DNA of 64,000 nt. It comes from Octopus sinensis. Its lineage: Eukaryota. A program made the translations under genes and the position numbers. The notes below the pieces were generated by a model. That model was not told the origin of the DNA. It worked only from the letters and a program-made list of their open reading frames with translations, and searched no databases. The DNA is taken from positions 38,006,001 to 38,070,000 of the forward strand of contig NC_043008.1 of the NCBI RefSeq assembly GCF_006345805.1, given 5' to 3'. This document shows positions 1 to 64,000 of this stretch, piece after piece. Position 1 is the first letter of the stretch. Every line of letters starts with the position of its first letter.

Positions 1-562
1 TGGAGGGGTATGTGTATATGTGTGTGTGTGTGTGTGTGAGGAGGAATATTTTGATTCAGTTCATATTTAGGACAATTTTAATTAAATGCTAATATGCAGA
101 AACTAAATAACCTGATATTTAATATTAATAGCACAGAAAGCAACAATCTTGGATGGTGCTTCATAAAAATAAAATAAAAATAGGAAATAAAAAATAAAAA
201 TTGTAACCATTAAAGAGAACAGCAGGATGCAACTGAACAGACGGGAAGCCAACATCTATCAGCTATTTTTATAGAAATACTACAGTCTTGTATTTTCAAT
301 AGAGTTTGGTAAAAAAATAAGCAAAAGGAAAAATATAATTTTTGATTAGTTGCGTTTATCTGTACAAAATCCTCCTAAAGGGTTGTCTAAAAATTTTTTA
401 AATCTGTGTGAATAGAAATATAACTGAAAGTGGTATTTTATTCTAATAATCTCAGAAGGATAAAAAGTAAAGTTGACTTGGGTAAGTTTTGAACTCAGAA
501 CAGAAAATGTCAGAACAAATACCCAATTCTATCAATCTTTGATATTATAACATGGTTAATAA

Positions 563-785
563 TGGTTTCAATTTTTGGCACGAGGCCAGCGATTTCAGGG
601 GAGTGGGTAAGTTGGTTAGATTGATCCCCAATACTTAACTGGTACTTATTTTATTGACCCTGAAATGATAAAAGGCAAATTTATCTCGGCAGGATTTGAA
701 CTCAAAATGTAAAGATAGACAAAATGCCACAACACAATGTTTTGCATACCTGATGTGCTAACGATTCTGCTAACTCACCAACTTA
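563..785 (-). mobile_element. tRNA-derived SINE, family A (diverged copy)
   Basis: Matches the 33370-33600 copy (actggtacttattttattgaccc...ggatttgaactca...gctaacgattctgc). A second partial copy follows at ~795-925. Confidence 0.75.
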
Positions 786-924
786 ACAATAATTATCCTT
801 TCCACTAAAAGCACAAGGCCTGAAATTTGGGTGGGGGGTGATAAGGCAATTACATCAACTCCAGTGTTTCACTGGTTCTTAAATTTTCAACCCTGAAGGG
901 ATGAAAAGCAAAGTCGACATTGGC

Positions 925-966
<42 letters not shown>

Positions 967-983
967 TAATAATGATAATAATG

Positions 984-1047
<64 letters not shown>

Positions 1048-1053
1048 TAATAA

Positions 1054-1625
1054 TTGAATGCCTTGATGCAGTACCAGGCAGTGGCTCTTGTGGCTTCTGA
1101 TCTTAATGGATTCGAAGTGTTATCATGTACATTGTTTTGTCTTGGTATAAAAAATGGGCTACAGCAAATATTCTGCTCAATTCCACAGATTTGCTTGTCA
1201 GTTGTTTGACCGTAACCAGTTGAGTATGTACCTTAGTGACTGATGATATGTGCATCTCTAATCACGAGCAGAAGTAGTGGGGGAGCATCATAGCCATGTG
1301 TTGAGAGGGACTCTTTGAGGTTTGAATACTTCACCTTTGGAAACATGGGTGTTTCGTTCAACATCCTTAAACAACCCTTATTCAGGGACCTTTTGAGCAG
1401 GATGGGTTACTTGACCAGAAGAAAATTCTAACTGGGCCCCGCCTGCAAGGTCATGTGCTGTTTATCTTGATATGAGATCACCATGTCGCGCACATATGGT
1501 TGTGATGCATGTGCCTAGTGTACCCTTATCAGACGTGTAGTCATGATGGGCTTCATATATTTTGCCCCAGTGTCACTTTGATGGCATGCACTGCTCTCTC
1601 ACTCAATGATAATGATAATGATAAT
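1054..1625 (+). mobile_element. ~560-bp dispersed repeat, family C (probable non-LTR retroelement 3' end with (ATA)n-like tail)
   Basis: Closely similar copies at 7878-8428 (minus) and 13018-13385 (plus). All end in ctctcactcaa followed by (gat/aat)n and lie next to (AAT)n tracts. Confidence 0.75.
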
Positions 1626-4224
1626 ACTGTCAGATCATTGATGTAGCCATACCAAATGACATGAATGTTGTGAGTAAAGAGGTTGAAAATAATCACCAAG
1701 TACTCTGAATTGCAAGTGGAAATGGCAAGACTGCATGGAATGCAAGAGGATAATGTAAAAGTGATAATAGTGGTGATCGAAGTGTTGGGCTCAGTGTGTA
1801 TATCTATGTGTGAGCATATGTGTGTGTGCTTGCGCATGTACATGTGTGTACACATGCACACTATACTAGTTTCTTACATTCTTTCATGGAATCAGTGTCA
1901 CTATAGATTTGGCTGGGAATGTAGTTGATTAAATATAGTGTTAGTTTACTAGTTTCACTGGTACTTGATACATTGATCTGGGCTGGGCTGGAACTTGGTA
2001 CTGAAGCAATTGCAGTAAATAGCATAACTTCAATTTGCTTGCTATCTCAGCTATCTCTCTATACATTTATTATATATAAATTGTGAAAACCTCCTAAACA
2101 TTTAATGGTTTGTTGAATTACCACTAAATGGCCCGTGTTTAAAGTGTGTTAATTTGTCACAGTCTCATCTTATCTAGAGCATTAAACAGTATTTGGCTCA
2201 TGATCTCCAAAGTTGTGGGTTCAATTCCATGACTAGTTGAAATGAGCAAAGTACTTCTTTACAAATTATTCTAAGTTACACATCTACAATTGACTACCCA
2301 TCAGTTACTAGTGCAGCCCTTTTTTCCTCCACGTATCACATCCTACTTATCCATCTGGGTCAAGGATGACAGGGACAAAATATCTGAATCTGCTCATGAC
2401 CACCGAAGAACCTAAAACAATTTGCTTGGTAATACATACCAGGCCAAACTCGATCATGAATGATGGCTACTTGTACAAGGCTATTGACTACAACTATAAA
2501 CTGCCGACATTGGGGTTGAAATAGCATGGGAATTAAACGTAGTATAAACCCAGTTCTTCAAAAGCACTTATACATTATAACAATTAATTACATAAATCAA
2601 CATCATCTTTTAAATGTATTTGTTATTTTTTAATACCGATTCTTCTTTTGGGTTATTTATTTTCACTTGCAAAATATAATTAACTGGAATTTGTAGTCTG
2701 GCAAATTATGAGAACTATTGATTTATGTGTTAGACTTATTTGTGATATTACTTCAATGAATGTATAAATATTTATGAACAGTATAAATAAGAGGCCATAT
2801 ATTGTATAGTTGTAATTTAGGAAGAATTCTGAGTTTGAATTTTAAAATACTTTAGTCATGTTAATACACTTGTCTTGCAAGAAGCTTAGAATAACTTATG
2901 TAGTATAATGAGATAAGATGATTTCTAAATGTTAATGAGTATTTAATAATATATGTTTCCTGAAGAAGAGTTCTGTTTAAAGACAAATGACCTGCATTTT
3001 GTATTCATGGATTCAGAATTCTGGAAGCTATCTAATATTAAAGAATTTACAAGATGGCCTTACGCCATCTCATTCAATTCTATCTTTGAATCTTTAACAT
3101 ATATGCTGATTCTTTTCCAACCAATTTACATACAAAGAAGAACTAATGAACTTAAAAATCAAATTAACAGTGAACTTAATTAAAAATTAGCAGTGTAAAA
3201 GGGTAACTGAGTCTAGGCCTCACACTTAAAACTATTTTCCAATCATTCATCTACAGGATTCCTAAGCCTTATGAGATCCTTTTTTACCTACATTTCTCCC
3301 ACTTAGATTCAGCTTACTTCAAATGAATTAAGCGCACTAGTCCAAAAGGGCCTGCAATGAATATGGGTGCTGTCCCTTTTCCCAGACTATTTAAAAAATA
3401 GAACAATCACTGCAGTCCATGTATATACATTTAACATTTTGACCCAAGAAAGGAAATTTGATACCATTTTTCCTTATGGGTCTGTCGGGGTGGCATCTTT
3501 TTCTAATCTCCTATCTTAAGACAACATACCTCAAGTAGATGAGCTACAGGTAAAAACTCCACAGCTATCTCCATCTAATCACATATTTTTGCAATTATCT
3601 TTAATAATTATTTTTTAAAAATCCTGAAGAATACACTGGATGATAACATTATGTCCGAATGAAACTAAGATGGGATGGTCATGGCCAGATTTTCTGTTCA
3701 AGATCAGATAGAACTGTTCTTGATTAGAGTTGACCTGGTGCTAAACAACCACCAAATTAAATACAAATGCAGCACCATATCATCTCAGCTGCCATTGTAT
3801 AACCCATTCAGCACTCCTAACACTAACACCATTTGGTAGAACTACTTTAGCAGACAGACTTAGGCTATTCAAAGATAGAATTACCACCACCAACACTGCT
3901 GCCATTGCCATTATTCCCAACACCACCACCATCAGCACCACTACAACCAGGGGTGACCAATGAAGTATAATAGACATTGCTTCCTGTCACCACCTACACC
4001 AACACCATCACCATCACTGTCCCCACAAACCACTGTATACAGCGGGTGCACACACACACGCACACACACACACACATACACATACACATGAGCATGGAAG
4101 GATTCTTTCAGTTTTTGTTAACCAGATCCACTCACAAGGCTTTGGTCAGTCTGAGGCTGCAGTAAAAGACACTTACAAAAAAGGTGCCACAAACCCAGAA
4201 CCATATGGTTGGGGAGCAAGCTTT

Positions 4225-4455
4225 TTATTTCTTTATTGCCCACAAGGGGCTAAACATAGAGGGGACAAACAAGGACAGACAAAGGGATTAAGTCGATTAC
4301 ATTGACTCCAGTGTGTAACTGGTACTTAATTTATCAACCCCGAAAGGATGAAAGGTAAAGTTGACCTCGGCAGAATTTGAACTCAGAACGCAACGGCAGA
4401 TGAAGTACCACTAAGCATTTCACCTGGCATGCTAACGTTTCTGCTAGCTTACCTG
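4225..4455 (-). mobile_element. tRNA-derived SINE, family A
   Basis: Highly similar to 33370-33600. Abuts a family-B SINE head at ~4095-4225. Confidence 0.85.
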
Positions 4456-5334
4456 TGCCTCGTTTTATCAGTGAAATAGTTCGTTTCTGATTCTACAATA
4501 AAGTGATTTGGGTTTACATTAAACTAAAAAAAATTGGCAATGAGTATGTGTGTGTGTATGGTGGGAGGCTGTGTGCATGTGGGATTGTGTATTTCTGTTG
4601 TAATACTGGGTAACTTGGCACAGAAAACAGACAGATCAATTTAAATATCTTTAGGGAAGGTGTACAAATTCAGTGAAACATTTGTTGCACAAATAACCTC
4701 TTACTGAAACAACTGTTGTGTTTAGCATACAAATGTTGTGAGGAAGAGGACGAAGGAGGCCGAGGGAAATAGGCGGAGATGGATGGTTTTGGTGGTGGTG
4801 GTGGTGGTGGGAGGGGTGAGTGGTTCAGCGGCGGCGGCGGCGGTGGTGGCAGTGTTCTGCTAATGGTTGTGACAGTCAGTAAAACAATTGCCATCAGCTG
4901 TAAGAGCTACAATAATACCAACATCAATATTCATCATCAAAACTGCCCGATCATGGAAAAAAACTTTCATTGTCCCCCCTGTCCTACTCCTCCTCCTCCT
5001 CCTCATCATCATCATCATGAGCATCATTGTTGTCGTTTTTATTATCATGGTAAAAGGGACTGTGCATATGTGTGTGTGCCTGCATGTGTGTGCATATGTT
5101 TTTATATATATATATAATATATATTGGAATATTGCTTCAAATTCATGGAACTCACTCCTACAACTTCATAAGGATACTTACACTCTCTAAGATGTTTGGA
5201 AAACCTATATGAAATTTAGCTGAAGAATACTTGACATTATATTTGCTGTAATATTTGCAGCTTTAAATAAAATGTTTATAGTATGAAACAACTGTACTAA
5301 ACTACTGATCCATTCTTGTTGCTTTTTTCTTGGT

Positions 5335-5373
<39 letters not shown>

Positions 5374-5652
5374 GTGTGTGTGTCTAACCCATGCCAGCAA
5401 AGACAATGGACGTTAAATTATGATGATGATATACACACACATACACACAGGTGTATATGCAAGTAAATGAACAAATGAAAGCAGGTAGCACTCAAGACAT
5501 TTGGTGGAAGCTACATTCGTTTGTAATAAGAGTTTTATTCAGTTTCACATGTCTCAGTTTCATCAGATCATTGAATATGTGTTGCAACTTTGAGTAAAAA
5601 CTTGTGTATCTATGTATGTGTGTGTGTGTATGTAACTGTTTGCATGTGTGTA

Positions 5653-5693
<41 letters not shown>

Positions 5694-6350
5694 TTGCTTG
5701 GATGTACAGGTTTTGTATGCATACATAAGTATATGAGCTATTAGTATGTGTATTCATTGTGTATGTGTGTGTGCATATATATGTACATATATTTGTATAT
5801 ATGCATGTATATGTATGTGTCTATATGTAAGTGTCGCTGTGTATATGTATACATAGATTTGCAATAGGTATATATACACACACGTTTGCATGTGTATATT
5901 TAGGCTTTAGGTTGTATATATTTGGGTGTCTAAGACTATCAGATAATATTTTGTTCAAACTGATAATAGTGTATGAGGGTCTGTTTGATAATGTGTGCAC
6001 TAATTGTGGTAAGCACTTGAATGGTCACAGGAATTCTGGTGCCAGCTTGAACTTTTGCTTATCTCTGTTGAATTTGTAAGGAAAATTCCCTCCTCTTTCT
6101 CCCCACGATCCTTCATCTCTATTTTTCTTTGCCTTTGGCTTCTTTTCATCTTTTATTGCTTCTTTAGTCCTCTTTGAATACATAAATAATTACGATTGCG
6201 ATCTATGAAATTTATTCTCTCAGAGTTCTACCCTATATATATATTGCTAACAGCCCTTTAAATTTCAACGGTTCTTCAAATGTACTGACTTGCTCTGCCG
6301 ATACTTGGCAAACTGAATCGATTTGAATTGTTTTCTCTTCTATTTAAAAA

Positions 6351-6436
6351 CACCTGAAGAGAGCGGATTATTTTTATGATATAATCGTTGTAATCAAAAA
6401 GTAATCAATAAAAATACTACTGAAACACTTGTTATG
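6351..6436 (+). ncRNA. degenerate type-I hammerhead ribozyme motif (Penelope-like)
   Basis: cac-CTGAAGA (6354)...long stem II region...GAAAC (6422)-actt-GTT-atg. Stem I and stem III are imperfect. Confidence 0.4.
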
Positions 6437-6477
6437 AATCTTCAAACTCCTCGTGTGTTCTTTTTTATCTATATATT

Positions 6478-6885
6478 CTTTCTTTTATTTGCTTCAGTCA
6501 TTTGACTGTAGCCATGCTGGAGCACCACCTTTAGTCAAAGAAATCAATCTCAGGACTTATTCTTTGTAAGCCTAGTATTTATTTTATCGGTGTCTTTTGT
6601 CAAACCACTAAGTTACAAGACATAAACACACCATCAGTTGTCAAGCGATGGTGGGGGGACAAACACTGACACACAAACATATACATATATATGCATGTAT
6701 ATATGACAGGCTTCTTTCAGTTTCCATCTACCAAATCTGCTCACAAGGCTTTGGTCAGCCTGAGGCTATGGTAGAAGACACTTACCCAAGGTGCTATGAA
6801 GTGGGACTGAACCCAGAGCCATGTGGTAGTGCTCCAGCATGGCCACAGTCAAATGACTAAAACAAGTAAAAGAGAGTAAAAGAGC
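6478..6885 (-). mobile_element. tRNA/CORE-type SINE, family B
   Basis: Reverse complement of 62158-62572, including the CORE-like accttgggcaagtgtctt segment. Confidence 0.85.
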
Positions 6886-6924
6886 ATATAGATATGATAT
6901 ATAGGTATATATCATCATTGTCAT

Positions 6925-7140
6925 CATGTATCATTTGGCTGTAATACATTGATGACACTACAGCAAAAGTTTTCCCTATGAAGCACTGGTTCTTCAGCTG
7001 CCTTGCCATTCTTGTTCAATCAACTCCTGATAGTGCTCAAACACTGTGTTCTTTGCCTGGCTCTTGATCTGCTCTTCCTTCTATGATAATGTTTTGCAAA
7101 CCTCTACTTCTTCAAACATGGCTATAATAGATGAGCTTTT
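6925..7140 (-). pseudogene. ancient RTE LINE C-terminal remnant
   Basis: Minus strand reads KLIYYSHV*RSRGLQNIIIEGR..., resembling the RTE C-terminal YFGHVxR...IIEG...RxR motif. Confidence 0.5.
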
Positions 7141-7788
7141 GTTTATATATACATAAATACGCGCGTGTATGTGTGTGCTTGCATGCATGTGTACACGTGT
7201 GTGAGCACATGTGTGTATAAGTTAGTTTTATTGCCCTAGTTGTACTAACATTTCCAGTTCAATAGAAATTTCCCTGCTGACATGGGTCGGATGAATTTTC
7301 TGAGACGATATTTTATAGTCGGACATCTGCCTGTCACTAAGCCTAGCAGTTTCCTTTTATGAAGATGACATTAATGATGCCGTGCTGGTGACGTACATTG
7401 TTATATATCAGCAGTAATCCTCAGTCAATGTCAGATAGCATGCAATCCTTATAAATGTTTAGCTAATTCTAAAGATCAGTTAATGAAATTGCAAATCTTG
7501 TGTGAGATACCACAGTGGAATATAAGACAATTAAGTAAATAAATAGTTCACACTCTGCTAGTGTGGTATTGAGTACTTCAGTTTGTCATACCATTGTAAA
7601 TATGTGTATGTATGAGAGTTTGTGTGTGTCTCTGTAGCTATGTGTGCATGCAGGATATTATGTAGTTAAAACTAAATTGTTTTAATAACACTTTATATAA
7701 TTCTGGTAGAGCTTGAATGAAGAGATGTCATTTAATATGCTGTTGTTGTTGTTATCATCATCATTATTATTATTATTATTATTATTAT

Positions 7789-7826
<38 letters not shown>

Positions 7827-7844
7827 TTATCATTATTATTATTA

Positions 7845-7877
<33 letters not shown>

Positions 7878-7881
<4 letters not shown>

Positions 7882-8428
7882 CATTGAGTGAGAGAGCAGT
7901 GCATGCCATCAAAGTGACACGGGGATACAATTATACAAAGCCCAATGTACAAATCATGACAACCCATCTGATAAGGGTACACCAGGCACATGCATCACTA
8001 CCACATGTGTGTGTGACATTGTGATCTTACATCAAGATAAACAGTGCATGATATTGCAGTTGGAGCCCAGTTAGAATTTTCTTCAGGACAAGTAACCCAT
8101 CCCACTCAAAAGGTCCCTGACTAAGGTTTGTTTCGAAGATGATGAATGAAACACCCATGTTTCCAAAAGTAAATTATCCAAACTCCAAATAATTCATCTC
8201 AACACATGTCTATGATGCTCCCCTACTACTTCTGATCATGATCAGAGATGCACATATCATCAGCCACTAAGGAACATGCTCAAACGGTTATGGTCAAGCA
8301 ACTGACAAGCGAATCTGTGGTATTGAGCAGAATATTTGCTGTAGCCCATCTTTTATACCAAGACAAAACAATGTACATGATAACATTTCCAATCAGCTAA
8401 GATCAAAAGTCATGCCAGCCATTGCCTA
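7878..8428 (-). mobile_element. family C dispersed repeat
   Basis: Reverse complement of 1075-1615, flanked by (ATT)n/(ACT)n tracts. Confidence 0.8.
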
Positions 8429-8444
8429 TTATCATTATTATAAT

Positions 8445-8482
<38 letters not shown>

Positions 8483-8502
8483 ATACTACTATTATTATTA
8501 TT

Positions 8503-8716
8503 AAGGTGGCGAGCAAGGCAGAATCATTAGCACACTGAGCAAAATGCTTAACAGTATTCTGTCTGTCTTTATGTTCTGAGTTCAAATTCTGCCAAGGTCA
8601 ACTTTGCCTTTCATCCCATCAGGGTCGTTAAAATAAGTACGAGCTGAGCACTGGGGTTCATGTGATTGACTATTGCCTCCCCCCAAATTTTAGGCCTTAT
8701 GCCTATATTAGAACAG
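8503..8716 (+). mobile_element. tRNA-derived SINE, family A
   Basis: A-box-like ggcagaatcattagc, B-box gagttcaaattc, then caactttgcctttcatcc...aagtac. Confidence 0.85.
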
Positions 8717-9489
8717 ATTATTATTATTATTATTATTATATTATTATTATTATTATTATTATTATTGTCATCATCATCACCATCATCATCCATCATCTAC
8801 AGCAGCAGCAGCAGAGAAGTCAATTCATTCAATTGCATAACTAAATATATTTCTACTATGGATACAAGTGTATATCATGTATATTTTTTTTCTTTTTGTT
8901 TTTGTTTTTGTAATACTAACATCCTGTATATCTACAGTCACAAGCAGTGTTTGTTTTTAATGTGCAACACATGTGTAAGACCTGAGATTTTTTGTTATGT
9001 GTTTGTTTGTCTTTCATTTTGTCATTCTTAGCATGCCGTACCGTTATTAGAATATGAGAATATGACACAACGAAGATAAGAAATAACTTGTTACAAAGCA
9101 AATTGACATGGTCATACTTTATGTTTGACAAGCTTCTATAGCGAGTCTTGTGGATATAAATGAAGAAGGAAGCCTAAACGTACTGGCATGTGACCTTAAC
9201 ATGGCAATAACTGAATTAAAGCAGTTGTGGTCTTTCCTTTTATGTAAAAGACGCAGATGGCATACACGTGAATAAATATACACACATACACGCATAGATG
9301 TGTATGTTTATGTGTGTATATGTATATATATATATAAGTATGTATGTAGCCAAATCTATAAGTTACCAGGTGGTGCTATTAAGTTAGACATGGCCTGGGC
9401 CAATAATGGCCGAAACCTTTCAAAGTATTTCAAAGTATATATATATATATATATATATACATATATTTAAATATACATATACACACTCA

Positions 9490-9748
9490 CATCATCATCA
9501 TCATCGTTTAACATCCGTTTTCCATGCTAGCATGGGTTGGACGGTTCGACCGGGGTCTGGGAAGCCAGGAGGTTGCACCAGGCTCCAGTCTGATCTGGCA
9601 GTGTTTCTACAGCTAGATGCCCCCTGTTCCTAACGCCAACCACTCCATGAGTGTAGTGGGTGCCTTTTACGTGCCACCGGCACAGGTGCCAGGGGAGGCT
9701 GGCAGCGGCCCTGATCAGTTGGTGCTTTTTACATGCCACTGTCACGGT
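9490..9748 (-). mobile_element. short RTE 3'-end derivative with (TGA)n tail
   Basis: Reverse complement of the LINE 3' end (~53740-53999). Further copies at 20347-20598, 45844-46110, ~40025-40178, ~43098-43237, ~48648-48805, ~55231-55460 and ~61720-61955. Confidence 0.9.
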
Positions 9749-9787
9749 CATTTGTATACATATCAATATTTATATATGCATATGGAT

Positions 9788-9835
<48 letters not shown>

Positions 9836-10712
9836 ATACACAAACACAAACACATGCACTCACACAAACACACATATATAGTTCAAATATTCAATAGAGG
9901 TAGAATCAACAAAAATGTGTGCATGAGCGTTTGTATACATGTAAATGCATATGTATATGACAATAGCCTGAAGTTATATATATATGGCAGCAGAACATAG
10001 AATTTTAAGTAGCATCAAGTAAATGGTAAATGAGAGAGAAATCAGTACTGTTTGGTGAATACATGGAACTGATATAATTAGGAGAGCTGATGATTTTAAA
10101 GAATTGCAATATCAAGATGACTATCGGTATGATGAATGGGCAAAAGAGAAGAAAAGAAGTTGGTAATGGCTACGTCACAGAAGCAGAGGTTAAGAGAAAA
10201 TAACTGAATAACTGAAGATATTTTCAGTTTTGAAGATAATGAAGCAAATGTTAGACCAATGATAATATAGGAAATCAAACATTCTTTATTGTGTCAGTTG
10301 TTGTTGTGCATTATCTAAGTTCTGATACGGAATTAGTTGAAGGTCTGCTGCCAATATATAAATCTGAAGTGAACAAAAACTTTTGTTCAAGGAAACGGTT
10401 TGACATATATATTAATGAAAGACACGGAGTACATTCTTGGAAATAATTAATAGAATCAGACAATCTTGAATCATGACTATTTAAATCTCAAAAATAATAA
10501 TTCCGATTTACCTAAAAGTACTTCATTAACATAAATTGGTGAATTGACAATGAGCTGGTTGAGTTGTTTGTTTGCTTCAAGCTGTTTATTTTGAATATCT
10601 GCACTCTGATTTCAAATCCCACCAAGTAAAAGTTTTGACTTTCTTTCCTTTTGGGGCTAATAAAAAAATGTACCAGTTTATGGCAGTGAATTGGTGGAAA
10701 GCATCGCATTGA

Positions 10713-10913
10713 TGTTGTTGTTGTTAAGCAACAAGACGAGTAAGGGTGATTAGGTGATGGTCTAGGACTTAGGGGCGTTAGACCCCTGACCATGGCAAAA
10801 AAACTTTGGTCGTCTTGTTATAGCCGAGAGCTCTTCGTTGACACTCGACATCACTGGGAGGTGGCCCTCAAAGTCACTGGAAATGGAAATCTCCAGGTCC
10901 AAATTCTTGAACA
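10713..10913 (-). mobile_element. ~200-bp element with (CAA)n tail, family G
   Basis: Reverse complement of 62904-63113. The two copies share the same 5' boundary. Confidence 0.75.
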
Positions 10914-11351
10914 AAGAATTGCATAGGAGATGCTTTGTAGTGTCTGCTCCAGCCGTGAGGGTTCTGAGTTCAAAATCCTGCCCTGTCACCAAAAGACTTA
11001 GTGATCAGAATTTGTGACTGACAGGCAGTATCAGAATTTTGTAAATGATACAAGATAAAAAATGAAAGAAACATAATTAATACATTCAGGAATACTCAGA
11101 CATGGGAATACTTTTCGTTATGGAAATAGTCCTGGAAGGAGATTCTTCTCACAGACAAAAATGCATGAGAAAACATTAGGCTATGAATAATGTCACTGGA
11201 TCCTAGAACACAAACGTTTCTGCATTTTTGTGCATCGTCAGCTGTGGATATTGAATTCATCTTTCACAGCTGCATAAGAATGATGTTTCTTATTTATAGG
11301 AACAGTAAATAATACATTTACTGATGTATGTAAAGTTTGTTAAAGCTGGAA

Positions 11352-11743
11352 TTAACCTTTTGTCACCATATTTCAGCTGGAATATTCTGTCTCTGCTTCA
11401 AATAGTTAATAAAATAAGGAAGAATTTAGTAAAATAACTGGCTCTACTAATTCTTTTATTCTGTTATTCTTTTACTTGTTTCAATCATTTGACCGTGGCC
11501 ATGCTGGAGCAACGCCTTTAGTCGAACAAATTGACCCCAGGACTTAATCTTTGTAAGCCTGGTACTTATTCAATTGGTCACTTTTGCCAAACTGTGAAGT
11601 TATGAGGACGTAAACACACCAACAATGTGATGGGGTGACGGACAAACACAGACACTCAAACATATACACACACATAGATCTTCTTCTAGCATATGGCTGT
11701 CCACATAGTGGTTTTTTATAACCCTAAATATACACATGTATTG

Positions 11744-11783
<40 letters not shown>

Positions 11784-12110
11784 CAGGTTTTTTCAGTTTC
11801 CATCTACCAAATCCACTCACAAGGCTTTGGTCAGCCTGAGGCTATAGTGGAAGACATTTGCCCAAGGTGCCACAAAGTAGGACTGAACCCAGAACCATGT
11901 GATTGGGAAGCAAGCTTCGTACCACACAGCCACTCCTGCATCTGAAATAACTGGCATTACTAACTCTTCTTTTTTCTTTTATACTCGTTTTTTGAATTCA
12001 AATTAACATGGAATTTTGATTAGAGTTTTTAATATAGAGAACATTAAGCACAGAAAGCTTGTATTATAAAACCGGGACCAGTCTCACACTAGGTGGCATC
12101 AAAAAGGTTA
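11352..12110. mobile_element. TTAA-flanked piggyBac-like MITE interrupted by a family-B SINE (~11458-11940)
   Basis: Termini ttaaccttttgtcacc and ggcatcaaaaaggttaa. The SINE is flanked by duplicated aaataactggc..tactaa. Body resembles 35203-35431. Confidence 0.65.
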
Positions 12111-12774
12111 AATAGTTTCCTTGGTTTCCACAAAGATCAACTGCCACCATTACTCCAAAATTTATAGAAATATAAGTTGTAAATGATGACATGTTGAAAT
12201 GTATTACTCAAACAACATTTTAGTTTGTAAAACTATTTCAGTACCAAATTGCTTGGCATTTAATTACCAAAGTTATATTTAGATGTAGATTGAACAGACT
12301 TTCCTAAACAGAAATTATTTATTTGCTGTGTGGTACATTAAGTAATTATTATCATACAGATATTGTCAAACTTTTACCTACCCACGAATGAAAAGCTTTA
12401 AATAAATAAACACATTTATATGCAATCTGTCTGAATATCACATGTGACCTTGACTGCATTAAAACTGTATGAGAACCAATCAGATTGAAATTGCCATAAT
12501 CTTATTTCTTCATGTCCTTATAGTTCTTTAGGGAATTATAAAGATATATTATTTTACAGAGACATTATATACAGGCATATTATATACATAATTAATTATT
12601 TTACACAACATACACTAATGAAAGTTTTGAAGTACTGCATACTGATTGTATGGTTATTTAACCTGGCCACGTTCTAAACTTTCTATATCAAACTAGGTAG
12701 AGACGAAATGATTAACCTCCTGAAGCTAAGTTATGATGCCTATCTACGGGAGCTAAATAAATAACAGCAAGAGT

Positions 12775-12832
12775 AATAATGATAATGAGGACAATGATGA
12801 TGAGGATGATGACCATGACATTGATGATGATG

Positions 12833-12872
<40 letters not shown>

Positions 12873-12939
12873 TGATGATGATGACAATAATAATAATAAT
12901 AATAATGATGATGATGATGATGATGATGATGAAGATGAA

Positions 12940-12990
<51 letters not shown>

Positions 12991-13017
12991 AATAATAATA
13001 ATAATAATAATAATAAT
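12775..13017. repeat. compound (GAT)n/(AAT)n microsatellite
   Basis: Seen directly. It is the source of the poly-M/I/H/S ORFs. Confidence 0.95.
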
Positions 13018-13385
13018 AGGGGAGCATCATAGTAATAGGGGAGCATCATAGCCATGTGTTGAGAGGGATTCTTTGGGGTTTGAATAATTCACTTCTAGAA
13101 ACATGGGTGTTTCGTTCAACATCCTTAAACAACCTTTATTCAGGGATCTTTTGAGCGGGATGGGCTACTCGACCAGAAGAAAATTCTAACTGGGCCCCAC
13201 CTGCAAGGTAATGTGCTGTTAATCTTGATATGAGATCACCATGTCGTGCACATATGGTTGTGATGCATGTGCCTGGTGTGCCCTTATCAGATGGGTAGTC
13301 ATGATGGGTATACTGGCCTTCATATATTTTACCCCAGTGTCACTTTCATGGCATGCACTGCTATCTCACTCAAGAATAATAATGA
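13018..13385 (+). mobile_element. family C repeat, 5'-truncated, with short 5' duplication
   Basis: Matches 1278-1610. The segment taataggggagcatcatag is tandemly duplicated at the junction. Confidence 0.8.
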
Positions 13386-13432
13386 TATGGAGGTCAGTTC
13401 GGAAGAAATAATAATAATAATAATAATAATGA

Positions 13433-13466
<34 letters not shown>

Positions 13467-14856
13467 AACAACAACAACAACAACAACAATCTTTTCTACT
13501 CTAGGCACAAAGTCCGAAATTTTTGGAGTGGGTGCCAGTCGATTAGATGGAGCCCAATACACAACTTTATCAACCCTGAAAGGGTGAAAGGCAGAGTCGA
13601 CCTCAATGAAATTTGAATTCAGAATGTAAAGACACACAAAAAACAGCATTCTCACAGACTTGCAATGTTGCTCGTCATCAGAATGCCAGCTCCACGGAGC
13701 TGGTCTCAGTCGCGTCCTTTCTGGTCGGAAGCCGGGGGCCAAAGAGAGAGAATAGCGGTCAAGCCTAGCTGCTGCTGATGACTGTGCATGTGCATGAGGG
13801 ACTTCTTGCAGGCCCATCAGAAGACTGATACTTGCGCATGCGCAGATGAAAATCCCAAAATTGTGTCTGAAACTTGGCGTCACCACAAATACAATGACAG
13901 TTACAGTCTTCTCGAAGAAAAGACAGAGTTGTTATGGCTTGAATGCTTTTGATCATAGGCCTAGTTGATCAGAGATGACCTGGGGTTAAACGATAGCATA
14001 AACAACCAAGAAACATTTAGATGTTTGGTGCTTTTAACTATTGAATGCAATGAAATCAAATTAGTGAGTTAGTCAGTGTAGCAAGAGAGTTGTAGCTGTT
14101 TTTAAAAATATATAGAAGCATTCATATTAACACAATGTGTTTGTCTGTAAGTAGACATTGAGTAGCCTTACCCTCCCTTAGCCTTACTCTCCCACAGCCT
14201 TACTCTCCCTCAGCCTTACTCTCCCTCTCTCTCTCTCACACCTTCTTCTTCTCTCCTTCTCCTCCACATTATTAATAAATTCATACTAACAACTAATGAA
14301 ACATTTGTGATTTATTGCCTCACATGGATAGAATTTATTTTAATTCATTTATAAACTATAAATCATCTCACATCAGAGATTATCTTGGGAGTCACATAAT
14401 ATTAGTGCTGTCTATTTAAAACACACAAACACACATACATGCTCACATACTAATGCCTTACATTGTCACGAGGTTAAACATTTTGAAGGTGGGTAGAGTT
14501 AATTAAATTGACCTCCAGAACTTACTCATTTCATTCACACCAGAAGGATAAAAAGCAAAATAAACCCTACTAAGACTTAAATTCAGAACCTGATGTTTTG
14601 AAAAGGATATAGCTAGACATTTAAAAGAAGGCTGTCCAACAGTCTTCTGATTTTAACTTGCATTTTCATATATATGTATCCATGTTTATATATATATATG
14701 GTGAGCTTCTTTCAGTTTCCATCTGCCAAATTCACTCGCAAGGCATTGGTTGGCCTGAGGCTATAGTAGAAGACACTTACCCAAGTTGCCACACACTTGG
14801 ATTGAACCTAGAACTATGTGGTGATAAGCAAGCTACTTACCACACAGCCACTCCTG

Positions 14857-14891
<35 letters not shown>

Positions 14892-14959
14892 GTATATGTA
14901 TATATAACTCACCCACTCCCTTATACATCTTTTTTTTCTTTTTTTGTTTTCTTATATTC

Positions 14960-15415
14960 CTAATTTCTCTTCGCAATTATATTCTCCACTCAAATTGTGT
15001 TCTCTGCACATTCTGATTGAAACTCATGTGTGCTGACATGGGCCTCCTAACGTCAATGTAAACATCATTTAATCAAGATAGTCTTAGCCTGAAGAGTAGC
15101 CTGCACTAGACACCTCCCTAGGATATTTACCACTTTCAAGGTTCTGCTCAGTATGAAACACATGTAGCCCAAATTTTATGTACTCTATTCCTTAACTCTT
15201 GGGTATTTTTTTCACATACCTGGCAACCTGATTGTCTACTGTGAAATTTAAAATAATTTTTTTCAGCTTATCATACTTTGATAAGATAAAAATCCACAAC
15301 CTTCCACCCAATAAATCACTATTGTTCCAAAAAGTTTTTCTTATATTTTCTACAGATTGCTTGCAGCTTCCTTTCTTCCTACATCTTGTTCCTTAGATCT
15401 TACATTTATATATCT
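14960..15415 (+). mobile_element. Penelope-like element 3' remnant with hammerhead motif (15086-15169)
   Basis: agc-CTGAAGA (15089)...cagtat-GAAAC-acat-GTA-gc. Homologous pieces occur at 29375-29432 (inverted) and 29433-29490 (direct). Confidence 0.55.
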
Positions 15416-16232
15416 ATATATAAGTATATATACATACAAATAAATTCGTATGTTTGTATGCATATGTATATATCTACATGTAGGTATATGAATGTATACA
15501 CATAGATATGTATGAATCGGTTAACGTAAAAAAGGGAATATATGAGTAGCCTTATTGTTCACGATTGTTTTGATCCATATTGCATCAATCCTTCACAGGT
15601 AGTATACTGTACATCTGGTTGTGGTGGAACTCTCAGTTCAGAAGTGTCCACTCAGGTGATTTTACAAGGAGTGTCTCATTAAATAAATCCTGTTCCACTC
15701 GGTTTTAATACAGCATTTTGTTAGTGACTGTAGGTTTTAGCCCTTGGGCAGGAATGACTAAAATGATGTAAGGCAAAGTTGTTCTTAGTTGATTTTGAAC
15801 TCAGGCCACAGAGATTCAGAACAAATACCACAGCTTCCTTAATTCACTGCCTCTTCATCAGAACCAGCAGGCTTTACAACTAGTTTAGGGGATTCAGCAA
15901 TAGGATGCTAAGGCTTTCATCCAGTTGGGAACCAACAATGGTTGAATGGAGATGAACACTGAACACATGTTTTCCATATGTATTGAAATTACTATTTTCC
16001 TGTGGCCAGCGAGTTGAATGACATTACAGATAGACTAGCATATTTAAATGCCATCATCCTGTTTGTATTAGCACTAAAGACTTGATCTGTCTGTGTGAGT
16101 ATTATGATTAAACATTCACTTCTGCGTGTGACTTGAAATAAATTACTAAAAGACTACCATATGTAGATACATACAGAAACACTGTATGTGTGTGCATGTG
16201 CGCATATGTGTGCATAAGTATGTATATGTTTA

Positions 16233-16291
<59 letters not shown>

Positions 16292-16502
16292 TCATCATCA
16301 TCATCATCATTTAATGATTTGGACTTTGAGTATACAGTTAGTAGTTTGCCATTTAAAGCACTTTCACTGTTTAGGCTACCTAATGTTATCCACAATTTTG
16401 ATACAAGTGTCAATGGATCTACCTCAGAAATTTCACAGTGTTTGTTAAACATATATATATAGTATATGCATATAGTATATATATATAATATATATGTGTG
16501 TT

Positions 16503-16534
<32 letters not shown>

Positions 16535-16687
16535 ATATATATATATGTATATGCTAATATCATAAACCAGTATATATCATAACTGAATGCCTCAATTCAT
16601 CGTGTGTATGGTAATGAGACCATCATTATTGCATTTAACACGAGAAGAATTAGCTAAAGATTTCTTTCCCCAACTCTCTTTTTCTGT

Positions 16688-16729
<42 letters not shown>

Positions 16730-17093
16730 CGTGTGCATGTGAGGAGTATATATACACAGAGACATATATATAGCTGTATGTATGTACATATATGTGCACA
16801 AGAGAGAGAGAGAGGGGGGTTATATAATGAGTATGTCTTTTTTTTTTTGGTACTGAATAGACATGAATGGGTAATATATCTGTGTTTTTCCTAAAATAGA
16901 GTTGACTTTTTTACGGTTCCACCAGTCTACAATCTGAAATTGATACTTTTATATATCGATCCCAAATGTAAAGTTGACTTCGGTGAGATTTGAGCTCAGA
17001 ACACAAAGCATTGCGACAAATACTCTAAAGTATTCTGTCTGATAGTTGCTCTGATGACCCTACAAACTAACCACCTCTATGGCCATGTGCATA

Positions 17094-17300
17094 GAGTGCT
17101 GTAGACAAGGATCACAAACAGATTCCTCAAGCCAAGCCAACTGACAGATGACTGAGAGGTAGACCCAGACGATATCCATAGTCTCACTTGGTCATGCTTG
17201 AGAATCCAGATGGTTGCTTCTGATGGAACCCTATGAGGGAGAGGCCCAAGGTCCCTATTCTCAAGATTTGGATGATACACTGATTAAGAAGGAGTTATGA
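17094..17300 (+). pseudogene. ancient RTE LINE C-terminal remnant
   Basis: Frameshifted translation LYGHVHR...QAKPTDR*LRGRPRR resembles the RTE WYGHVxR...RPRGRPR motif. Confidence 0.55.
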
Positions 17301-17510
17301 CTAGAATAAAAAAAACATGCTGATAGTCTATTGCTTCCTGAAACTGAACTGCAAGGGAGTGGGAGATGTTTTTTTGCCTCATCCAATTAGATGTATTTGA
17401 GTGCAACTACATGTTCCAGATTAGATTCCAGTTTGAGGAGTGGACAGCAGTTAGAGTCATGGAATGCAGGAGTGGTCACATCAAACCTTCTTCACTCCTC
17501 TCTCTTTCCC

Positions 17511-17554
<44 letters not shown>

Positions 17555-17559
17555 GGTAC

Positions 17560-17612
<53 letters not shown>

Positions 17613-17619
17613 AAACAAA

Positions 17620-18059
17620 TGTGGTAACATGTAACATTATTGACCGAGTTTACCGTGGTCTTTTCCGTAGGCTTTTCTTTCCACGGATAAACCTTATCTG
17701 CTTCCCCCTTTACACTTTACATCATGACATTTCTGTGATACACGATACCTATTGAGCGTTTTTTTTCTTTTTCTTTTTTATCTTTCCCTTTTATGGCCCC
17801 TTTTGATCGAAAACCTACCCCACTTTTATTTTTCTCCCCAGAAAGAAAAGCTCTACTTTGTAATCTGTCCTGTCTGTGTGCAGCCCTGTGTGGCTAATAA
17901 AGAAACTTATCTATCTATCTATGTTTTTTTTCGATCCCTTTTGATCGGAATTTTACATTTGTTTCCTTTTTTCCCTTTTCTTTCCATCTTTGAACAGAAA
18001 AGCTCAACATTTGTATTTGTCCCCTCTGTGTTGAGCCCTGTGTGGCCAATAAAGAAAAT

Positions 18060-18060
<1 letters not shown>
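17620..18060 (+). mobile_element. family D retroelement 3' end (AATAAA) inserted in (CTAT)n, with a second partial tandem copy
   Basis: Reverse complement of 55672-55926. Ends in ...ccctgtgtggctaataaagaaac followed directly by (tatc)n. Confidence 0.75.
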
Positions 18061-18090
<30 letters not shown>

Positions 18091-19889
18091 CAAGATGCAT
18101 TTTATATAACCCTTTGTCCCATTTCTCGTTCTTTTAGGTAACTATACATGTACATCTTATGCTTTTGTAACATGTTATTAAATGTATGCATGAATTTTAG
18201 TTGCATAATAAAAGATCAAATCATCATCATCGTCGTCATCATTGATATTATTATATTTGTGTTTTGGCTTAAACATTTCTTGGAAGGTTCCAAAAAACTT
18301 AGGTATTATCAAGCTTTGCTGGATGAAATTTTTTTCTTAGGTGGATTAGAAACTTAGAATGACAACTTAGAAATATTGTCTCTCCCAATGGCTAAAGTAG
18401 ACAAAAGGTCTGTTTTAATGACAATATTTTATTTTTCTAACAAGTTTTCTTACATTTACAATCTATTCAATATGGTTTCACCTAGTAGCTCAAATAAGGG
18501 ATGATAACAAGAAAAGAAGTAAAGGCAGGTGTACATCCTCAGAAGAAAATTGTGAAATAATTGTTGAATACACCAAGAAGAAATTGTGATAAAATGTTGA
18601 ATAGATTTAAAAAAAAAAAATGATAAACAGAAGAAAAAACACAGTGAAGCAAATAGATATACACACAAGCATAAAACGCCACACCTGATAGCCATGGGCA
18701 CAAATGTCATGCATGAACAGATGTAAAAGCAACAATGATACAAACTTATGTGATATTAACAAAAGTGTTAATAACTTCTTTGCTAGCATCACAAGTAAAA
18801 GGGATGTTTCAGATAAGGGTTCAATTCAGTCAAAAAAAAGGGGAATGGCAACAGTGTGTTACAAAGGTATGTACCTTCTTGCTTGTTACATAACAACAGG
18901 CAAGGAGGAAAGTAATATGTCACTATTTGAAAATGCCTGAGATTTCCATATGTTCTTAAGGAAAACCTTTGATTATATGAGGCACAGCTTATGTTCCATT
19001 GCAAAGAGTAGGACATTTGGAGATGTTTGCATGGTTTTTAAAGTGATGTTGAGGCACAAAAAGCAGGTTAGACTGCATCCGTCCAGTAGTTGGTATTTTA
19101 TTGTATAGGATGACCTGACATGAAAGTCAGGTCATCCTGACATCAAAGGATGGTGGTAATGTTGATTTGGCTCATCATTATCTATATGGCAGCTCAGTTT
19201 GAGCAGGTGGTGAATGCTGAAGTGATATAGAATGACATGTTGGCATGTAGGGGTGAAGCACTATCATTCGGTTACCCCGCCACCATCACTTCCAAGACAG
19301 GAAGTTCAGCTGATACATGGGTTGCAGTAAGAGGCAGTTGTGAGTTTTTATATAAAGGAATTGGAAAACTGACAAAAGAGAGAAACAGACAACAGCAGAA
19401 GCATGAGCAACAATAATAAGAGCAAAGACTCCAAGACACTTAAGACGCAATAATGGAAGAAATCCCTTTGTCTTCAGTACCAGAAGCTGACAATTAGGTT
19501 CAGTCTTTGGAAACCAATGCTACTGTCTTTGGCAATGGGATGGAGATGGAAAATGGATAAAGATAGATAACTGATAAAATAATGGTAAAAGCAAGGAATA
19601 ATTAGAAAACAAAGACTCCTTAGCAAATACCCAAGCAAAAAGTGAGTAGGACATGCAAGAAGGAGCTCATTTCCTCCTGAAACTGGGGCTTTGTGACAAG
19701 ATAAGAATTATGAGTCTTGATCATAAAGTATAAGAAAGAAATATAAACTAGTGATATTGAAATTGTAATTTACTTCAACAGAGAAAAATAAGAAAATATT
19801 CTGGAAAATGCGTTTTCTTAAAGATTATAAGGTACATGTGTGTGTGTGTATATATGTATATATATATATATGAATATACATATGTATAT

Positions 19890-19931
<42 letters not shown>

Positions 19932-20831
19932 TATATCAAAATATATATATCAAAAGGATGCATTATAATAATATTCCACAGCAATACCAACAATGCAATA
20001 TATACTTCCATCATCAGCTGCCCCATGGATATCATTATGGTTTCAACACCTGGGCAGTACCATTCAATCGAGAGGTGATTACTCTCTGGGGTGAATCAAT
20101 TCTCGTAATGGATACACAACAGGATACACAACAGAAAGCACATATATATGTATGTATATGTCTCTCTCTTTCTTTGTCTCTTTCTCTCTGTCTCTCTCTC
20201 TCTATCTATTTATATGTATATATATATGTATATGTATGAATATGCTTGTACATATAAATGTATATATTTTAAAGTTTTTGCAAAAGATATTGAATACAGT
20301 TACAATATTTGCAGAAAGATTTTCTTAAAAGTTAACTATTTGAAAATCATCATCATCATCATCATCATCATTTAGCATCCGCTTTCCATGCTAGCATGGG
20401 TTGGACGGTTCAACTGGGGTCTGGGAAGCCAGAAGGCTGCACCAGACCCAGTCTGATCTGGCAATGTTTCTACAGTTGGATGCCCTTCCTAATGCCAACC
20501 ACTCCGTGAGTGTAGTGGGTGCTTTTTACGTGCCAGACGAGGCTGGCAACAGCCATGATCGGATGGTGCTTTTTATGTGCCACCGGCATGGAGGCCCGTA
20601 AATATTTTAAAAAATCAAAATGTCATGAACTTTTGAGAAGAAGTTTTCCTGTTATGTGTATTTTGTGTGTAAGCGCTTTCATTGTGTAACTTTTCATACT
20701 CACATGTAATCGGGATTAATCTGAATAGAGGAAGCTGGTTTTAAGTAAGGGTGTTGACAAGTTTTGGTTTAGTTTCTGATTTAGAGTTCTTACAAAGTAT
20801 TCTTCTTTTTGCCTTACAGGAATTACAGAAC

Positions 20832-21095
20832 AAAACATTAATCTACTACATCACCTGTTCACAACGCAACTAGAATTACATCAGAGAAACAGAACCAAAT
20901 TTGAGTGTACCCAAACAGCAAATTAAAAACTCGTCTCTTAGAGATGCTCCTTGTAATAAATATTTAGATATTTATGCAAATGGAAAATTCAAAATATTCC
21001 AATTTTACAAAATAAACAACGAAAAAGATCAACTAAAAAAGGCAAAAGAGGAATGCTTTACAAGAAATCTAAATCAGAAACTAAACAGGAAATAG
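20832..21095 (+). pseudogene. Penelope-like GIY-YIG endonuclease C-terminal remnant
   Basis: One frame reads KTLIYYITCSQRN*NYIRET...KQQI...PCNKYLDI...GKFKIFQFYK...KEECF...KLN*. This fits the PLE pattern LIYxIxCxxC..YIGET...KE..I...P.LN, with one stop and substitutions. Confidence 0.75.
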
Positions 21096-22055
21096 TCAAC
21101 ACCTCTACTTACAAATGACATTTTCTATACGAGTCAGCCCAGAACATGTGTGCTTGAAAAGCTAACAGTAAAAGCACTTACACACAAAATGCACACATTG
21201 TTAAAATTTCTTTCTCGAAGGTTTGTGACATCATGTTTTTAAGATATTTTAAAATAGTTAATAATTTTTAAGAAAAATTTTTATATATAGATATATTATA
21301 TATGTATGAACTTTACACTCCTTTCAAAGGATCCATATTCATACCAACTAACAAAAACATGGATGCTTCTTATGCACTCCAACACCTAAAATGCATGTTA
21401 GGACTGAATATTTAAAGTATCACTCAGAGATTTAAAACTAGTTGTTTTTCTCCTTTTGAGATCAGCGACTGACAGTTGCTTCAATAAGTATATACTGTAA
21501 GATCAGCTGGCTTCTGTCCCAAACCAGGCAGTTTTCTGGTACTGAAGAAGAGAAATTACCCAGAAACTATTGGTCTGCTGGTACTGCCTATGGCTAGTAG
21601 GGAGTAGTAAGCCTCCTTACTTACAGTATATCTCGGACACAGACTATGAATGTGTTGATAAACCAGCTTGAAAAGATGTTTTCTTGGGGTTAAAAAGTAG
21701 TAACATAGTCCTATGCAGAACGGCCACGATATTTTGGCAAATAAACTTCAATAAAGCAAAAGTCGATCAGGGTTATAATGGTGCCCAGGTGAAATCCAGT
21801 GGTTGCTTCTAAAGCATTTCTGACCAATTTGCCTAACCTTTGATATATTTATGATAATTTATTCATACTTATGCACACACACACACTCACGCACACACAC
21901 AGAGTAGAACTGGACAGATTTAAAATGATAATTAAAATGATATTCCCGACTTTATTATCAATATACTATTAGCTGTAGAATGACATAGAATGAAAGTAAA
22001 CCCTTGCAAACATTCACCCCTCTAGTAAATACGACTTAACTATCCTCTCACACCA

Positions 22056-22105
22056 CCTCTGATGAAGGGATATTATTAATAAATATCCTAGAAACAACTG
22101 TAAGA
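22056..22105 (+). ncRNA. type-I hammerhead ribozyme motif
   Basis: CTGATGA (22059), stem II gggatatt/aatatcct, GAAAC (22091), aact, GTA. Stem III is near-palindromic (acaactgt vs acagctgt). Stem I is short. Confidence 0.6.
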
Positions 22106-22311
22106 CCTTCTATCTATAAATGCTCTAATATCTACACAGCCTTGGTTTTTTATTTTATTATGCAAAAAAATCTTATATACACACACTGACATAGAACCAA
22201 CGTTGAACCCTTTATTTGCAATATTAGCGAATCTGGAACTTAACTATGGTCTGTCTATAGCACTTATTCAGCATTATCTGACACCTTTGGGTCTCAATGA
22301 CACCATTATAT

Positions 22312-22356
<45 letters not shown>

Positions 22357-22868
22357 CACACACACTATGAATAAATATTATGAAAAAATATGTTCCTTAT
22401 GAATAAATATAATGCAAAATTTAATAATGCTGCATGGGAAACTGCAGCACCAGTTACTTACCTGGACTGAGAGGAAATGTTTTATCATCTGAGAGCAATT
22501 TAAAGTAAAAATTGGACAGATTTAAAATGATATTCCCGACTTTATTATCGATATGTTATTAGATGTAGAATGATATAGAATGAAAGTAAACACTTGCAAA
22601 CATTCATTCCTCTAATATATATGATCATCATTGTCGTCATCATCATCATCGTCAGTGTTGTCATCACCCTCATTATCCTCATCATCATCATCATTTAATA
22701 CCTATTTTTCTATTTTTTCATGTGTTGGACAGAGGGTATTTGAGGCAGATCATTGTAAGGTTGGATGCCCTTCCTCTTACCAATCTTTATTTGTCCCCAA
22801 GCAAGGTAACATTTCCCCCATGTCCAATTCTGCCAGACTACTAGAAATGAATGACACTGCTTGTATGA

Positions 22869-23180
22869 GACCCCCTTTGGTCATGACTGACCATGGGATT
22901 GCATCCAGAAAGTTACCCTCCCAGGTACAAGTCCAGGCAAGGTTGTTTATGGAAGACCAGCAGTCGCCCATGCCACCGATGTTATCCAAGGGAAAGGCAA
23001 AGGCTGATAAAGCTTGGCTCCAGTGATGTCGCAGCTCATTTCTACAGCTGAGTGAACTGGAGCAATGTGAAATAAAGTGTCTTGCTCAAGAACACAATAC
23101 ATCACCCGGTCCAGGAATCAAACTCACAACCTCACGATCATGAGTTCAATGCTCTAACCACTGAGCCATGCGCCTTCACA
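22869..23180 (-). mobile_element. tRNA-derived SINE (V/CORE-like) nested in another SINE
   Basis: Minus strand has ggcgcatggctcagtggttagagc (A box), gagtttgattcc (B box) and tgtgttcttgagcaagacactt. TSD tgtatga on both sides. Confidence 0.8.
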
Positions 23181-24904
23181 TGTATGACAGTGGCAAAATT
23201 ATTTTCAACTCTTTTGTGATGCCAAGACTTAGAGGACACAAGCATACACACATGCACGTGCACGCACACAGACACACACACAAACACACACACAAGTATA
23301 TGCCAAGCCTCTTTCAGTTTCCCTCTACCAAAGCCATTCACAAGGCTTTGATAAACCTGGGGCTATAGTAGAAGACACTTGCTGAAGGTGTCATGCAGGT
23401 GGACTGAACTCAAAACCAAAGAAGGTGAGAAGCAAACTTAATTTTAAATACAAAATAGTTTTATTTGATGCATGTAAATGCTTCATCTAGTATCCAGTAG
23501 ACATGTATTGTGCATAATGGATTAACAAGTTTGAAGGATCAGATAGTGTCTGCACAGGTAAAATGGTATGATGAGGGGTGTCTGTTTACTTTTCAGATGT
23601 TTGTGTATCCATATAGAAGTCATCATAAGAGGTCTTCATATGTGATGTCTACGTGAAGTAGGAATTTTGAAATAGCATTTCTATAGTCATTGGTATATTG
23701 AGATTTGTTCATGTACAATATCAAACTTTCATTCATTGCTTAAAAGCAATTATGTGGTGTCAATAGATATAAAAAAAGTCTCACATATTTTTTGTATCAT
23801 CACATGTTAAGACCTTAATTCTGATACTGTTGAGTCTGTTGACATATTCAGAATGTAGCAATAAAAATTAGTAATTTTGTGATTCTGTTAATGTCACATT
23901 ATTACCAATTACTTTAAACCGAGATTTTCTTAAAGCCAGTTTGGTCCCTAAAATATTAATTTCTCAGTATTTTAGTTGATAAATGGTAATTTCAGTTGCT
24001 GATGTAATAATCCTTTCTACTATAGACACAAGGCTTGGAATTTGGTGGCATGATCCAAGTCAGTGACATTAACCTGCAGTGTGCAACTGGTACTGGTTTC
24101 ATTGATTGTGAAAGGATGAAACGTAAAATCAGCCTTGCTGGAATTTGGACCCTGAACATAAAGATGGTTGAGATTCCGCAAAGCATTTTGTCCAGCATGC
24201 TATAATGATTCTGTCAGTTCATCACCATTGTTACTCTAATAATAGGAAACTGTTATAATAGAAAGCATTCTAAGAGACAAAGAATGCTATATATAAATAT
24301 ACTACTGTGAAAGAGTAAAATGTTTGGTCTAGAAAGTTAGTAACTTTCTAAAAATTAATTTTAGAGATATTTCTTTAAAGTAAATCTTTAGTAATTGTTG
24401 TTATTGTTGGCATCTTATTGTATCTAGTAAATATATTTCAATGAGCTAGGTTTCATTTTTTCAAGTCTATCTATTAGCCACACAATGCAAGAATAGATTT
24501 AATATTTTTCTCTTCATTTTAATTAGTTTTGAATTTTTCTGTATTATGATTACAGAAAATTATGATAAATGATACTAATATCAAGTTTACAATGAAAGCT
24601 ATTATTTTATTTAAAATATCATCTAACACAATTTGAATAGAATAATTCACAATATAGAGGGCTTTAAATAGTTATCATGAACTTAGTAATCTCCTTGTCT
24701 GAGACCAGTCAATTCATTCACATTGAGTTCTTCATTTAAAACTGTTATATTGGAATTGGTTAAAGCGCAGCCACAGTGAAAGCATTTCTACATGGTCAAG
24801 TCCCATAACAGAACCACAAATTAATGAAACAATTTGTCAGTTTTATATTATGTTATATCATATTCTCCATTCATTGTAGTAAAACTTATCAATATTGTTT
24901 TCAC

Positions 24905-25300
24905 CAAATCTCTGAGGTTGAGGGCAAGAGTTCCAAACCAATAAATTCTTCCTTCTAAATGGCAGTTAACCTTGTCAATCTCTTCTGTAAGCGACATTGT
25001 TTCTGCCAGACCCTCAAGGTTGAGGGCAAGAATCCTGAATCAATAATTAACATACTCTTCTCTCTTTACTGTAGTTAAGCTTATAAAACTTCTCAATGAA
25101 ACAATCCTATTCTCAGCAATTCTCTCAAAGCAAGGGTTCCAAACCAATAAATACTTCCTTCCACATGGCAGTTATACTTATCAAACACCTCCATAACAAC
25201 AATATTCTTTTCAAGAAACCCTCAAAGTTGAGACAGTCTAAAACCAATATGTTCAATTTCATATGGCAGTTAAATATATATAATTCTCTTATAAAACTCT
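24905..25300. repeat. degenerate ~105-bp tandem repeat, ~4 units
   Basis: Recurring ggttgagggcaag / ccaaaccaataaat / atggcagtta motifs at ~105-bp spacing. Confidence 0.6.
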
Positions 25301-25526
25301 TCCATGGTACTAACTGTTACCAACATAGATGACCTTCACCAGTGTCTTAGAATTCCGGAGTTTATTGTTAGTCAAAATCAGCTGAATGTGTTTGCCATAG
25401 ATTCAAAGAAGAACTGGCAGTAGTTGGAGATAAAGATAATTCTATGGTTTTGGATCAATGATTGATACTTTATTGATTGAATCATCTGTAGAATTAATTC
25501 ATCGGTTTAACGCCTCCATTTGGTCA

Positions 25527-25624
25527 TTATCTGATTTTAGTGAAATCCAATTCATTGCAAGAATCTGGACAAGGTTTCCTGTTTGTCAAAAATTTCCTAC
25601 CATCCTCATGCCAGTCACAGAGGC
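25527..25624 (-). CDS. possible terminal coding exon (xLCDWHEDGRKFLTNRKPCPDSCNELDFTKIR*)
   Basis: cgttttgcAG acceptor. Open in phase 1, which is compatible with the 38576-38611 micro-exon. No recognisable homology. Confidence 0.2.
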
Positions 25625-25721
25625 CTGCAAAACGTCGAGTGTATTTCCATTCTTCCTTATCCAACCATTAGGAAAAGCAACAATCTCTTATTTCTATATT
25701 ACATACCTAGATACATATTTG

Positions 25722-25773
<52 letters not shown>

Positions 25774-26019
25774 AATATATATATATATATATAATTAATC
25801 AATATAGGGTGGCAAAAAAATTTTGTAGAATTTCTTTGCCACCAGCGGCCTAGTGGGAAAAAATTAAATAGTCATAGACCATTTATAAGTTCAACATCAC
25901 AATCAAGGAACGGCCATAATAGGCCATTCACCCACTAGAAATAACAGCCAAAGCTTCAACCGCAAAATAACATTAATTCCGCAAACCAGGAGAAAATTAA
26001 AAAAAACATTTACCCTGTA

Positions 26020-26126
26020 ATTTCTTATACGATGCACCGTTTCATCTATTGTTTAATGGTAAACTAACCTGATTAAATTAAATCAAGCCAATCTTCCATA
26101 GGCCCTTAGATTCGTCAGTAAGAAAT
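26020..26126 (-). ncRNA. type-I hammerhead ribozyme (mirror copy)
   Basis: Exact reverse complement of 26369-26475. Confidence 0.85.
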
Positions 26127-26368
26127 AGCCAGATCGGAACAGATATTTTCACGAGGCACTTCTGTCCCTGCCTCGGCAATATCTGACCTAAAATTTTCAA
26201 ATCATCGCACTCGCGCCAAATTTATCGGCAGCAAATAAATATAAGCCGGCTTATATTTATTTGCTGCCGATAAATTTGGCGCGAGTGCGATGATTTGAAA
26301 ATTTTAGGTCAGATATTGCCGAGGCAGGGACAGAAGTGCCTCGTGAAAATATCTGTTCCGATCTGGCT

Positions 26369-26475
26369 ATTTCTTACTGACGAATCTAAGGGCCTATGGA
26401 AGATTGGCTTGATTTAATTTAATCAGGTTAGTTTACCATTAAACAATAGATGAAACGGTGCATCGTATAAGAAAT
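26369..26475 (+). ncRNA. type-I hammerhead ribozyme
   Basis: Stem I atttctta/taagaaat (8 bp), core CTGACGA (26377), stem II atcta/tagat with a long loop, GAAAC (26452), near-palindromic stem III acggtgcatcgt, cleavage triplet GTA (26465-26467). Confidence 0.85.
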
Positions 26476-26596
26476 TACAGGGTAAATGTTTTTTTAATTT
26501 TCTCCTGGTTTGCGGAATTAATGTTATTTTGCGGTTGAAGCTTTGGCTGTTATTTCTAGTGGGTGAATGGCCTATTATGGCCGTTCCTTGATTGTG

Positions 26597-26631
<35 letters not shown>

Positions 26632-27489
26632 TAAATATATAAATATATATATATATATATAAATATATAAATATATATATACACATATAATATACATATA
26701 CATGAAATATACATATATGCATATATATCTCTCTGTGTGTGATGTGTACATGTGTGTATGTGTGTGATAGGTGTATATATATATGTATGTATGTATATAA
26801 TATATGCATATAATATATTTGTATTTTGTTACATACATACTGATGCAGACATACATATATGCATACAGGCTCACACACATACATACATATTTGCATATAT
26901 AAGTACATACATAAACCAAAGTTTCCATAACTAAGTAAGCAAATTACCTAATATTAGTGTTTAATGTTGCCTACATATTGGACACAGGATGTGTGTATGT
27001 ATGCATGCAACTATGTGTGTGTTTGTGTGCATCTGAGAATGCGTGTTTTTGAATGTGTGTGTGTGTGTGATAGAGAGATAGAGAGGAAGAGAGAGAGAGG
27101 CATACAGATAGAAATAGAGACAGAGACAAAGACAGACAGACGGACAGGTAGACAAAGACAGACAGGTAAATAGACAAAACAAGAGAGATAATACTGCTTA
27201 CTCCATATGAGGTCTGACCAGAGATTTAGAGGAATCTGTAAGATGTCTCTAAGAAGACCAAGTGGAAGTATAATGTCACAAGAATTCCAAATTGTGATAA
27301 TAGCACTAGATACACAGTTTGACAAATATTGCTGGCAGACAAAGCTGGTATCATACTGGTTTACTATTCTGTTTACACAATGAAAATATCAAAATAAAAA
27401 TTTAAAACAAGTCTGGTAGACGTCAACTAAAATGGTAAAAAAAAACAAAAACGAATATACTTATTTTTAATACATATGTTTATACTACA

Positions 27490-27601
27490 CATATCTTCAT
27501 ACACACACACACACACACACACATATATATGCAGGTATATATGCATGCACATACATAGGTGTGTGTATGCACTTATAAATGTGTGTATATATATATGTGT
27601 G

Positions 27602-27633
<32 letters not shown>

Positions 27634-27636
27634 CGC

Positions 27637-27677
<41 letters not shown>

Positions 27678-27700
27678 CATACATATATGTATATATATAC

Positions 27701-27749
<49 letters not shown>

Positions 27750-27772
27750 CATACATATATATATATATATAT

Positions 27773-27808
<36 letters not shown>

Positions 27809-27880
27809 TACATATATACATACATATATGTACATATATATATCATATGCATACATTCATGCACACACACATATACGTGT
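27490..27880. repeat. long compound (TA)n/(CA)n microsatellite (one of dozens in the window)
   Basis: Seen directly. Confidence 0.95.
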
Positions 27881-28253
27881 AAACATACGTGTGTGTCAAG
27901 TAAAAGACAGAACCACATCTATCATAGACTTGGTTACATGTCAACTTCTTTTTGCTATTGTTTTGTTGTGTGTATATGTAGTCATGATGAGGCATACACA
28001 CCTTCCCAATCCTTACAAGCATGACCCAACAGAATATTCATGCTGTAACAGATAATGGGAGAATGGAATATGCCAGTACTAGGGTGGATATTCCTCATTT
28101 TGCAGTTGAGAGGGCCGGATCACTAAGTAATGAAGTACCTTATTTAATGACATAATACACCTTCCTATCCAGGAGCCCCACTTCAAAACAATGAGTCTCC
28201 CAGTCACCCACTAATCAATGTGAAGTATCATTGCACTCTATGGATTTGCATCT

Positions 28254-28505
28254 TCCAGGAAGTGTAAGGGATAAAGTATCATAGCATAACAGAAATGGAT
28301 CTAAGGGAACACTTTTTTATATACTTCTTCTTCTCCCTCCAGGAAGTGTAAGGGATAAAGTATTGTAGCATAACAGAAATGGATCTAAGGGAACACTTTT
28401 TTATATACTTCTTCTTCTCCCTCCAGGAAGTGTAAGGTATAAAGTATCGTAGCATAACAGGAATGGGTCTAAGGGAACACTTTTTCAATATACTTCTTCT
28501 CCCTC
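28254..28505. repeat. 84-bp tandem repeat, 3 copies
   Basis: tccaggaagtgtaagg starts at 28254, 28338 and 28422. Confidence 0.95.
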
Positions 28506-29003
28506 GCCTAATATAGTAATCCCTGCTTTAATCTTTCAGCTCTTCTCTCCCTTTAATTTAATCCTCTTCTTCACCCTTGCTCATCTTCTCTTCCACTTTT
28601 TATGTCCATTTTTTTTCCTTTCTGTCTTTCTCTTAAAGTTTTTCTCTCACTGCTACATGTTAGACTCACATTTGTTTTGCTTTCCCTACGATTTGCTGCT
28701 GGGTCATTCATGTTTAAAAGCTGTAAAATATTTCCATCTTTCCATTTTTATTTTCACTTCTGTCATTTCAATTCTGAAAAAGGACATTATCTGAAATACT
28801 GGATATGTCACTTCCCATAACAATATTATTTTATCCTTTCTGTTACTTTCTCTAGGATATATATATATATATGTATGGATATGTGTGTGTACATATATGA
28901 CTGTGTATATATACATATATATATGTATACACACACACACATATATATAAATATACCATAGTAGAACTGTGCTCAATGACAATGTGATCAAGTTGAATCA
29001 TCT

Positions 29004-29335
29004 ACTTAGTCGAACAAATCGACCCCAGGGCTTATTCTTTGTTAACCTAGAACTTATTCTATCAGTTTCTTTTGCCGAACCGCTAAGTTATGAGAACATA
29101 AAAACACCAACATCGGTTGTCAAGTAATGGTGGGGACACAAACAGAAGCACACTAACATATACATATAAATACAACAGGCTTCTTTCAGCTTCTGTCTAC
29201 CAAATGCACTTACAAGGCCTTGGTCGGCTTGAGGCTATAGTAGAAGACACTTTCCCAAGGTGCCACACAGTGGGACTGAACCCGGATCCATGTGGTTAGA
29301 AAACAAGCTACTTACCACACAGTCACTCTTGCACC
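29004..29335 (-). mobile_element. family B CORE-type SINE
   Basis: Reverse complement of 62158-62515. Confidence 0.85.
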
Positions 29336-29569
29336 GCTATATGTATATGATATAAATATATATATAAAATATACACAAGAGTTATGGAATGGAGTAGGTA
29401 AAATCTGGGCTATATATGTTTTATATTTAGTATGGATTGCTTGAAGCTAACTTTCTTCCTACACCTTGATCCCTAGATCTTACATTTATATACATCTTAT
29501 GACCCTTCTGTCCGGCAGTCGCCATGATAGATCGGTAGCCACTACACACATTTTTTTTCTCTCCTTGTT

Positions 29570-29607
29570 TCTTTCTGTGGAAGAGCGTAGGCTCGAAACG
29601 TTAAAGA
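29570..29607 (+). ncRNA. minimal hammerhead motif (core mutated)
   Basis: tcttt-CTGtGGA-a-gagc(gtag)gctc-GAAAC-GTT-aaaga. Stems I and II are perfect; core A6 is T. Confidence 0.65.
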
Positions 29608-29718
29608 CTTTTTTAATTCTTGAGCATTATACTAATACATCTGTTTGGTTTCTACACCACCTCTCTTTGTCTTTTGTTATTTTCGTGAATTCTCCATATA
29701 TATATATGTATGTATGTA

Positions 29719-29761
<43 letters not shown>

Positions 29762-30665
29762 ATGTATGTATGTATATATGTATATATAATATATGTATAT
29801 ATATATAATATATCTATATCTATCTATCTATGTGTGTGTGTGTATATGTGTATGTGTGTATAATCATGTAATGAATATGCATTTATATATCAACTAGAGT
29901 ATCTGAGTTGTCAATTATGAAGGAGCTATAGTTAAAAAAATGTGTATAAAAGTTGCTAATGAGTGTATGAAGATGTAAATAAAAATCACAAAATAATAGG
30001 AAAATAAGAACATTATATATGTCACTCCTACATAATTTTACAAATTTGATTACTTTTAATATACGAATTTGATTACATTTAATATACGAATTTGATTACT
30101 TTTAATATGTACAACGTCGTGTTGCCAACGATTTACTCATTATTCTACATAATGTTATTTTCTGCAATAAATGCTCTGCCTAATTTCTCAAATGCTGCAC
30201 ACATACATATGTATGCAAAACTTCCAAAAATAAGTGCATATTTACACATGAGAACATGATCTTAGAACCAGGTTAAATACATTTTCCGAAAAGTTTCCAA
30301 TAGACAAAATGTTGACTTCATGTAAAAGCTGAACATTTACAACATATTTGACATTTTCCATACAAAAACTACAAATGTACATAATAAGCATTATTATTCA
30401 CTTTCACTGGAAAAGTTCCTGAAGAACGAGATTTCTTGTATAGTCTTGAAGCTGCTTCAGCACTTTTGGCCTACTTAAATTTCTGTTTGTAATTTCAGAT
30501 TGTTTTTATTCTTTGTTCTACTTAAATCAAGAATTACAAGCATGCAGTGTGAATAGGCTAAAGTTGAATACATGATACCTCTCGCTAAGTTGAATATAAA
30601 AAGTAATTCGGGAATACACAAAACAGAATTATTTTTAGCTGAATAGCAGAGACGAATGTATACAG

Positions 30666-30696
<31 letters not shown>

Positions 30697-31475
30697 GTCA
30701 TCATCACTTAACGTCCATTGTCCGTGCTAGCATGGGTCGGATGATTATACGTAGCATATTATATGTATCCATTAGATTTACCAATAATAAAAAGAAGAAC
30801 TTGATTTGATTATCAGAATTTATGTCGAGTTTTAGTTGAGCAATATGAGATAAAGGAGTCAGCAGAATGAAGCTTTGAATATAAAAAAATAAACAGAACA
30901 ACTCCAGCCTGTGTCAAATAATTTAGAGCTTGTGATAAATGATTTAGACTGTGGTTTAATTTGATTTTTAACCCTTATAAATAGTGTCTTCATTGGAGTG
31001 CTCCTTCACTTTTAGCAATATGTATAAAGCATAGGTGTAGTGTAAGTTAGTGTCTTGGCAGGAAAAAGTTATAATGCACAAAGGGGATGAAGGACTGGAG
31101 GATTGTATATTTTCTTGCATATGAGTATAGTAAAAAGGATGGCAGAGGCAGTGTAGAAACAGTTTTTCTGGTTTGATAGAGGAATTTTGTTATTGTTTGT
31201 TTCCAGTTAGGATTGTATGTAAAAGAGGATGCCAGAAGTAGTAAAGTTGCATGGTATTTCAAAGGGTAAATGTGCTAAATATATGCATATGTATGTGTGT
31301 ATAAATATACATTCATATACATATATATATATATATATAATTTCAACAATTGAGGGTAAAATTAATTAATTATTAATCAATTTCACCAAGTATTCAGTAT
31401 GTAAAGGGACCATTATAGGCGAATTCAAAATATTACATTCAGTATGTGGCAAAGTAATTTATTTTACTAAGCCCT

Positions 31476-31514
<39 letters not shown>

Positions 31515-32208
31515 CATACATACATACATATATATAAATATATACACATATACACACACACATACCCATGTATATATATGTATATGTATATATTCATATA
31601 TATATATATTCATATATATATATGTGTGTGTGTATGTATATATGCACACATATTTATACGCATATACATATATGAGGAGAAATTATTTTGAATCGTTATA
31701 GATATTGTAATAATAATTGTTGTTGTTGTGGCCCTTTTGTGGTTGCTACCAAAATAAGACAGTTCATTTCTCTGCTGCAATGATTAATACTCCCACAAGA
31801 GACGTTTGTCAAGTTCATATTTAAGACGTCTTTGGGTATTCAGTAATACATACATCAGAAAGGAGAAAATAAACAATTATTTACAACTTTGCTAAGTATT
31901 TTTTTTTCTTGCTAATTTTCACATACTGATTTTTCCATCACATTATCTCATTATATAGGTCAGCCCTGTATAATGTACAACACCCAGAGGTGTTCCCTAT
32001 GTGTTTTCTCTAAAATAATTAATGAAAGGAAATGTGTTTATGAGTGTGTGTGTGTGTGTGTGTGTGTTTGTACATATGTATACACAGACACACAGACATA
32101 TATATACTAAAGGAAAACCCTTCAAATGGGAATGTAGGGAAAAGTAATTTTTTCCATCTAAATATACATATGTGTGTATGTATATATATATATATATAAT
32201 ATATATAT

Positions 32209-32240
<32 letters not shown>

Positions 32241-32592
32241 CCTATACACACACACATATATATGTGTGTGTGTATATATATATAATTATGCATGCATACA
32301 TTTGTATGTATGTACATATACATGCATGTATATGTATAGATGTTTATCTATTTACCTATGTGATTATATGCATATCTAGATGCCTATAGACACTCGCATA
32401 CTTATATTGTTTTATATTTGTTTGATAGATTCTTGATGTGAATTTGTGTGCTGAAACAGATGGTTTACCTTGGGAGGGCCATTTTCCCAATACAAACACA
32501 CAAAGCAAAATGGTTTCCCTAGGTGCATCTATGTATCTGCATATATGTGTATGCATGAGTATGTGTGTGTGTGTGTGTGTATGTACATATAA

Positions 32593-32628
<36 letters not shown>

Positions 32629-33250
32629 CATATTAATGCTATAAATTTGGTTAGAGGGAGAAAAGAAAAATGGGAGATGAAAAATTTCATTGTTTTTCTG
32701 TTACTATTGTTGTTTGGCCCCAGGCCAGATCTATTATCTGAACCTACAATGAACAAAGTCATTCTGGTCATGACCATCCCCATTTTTGATCAATAGTTCA
32801 TTTTAGACCTCATTTTCTAATATAATATACTGTTATTTTAAGATGGTAGAGAATATACTAAAGCAAATTTGGTTGCTATTTCTAACAGATTAGGTGACCA
32901 CATAGAGGCTATCATTTTATCGCATCCATTCACATGAAATGGATAAAACCTCAGATTAGCAAACACATCGATTGGACCACATTTATAGCTTATTTTTTAA
33001 TACAAAGCATGACAAAACAAAATAGGTGGCATAACATATCTTACGGCCTTTACTGATCAGATTGCCAAAATGTAGTCTATAGATAAATGCGAGAATAAAT
33101 TTCTTCATCTTCATAGGGTATTTGAATTAAGACAACGAATCTTCACCAGAGTGAAAAACAAGAGCATATAATATAAACAAAAGGAAGAAGGAAAAAAAAG
33201 AAAACATGGCTTAGACAAATAGTCTAGAAGTTGTGAACAATATTTTCCCC

Positions 33251-33312
<62 letters not shown>

Positions 33313-33369
33313 GAGTGTGTGTGTGCGTATGTGTGTGTGTGTATGTGTGTGTGTGTGTATGTATATACG

Positions 33370-33600
33370 TTTCTTTACTGCCCACAAGGGGCTAAACATA
33401 GAGGGGACAAACAAGGACAGACACACGGATTAAGTCGATTACATCGACCCCAGTGCATAACTGGTACTTAATTTATCGACCCCGAAAGGATGAAAGGCAA
33501 AGTCGACCTCGGCGGAATTTGAACTCAGAACGTAGCGACGGGCGAAATACCGCGAAGCACTTCGCCCGGCATGCTAATGTCTCTGCCAGCTCGCCGCCTT
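33370..33600 (-). mobile_element. young tRNA-derived SINE, family A
   Basis: CpG-rich. Minus strand reads aaggcggcgagctggcagag (A box), gagttcaaattcc (B box), then gtcgactttgcctttcatcctttcggggtcgataaattaagtaccag. Inserted in a microsatellite. Confidence 0.9.
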
Positions 33601-34754
33601 TATGTATATATACACACACATATGCATGTTCATGCATGTATTTCTGTTGTACTGTGTTCAAGATACATTTTGGTGAACATGGGCATAATATTTGTGATAT
33701 GCTGTAAGATCATCAGATGTTTAGGGGTACTTTAACACCAGATACTCTCACCCAGGTAAGATACAAATGTCTCACCTCACTCAGCAAGATTTGATCAGAC
33801 ACTGACTTGAGACACAACAGCAAAAATCCATGGACCATTCATCCACTTGGTCCACTCACTATTTCTCAGATGGTTGTTGAGATAAAGTACTCAGATACGT
33901 TCTTCATAACTCTGCCCTCACTTGTTATTACCTGTATCTCTCAAATTCTGGCCATAGTTGATTTCTTTCAGAAGGAAAGGAGAGAGAGAGGTGGGGAGAA
34001 ATTTTGGCACAAGACCAACCATTTTAATGATCAGCTACATCTACCCAAGGACTTGGCTGATACATTATTTCACTAACCATGAAAGGATGAAAAGCAAGGA
34101 AAACCTAGGTGAGATTTGATCTCATCATGTAAATATCCAGAAAAAAACATCATTATTTTACTTGAAGTGGTAACAATTTTACTAGTCTATTGCCTTAGTT
34201 ATAAATTTTTACATCAACAAATATAATTGGCAAGAATTCAGTACATTAAAATCCAGTCACCTAGTATTCAATGTTACAAGGTTATTCAATGAGAGTAAAT
34301 GACATAAATTTATGAAATGACATCTCCTGGTTTTAACGAACCTTACTGCATGCTGTTTCTAATTATATTTTGTGTGAATATGTGGGAGGCAAATGATTTT
34401 AAGCAGGTTATTGCTTTATTTCCCACCCACCTTTTGTTTACATAGTGTAAGCATTTATGCAGTGATTGCAATCAAAATGTGCAGGACAGACTTCCTAGAA
34501 ATATCAGCTAAATACATTTTCTTAGTATTATACTTCAGGATTGCTAAAATATCATCCAAATTCTAAAAGTTCATAGAATAGAAACTTTAAGCAAGTGGCA
34601 TCACAAATTACATCTTATGGTTCTTAAATATAATTTTGTTTAGGTATCAGAATTCTTCCCCTCTCTCCCTCCACCTCTCTTTGTCTCTCTCTCTCTCTCT
34701 CTCTCTCTCTCACGTCTACATACTCTGTCTCTCTTATAAATATCTATAAATGAA

Positions 34755-35170
34755 GCAAGCATGGCTATATGGTAAGAAGCTTGCTTCCCAACCACATGGC
34801 TCTGGGTTCAGTCCTACTGTATGGCATCTTTGGCAAGCGTCTTCTGCTTTAGCCTTTGGCCAAGCCTTGTGAGTGGATTTGGTGGACAGAAACTAAAAGA
34901 AGCATGTCGTATATGTGTGTATGTGTATGTGTGTGTGCAAGTGTGCATGTGTGTGTGCCTGTGTTTGTCCCCCCACCACCACTTGATAACCAGTGTTAGT
35001 GCGTTTATGCCCCTGTAACTTAACAGTTCAGCGAAAGAGATCGATAGAGAAAGTACCAGGCTTAAAAAAAAAATTAATATGTCCTAGAGTCAATTCCTTC
35101 AACTAAAATTCTTCAATGTGGTGCCCCAGCATGGCCACTGTCTGATGACTGAAACAAATAAAAGATGAAA
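34755..35170 (+). mobile_element. family B CORE-type SINE
   Basis: Same layout as 62158-62572 with internal (TG)n. Confidence 0.8.
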
Positions 35171-35202
35171 AATAAAGCCAGCCATTGGTTGTTGAAGCTC
35201 CT

Positions 35203-35431
35203 TTAACCCTTTCATTACCAACCCGGCCAAAACCGGTTCTGGCTCTGTAGTATAAATGTCTCATTTCCATAAGTTTTTCATTAAAATACACCACCAAACC
35301 TTAGTCGCAATTTATGTTCCTAACACTAGCTTAATGATAACTAAGTTATTTTACTAAATTCTTTGTTATATTTAAATTAACTGAAAGAAACACAGAGCAT
35401 CTCAAAATAGATACAGTAACAAAAGAGTTAA
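35203..35431. mobile_element. piggyBac-like MITE
   Basis: TTAA-ccctttcattac ... gtaacaaaagag-TTAA. Related copies at ~39165-39398, ~42277-42800 and ~59747-59985. Confidence 0.7.
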
Positions 35432-38400
35432 ATTGATCTTGGGCAACTGCTACACAGAGATCACTAGTATTAATCTGTAATTCTACATTGAATATAAGAA
35501 ACACCTCTCTTTATATCAATGCTGTTGTTATCAATCATTTAACATCTCCATGTCGTCTCCCCTCATACTGATATAACACTTATTACTCATACTGTTATAA
35601 CACTTATCATCAGATGGTGTCTAATGTTTTCAATAGATGTTGATATTTCTATAAAATTTCCATTATCAATATTGTTTTCATTAAAACCATTTCTAATCTG
35701 AAGGTTTTTTTCTACTGGCTGAGGAAGTATTTCTCCCATTTACGTTGCTGTGTTTTTCTTATCAAGAATAATTTTTAATATCATTATGATCATAACTTTA
35801 GTTGTTAGTAATATTATTGTACTTCACTTATCGCATGTCTATTATTCCAAATATTACCATTACAATTGTTAGAATCATTAGAGCAATGAACAAAATGCCT
35901 TTTCATTAATTGCCTTTATATTCTTAGTTCAAATCCTGAAATACTCAACTTTGCTTCACATCTTTCCAAGGTTGATGAAATAAAATACTAACAAAGTACC
36001 AGGAGTAAAATGCTTGACTGTTCCTTCTAAACCAAATTTCAAGCAACGGTACTAAACTTATAATTATGAAACCTTGCACCTTGGCATCTATGTGTGTGGT
36101 GATGGTGGGTTCAAGGGATTTGAGACAGTGCTTCTGTCACTGGACCAAAGGACTGAATATGGTGCTAGGAGTCTAGTTTGGACCAGAGTTTCAAATGAAG
36201 AGAAAAAATAACAAGGAAAAGAACACAAGTAAGGTGGCCAGTTTCACACAGAAACGGGCTCAAAGGAAGCAGCTGCCATATCTTCTGATAATGTCCAATC
36301 AGATGGGAGACCTATTTTACATCAGGACTATTGAAAAGGTTGCAAGATGCAAGGAAAACTTTAGGAAAATAAGATAAAAAGTAGAAATTTTACCGGTGAG
36401 TGTGTTACATTATAAGGCACAAAAAGAAAATGACTCTTCCCAGACACAACAGAATATGCTTCAACACACGAACTCATATAAAGAATCTTGCAAACCAAAT
36501 CCAAAAACGAAATATTTTACATCACTTAAATGCCTTGAGAACTAATGACATGCTTTTCAAGTCTCTGTGTGGTGTAAAATCTAACTTTATATCATTCTTA
36601 TTAAAATATGCCCAGATTTTCTTCTTATTTATCCCAAGACATAGAATTACAACTAGCATGGACAGATATTTTGAAGGAGAGAAATTTGGACATGACTTTC
36701 AGTAGAGAACCAATTTTCTGGTGTTTTGGAATATCTTCAATTAGCTCTGCCCAAGAAGATCTGTATGTATAAATTCATCTCTAAGATGATTCTAAGTTCT
36801 AGAGAGCTTAGCTTTGATGTCATGGTGTAAAACAACTGAGAGATGAGTGTTACCCTGTATAGAATGAAATCTAACTTAGGCAGCTGTTTTAGATCACATA
36901 ATACTTATTTTCAACTGCTGTGGCAAGTGATGCTCCAGAGAATAGCTTTCTGCCCAGCAACAAGATTGGATGCACAACATTGTAGCAAGAATATCAACAA
37001 TATTTATTGGTGAGTTTGCATCATCAAAACCAAAGCATAATTAATTATTTCTAAATGAGAGAAAAACATAATTCAGGGTCAGTAAAAAGTAAGATCAGGT
37101 AGTACATTGATCTGGGATCCTGAGAGGCAAGGAGGGATTCTGTGATTATATGCTGGGCCCCTCCATCATCATCATCATGATTTTAATATCTACTTTTTTG
37201 TGCTTGCATGGATCTGATGGAATTTGTCAAGATAGATTTTTTTTACAGTTGAATGCCCTTCCTGTGGCCAACCCTCATCTGTTTTCAAGCAAGGTAATGT
37301 TTTTGCATGAATGGACATGTTTCCATGAAAGGTTGGAAAATTGGAAAAGAAGGACAATATTTGATTGACAGTGATGCATTGTCAAGATGAGGTGGCACAA
37401 ACTCACACACACACACACACAAATATGCAATGGGCTTCTTACAGTTTCCCTCTACTAAATTCACTTACAAGGCTTTGGTTGGTCATTCCATAGTGAAAGA
37501 AAACTTACATTCCTCTTGAATTTTCAGAAAAGCGGCATTGAAGTCAATCTCATTTTGCCTTCCAAATTTCTCTTGTTCATCTTGCTTCAATTCTGCTTTG
37601 CATGCTAACAAATTAACTTCAACCTGTAGCCATTACTTATTTTAATTTACAGTACCTACTTACAACAACTAAGGTGAACTTAGCTGTTGAGAATTTAGCT
37701 TTTCAGCCATAGATAAAACAAAATTCCAGTGACGGAATAGGAAGTGATAATTCTTAAGTTAGTTGTCCAGCCATTCTCACAATCCACAAACAATAAAGAT
37801 GTTGCCAAATGAATCTAATGAATATCTTAGAAGCAATCTTTACGTTTGACATCTCAGACAGACATAAGACTTTCAGCTGCTGTTTAGTGTTGAACAGTTT
37901 TATAACTATGATAATTTCCTCTTCAGCTTTACAGATAATTTAATAATTGTCCCGTTTCAAGGACAGCTGTAAAACAATCTAATTGAGGGAAGCACTGGGT
38001 GCTATGTTGAGCAGGTTGAACCTTTACTCCATAAGTTCATACCCAATTAGTTATTTAATCAAAACTTCAGTTGATCAGAAATTAATATTCAGCATCAAAT
38101 AAATTAACTTCAGTTTTCTTGATGAAACGTTTTAAGCAATGCAGACATTTTTCCAAAATATCTAAACCATCTATGAATTAAATTAGCATTTGACATATGA
38201 ATAGAATTCAAATTTATCCTCAGCATAACTTACAAATATGTTGAAAACTGGTTAACAGCAGTAAACAATTTTATTGATAATAGCTTCAGTATAGATACAT
38301 TAAAATAGAAAACATGAAACAGAAAAGAAAAGAATATGGAGAGGGTGCTGTGTTATTATATTTAAAGAAACAAAAACCACTGGAAAAAAATCAAAAACAA

Positions 38401-38575
38401 AACAAAAATGAGAGAAAGAGTGAGAGAGAGGGAGAGAGAGGAAGAGAGAGAGGCAGACGGACAGAGAGAGAGAGAGATTATGTTTGGGGTTATGAACTCT
38501 ATAGAAATGTACTTCCTGCCAAATAATGGTTCAGAATTGCATTAAAAGCTTTTGGTGTAAATTGTAATAACTTAC

Positions 38576-38611
38576 CTCTTTTCACATTTCCTGGTGTTGT
38601 TGGTGTGTAAC
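38576..38611 (-). CDS. candidate 36-nt symmetric micro-exon (xYTPTTPGNVKRx in phase 1)
   Basis: Minus strand: cccttttttcttctctAG|GTTACACACCAACAACACCAGGAAATGTGAAAAGAG|GTAAGT. Both splice sites are consensus and the length is divisible by 3. Confidence 0.6.
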
Positions 38612-39400
38612 CTAGAGAAGAAAAAAGGGAACGAAAAAAACTCAAAAATATTAATATTCCAAGTAGTATTGTTTCTAGGTTGAGTAGTTAGAGAAATAGT
38701 TAGCTACTGAAGGAGGAAAAACAGAAAGTAAAAAAAAAAAAAATGATTTTCCAGCATTATGAATTAATAGCAGAAAGTAGAGTGGGAAGATATTGTTGCT
38801 GTTGTTGTTGTTGTTGTTGTAGTTGTAGTTGTTGTTGTTGTTGTTGTTGCCATTGTGCTGCATAACTATATTCAGTAGTTCTGCCGTTCCAGCAGACACA
38901 AGAAGACACTTAGGTAACTGATAAAAACATACCATTTTACAGACAGACATCGAAATTGTAATCATTGGTTTTTATTGTAGGCATGTTGTTGGAATTAACC
39001 GAAGACTTGTGATCTTCATTCTAATCTCAGTTTGGAGTTTGTCGAAGATTTAGCCTGTTACGTTCAGGTCTAGCAAGGAAATTGAAACATTCACTCCTAT
39101 TGCTTCATAAAACACCCTCAAATGATAGCAAGGAGGTTGTTGAGAGAGACATTATTGTTTTTATTATACTTTCGTTGCAATATTTTGGTTGGAATACATA
39201 ATCTTTGTTTCAAATAATTTTTAAAATAATTAAGAATTTAGCAAAATAATTTCTTTTCATTATTGGGTTGAAATTTGGAACATAAATTGGCATGGAATTT
39301 TCATGGATGGTTTTAATCTACATCAACATTAAGATAAGAAGTTTGTACCATAAAACCAGGAGAGGTGGTCACAGTTGGGTTGGTATTAAAAGGGTTAAGC

Positions 39401-39890
39401 AAGAACTCATCTCTTCAAGGGAAGACCAGATTGTATGATCTGGTGAACAAGTGCACAATATTGTAGGATATTGTAAGATATGGTAGTGAGACATTATCAC
39501 AAAATACGGAGCATATACAAAAGCTGAAAAGAAATTTGATGAGCATGATCTGATGAATAAAATTAGAGTGCATGCACTATGGTGCATGACTATAGCAAGA
39601 GATAAAAAGAAACCCTAAAGCTATCAACAGTGTGATGCAGTTAGAATGTTATGATGGTATGGAGGTGTAATGTGTTGAAGAATAATAGTTGAGTGAAAAT
39701 ATATCGAATGATCCATGTTAAAGGATGAATGTTGAAGAGCCAGAGAACAACTGTAGATGAGACAAGAAGTGGCTAAGTTTGATCTTGAGATGCCAAGCCT
39801 CATAAATAAGCAGACAAAGGACTGTAATAAATAGAGAGATGGTATGTTGAAACAAGTCCATACAACTTGTACCAGCATGAAGAAGGCAAT
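39401..39890 (+). pseudogene. highly decayed copy of the RTE LINE 3' coding end
   Basis: tatggtagtgagaca (YGSET), gatggtatgg and tttgatcttgag are collinear with 52880-53340. Confidence 0.6.
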
Positions 39891-40288
39891 GCACACACAC
39901 ACACACATAAAAAAAAAACTTTTAAAGAACATACATTTAAAATGCAAACTATATACATGGACACACACATATATATATATATATATATACATGGATATAT
40001 CTCTCTCTATATATATATATTTCACTCTTGCAGTGTTTAGCATTAGGAAGGGCATCCAACTGTAGAAACGATGCCTAATCAGACTTGAGTCCAGTGCGGC
40101 CCCCTCAGCTTACCAGCTCTGGTCAAACCTTCCAACCAATGCCAGGATGGACAATGGGTGTTAAATGAAGATGAAGATTATATATATATGGAAACTGAGG
40201 AGAAGCCTGTCATTTATGTCTATAGAATTAAGACTATATATATATATATATATACACACATCTACCCATCCATACATACATACATACA

Positions 40289-40321
<33 letters not shown>

Positions 40322-40412
40322 TGTTATGTTTGTGAATGGTCATATTTTAGCCAATTAATCACATGCACTATATACTTGCTCTTCATTTTCAGCTTTGTCA
40401 CTATTATGATTA

Positions 40413-40447
<35 letters not shown>

Positions 40448-40467
40448 ATTTGTATTAGTATTATTTG

Positions 40468-40640
40468 TTTGAAATCTTTCATCACACATCCTGTGACTTC
40501 TTCGGTGACTCTTCATCTCATATATCTCCTCTTGTTTTGTTCAGTCCTTGGATCAAACAGAATGGACTAAACAAACAGAAGGGGACACGTAGAAGTGAGA
40601 GTGACTGAAGAGATCATACGATGAGTGACAAAAGATTTAA
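40468..40640. repeat. degenerate ~170-bp inverted repeat (MITE-like)
   Basis: aaatctttcatcacacatcctgtgacttcttcggtgactct pairs imperfectly with agagtgactgaagagatcatacgatgagtgacaaaagattt. Confidence 0.6.
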
Positions 40641-40774
40641 GACAAAGGACACTAAAATAAGAATAATTAAGTTGAAGTGAAGACAATTATATAGTGAAAG
40701 TATCTAATTTGCAAAAATATAACCACCCCCAAATATATATATATATATATATTATTTATTTATTTATTTATTTA

Positions 40775-41053
40775 TTTAAATGGCACAAAACATGTTTTTA
40801 AGTACTGCCAATAGTTTCTTATGTTGAGAAATACTCAAACATATTCTTCAGGCACAAACCACATATCATGATGAACTAAAAAGAATTGAATAAATAGAAG
40901 AAACGTGAAAAGAACTGAGAAGGCATTTCTTCTATTATTCAATTTCTTTAGTTCGTTATGATATGTGGTTTGTGCCTGAAGAATATGTTTGAGTATTTCT
41001 CAGCATATGAAACTATTAGTAGCACTTAAAGACATGCATTGTGCCCTTAAAAT
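40775..41053. mobile_element. fold-back element with a hammerhead in each arm
   Basis: Arms ~130 bp, spacer ~20 bp, between (TA)n tracts. The minus-arm hammerhead (40802-40855) has GCA at the cleavage site. Confidence 0.85.
40972..41025 (+). ncRNA. type-I hammerhead ribozyme
   Basis: gtgc-CTGAAGA-atatgtttgag(tattt)ctcagcatat-GAAAC-tatta-GTA-gcac. All core nucleotides and all three stems are present. Confidence 0.85.
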
Positions 41054-41407
41054 ACAAAATATTTAACTCTCTCCAGGAGTACTTTTTTTGTTGAATTTTC
41101 TAGCATAGAACAATACATTATATATACATATATATATATATATACATTCTGGCATTTGCTGAATTTTCTTGAGAACATTTCTTAGTGGTAAGACATATAG
41201 AGGATCTACTTCTTGCATAAGGGTTGTCCACGTTGTGGTCATCCCTATTATATATATATGTATGTAATATAATTTTCTGAACCTTCAGATTTTAATATGC
41301 TAGACCACTGGTTTTAAATTGATATTAATCAAAGTAATATTCAATTTTTCACCCTCATTTTGAATTTGAATTTTATATATATATATATGTGTATATATAT
41401 GTATATA

Positions 41408-41450
<43 letters not shown>

Positions 41451-44400
41451 ATTGGCTTGGGTATAACTCTGTATTGTAACTCTAGGGTTGATGAGATGAC
41501 CATTTTCAAGCTGAATGTCGGAGTCCAAAAACAGGAAATGTAGAAACACAATTTATATTATGTCATTTAAATATAATGAAAATTCATTTTGTTTATTTTC
41601 TCAGCAAGATTTTAATGCCTACTTTTCCATGCTTGTATTGATAAAATTTCATAAGGCAGCTAGATTTTTCTACATATGGATGCGCCCTCTGTTGCTAACC
41701 CTTGCCACTTTCCAAGTAAAATAATATTTCCTTTAGTTTTTCAAACACAAACAGCAAAATGGTGAGATCGCAAATAAACGACACTGCTTGTATCAGAGTG
41801 ATGTTTGTGTAAAACTGGTGCATGATATTAAGATGAGCAAACACACACACATACATATAAAAATACATGTGCGTGCATGTGCACACACACACACACACAA
41901 GCACACAAACAGCTGGGTTTTTTCCTTGTCTTTCTACCAGATACATACACAAAAACTTCATTTAAGTCAGTCTGGGACTATAGCAGAAGACAATTGCAAA
42001 AGGTGGCACACAATGACACCTCAAACAAGGGTGCCCTGAATTAGTTTCATATTTTTCCCTTTTATTTCTTGGAATATTCGAAGCACATGACATTCCTCCC
42101 ACCTCCCAAAGCAAGTGGTGTTGCATGCTTCTGCTTGAGTTACTGAAAACTTCAGCTGCACCTGGCTTTAGCATCACAGAACTATTTAAGAACTGAACAT
42201 TTCATAGCTTAGAAGGTTAATTAAGTTCAACTTTTATGATCAACCTGAGGAAAGCCACAAGAAGCTACATCATAATTAACCCTTTAACAATTAAACTGGT
42301 TACATCCAGCCCATATATTCTACTTGTTTTATGTTCAAAACCAAAACCAACTTCTCACACCTGCTCTACAATATCATTCTAAAACTAATGCAATCATCAA
42401 TGAAATCTCGAAGCCATGAGAAATGGCAAGATTAGTTCAAAACAATTGATGAAGGATTTGAAACCTTATTCTGTTTAACAAAGTAAGAGGTGTAATGCTT
42501 CCTTTTTGTATTAATGAACATTATGAACAGTGTAAGAGGTTTGTTGCCTTATGCATGATATATAAGAGATCAATGTTCTCGGGAAAAAACGATCGGTGGG
42601 TATTGTTTGTTTCCCCCATTAATTATCATTTTCAGGTTTCATCTCATATAACATTATGTCTGTGTCCAGCCCGCAGCTTCTTTTTTTCTCTATGTAAGGC
42701 CTTTATGGCCAATATAATGAAATAAATATTAGTTCAAAACAACATGAATAAATGGGCATTATATTTGTCAAAGTAATATCAAAGTAATGCCAAAGGGTTC
42801 AAGCCATTAACCAGAGAAATTCTTTTATGCTCTAATTTGGAGGGACAAGCTATGCTGATGATTTTTTACAAGAATTCCAAGACTGCAATATAGAGATTCC
42901 ATCAAAGCAGAGTGCCAAGTGATGATGTCTAACTAGGTCTGTGGTTCTTAACCCTTCTAACCCTTTTTTGCTTATTGATCCCTTTGATTTCTATTTTACT
43001 CTCCTGAACTCCCAGAGCCATTCAATGTACATAAAAAATCCTATTGTGTTCTTATAACTAAAGATTATTAGGAATTGGATAGCACCAAGCATACTCTGTT
43101 ATTAGGAAGGGCATGCTGCCATAGAAACCATCCAATAACAGACAGCTGGAGTCTGGACAGCTCCCAGTTAAACTGTCCAATCCGTGCCAGCTTGGAAAGT
43201 AGAAGTTAAACGATGATGATGAGGAGGATGAGGATGATTTTGTGCATTGTAGAAGCATAACCAATTTATTGCACATAAATGTCAACAGCAAAACTTTATC
43301 TGGACCCCGCAGTGATTGTATGGACCCCAGTCGAGGACCACTGAACTAGACAAAGGAATTGGTCTTCTATTGAAATAGATCATAGTGAGAATCAGACTGA
43401 AAACACGAAGAGTCAAAAGAAATGCCACAAGGCATACCTTGTGTCTGATACTCTAAAATTTCTTCCAGCTCACTGTCCTAGGCCGCTACTTAATTTATCA
43501 ACCCCAGAAGGATGAAACACAAAGAGAATCTTAGAAGGATTTGAACCCAGAATGCAAGATGCCAGAATAAATATCACAAGGCATGTCATCTTCTACTGCA
43601 CAGATTATGCCAGTTCCACACCAGTGGCCTTGTCATTTTTCCCTAATGGATCCATACTATGGTTTGACTATAAGTTGTGAGTGATGGTTGGTGAGCATGT
43701 TAAATTTATCTTTGAATAAAAGAATTCTCTTCAACTGACATAAAACACCCAGAAGAAAATAAACAGAAAACACAAGGACAATGTTAGTTTAAACTAGTTA
43801 TTATTCATCTGACTCACACCAAGGGTATGGAGTTCCTATGTACTTCTTTTTTTTTCAGCATTTTACTCAGAATTATTCATATCAATTTTGACATTTCAAG
43901 TTAAAATTAATTCATGAAAAGACAAAAAAAAAAAAGAAAACTTTCATTAATTATATTCAGATTTTTAAAAAATATCTTTTAATTCATTTAAATTGTTAAA
44001 AAAGAAAAATGTTAAAATATATATATATATATTTTTTTTTTTTATGAAAATGATTGATTCTGACATGTCACATCTCAGTTTGATATTTTCATTTAATTAT
44101 CCTCGTTAAGAATTTCTAAATTATGGTGATATAAATTTCTGAAGAGGTTACTTCCCTCTCGAGATAGTGGATATTTAAAATACGCTGCACTGATAACACA
44201 CTTTATACTATAGTGATACTCTTTTATCAGTTTGCCCTTTTACTTGTTTCAGTCACTGGAATGCAGCCATGCTGGAGCACTGCTTCATAGGGTGAGTCAA
44301 ACAAACTTACACCAGTATTTATTTTAAGTACTGGTATAAGTTTGTGTGATTGGCCCTATGAGGCAGTACTCAAGCACTTATTTTATCAGTCTTTTTTGCT

Positions 44401-44549
44401 AAACTGCTAAGTTATGAGGATGTAATACCGGTTGTGAAGCAGTGGAAAGACAAACATAAACACACATACACATGTATACAATCATAAATGTGTATATGTA
44501 TATGTGTGTATATGTACATACATATATATGTGTGTGTGTGTGTGAATAC

Positions 44550-44598
<49 letters not shown>

Positions 44599-44627
44599 TA
44601 TATACATATACATATATATGTATGTAT

Positions 44628-44664
<37 letters not shown>

Positions 44665-44665
44665 G

Positions 44666-44696
<31 letters not shown>

Positions 44697-45046
44697 ATAT
44701 ACACATATGTAAATGTATGTATGTATGTATGTATAAATGATAGGCTTACACACAGTTCATATCTAACAAATTAATTCACAAGACTTTATTGTAAGTTCTC
44801 TGTTTCTTGAGTATGTTTTATACATGATGAAGTTCTAAGATGTTGAACTCAAGTACAAATATATTTATATATATATACACATATATATATATATATATAT
44901 ACATATATGTAATTTTTGGGACTAATGGGTATATGTCAAATAGTGTGTTGAGCAAAGCACATTCACCATCTGGGCAACCTGGTGTCATCTATGCTCAGGG
45001 TATATTTCTACCGGATCTACTTCAGGAATTCCGCAGTATTTGTTGA

Positions 45047-45258
45047 GATAATAATAATCGATGAATGATGTGGAAGATGAATTTGGCATTAGTCTCTGTT
45101 CAATACGATGATCTTTTTAACCCCTCCTGTGACACCCCTTCATGGGTGGGATGTCATGCATCAAATTGTGTTGCATGAAGGTGAGTCACAGGATGGATCG
45201 AAAAGAATAAAGACTAATGTGAAATCCATCTTCCATTCCATTCATCGATTATTATTAT
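45047..45258. repeat. ~210-bp imperfect fold-back
   Basis: ataataataatcgatgaatg...cattagtctctgttc pairs with gaataaagactaatg...cattcatcgattattattat. Inner stem tcctgtgac/gtcacagga. Confidence 0.8.
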
Positions 45259-45358
45259 ATATATACATTCCTTCCGGTCTTTCAAAACGTGACCGCGTGT
45301 GTACCGTTGGCAATTTTTTTCCTCTGTCTTCCCTTCTCTGGATCTTTCCTTCTCCTAT

Positions 45359-45393
45359 GTTTCCGACGAAGAGCTCCGCTCGAAATGTTAAAC
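45359..45393 (+). ncRNA. minimal hammerhead motif (degenerate) within a ~225-bp PLE-like remnant (45270-45495)
   Basis: gttt-CcGACGA-a-gagc(tcc)gctc-GAAAt-GTT-aaac. Same architecture as 29570-29607. Confidence 0.65.
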
Positions 45394-45489
45394 CCTCCTT
45401 CTTCCCTTCTTTCCTGAGCGTCCAATAATACTATATTTGTTCCACGTCCTCGCGTTGTTGTGTTTTTTTGTGTTTTCTTGTTTGGATTA

Positions 45490-45530
<41 letters not shown>

Positions 45531-45843
45531 GTACGCATAAGTATATGTGTGCACATATATGTATATTTGTATGTACAGAGATACCTCAAAAGTAAATAGA
45601 TGCCATCACTCTTAAAAGATGTGAAATCTTGGAACGAAATAATGTCATTTGATGCGTTTAAATACCTTATACATAATGCATTAACACATTTGAAACACCC
45701 AGTGGTGTCTGCACATATGAAATGGTATTATGAAGAGGTGCCTATGTACTGTTCTGATATATACATTTAATACATCTGTTTCTTTTCTACACCACCAGTC
45801 TTTGTCTTTTGATTTTTTCATGAATTCTCCCTTTATATATATA

Positions 45844-46110
45844 TCATCATCATCATCGTTTAACGTCCGTTTTCCACGCTAGCATGGGTTGGACGGTTCG
45901 ACCGGGGTCTGTGAAGCCAGGGGCTGCACCAGGCTCCAGTCTGATCTGGCAGTGTTTCTACAGCTGGATGCCCTTCCTAACGCCAACCACTCTGCGAGTG
46001 TAGTGGGTGCTTTTTACGTGCAACCGGCACAGGTGCCAGGGGAGTCTGGCATCGGCCACAATCGGTTGGTGCTGTTAACATGCCACCGGCACGGAAGCCA
46101 GTCGAGGCCC
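45844..46110 (-). mobile_element. young short RTE 3'-end derivative
   Basis: Closely matches 53740-53999. Flanked by (TA)n. Confidence 0.9.
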
Positions 46111-46114
46111 AGAA

Positions 46115-46217
<103 letters not shown>

Positions 46218-46803
46218 TATATATATATATAGATAGATAGATAGATAGATACATAGATAGATATAGACACACACACACACGCACACACACACACACACAC
46301 ATGGACACACACATACAAATGCATACATGTATGTGAGAAAATTTAGCAAAGAATTTATCACTCAGCTAAAATGCTTCCTGTCCAGAATGATAGTCATTTT
46401 AACACAATGTGACAAAAAAAAAAAGAAAAAAGGAAAAAAATATGATCAGTGATACCTATATTCTGTTTAATATTGACTAAAAAAGGTCATTGTCAAATTC
46501 AATAAAGAGAAGAGCTGCAGGGAATTTCTTTATCTTAAACAAATATAACACTTTCTGAGTGTTTCCATACACAAAACTCTGTATGTATATGTATGTGCAT
46601 GCGTTTGTGTGTGTATTGTATATATATATGTATGTATATATATATTATATATATATATATAATTATGTGAAATAGAAAGATGAATAATCTTGTTGTAGAT
46701 TAATCAAAGTTAACCGATACCTTAGTAGCAAAAATCACAGCAGTAAACGATTTCTGTTCAATCTGCGTTCAGCTCCATTTCTCAATTCACCAATATGTTT
46801 TAT

Positions 46804-46845
<42 letters not shown>

Positions 46846-46911
46846 TAGATAGATATGTATGTATATATATATATATATATATACACATACATATATATAT
46901 ATGTATGTATG

Positions 46912-46946
<35 letters not shown>

Positions 46947-47003
46947 GGTAGAAGAATTAGAGAAATTTTCAACCATAAAATAGTCAATAGACAACATATT
47001 TTT

Positions 47004-47216
47004 CATATAAAAATAGTGTACCTTTATACACAAAAGAGGTGACCCTAAACAGGACACCTTACATGCGAAAGGGAACAGTCAAAGTCCAAACCATGGTTAA
47101 GAGTAATTTCGAAGGGGATGAGAAATAAAAACATTTTCAATAGTTACCATTTCAGCATGTAAGGTGTTCTGTATAGGGTCACTTATTTTGTGTATAAATG
47201 TACTCTAATTTCATAT
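47004..47216. repeat. imperfect fold-back, ~70-bp arms
   Basis: gtacctttatacacaaaagaggtgaccctaaacaggacaccttacatgc pairs with gcatgtaaggtgttctgtatagggtcacttattttgtgtataaatgtac. Confidence 0.8.
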
Positions 47217-47362
47217 ATATATATATGTGTGTGTATGTATGTGTAGGTATATATATATATATACATGTGTGTGTGTTTTTATCTGTCTCTCTGTATACAT
47301 ACATATACATGTGTATATGTATCTATCTATATATGTATGAATATATATATATATATATATAA

Positions 47363-47400
<38 letters not shown>

Positions 47401-47814
47401 GCACATGTATATAGACATTTGATATGTGTGTATATACATACATATATATATATGTATATTCTTTTCCTTTATTTGTGTCAGTCATTTGACTGTGGTCATG
47501 CTAGAGCACCACCTTTAGTCGACCAAATCGACCTAGGACTTATTCTTTGTAAGCCTAGTATTTATTCTATTGGTCTCTTTTGCCGAACCACTAAATTATG
47601 AGATGTAAACACACCAGCATCGGTTGTCAAGCAATGTGGTTGATAAAATAAAAAAAGTAGCCAAGTATTAGGGCTCAGTTTCAGTTACTTTTCACTCAAC
47701 CCTTTGATACCACAATTTTTCTCAAAGTGAAACTTGGTTCTGTCTTTAGTTGTCATATGATAGGCAAAATTGATAAAATAAGTAAAATGTTACATAGAAA
47801 TCATCTTCCTTCTC

Positions 47815-48010
47815 ATCATCATCATCATCATTCTCATCATCATCATCCTCTTCCTCCTCCTCCTGCTCCTCATCCTCCTCCTCCTCCTCATCATCATCAT
47901 CATCCTCATCATTCTCATCCCCATCATCCTCATCCTGCTCCTCCTCCTCATCATGATCATCATGATCATCATGATCATGATCATCCTCATCCTCATCATC
48001 ATCATCATCA
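47815..48010. repeat. (CAT/CCT)n expanded tail of an RTE-derived element
   Basis: Trinucleotide tract directly abutting an RTE-tail-like sequence at 48010-48160. Confidence 0.8.
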
Positions 48011-49425
48011 TTTAGTGTCTGTTTACCATGCTGTCATGTGTTGAATGGCTCAACAGAGCACAGCACCAAGCTCAGATGTCTACTTTGGCATGGTTTCTAC
48101 AGCTGGATGCCCTTCCTAATGCTAACCAGTTTATAGACTGTAGTGGATGCTTTTAAAGCAGAACTGGCTCTAGTAAGATTACCGAGTAAATCACAAAACC
48201 TGATAAGCTCACTATTGCCAGTATCATGTAAAAAAAAAAGCAGAAGAAACCAGCCAACACGCTCTGCAATAAACAATAAAAACCACTGTGCAAAATGAAA
48301 TTTATTTGCTCATAATTCATTTCAGAAATATGAATGTATTACATGAGAGCACTGCAGAACAAAGGTGGCTTGTTATTCAGAAATATTTTGCTCCAATATA
48401 TAATTTCAGTTTAACAACAACAGATGAAAGAGTTCATAGGTGATCCACTAACTAGAAGAATTATTAATATGCTGCTTAGCAGGACTACAGATTTAATTAA
48501 TGATGTGCCGATACATTCTGGTCAACCAATGTCAGTCAGACTGAGGAAACGTTCTACTAGTTGGCCAATATTACATACATGCATTCTGAATGTATGTATG
48601 GATGGATGAATGGATGGATGTGTCTGTGTCCATATATATATATATATATCATCGGCAGCATTTAATGTCCATCTCCCATGCTGGCATGGTTTGGATGACT
48701 CTTCAAGAGCTGGCAAGGCAGAGAACTGTGTCGACTTTTATTGTCTGTCTTGGCATGGTTTCCCCACTTGTATGCTCTTCCTAACACCAACCACTTTACA
48801 GAGTGTGTACAAACACACACACACACACACACACATTTATTCTTTAAAAGGAAGTGTTTACAGTAACTTCGAAGTCTTAGCTGGTAGAAACTTCAATGTT
48901 ACTTTCAACACTATTTTTACTCTTTTACTCTTTTAGTTGTTTCAGTCATTTGACTGTGGCCATGTTGGAGCACCGCCTTTTAGTCGAGCACATTGACCCC
49001 AGGACTTATTCTTTGGCAACCTAGTACTTATTTCATTGGTCTCTTTTGCCAAACCGCTAAGTTATGGGGACGTAAACACAACACCATCGGTTGTCAAGCG
49101 ATGTTGGGGGTGACAAACACAGACATACAAACATACACACACACATATATATATATATATACATATATATATGATGGGCTGCTTTCAGTTTCCATCTACC
49201 AAATGGTCCTCATCAGGGATTAAATAATCCAAAAGTTCCACTGGTTAATGACTATTATATAAAGAGACAGTCTTGATGATATGTTAGGGATTATTATAGT
49301 GTTACATACACTTACTCTTTTACTTGTTTCAGTCATTTGACTGCGGCCATGCTGGAGCACCACCTTTAGTTGAGCAAAGCGACCCCGGGACTTATTCTTT
49401 GTAAGCCCAGTACTTTCAACATATT

Positions 49426-50142
49426 CATATTGAAAGAAAGAAAATGGAGAATAATAGATGTATGAATAATTTATTTGTTTGATATCAAGATTTTTAATTT
49501 TTTATAAAAATAATACAAATAAATTATAAAATGTAAAGCTCTAAAAGAAATCGGAGATGCCAAAAGCCTATGTATATGTTTCGAATCATGCCCCTAGTTC
49601 ATATGTAATTCTAAGCATTTGCTAAGAATTGGTATAATTGGTAAGGGGCAGAATTCCATCAGGGATTAACATATGTCTGCCCCATCCAATTGAAAATGAT
49701 ACCAATTCTTAGCAAATGGTTAGAATTACATATAAACTAGGGGCATGATTTGAAACATATACATAGGCTTTTGGCATCTGCCATTTCTTTTAGAGCTTTA
49801 CATTTTATAATTTATTTGTATTATTTTTATAAAAAAATTAAAATCTTGATATCAAACAAAGAATTGGTATCAATTTCAATTGGATGGGGCAGAAATATGT
49901 TAATCCCTGATGGAATTCTGCCCCTTACCAATTATACCAATTCTTAGCAAATGCTTAGAATTATATATTAGCTAGGGGCATGAATCAAAACATATAAGTA
50001 GGCATTTTGGCATCTGACATTTCTCTTAGAGCTTTGCAATTCATAATTCATTTGTATTGTTTTTATAAAAAATTTCAACATCTTTATATTATAAAAAGGA
50101 ATTATTTATACATCCATTATTCTCCATCTTCTTACTTTCAAT
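49426..50142. mobile_element. triple-segment Penelope-like pseudo-LTR array (one inverted, two direct) with degenerate hammerheads
   Basis: Segment ~49426-49712 (minus) is the reverse complement of 49861-50142, and 49697-49860 is a partial direct copy. Motif: CTGATGg-aattctgcccct...aggggcatgattc-GAAAC-atatac-ata. Confidence 0.8.
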
Positions 50143-50209
50143 ATATATATATGTGTGTGTGTGTGTGTGAGTGTGTGTGTGTTAGTGTGTATTTATATAT
50201 ATGTATGTA

Positions 50210-50249
<40 letters not shown>

Positions 50250-50282
50250 TATATATATATACGTATATACCTACTGAAAGGT

Positions 50283-50335
<53 letters not shown>

Positions 50336-50352
50336 TATATACATATATACCT

Positions 50353-53300
50353 ACTGAAAGGTAGGTCGGGTGAGATAGTTGAGATGCTTGAAGGGAGATG
50401 TGTGGATATATGCTGCATGCAAGAAGTAAGGTGGAGAGGAGGTTCTGCTAGGTTCCTCACAGGCAAGGAACACAGGTACAAGATTTTCTGGGCAGGGAAC
50501 ACTGACGGGGTTGGAGGCGTGGGTATACTTATCGCTGAGAAATGGGTAGATAAAGTAATTGAGGTAATCAGAGTATGCGACAGAATACTTAAGATTAGAT
50601 TAGCGCTTCATCATAGTTTAGCAACCATTATATCAGCCTATGCTCCTCAGTCGGGGCTACCTGATGGACAGAAAGATCGATTCTATGACACTCTACTGCA
50701 GACTACCTCGTTGACGAACGACAGAGATCTTCTCTTTGTGGCTGGTGACTTCAATGGTCACGTTGGACGACATGCTGTGGGTTTCCATGGCGTACATGGA
50801 GGCTATGGCTCTGGTTCCCACAACGAGGAGGGAACCAGGCTGCTGGAGTTCTGCGATGCAAATAATCTTATGATTTGCAACACTAACTTCAGGAAACCTA
50901 CCAGCCACCTAGTCACCTACCGATCGGGCCAACATACCAACCAAATTGACTACATCCTTGCCAGGCAAAGGGAGAGATGGCTACTTATAAACGCCAAAAC
51001 CTTCCCAGGCGAAGAATGTACACCACAACATAGACTGGTAGTTAGTGACTTTAGGATCAGGAGTAGGAGGACAACCAGAAGACGACCAACATGGAGAAGA
51101 AGGATCTGGAAGCTTAAGGATCCTGTGAATGGACAGAGATTTAGAGACATGTTACATGAAGCCTTTGACGAAGTAGAAGGGGATAGAGTATCACATGGGG
51201 TAGAGGACAACTGGACGTTTCTAAGGGACAACCTGCTGAAAGCCACTGACCAGATCTGTGGCTGGTGCAAAGTCCCCTCTCGTCCCAAGGTAACGTGGTG
51301 GTGGAACAGTGTCGTAGACAGGGCTATTAGAGAAAAGAGACAGACTTGGAAGCACTGGAAGAATGGTGGTAGCAGGGAATTGTATCAGACTGCTAAAAGG
51401 GAAGCTAGGAGACAGGTCTATCTAGCCAGAGGGGAAGCAGATAAAAAAAAATTTGCCAATGTTCTGCGCCGTGAGGACCAAAGACTGGAGGTGTTTCGCG
51501 TTGCAAGACAGTGTGTGAGAGAGAATTGTGATGTGGTGGAGAGAAGTGTGTTCGCATGGAAGATGGTTCACTTGCGCTAAACGAGGATGCAAAGAGAGAG
51601 GCTTGGAGATGCCACTATGAAAGGTTGCTGAATAAAGAAAATGAATGGGATAAAGAGAGTCTGCCGAACGTTGACCCAACAGAGGGACCAGCTATCAGGG
51701 TTGATAGTTCCTTGGTAGCTAAGGCAATTAGAAGCATGAAGACAGGGAAAGCCCCAGCCCATCAGGTATCACTGCAGAGATGCTCAAAATATCTGGTAGC
51801 GTCGGCTATAGCCTAGTCACCTGTATAGTTAATCAGGTGATACATGAAGGAGTCATACCCAATGACTGGTGTAGCAGCATAATAGTCAACTGCTACAAAG
51901 GTAAAGGTGATGCCCTAGATACAAATAATTACAGAGGTATCAAGCTGTTGGATCAGGTGATGAAGGTTACAGAGAGGGTCATAAGCCAACTAATTAGAGA
52001 GAGAGTTAGTTTAGATGAGATGCAGTTTGGTTTCGTGCCAGGGAAAAGTACCACTGATGCTATATTCCTGGTAAGGCAGCTGCAGGAGAAATACCTAGCC
52101 AAAGATAAGCCTCTGTACCTGGCTTTTGTTGACATGGAGAAAACCTTCGACAGGGTCCCCCGATCCCTCATATGGTGGTCAATGAGGAAACTAGGAATAG
52201 ATGAATGGTTAGTGAGAGCTGTGCAAGCCATGTACAGGGACGCTGCTAGTAAGGTGAGGGTTGGCAATGAGTACAGTGAAGAATTCCGGGTAGAGGTAGG
52301 GGTCCACCAAGGCTCAGTCCTCAGCCCCCTCCTATTTATCATAGTCCTCCAGGCAATAACGGAGGAATTCAAGACAGGATGCCCCTGGGAGTTCCTCTAT
52401 GCTGATGACCTTGCTCTAATTGCTGAGTCATTATCAGAACTGGAGAAGAAGTTTCAGGTGTGGAAGCATGGTTTAGAATCGAAGGGCCTTAGAGTCAACC
52501 TAGCTAAAACCAAAGTCATAATAAGTAGGAAGGTAGACAAATCACAAACGCCTTCAGGTAGATGGCCCTGCTCGATCTGTAGAAAAGGTGTAGGTAGAAA
52601 CTCTATAAGATGCACCAAGTGTAAGCTATGGACACATAAGAGGTGCAGCAATGTCATAGAAGGCTAACTAGGAAGATGGTTTTTGTATGTGGCAGATGCT
52701 CGGGAGCATTAACCTCTGAAAATCTGCAGAAAACTACTTCCGTCACTTTCCAGGGGGAAAAACTAGAAGTAGTTGATAGCTTCCGTTATCTTGGTGACCA
52801 AATCAGTAGTGGGGGTGGGTGTGCTGAAAGTGTAACGGCTAGAGTAAGAATAGCCTGGGCAAATTTTAGGGAGCTCTTACCTCTGTTGGTGACTAAAGGC
52901 CTCTCGCTCAGAGTAAAAGGCAGACTGTATGATGCATGTGTACGAACAGCCATGCTACATGGCAGTGAAACATGGGCCGTGACTGCTGAGGACATGTGTA
53001 AGCTCGCGAGAAATGAAGCTTGTATGCTCCGTTGGATGTGTAATGTCAGTGTTCATAGTCGACAGAGTGTAAGTACCTTGAGAGAAAAGTTGGACCTAAG
53101 AGGCATCAGATGTTGTGTGCAAGAGAGACGATTGCGCTGGTATGGTCATGTGGTGAGAATGGATGAAGATAGGTGTGTGAAAAAGTGCCACACCCTGGCA
53201 GTTGAGGGGACCTGTGGAAGAGGTAGACCCAGGAAAACCTGGGTCGAGGTGGTGAAGCACGACCTTCGAACTCTAGGTCTCACCAAGGAAATGACCAGAG

Positions 53301-53353
53301 ACCGAGACCTATGGAAGTATGCTGTGCGTGAGAAGAACCGGCAAGACCAGTGA
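50353..53353 (+). pseudogene. APE endonuclease-reverse transcriptase ORF split by 3 frameshifts
   Basis: ORFs 50315-51580, 51556-51816, 51780-52667 and 52643-53353 join into one polyprotein with shifts near 51540, 51757 and 52657. No premature stops otherwise. The N-terminus of APE is missing. Confidence 0.9.
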
Positions 53354-53399
53354 GAACAATCAAAATCAAATCATATATCAGAAAGCAGGGATTAAGTGA

Positions 53400-53825
53400 C
53401 CCATCCGTTCGTGTCCGCTGTCAGCCTCGTCTGGCCCCCATGTCGGTGGCACGTAAAAGCACCATCTGTTCGTGTTCGTTGCCAGCCTCGCCTGGCCCCG
53501 TGCCGGTGACACGTAAAAGCACCGTCCGTTCGTGGCCATTTGCCAGCTCTGTCTGGCAACCGTGTCGGTGGCACGTAAAAGCACCATCCGTTCACGTCCG
53601 TTGCCAGCCTCGGCTGGCCCCCGTGCCGGTGACACGTAAAAGCACCGTCCGTTCGTGGCCGTTTGCCAGCTCTGTCTGGCCCCGTGTCGGTGGCACGTAA
53701 AAGCACCATCCGTTCGTGTCCGTTGCCAGCATCGCCTGGCCCCGTGCCGGTGACACGTAAAAGCACCATCCGTTCATGGCCGTTCACCAGCTCTGTCTGG
53801 CACCTGTGCAGGTGGCACGTAAAAA
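53400..53825 (+). repeat. ~61-bp tandem repeat, 7 copies, in the RTE 3' UTR
   Basis: cacgtaaaa recurs at about 53450, 53510, 53572, 53633, 53694, 53754 and 53816. Confidence 0.95.
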
Positions 53826-54187
53826 ACACGCACTACACTCGCGGAGTGGTTGGCGTTAGGAAGGGCATCCAGCCGTAGAAACACTGCCAGATCTGACTGG
53901 GCCTGACGAAGCCTTCCAGCTTCACAGACCCCAGTTGACCCGTCCAACCCTTGCTAGCATGGAAAGCGGACGCTAAATGATGATGATGATGATGATGATA
54001 TATATATATACATATATATGTATGTATATGTATGTAAGTATATATATATAAATAATTGTGTCAATGACCTATAATCCTTTAAGGGATGCTAGCATCCTAG
54101 TTCTCTGGTTTATACTAGTGCTTCATGAAAACAGAATATATTAGTTTCGCATTGATGTATATATATATAAGTATTTAAAATATTTAT

Positions 54188-54470
54188 GAATGAGAAAAGG
54201 AAGAAAATGGAGAAATTGGTGCACAGGCATCAGTTTATTCAAATATATTCAAATCCATATATGTAACTCGCATTTGGAAAATTCCTCCCTGATGAAATAC
54301 CCAATTAACCAGTTTTAGTATGAAAATTTAAGTTAAATGTATTAATTTAATTTCTGTAATTGAACTAAAAGGATATAGAAATGGTTGGAATTTCATTACA
54401 TGGATTTGAATATCTGTGAATAAACTAATGCCTGATTGTTAATTTCTCCTTTTTCTTCCTTTTCTCATTT
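54188..54470. mobile_element. fold-back with a partial hammerhead core in the loop
   Basis: aatgagaaaaggaagaaaatggagaaatt...aaatcca pairs with tggatttgaata...aatttctcctttttcttccttttctcatt. Loop contains CTGATGA-a-atac...gtat-GAAA (54289-54325). Confidence 0.7.
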
Positions 54471-54478
54471 ACACACAC

Positions 54479-54512
<34 letters not shown>

Positions 54513-54553
54513 CATATATATATATATGTATGTATGTATATATATGTATATGT

Positions 54554-54613
<60 letters not shown>

Positions 54614-54614
<1 letters not shown>

Positions 54615-55124
54615 TAGCAGTATCGCCCGGCGTTGCTCGGGTTTGTAAGGGAAATAACTATATTAGCATTTTTAGAGAGTTACTTCCCTTATAGATGCCA
54701 ATTCGGGCTCTCTTAGCCATTTCTGTTTTGGTGTCTTCAAGCCATGAAGTCGTTGTTCTAAAAGAACGCTGGTCTCCTTGACAACGCTTTACAACGTTGA
54801 TTTCCTTACACTCCCTTCCCCACAGCTTCACGAGGGAGGGAAGAAGGGGGAGAAGCAACACAGATGCAGGTGTGACCATGGACGCCAACTCCGCCGCCAT
54901 CGACACACGAAAAAATATGCATTAAAATGGAATAAAAAATAATGTTAATTTATTTTTAAAATCGTAGACTCATCGTAGACGCGCGCTAATACCCAGACGG
55001 GCTCGATATGAATCACGATTATAAGATACCCGAATTTGGTTAAACTGCACCGCAAAATGTGGGTAGTTAGGAATCTAAATCGAAGGGGACAGACACTCAC
55101 ACAACTACAGTTTTATATATATAG

Positions 55125-55125
<1 letters not shown>
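54614..55125 (-). mobile_element. non-autonomous Helitron
   Basis: Minus strand starts TCtatatatataaaac and ends cccgagcaacgccggg (hairpin)-cgatactg-CTAG. It sits between host A and T, with no TSD, and is CpG-rich. Confidence 0.9.
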
Positions 55126-55207
<82 letters not shown>

Positions 55208-55519
55208 TATCTATGTATGTATGTGTGTATCATCATCATCATTTAACATCCATTGCCACCATGCTGGCATGGGTTGGATGGTTTGACCACAGCTGGTAAG
55301 CTGAGGGGCTGCACCAGATTCCATTCTGTTTAACATGGCTGGATGAACTTCCTAATGCCAACCACCCCAAAAGTGTAAGGGATGCTTTTATGAGCCACTG
55401 TTATGGGTGCCAGTTGTATGGCACCAGTTCTGTCATGACTATGATTCCACTTGGCTTGACAGATAGATAGGTTAGATAAACAGGTAGATAGATAGATAGA
55501 TATATAGATAGATAGGTAA

Positions 55520-55575
<56 letters not shown>

Positions 55576-55576
55576 C

Positions 55577-55653
<77 letters not shown>

Positions 55654-55671
55654 TGATAGATAGATAGATAT

Positions 55672-55926
55672 GTTTCTTTATTAGCCACACAGGGCTGAAC
55701 ACTGATGGGACAATTTACAAAGTAGAGATTTTCTTTTTGGGGAGAAAAAAAAGTGGGGTAGGTTTTCGATCAAAAGGGATCGTAAAAAGGAAAGAAAAGA
55801 AAAAAACCATCAATAGGGATCGTGTATCACAGAAATGTCATGATATAGAGTGTAAAGGGGGAAACAGATAAGGTGTATCCATGGAAAGAAAAGCCTACAG
55901 AAAAGACCACAGTAACCTTGGTCAAT
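55672..55926 (-). mobile_element. family D retroelement 3' end in (GATA)n
   Basis: Reverse complement of 17638-17906 with (GATA)n on both sides. Confidence 0.8.
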
Positions 55927-55937
55927 AGATAGATATG

Positions 55938-55981
<44 letters not shown>

Positions 55982-58359
55982 CAGAGCCATACACACATGA
56001 AAACACACAGAATCACTCACCCTTGATTATATATTGTGAATACATCTAACAGCTAATTTTGACATTTTTATTTTAACATAAATAATTGTCTTTTTTAAGT
56101 GCCTTCCACTTAAGTTTTCATCAACTCTTGTTATCATGATGGAGTCTGTATTCATTTTATGTGTGAACTGGGAACTGCTTATAAATCTACAAATTCAAAT
56201 CGTAGAATGCTAAAATAATAACAATGTCTTGATTATATTGGCAAATATAAACACAAACATATGTTTATATACTCGTGTTGTGTCATTAATGGTGAGTCTT
56301 GTATTCAGCCAAGTGACAACTCTGAGCTGGAAACTACTCCAGTGGTTTGTCATTTAGGGGCTTAAATATACACATTTATGGTTGGTCAAAATCCTATAAC
56401 AACATTCCTTTGGTTAGTAATAAAAACAGCATGTTCTCAATAAACAATGGCCCTGTTAAATATAAATAAATATCCATAAATAGATAAATTGAGTAGAATA
56501 GATAAAACTGAGTAGAAGTTATATGCTGTGCATATATTTGAAGGAGATATTTGTGTGTATGTGTATGTAGTTTGAAAGGTTCATGATGTAATATATTCCT
56601 TTCTACTATAGGTATAATGACTGAAACCGTGGGTGAGTGGGCTAGTCAATCACATTAAATTAACCCCAGTGCTCAACTAGTACTTATTGAAGGTTGTAAA
56701 GCAAAGTCGATCTCAATGGAATTTGAAACCATGACATAAAGATAGACAAAATGCTGCTAAACATTGAGTCCATCGTGCCAATGATTCTGTCAGTTCAACG
56801 CCTTATGGTATGATATAATGCAAAATGGACAAAATTCTGAAAGCGGCTACAAGGTATTCATCTGTTGATGCAAATTAAATTTGCTGGAATGTTGCATGAG
56901 GTTCAGGTGATAACATATTTGTGGTTTTGGTTTGCAGTGCATAGAATGATAAGATGGATGCTTGTACATGTTATTGGACTGATTTCTTTTCCGAAAAATT
57001 CTGCATAATCAATTTAAGAAATGTAGAAGTTAGATTAACTGTGGATTATGAGTCAAACAGGAAAGCTTCAGGTAAATACAACTGACTGTAATTTAATATT
57101 AGGAACAGGACTAAGAATACAGAATAGTTGAAGGGAATAGGCTTTACATATCATAGTACAGAAACCCAGTTGTGGTTGTTGTTTCACCTCAGGTTTGGTT
57201 TGGTTGAGCAGTCATTATCAAATTCATTCCCACTCTGCCCATTTCATTGTTATTTTGTAATGTTAAATATCTGGTCTTTTACAGTATGATATGTTTTATA
57301 AGAGCTTACGATAGCTTAAGATAAATATAACCAATTGCAGTTTAATTGTGGATTCAAATTTTGGCTCAAGGCCAGAAATATCGGAGTGGGAGATAAATCA
57401 ATTAGATCAATTCTAGAGTTCAACTGTTACAATCTTGAAAAGATAACAGGCAAAGTCAACCACAGCATAAAGGGAACAAAATGACACTAAGCATTTTACC
57501 TGGTGTGCTAATAATTCTTCCAGCTTGCTGCCTTCAATTGCAGTATAATATTAGGAACAGAACTAAGAATATATAGCAGTTATATGCAAATAGCATTACA
57601 TATGGTGCTGCAGGAACCTGGCTTTTGTTATTCAGCTTCAGGTGAAACTATGACCATTCCATCTTTATTCTAAAATGTAAAGAATCTGGTGTGTTCTTTT
57701 ACAGTAGTGTATGATTCGAGGAATAATTTACTGCTATTTCCAAAGGTCAAGCAGCTACGTAGAGGACTTTCTTTTTACCCACAGGAACACAAGTTATAGA
57801 GTGCAGAATTAGTTTATTAGCATTCTGTGAGATTGTCTGCCAGATAGTAATTCCATGCAGTAACATCTCCAGCTTAAAATGATAGTATTAGTAGATATAA
57901 CCTAAAGGTTGAAGACTGGTGTGATGGTCAGTTAATTTAATGTTGTAGTAAATATGTTCTGTGTTACCTTGGTGATCTCACTAAGGCCATAAGAAAACAC
58001 AGATGATATTTGGCGATTAGGAGAACTGCTGTGTATAATGATGACTTAGACTGTATCTATATAATAAATAGTATATCACATATGCCTGTACTGACAACTG
58101 TAATAGATCTATAAATATAGCATATTTATAAAAGTGTGGAAACTTGCAGATTTTGTGGCTCTTAAGTGCAGCCTTCTGGAAAGGAAGGAAAAGTCTTGAT
58201 TTGGCATTAAAAAATGCTTCTTTTTACTTGATAACATAGTGTTGTATGTATTCACTATGTATAAGTATATAAGTACATATATATATATATATACATACAA
58301 GCATATATATATACACATACATACATACATATACACATACTCAAATACATACATGTGAG

Positions 58360-58407
<48 letters not shown>

Positions 58408-58882
58408 TACATACATACATATTCACACACCCACACACACATGTGTGTATATATATATATATATATACACATATACATGCATAGATATGCATATATACAC
58501 GTAAAAAATCATTAAAAGGTGAGCATGTATTTTCATCTTATATTTTTATAGTTATAATTACATTTTTACAGTAGCTACCTTTCCCCACATATTTAATAAA
58601 ATTTCTTTTAATGCAGTATCATTAGATTGCACTTAATTCAATGTGACTTTGAAATGTAAAAGGTTCTTCACCCCTGGTATATAATATTAACAAACCTTAC
58701 ACCCCACCCTTACAAATAGTATAGCATGTCATGATCTTCCTGTCATTTCGATATCAACATGTTTTTCTTTAAATATGTATACTACTGCATATATACATAT
58801 ATATGTATATATAAATATATAATTATATATAAAAAATATATATTTATATATTACGTAGGTAGGTAGGATAATTATTCGAATG

Positions 58883-58978
58883 ACTGTCTGAAGAATTTCT
58901 AGCAGAAAATCTCTTACATGCTTATCAAACACAAACAATTTTGTAATTCCTATCAGGAAATGAAACATGTGTAATGGT
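58883..58978 (+). ncRNA. type-I hammerhead ribozyme motif
   Basis: actgt-CTGAAGA (58888)-atttct...ggaaat-GAAAC (58962)-atgt-GTA-atggt. Stem I has G-U wobbles. Located in a ~170-bp island between (TA)n tracts. Confidence 0.7.
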
Positions 58979-59031
58979 GAATAAATACTACCAAATAATT
59001 TTCCAATTTCCTGTTTCATTATATATCATAT

Positions 59032-59084
<53 letters not shown>

Positions 59085-59302
59085 CTATTAACATTTTAAA
59101 TGACAGAGATAAAAATGTTACATAGTATACACCCACCAGATTATATATGAACACATTGACATGTATCTAATACTGCATATATATGTATGTATGTATATGA
59201 GAATGTGTGTGTGTGTGTGTATCTGTATATACATACTTACATGCACCACATATATGTATTATGTATATATACATATGAATATACATATTCATATATATAT
59301 AT

Positions 59303-59347
<45 letters not shown>

Positions 59348-60145
59348 ATGCATATATGTATATATCAGTGAGTGCATATATATGCATATATTATATTTAG
59401 AAAATAAGATGAACATACTTAAAGAATTTTATAATACACATTTATTTTTTACCATATACATATATATATACATACACACACACATATCTATACATAAACA
59501 TACATATACATACATACACATATATACATACACACACATATATACATACACACACATATAAACACACAGATACTGTACCCTTTCTCTCATTCTTCAAGAA
59601 TGCCATTTACAGGATCAGCTTGACTTCATACATGAGTACAAAACAACCATTAAACCAAGGTATCCCTATTTTGGGCTTCTGAGACTTATACAACTGTCCT
59701 TATATCTCTGAACGTGGCAACCCTTGCCTGTATAATACCTCATCTCTCAACTCTTTGATACCAACTGGTGCCAAAGCACTTCAGATTCCATCAAACAAAC
59801 TTTCTACTTTAAAGTGAAATAAATCAAAAGTGTCCATTAAGATTTCGTGTTAAATTATGCTCTTAAATATCAGCTTCAACATGATTATTATTTTACTAAT
59901 TTCGTCATTATTTTTGAAACTCATTGAAACAAATGTAGAAAAATGATAAAAAAAAAACACGATACTAAATCGGCTAAATTTTAACTGAGACTGCTTCATT
60001 CATTTATCTTTTTTTCCTTTTCAGATCTCCTTCTGCTCAAATAGCTCCTTGGCTTCAAGCAATCTGTCTTCAGCTGTTCCTAATGAACTTGTGTGTGTGC
60101 GTGTTTGTGTGTGTGTCTGTCTGTGTCTGTGCTTGTGTCTGTGTA

Positions 60146-60192
<47 letters not shown>

Positions 60193-60309
60193 ATGAGTGT
60201 GTGTATAAAATAGATGTATTGGTCCAGCCAGCTCTTGTTAAGCTGTCCAAGCATGGAGAACAGATGTTAGATGGTGATGATGATGATACATACATATACA
60301 TTCATATAC

Positions 60310-60367
<58 letters not shown>

Positions 60368-60468
60368 CTATATATATTCATATATGCACACATATATATG
60401 TATATATATCATTAACTATGTTTATCTTTATATGTACATACATATACACATATATATGTACATACATA

Positions 60469-60500
<32 letters not shown>

Positions 60501-60528
60501 CATATATATATATATATATATATATATA

Positions 60529-60580
<52 letters not shown>

Positions 60581-60712
60581 CCATACTTGATAAACTGGTA
60601 GGTGTTGGCAACAAAAAAGGTTGTAGATCTATAAGATACATCCTCAAATAAGTTTCTGTCCAATGTTCCATGCTCATACAGAAAAATGTGTTTGAAAATG
60701 TTTGAAGAAATG

Positions 60713-60757
<45 letters not shown>

Positions 60758-62157
60758 CACACACACTCACACACATACACGCATACAAATACACACACTC
60801 TCTCAATAGATATATGTATATGTCTGTGTGTGCGTGTGTGTATGTAACTTTCAGATATGGGTCTGTAATTCTAGTTCTCTTATGCCATATACACTCATAC
60901 ATGAACACACAAACTATATTTTTTTGCATCCTAATCTGGGATTGAACATTATGTATAGCAAATCAGTGATAAATCATACATCCTGCCTAGTTTACATCCA
61001 CGATTTAACTTATTACACAAGCTGACATGGAATATTTAGTGAGCTTTAATAAAACATTTGTCATCCATTTGGGAATGTAAATAAATGTAGAGTAATTCAA
61101 TTATTCATTTTCACTCAAATACACATATCAAAAACATCGTTTCTTATGATTTTCTTTTTACAAAAACGAATACCATTGCCATAGTGATACATTATAACAA
61201 CTCACAATTCTTGCACACAACCACTCTGTATGAGTGTGTGTGTGTGTGTAAATTTCTGTAGAAGAATGTGTACAGATGAATGTTGCTAGCAGAATTTCAC
61301 ATATTTACATCGTGTCGAAAAACATGTCTAAGATATCAGCTCATAACTTTGAGGCTGCAATTGATTTTATTTTTTTTGTTCTGTTGTTTGTTAGTTTTTA
61401 ATTTTGTCTCTTTCCTTGAAAGTGCTACAGCAAATGTTTTATTTTGCTTCTACAGTACAATATAAAACGAGGATGGAGTTACTAAAGCCTTATATGTGCC
61501 AGTCACAAGTTTTGCAGCTTTTTCACTTTTTATTTCATGTATATAAGATTTCCTGGTAATTCTGTCTTTTTTTTTTTGTGCATTCTTCTGTGTGTTTAAT
61601 TATTTATTTGCAATGCTCTTTTATCACGTATGATTACTACTGAAACACTGATATGTTATCGGTCATACACCTCTCTCTCTCTCTCTCTCCCTATCTTTCT
61701 ATACCTCTATCTCTTTAAATCATCATCATCATGATCACCATCATCATTATCATCATCATCATCATTTAATGTCCATTTTCCATCTTGGCATTAGTTGGAT
61801 GGCTTGATAGGAACTGACAAGGCCAGAGGGTGGACTAAGTCTGTTCTGGCTTGGTTTCTACAGTGGGATGCCCTTCCTAATGCCAACCACTTTACAGAAT
61901 GAATGTACAGGGTGCTTTTTATGTGGCAACATCACCAATGCTTTTTACATGGCACCCGGGTTTTTAGGATTAATTCTGTTGAGGTGGGCAGCTCTTTCTA
62001 TATTGAAATTTACATTTGTGCAAAATAAAGGGTTATATTTTTACTTGTTTTTTTGTTATTTTAACAGTCTCACATATCCATTTAAGGCAGTGCCAGCTAA
62101 AATACCAACCTGAGCTCCAGATATCAACACTATATTCTGAGCTCACAATTATATAGA

Positions 62158-62572
62158 TGGAGGAGTGGCTGTGTAGCAAGTAGCTTACTTACGAACCACA
62201 TGGTTCTGGGTTCAGTCCCACTGCATGGCACCTTGGGCAAGTGTCTTCTACTATAGCCTCAAGCCGACCAAAGCCTTGAGAGTGAATTTGGTAGATGGAA
62301 ACTAAAAGAATCCCGTCATATATATGTATATATATATATATATGTATGTGTTTGTATATGTTTGTGTGTCTGTGTTTGTACCCCCAACATCACTTGACAA
62401 CCGATGCTGGTGCGTTTATGTCTCCTTAACTTAGTGGTACAGCAAAAGAGACCGATAGAATAAGTACTAGGCTTCCAAAGAATAAGTCCTGGGGTCGATT
62501 TCTTCGACTAAAGGCGGTGCACCAGCATGGCCATAGTCAAATGATTGAAACCAGTAAAAGAGTTAAAAGAGT
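62158..62572 (+). mobile_element. full-length family B tRNA/CORE-type SINE
   Basis: A-box-like tggctgtgtagc, B-box gggttcagtccc, CORE-like accttgggcaagtgtctt, internal (TA/TG)n, tail ending aaaagag. Confidence 0.9.
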
Positions 62573-62903
62573 CCGTATACATAAACAAGATTAAGGGATT
62601 TTCATAGTGTCACTAAATACTCCAACCTCAAAAAGTCTCTCTTGTTCTACAAATTCTAATTTCACTTACATTTGTGGTGGTGCATTTTCAGTATACAGCA
62701 CTTAGTGGGGGTGGGGTATCGGAAATAAACAGCAAAACAACCAAAAATTTCATTGATTGGCAATGCTTCATTTGGCAACAATTCTAGTGCTTTGTGTCTT
62801 CCTTCTGTATCTTTCACTACAGCTATATTTGTCTTTGTGTTGGCCATGGCATCACTACCTCCCATGGTTGATGCAACCACCTATCCACAACCTGTCAGTG
62901 TGC

Positions 62904-63113
62904 TGTTCAAGAATTTGGACCTGGCGATCTCCATTTCCAGCGACTTTGAGGGCCACCTCCCAGTGGTGTTGGGCGTCAATGAAGAGTCCTAGACTACAAC
63001 AAGACGACCAAAGTTTTTTTTTTCCAAAGGTCTGGGGTCTCCCGCCCCTAAGCCCTAGACCATCACCTAATCACCCTTACCCATCTTGTTGCTTAACAAC
63101 AACAACAACAACA
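62904..63113 (+). mobile_element. family G element with (CAA)n tail
   Basis: Homologous to 10713-10913. Confidence 0.75.
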
Positions 63114-63515
63114 AACTGTCAGTGTTACTGCATTTTCTTTGTAAAATTCTACCTTTGCCTCTTTCTGTCTAGAGATTAATCCGTTTATCAACCAATTAGC
63201 AGGGACTTGGATTGGTGTGTATGTGTATGTGTGTGTGTGCGCGTGTGTGTGTTTGCGTGTATGTGTGTGTGTGGTTGTTTCTTTCTGTGTGGACATCATG
63301 TGTTAATTACAAGCAAAATATCCCTGCATAAAAGCTGTGTTTTGTCTTTACCATCTTTTGTGAGAACATGTCCACTCATTGCTTGAAGTAATAGGGAAAT
63401 TATCAACTTGCTTGGAAACAAGTAAGCATTGGTAAATGGAAGAAAGTCTGCCTCAGTAAATCTCATACAACCCATACCAGCATGAGGAATAGAGCATCAC
63501 CATAATGCCAATGAC

Positions 63516-63592
<77 letters not shown>

Positions 63593-63669
63593 ATATCATC
63601 ATCATCATTATTATTGTCATTATCATCATCATCATCATTATCATTGTCATTATCAGCATCGTCATTCAT

Positions 63670-63960
63670 CATCATTTTAAAGTCCACTTTTCCATGCTTC
63701 CATGGATCAGATGGAGTTTACCGAGACAGATTTTTCTATGGCTGGATGCCCTTCCTGACACCAACCGTCACCAGTTTCCCCAAAAAGTAATATTTCTTGG
63801 GGTTAGGCATATTCTTTCAGAATATTGGAAATGAATGACACTGCTTGTATAACAGTGGCACTTGTTTACATCTACCACTCAATGTCCTGACAAGAAGACA
63901 CAAACACATTAACATATACAAGCATTTACACATGCACACACATGCGCACACACACACACA
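63670..63960 (-). mobile_element. SINE tail with RTE-related 3' end (family F)
   Basis: Homologous to 22690-22868, 37165-37400 and 41590-41830. Shares ggatgcccttcct with the RTE 3' end. Confidence 0.7.
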
Positions 63961-64000
63961 TGCACTTACACACACACACACATACATACACACACAATGG

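Follow-up and report, generated by a model that had tools for sequence, protein, structure and literature searches.

We found that a palindrome at 25896-26598 of the 64-kb window (the whole stretch of DNA analyzed here, to which all coordinates refer) comprises two hammerhead-bearing ends of a highly repeated element, placed head-to-head within a TA microsatellite, and likely represents one recent insertion of a Penelope-like element (PLE) whose ribozyme is predicted to be locked. We assign this reading, taken as a whole, a probability of about 0.8. In its 5′ truncation, inverted copy, hammerhead near the 3′ end and TA target, the locus has the anatomy of a PLE end insertion, and its PLE parentage rests on this anatomy because the reverse transcriptase (RT) gene of the parent was not recovered. 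There is no gene within the insertion, which is probably a dead stub.

Architecture of the palindrome and its flanks

The left arm (25896-26247, 352 bp) aligns with the reverse complement of the right arm (26248-26598, 351 bp) with no substitutions and one indel, namely a run of A8 at 25999-26006 (plus strand) as against T7 at 26489-26495, a homopolymer whose length also varies across copies of the family. The arms meet with zero spacer at AAGCC|GGCTT (26247|26248) and constitute the only exact inverted repeat in the 64-kb window (arms of at least 20 bp, spacer of at most 10, simple repeats excluded). The near-perfect, spacer-less 703-bp palindrome with a single homopolymer difference that a preliminary description had reported is thereby borne out, as is its left-hand extension of about 100 bp: beyond the left arm, 102 bp more (25794-25895) lead up to a (TA)n tract, and the right arm is devoid of these 102 nt.

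Taking the minus strand as sense, 25794-26247 is the main copy, a 5′-truncated 3′ end of a highly repeated element, predicted to form a chain of hairpins, with the hammerhead 234 nt from its end. The second copy (26248-26598, plus strand), identified by the alignment of the arms, is inverted head-to-head and lacks the last 102 nt, such that its hammerhead lies 132 nt from its end. The one-sided tail (25794-25895, minus strand), within which family coverage begins at ~25810, features a 15-bp hairpin at 25808-25843, and fold prediction places an 8-bp hairpin (25908-25929, minus strand) just within the short end. Both ends of the element thus show the same arrangement of a hairpin, a gap of 12-14 nt and then the end, with TTGATT in the gap as a candidate end signal. 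The arm with the tail folds into a structure that is much more stable than shuffled sequence (z = -5.8, with 0 of 100 shuffles as stable). There is no ORF in the arm.

With zero substitutions over 351 bp, the 95% upper bound on the divergence of the arms is 0.85%; should the octopus calibration that PMC13282606 quotes apply here, this would correspond to ~1.2 million years. The insertion is likely of recent origin, and gene conversion or homogenization between the arms could mask a greater age. Accordingly, the "very recent" insertion first proposed holds up as a likely recent one, the absence of substitutions speaking for recency and the capacity of the arms to be homogenized weakening the stronger claim.

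The palindrome is bounded by compound (TA)n tracts at 25737-25793 on the left and 26597-26653 on the right, in an AT-rich window that displays many (TA)n tracts and a GC content of 26-51% per 2-kb block, mostly 30-38%, and that resembles animal DNA, possibly that of an octopus. The two tracts match each other over 57 bp with 2 mismatches, the next-best matches in the window having 3-4 mismatches; this is suggestive of a target duplication but also fits one interrupted microsatellite tract, and is no proof of duplication. No host gene was identified near the palindrome, the neighboring ORFs being short or microsatellite read-throughs, and the one flanking ORF that was scanned gave no Pfam match. 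Elsewhere in the left flank, 24850-25330 contains degenerate direct repeats (24924-24990 and 25130-25196, 82% alike) whose minus-strand translations have in common an NCH..G.IYWFG-like motif and which are possibly decayed coding or repeat sequence. A separate 84-bp unit is present in three tandem copies, 80-98% alike, at 28254-28505.

Hammerhead motifs in the arms and elsewhere in the window

Both arms bear a type I hammerhead motif. That of the left arm occupies 26020-26126 of the minus strand (8-bp stem I, CUGACGA at 26118, GAAAC at 26043 and GUA at 26030-26028), and that of the right arm 26369-26475 of the plus strand (stem I formed by 26369-26376 and 26468-26475, CUGACGA at 26377, GAAAC at 26452 and GUA at 26465-26467). 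The motif contains the core elements CUGANGA, GAAA and UH together with helices I-III, of which stem III is short with a UGCA loop. Stem II spans 68 nt, made up of 5 bp and a 58-nt hairpin insert, and is closed by A-U rather than G-C. The G10.1-C11.1 pair at the base of helix II is absent, with A-U in its place both here and in the three other motifs of the window (see below), and position 11.1 varies in 20-28% of the depth in two of the sequencing runs (X2 and X3), breaking the pair.

A strict descriptor recovers only the two arm sites in the 64-kb window, while 30 shuffles yielded one weaker match and none of equal quality. The Rfam hammerhead model gave no match at its gathering score and none among the 45 matches up to E 10, likely because stem II is long. 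The preliminary description had spoken of an intact hammerhead on each strand: the motif is indeed there on both, and the word "intact" fails beyond the motif, in view of the 68-nt A-U-closed stem II and the lack of an Rfam match. Rfam microRNA matches to the arm were rejected, as they lie below the gathering score and reflect only the hairpin.

A relaxed descriptor identified five sites in the window, the two arms and those at 5220, 40976 and 58888, against none in 100 shuffles and two in 300 local shuffles; stem pairing is a search condition for these four motifs, for which the shuffles serve as the control. The four motif families (arm, 5220, 40976 and 58888) show no significant mutual sequence similarity, and a plain alignment of them was not used, as it misaligned the cores. 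All four possess GUA, an A-U stem II base and stems I and II that differ in sequence but are paired. A TA tract follows each of them 39-130 nt downstream, to be read against a baseline of 16% of window positions that have such a tract within 132 nt.

The motif at 40976 (plus strand) belongs to a second head-to-head palindrome at 40760-41120, ~14 kb from the main one, whose arms are ~83% alike and separated by ~40 nt of spacer, and which on one side extends further, up to a TA tract. The hammerhead is in its 3′ arm, with a decayed minus-strand mirror, and its sequence is unrelated to the main arm. This palindrome is older than the main one and is decaying; hence, the architecture is recurrent here and persists long enough to decay. 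The short stretches at 5126-5334 and ~58850-59027, each situated between TA-rich tracts, contain one lone type I hammerhead apiece (5220 and 58888), with GUA and A-U-closed stems II of 58 and 67 nt, respectively. Judging from these motifs, both are likely stubs left by further families of this type.

Further along, at 49421-50150, a ~290-bp unit is repeated twice in direct and once in inverted orientation; the copies are 85-88% alike and harbor a decayed hammerhead-like core with a 72-nt stem II; the array resembles the pLTR layout of two direct copies and one inverted copy. At 50285-53353 lies a non-LTR retrotransposon that is frameshifted and encodes endonuclease and RVT_1 domains; a ~61-bp tandem repeat follows at 53401-53824.

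The repeat family and alternative accounts of the palindrome

Of the 24 listed sequencing runs, 20, from nine studies and with four organism labels, carry the family by the presence of at least half of 41 words sampled from the arm; two carrier runs of only ~40 million letters contain 0.81-0.83 of these words, and one carrier run may be the window's own source. None of the listed carrier runs is labeled as RNA, some being unlabeled or presumed to be RNA, and this speaks neither for nor against expression. We aligned four of the 20 carrier runs, each available as contigs, to 25762-26300 (539 bp, with 25762-25807 left out as repeat), to which 537 to 6513 contigs per run could be fitted. Summed depth is not taken here as copy number, and depth past the center is not used, as contigs fit either arm.

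In all four runs, family coverage extends from ~25810 up to the center, and loose ends at 26247/26248 lead into one common continuation, of which up to 30 letters are visible. Because family copies continue past it, the zero-spacer junction (26247-26248) marks where a longer repeat was truncated; these copies match one base further (G26248) before diverging, so that the core of the junction is a self-complementary CG. At the opposite end, loose (TA)n ends lie exactly at 25896 in two of the four runs, with 11 contigs in X2 and one in X7 among the rows listed (24 of 208), and the right-arm end is thus a recurring (TA)n junction of the family. Two X3 contigs suggest a second candidate TA junction near 25915. 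Both arms also carry the same minority alleles, at 26159 (where the other base accounts for 97-99%) and at 26049 (83-95%) in runs X1-X3, and hence derive from one template. The original proposal of a minus-strand element joined to an inverted partial copy in the manner of PLEs is upheld by these data, given the truncation at the center and the recurrence of the right-arm end as a junction with TA in other copies.

Among the eight joints listed, three read as antisense-to-sense junctions that contain a spacer and in which the sense copy begins at 26248, 26240 or 26226, one is opposite-strand and four are simple internal skips; inserted letters occur at some other family joints. All of these are weak, being single contigs with sides of 24-37 letters, and an uninterpretable joint (26280 to 26097) was left out of the junction count. 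Three of four truncations fall within 53 of 453 bp near the center (P = 0.006), which we take only as a hint, as the choice of reference may bias it. Variant positions in the family avoid the paired bases to no significant degree (a pair is broken by 3 of 19 versus 5.4 expected, P = 0.10), none of the 19 affects the 23 hammerhead core positions (~1 expected) and covariation within the family is not significant.

Searches of metagenome, viral and prokaryote contigs recovered neither the RT nor the GIY-YIG gene of the parent and gave 0 matches to a 23-base hammerhead motif. The lone gapped-pattern match (L001, 705-800) was rejected as chance, being 59% GC and unlike the arm, with a best match of 14 bp at E 0.68. 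Four short motifs of the arm had 0 matches in the supplement of PMC8557442, as did short arm motifs in one small supplementary file of PMC13282606. Titles and abstract openings revealed no published account of the family of the arm or of a zero-spacer case; repeat libraries may list the family.

The absence of an ORF and the strong structure of the arm could also point to a non-autonomous, retrozyme- or SINE-like hammerhead element that made one insertion, from which break repair by the host or a template switch during replication subsequently produced the palindrome. Retrozymes likewise have type I hammerheads (PMC7229834), and one extra joint in X3 is tandem-like, with 26248 followed by 8 family letters and then 25820. 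However, the palindrome locus displays no such tandem, the arm has no direct repeat within the 64-kb window and retrozyme-type tandem units are absent here; moreover, most copies visible past the center continue in a manner unlike the tail, and host repair offers no reason for the mirror to stop where the family itself forms its TA junction. We therefore consider this origin improbable. As animal retrozymes have been argued to derive from PLEs (bioRxiv 10.64898/2026.07.22.740005), a non-autonomous parent would still partly fit the PLE insertion that we favor.

It is more improbable still that the palindrome is a fold-back artefact of sequencing or assembly, with only one arm at the locus. Its zero spacer, lack of substitutions and lone homopolymer indel are as such an artefact would have them, no contig crossing the center or linking it to the flanks is present among the 32 pieces listed out of 14,417 (contigs only), and fold-back reads are known from long-read data, at ~0.55-0.6% of ONT gDNA reads (PMC12870357). 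Yet a fold-back mirrors the sequence that precedes it, whereas the mirror here ends at 25896, where other copies join (TA)n, and gives way to a different flank that matches the mirrored tail at only 34 of 102 positions. The flanks have in common a compound-microsatellite motif that occurs only twice in the window and, apart from this, just one dispersed repeat that is 74% alike. Similar inverted junctions in the contigs of the runs, and the diverged palindrome of the same build at 40760-41120, further argue against an artefact.

Predicted folding of the hammerhead

The hammerhead fold of a single copy is predicted to lie 3.7 kcal/mol above the minimum when the motif is folded alone and 6.0 kcal/mol above it within the whole arm. 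The predicted probabilities of the three helices are 0.88, 0.98 and 0.04 for the isolated motif and 0.07, 0.96 and 0.01 inside one arm; all three are 0.00 inside the full palindrome, where the hammerhead fold is predicted to cost 150 kcal/mol. As the arms are head-to-head, the ribozyme is situated 3′ of its own complement in a read-through transcript from either side, and folding models predict that the motif is locked in any transcript through both halves. The locking of the ribozyme in a hairpin in either direction had already been suggested; the predicted effect is stronger than was claimed. The hammerhead would work only in the RNA of the parent, or else in a transcript whose start lies within the palindrome.

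The segment of helix III is self-complementary at 12 of 12 positions, and a duplex between two copies is predicted at -17.5 kcal/mol, which corresponds to the dimer type; the putative working hammerhead is probably a dimer or protein-assisted. In the family continuation past the center, we also observed ~12 nt that are complementary to 25973-25984, downstream of the hammerhead (a motif match with at most 2 mismatches). From its sequence, this complement may have formed a long-range helix that closes the ribozyme domain in the parent RNA and was lost through truncation. That the antisense arm is instead a selected host device, kept for silencing the ribozyme or feeding small-RNA or editing pathways, is scarcely credible: a read-through transcript would fold into a duplex of 351 bp that sequesters the whole hammerhead, but this lock follows automatically when the arms are head-to-head, the surroundings of the locus yielded no host gene and the older example nearby is decaying.

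A model for the origin of the inverted ends

For the PLE insertion, we posit that the element endonuclease would nick both strands of the TA tract and that reverse transcription would start at two alternative RNA sites, 25794 and 25896, the use of which would generate the one-sided tail. Both cDNAs would then stop early at base 26248, and their ends would join through the self-complementary terminal CG, resulting in the zero spacer. A loop-free intramolecular turn is sterically impossible; this leaves the CG pairing of two ends, a fold-back with a 2-nt loop or inheritance. The two-cDNA route is given slightly less than an even chance. Self-priming by the fold-back of one cDNA after the addition of a non-templated G, with a 2-nt loop, is quite possible at odds that stay well below even, and the copying of an already palindromic master is doubtful.

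A broader reading would recognize here several undescribed TA-targeting PLE families, whose hammerheads have a helix II that is A-U-closed and 58-72 nt long, are missed by Rfam and exceed the spacer of the published core search. One of these would be a young and very abundant family with two RT starts ~100 nt apart, each marked by a hairpin and TTGATT, and the zero-spacer junction would be two cDNAs joined end to end. Taken in its entirety, this reading is tentative and somewhat unlikely.

Significance

The locus itself matters little, being probably one of a great many dead stubs. It is of an already described kind in its head-to-head PLE insertion layout, TA target and hammerheads on both strands; a view of the structure as rare or surprising finds no support, given the published instances of this layout, including both-strand hammerheads, and the decayed, spacer-bearing example 14 kb away. 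Mildly new are the lack of any spacer, a tail of 102 nt whose candidate end signals match those of the other end, and a helix II, common to several families, that is long and closed by A-U.

The family, by contrast with the single locus, is an abundant natural record of PLE integration, with two ends, a possible truncation cluster near the center and spacers from 0 to ~380 bp. Its junctions could test models for the formation of inverted ends and tails, a step for which the studies cited here leave room, and, if the reading with several families and two RT starts were true, they could decide between the joining of two cDNAs and self-priming for the inverted ends of PLEs. Hammerheads with so long a stem II suggest that ribozymes of this type are more numerous than standard searches indicate. 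Were such hairpins transcribed, editing and silencing would be supplied with long double-stranded RNA from across the genome.

Comparison with known systems

The closest parallels are the insertions of endonuclease-bearing (EN+) PLEs. Arkhipova et al. 2013 (PMC3846280) describe tailed, inverted pLTRs whose head-to-head junctions are palindromic, for which self-priming was proposed, and Craig et al. 2021 (PMC8557442) report inverted 5′-truncated copies, 30-40-bp tails and (TA)n targets. Our locus agrees with the insertions in these accounts in its head-to-head inverted 5′ copy, palindromic junction and extension at one end, as well as in its heavy 5′ truncation and microsatellite target, where any duplication would likewise be indistinct. 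Unlike those insertions as they are described there, it has no ORF remnant, its spacer is zero over 351 bp and its tail is 102 nt long as against 30-40. Partial tandems of the sort that make up direct pseudo-LTRs in EN+ PLEs are absent from this locus, and the contigs of X3 contain one tandem-like joint. The PLE protein studied in PMC11167929 cleaves and extends both strands in vitro, with RT starting at two internal sites that bound the tail; according to the same source, the PLE hammerhead, a predicted dimer, needs the protein and is dispensable for insertion.

With the Hydra-clade PLEs, the locus has in common the (TA)n target and a type I hammerhead a few hundred nt from the 3′ end with a palindromic helix III. 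Two elements in the supplement of PMC8557442 are particularly close: Penelope-13_HM, which has an inverted 5′-truncated copy and a (TA)n target, resembles it in having hammerheads on both strands by way of the inverted copy, and Hydra-1_Obim, an octopus Hydra element, also has a stem II closed by A-U. The stem II of 68 nt differs from the ~10-25 nt of the Hydra motifs listed there, and the hammerhead core search of that study was set to spacers of 7-17 nt only. The non-coding end is compatible with Hydra, Neptune or Naiad as the clade of the parent.

Among retrozymes, which are tandem and feature type I hammerheads (PMC7229834), the non-LTR forms resemble the arm in being non-coding, structured and a few hundred nt in length with a type I hammerhead; they are head-to-tail tandems, unlike the one head-to-head pair seen here, which is cut from a longer parent. 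For the ribozyme itself, Cervera and De la Pena 2014 (PMC4209133) describe pairs of PLE hammerheads 100-700 bp apart on opposite strands, and metazoan type I hammerheads, mostly in truncated copies, with a palindromic helix III suited to dimers. The arm motifs depart from the hammerheads described there in their longer stem I (8 bp), 3-4-bp monomer helix III and very long stem II, in having no extra base between positions 9 and 10.1 and in the replacement of G10.1-C11.1 by A-U. They are like them in being type I hammerheads with a dimer-suited palindromic helix III, arranged as an opposite-strand pair within the same range of 100-700 bp.
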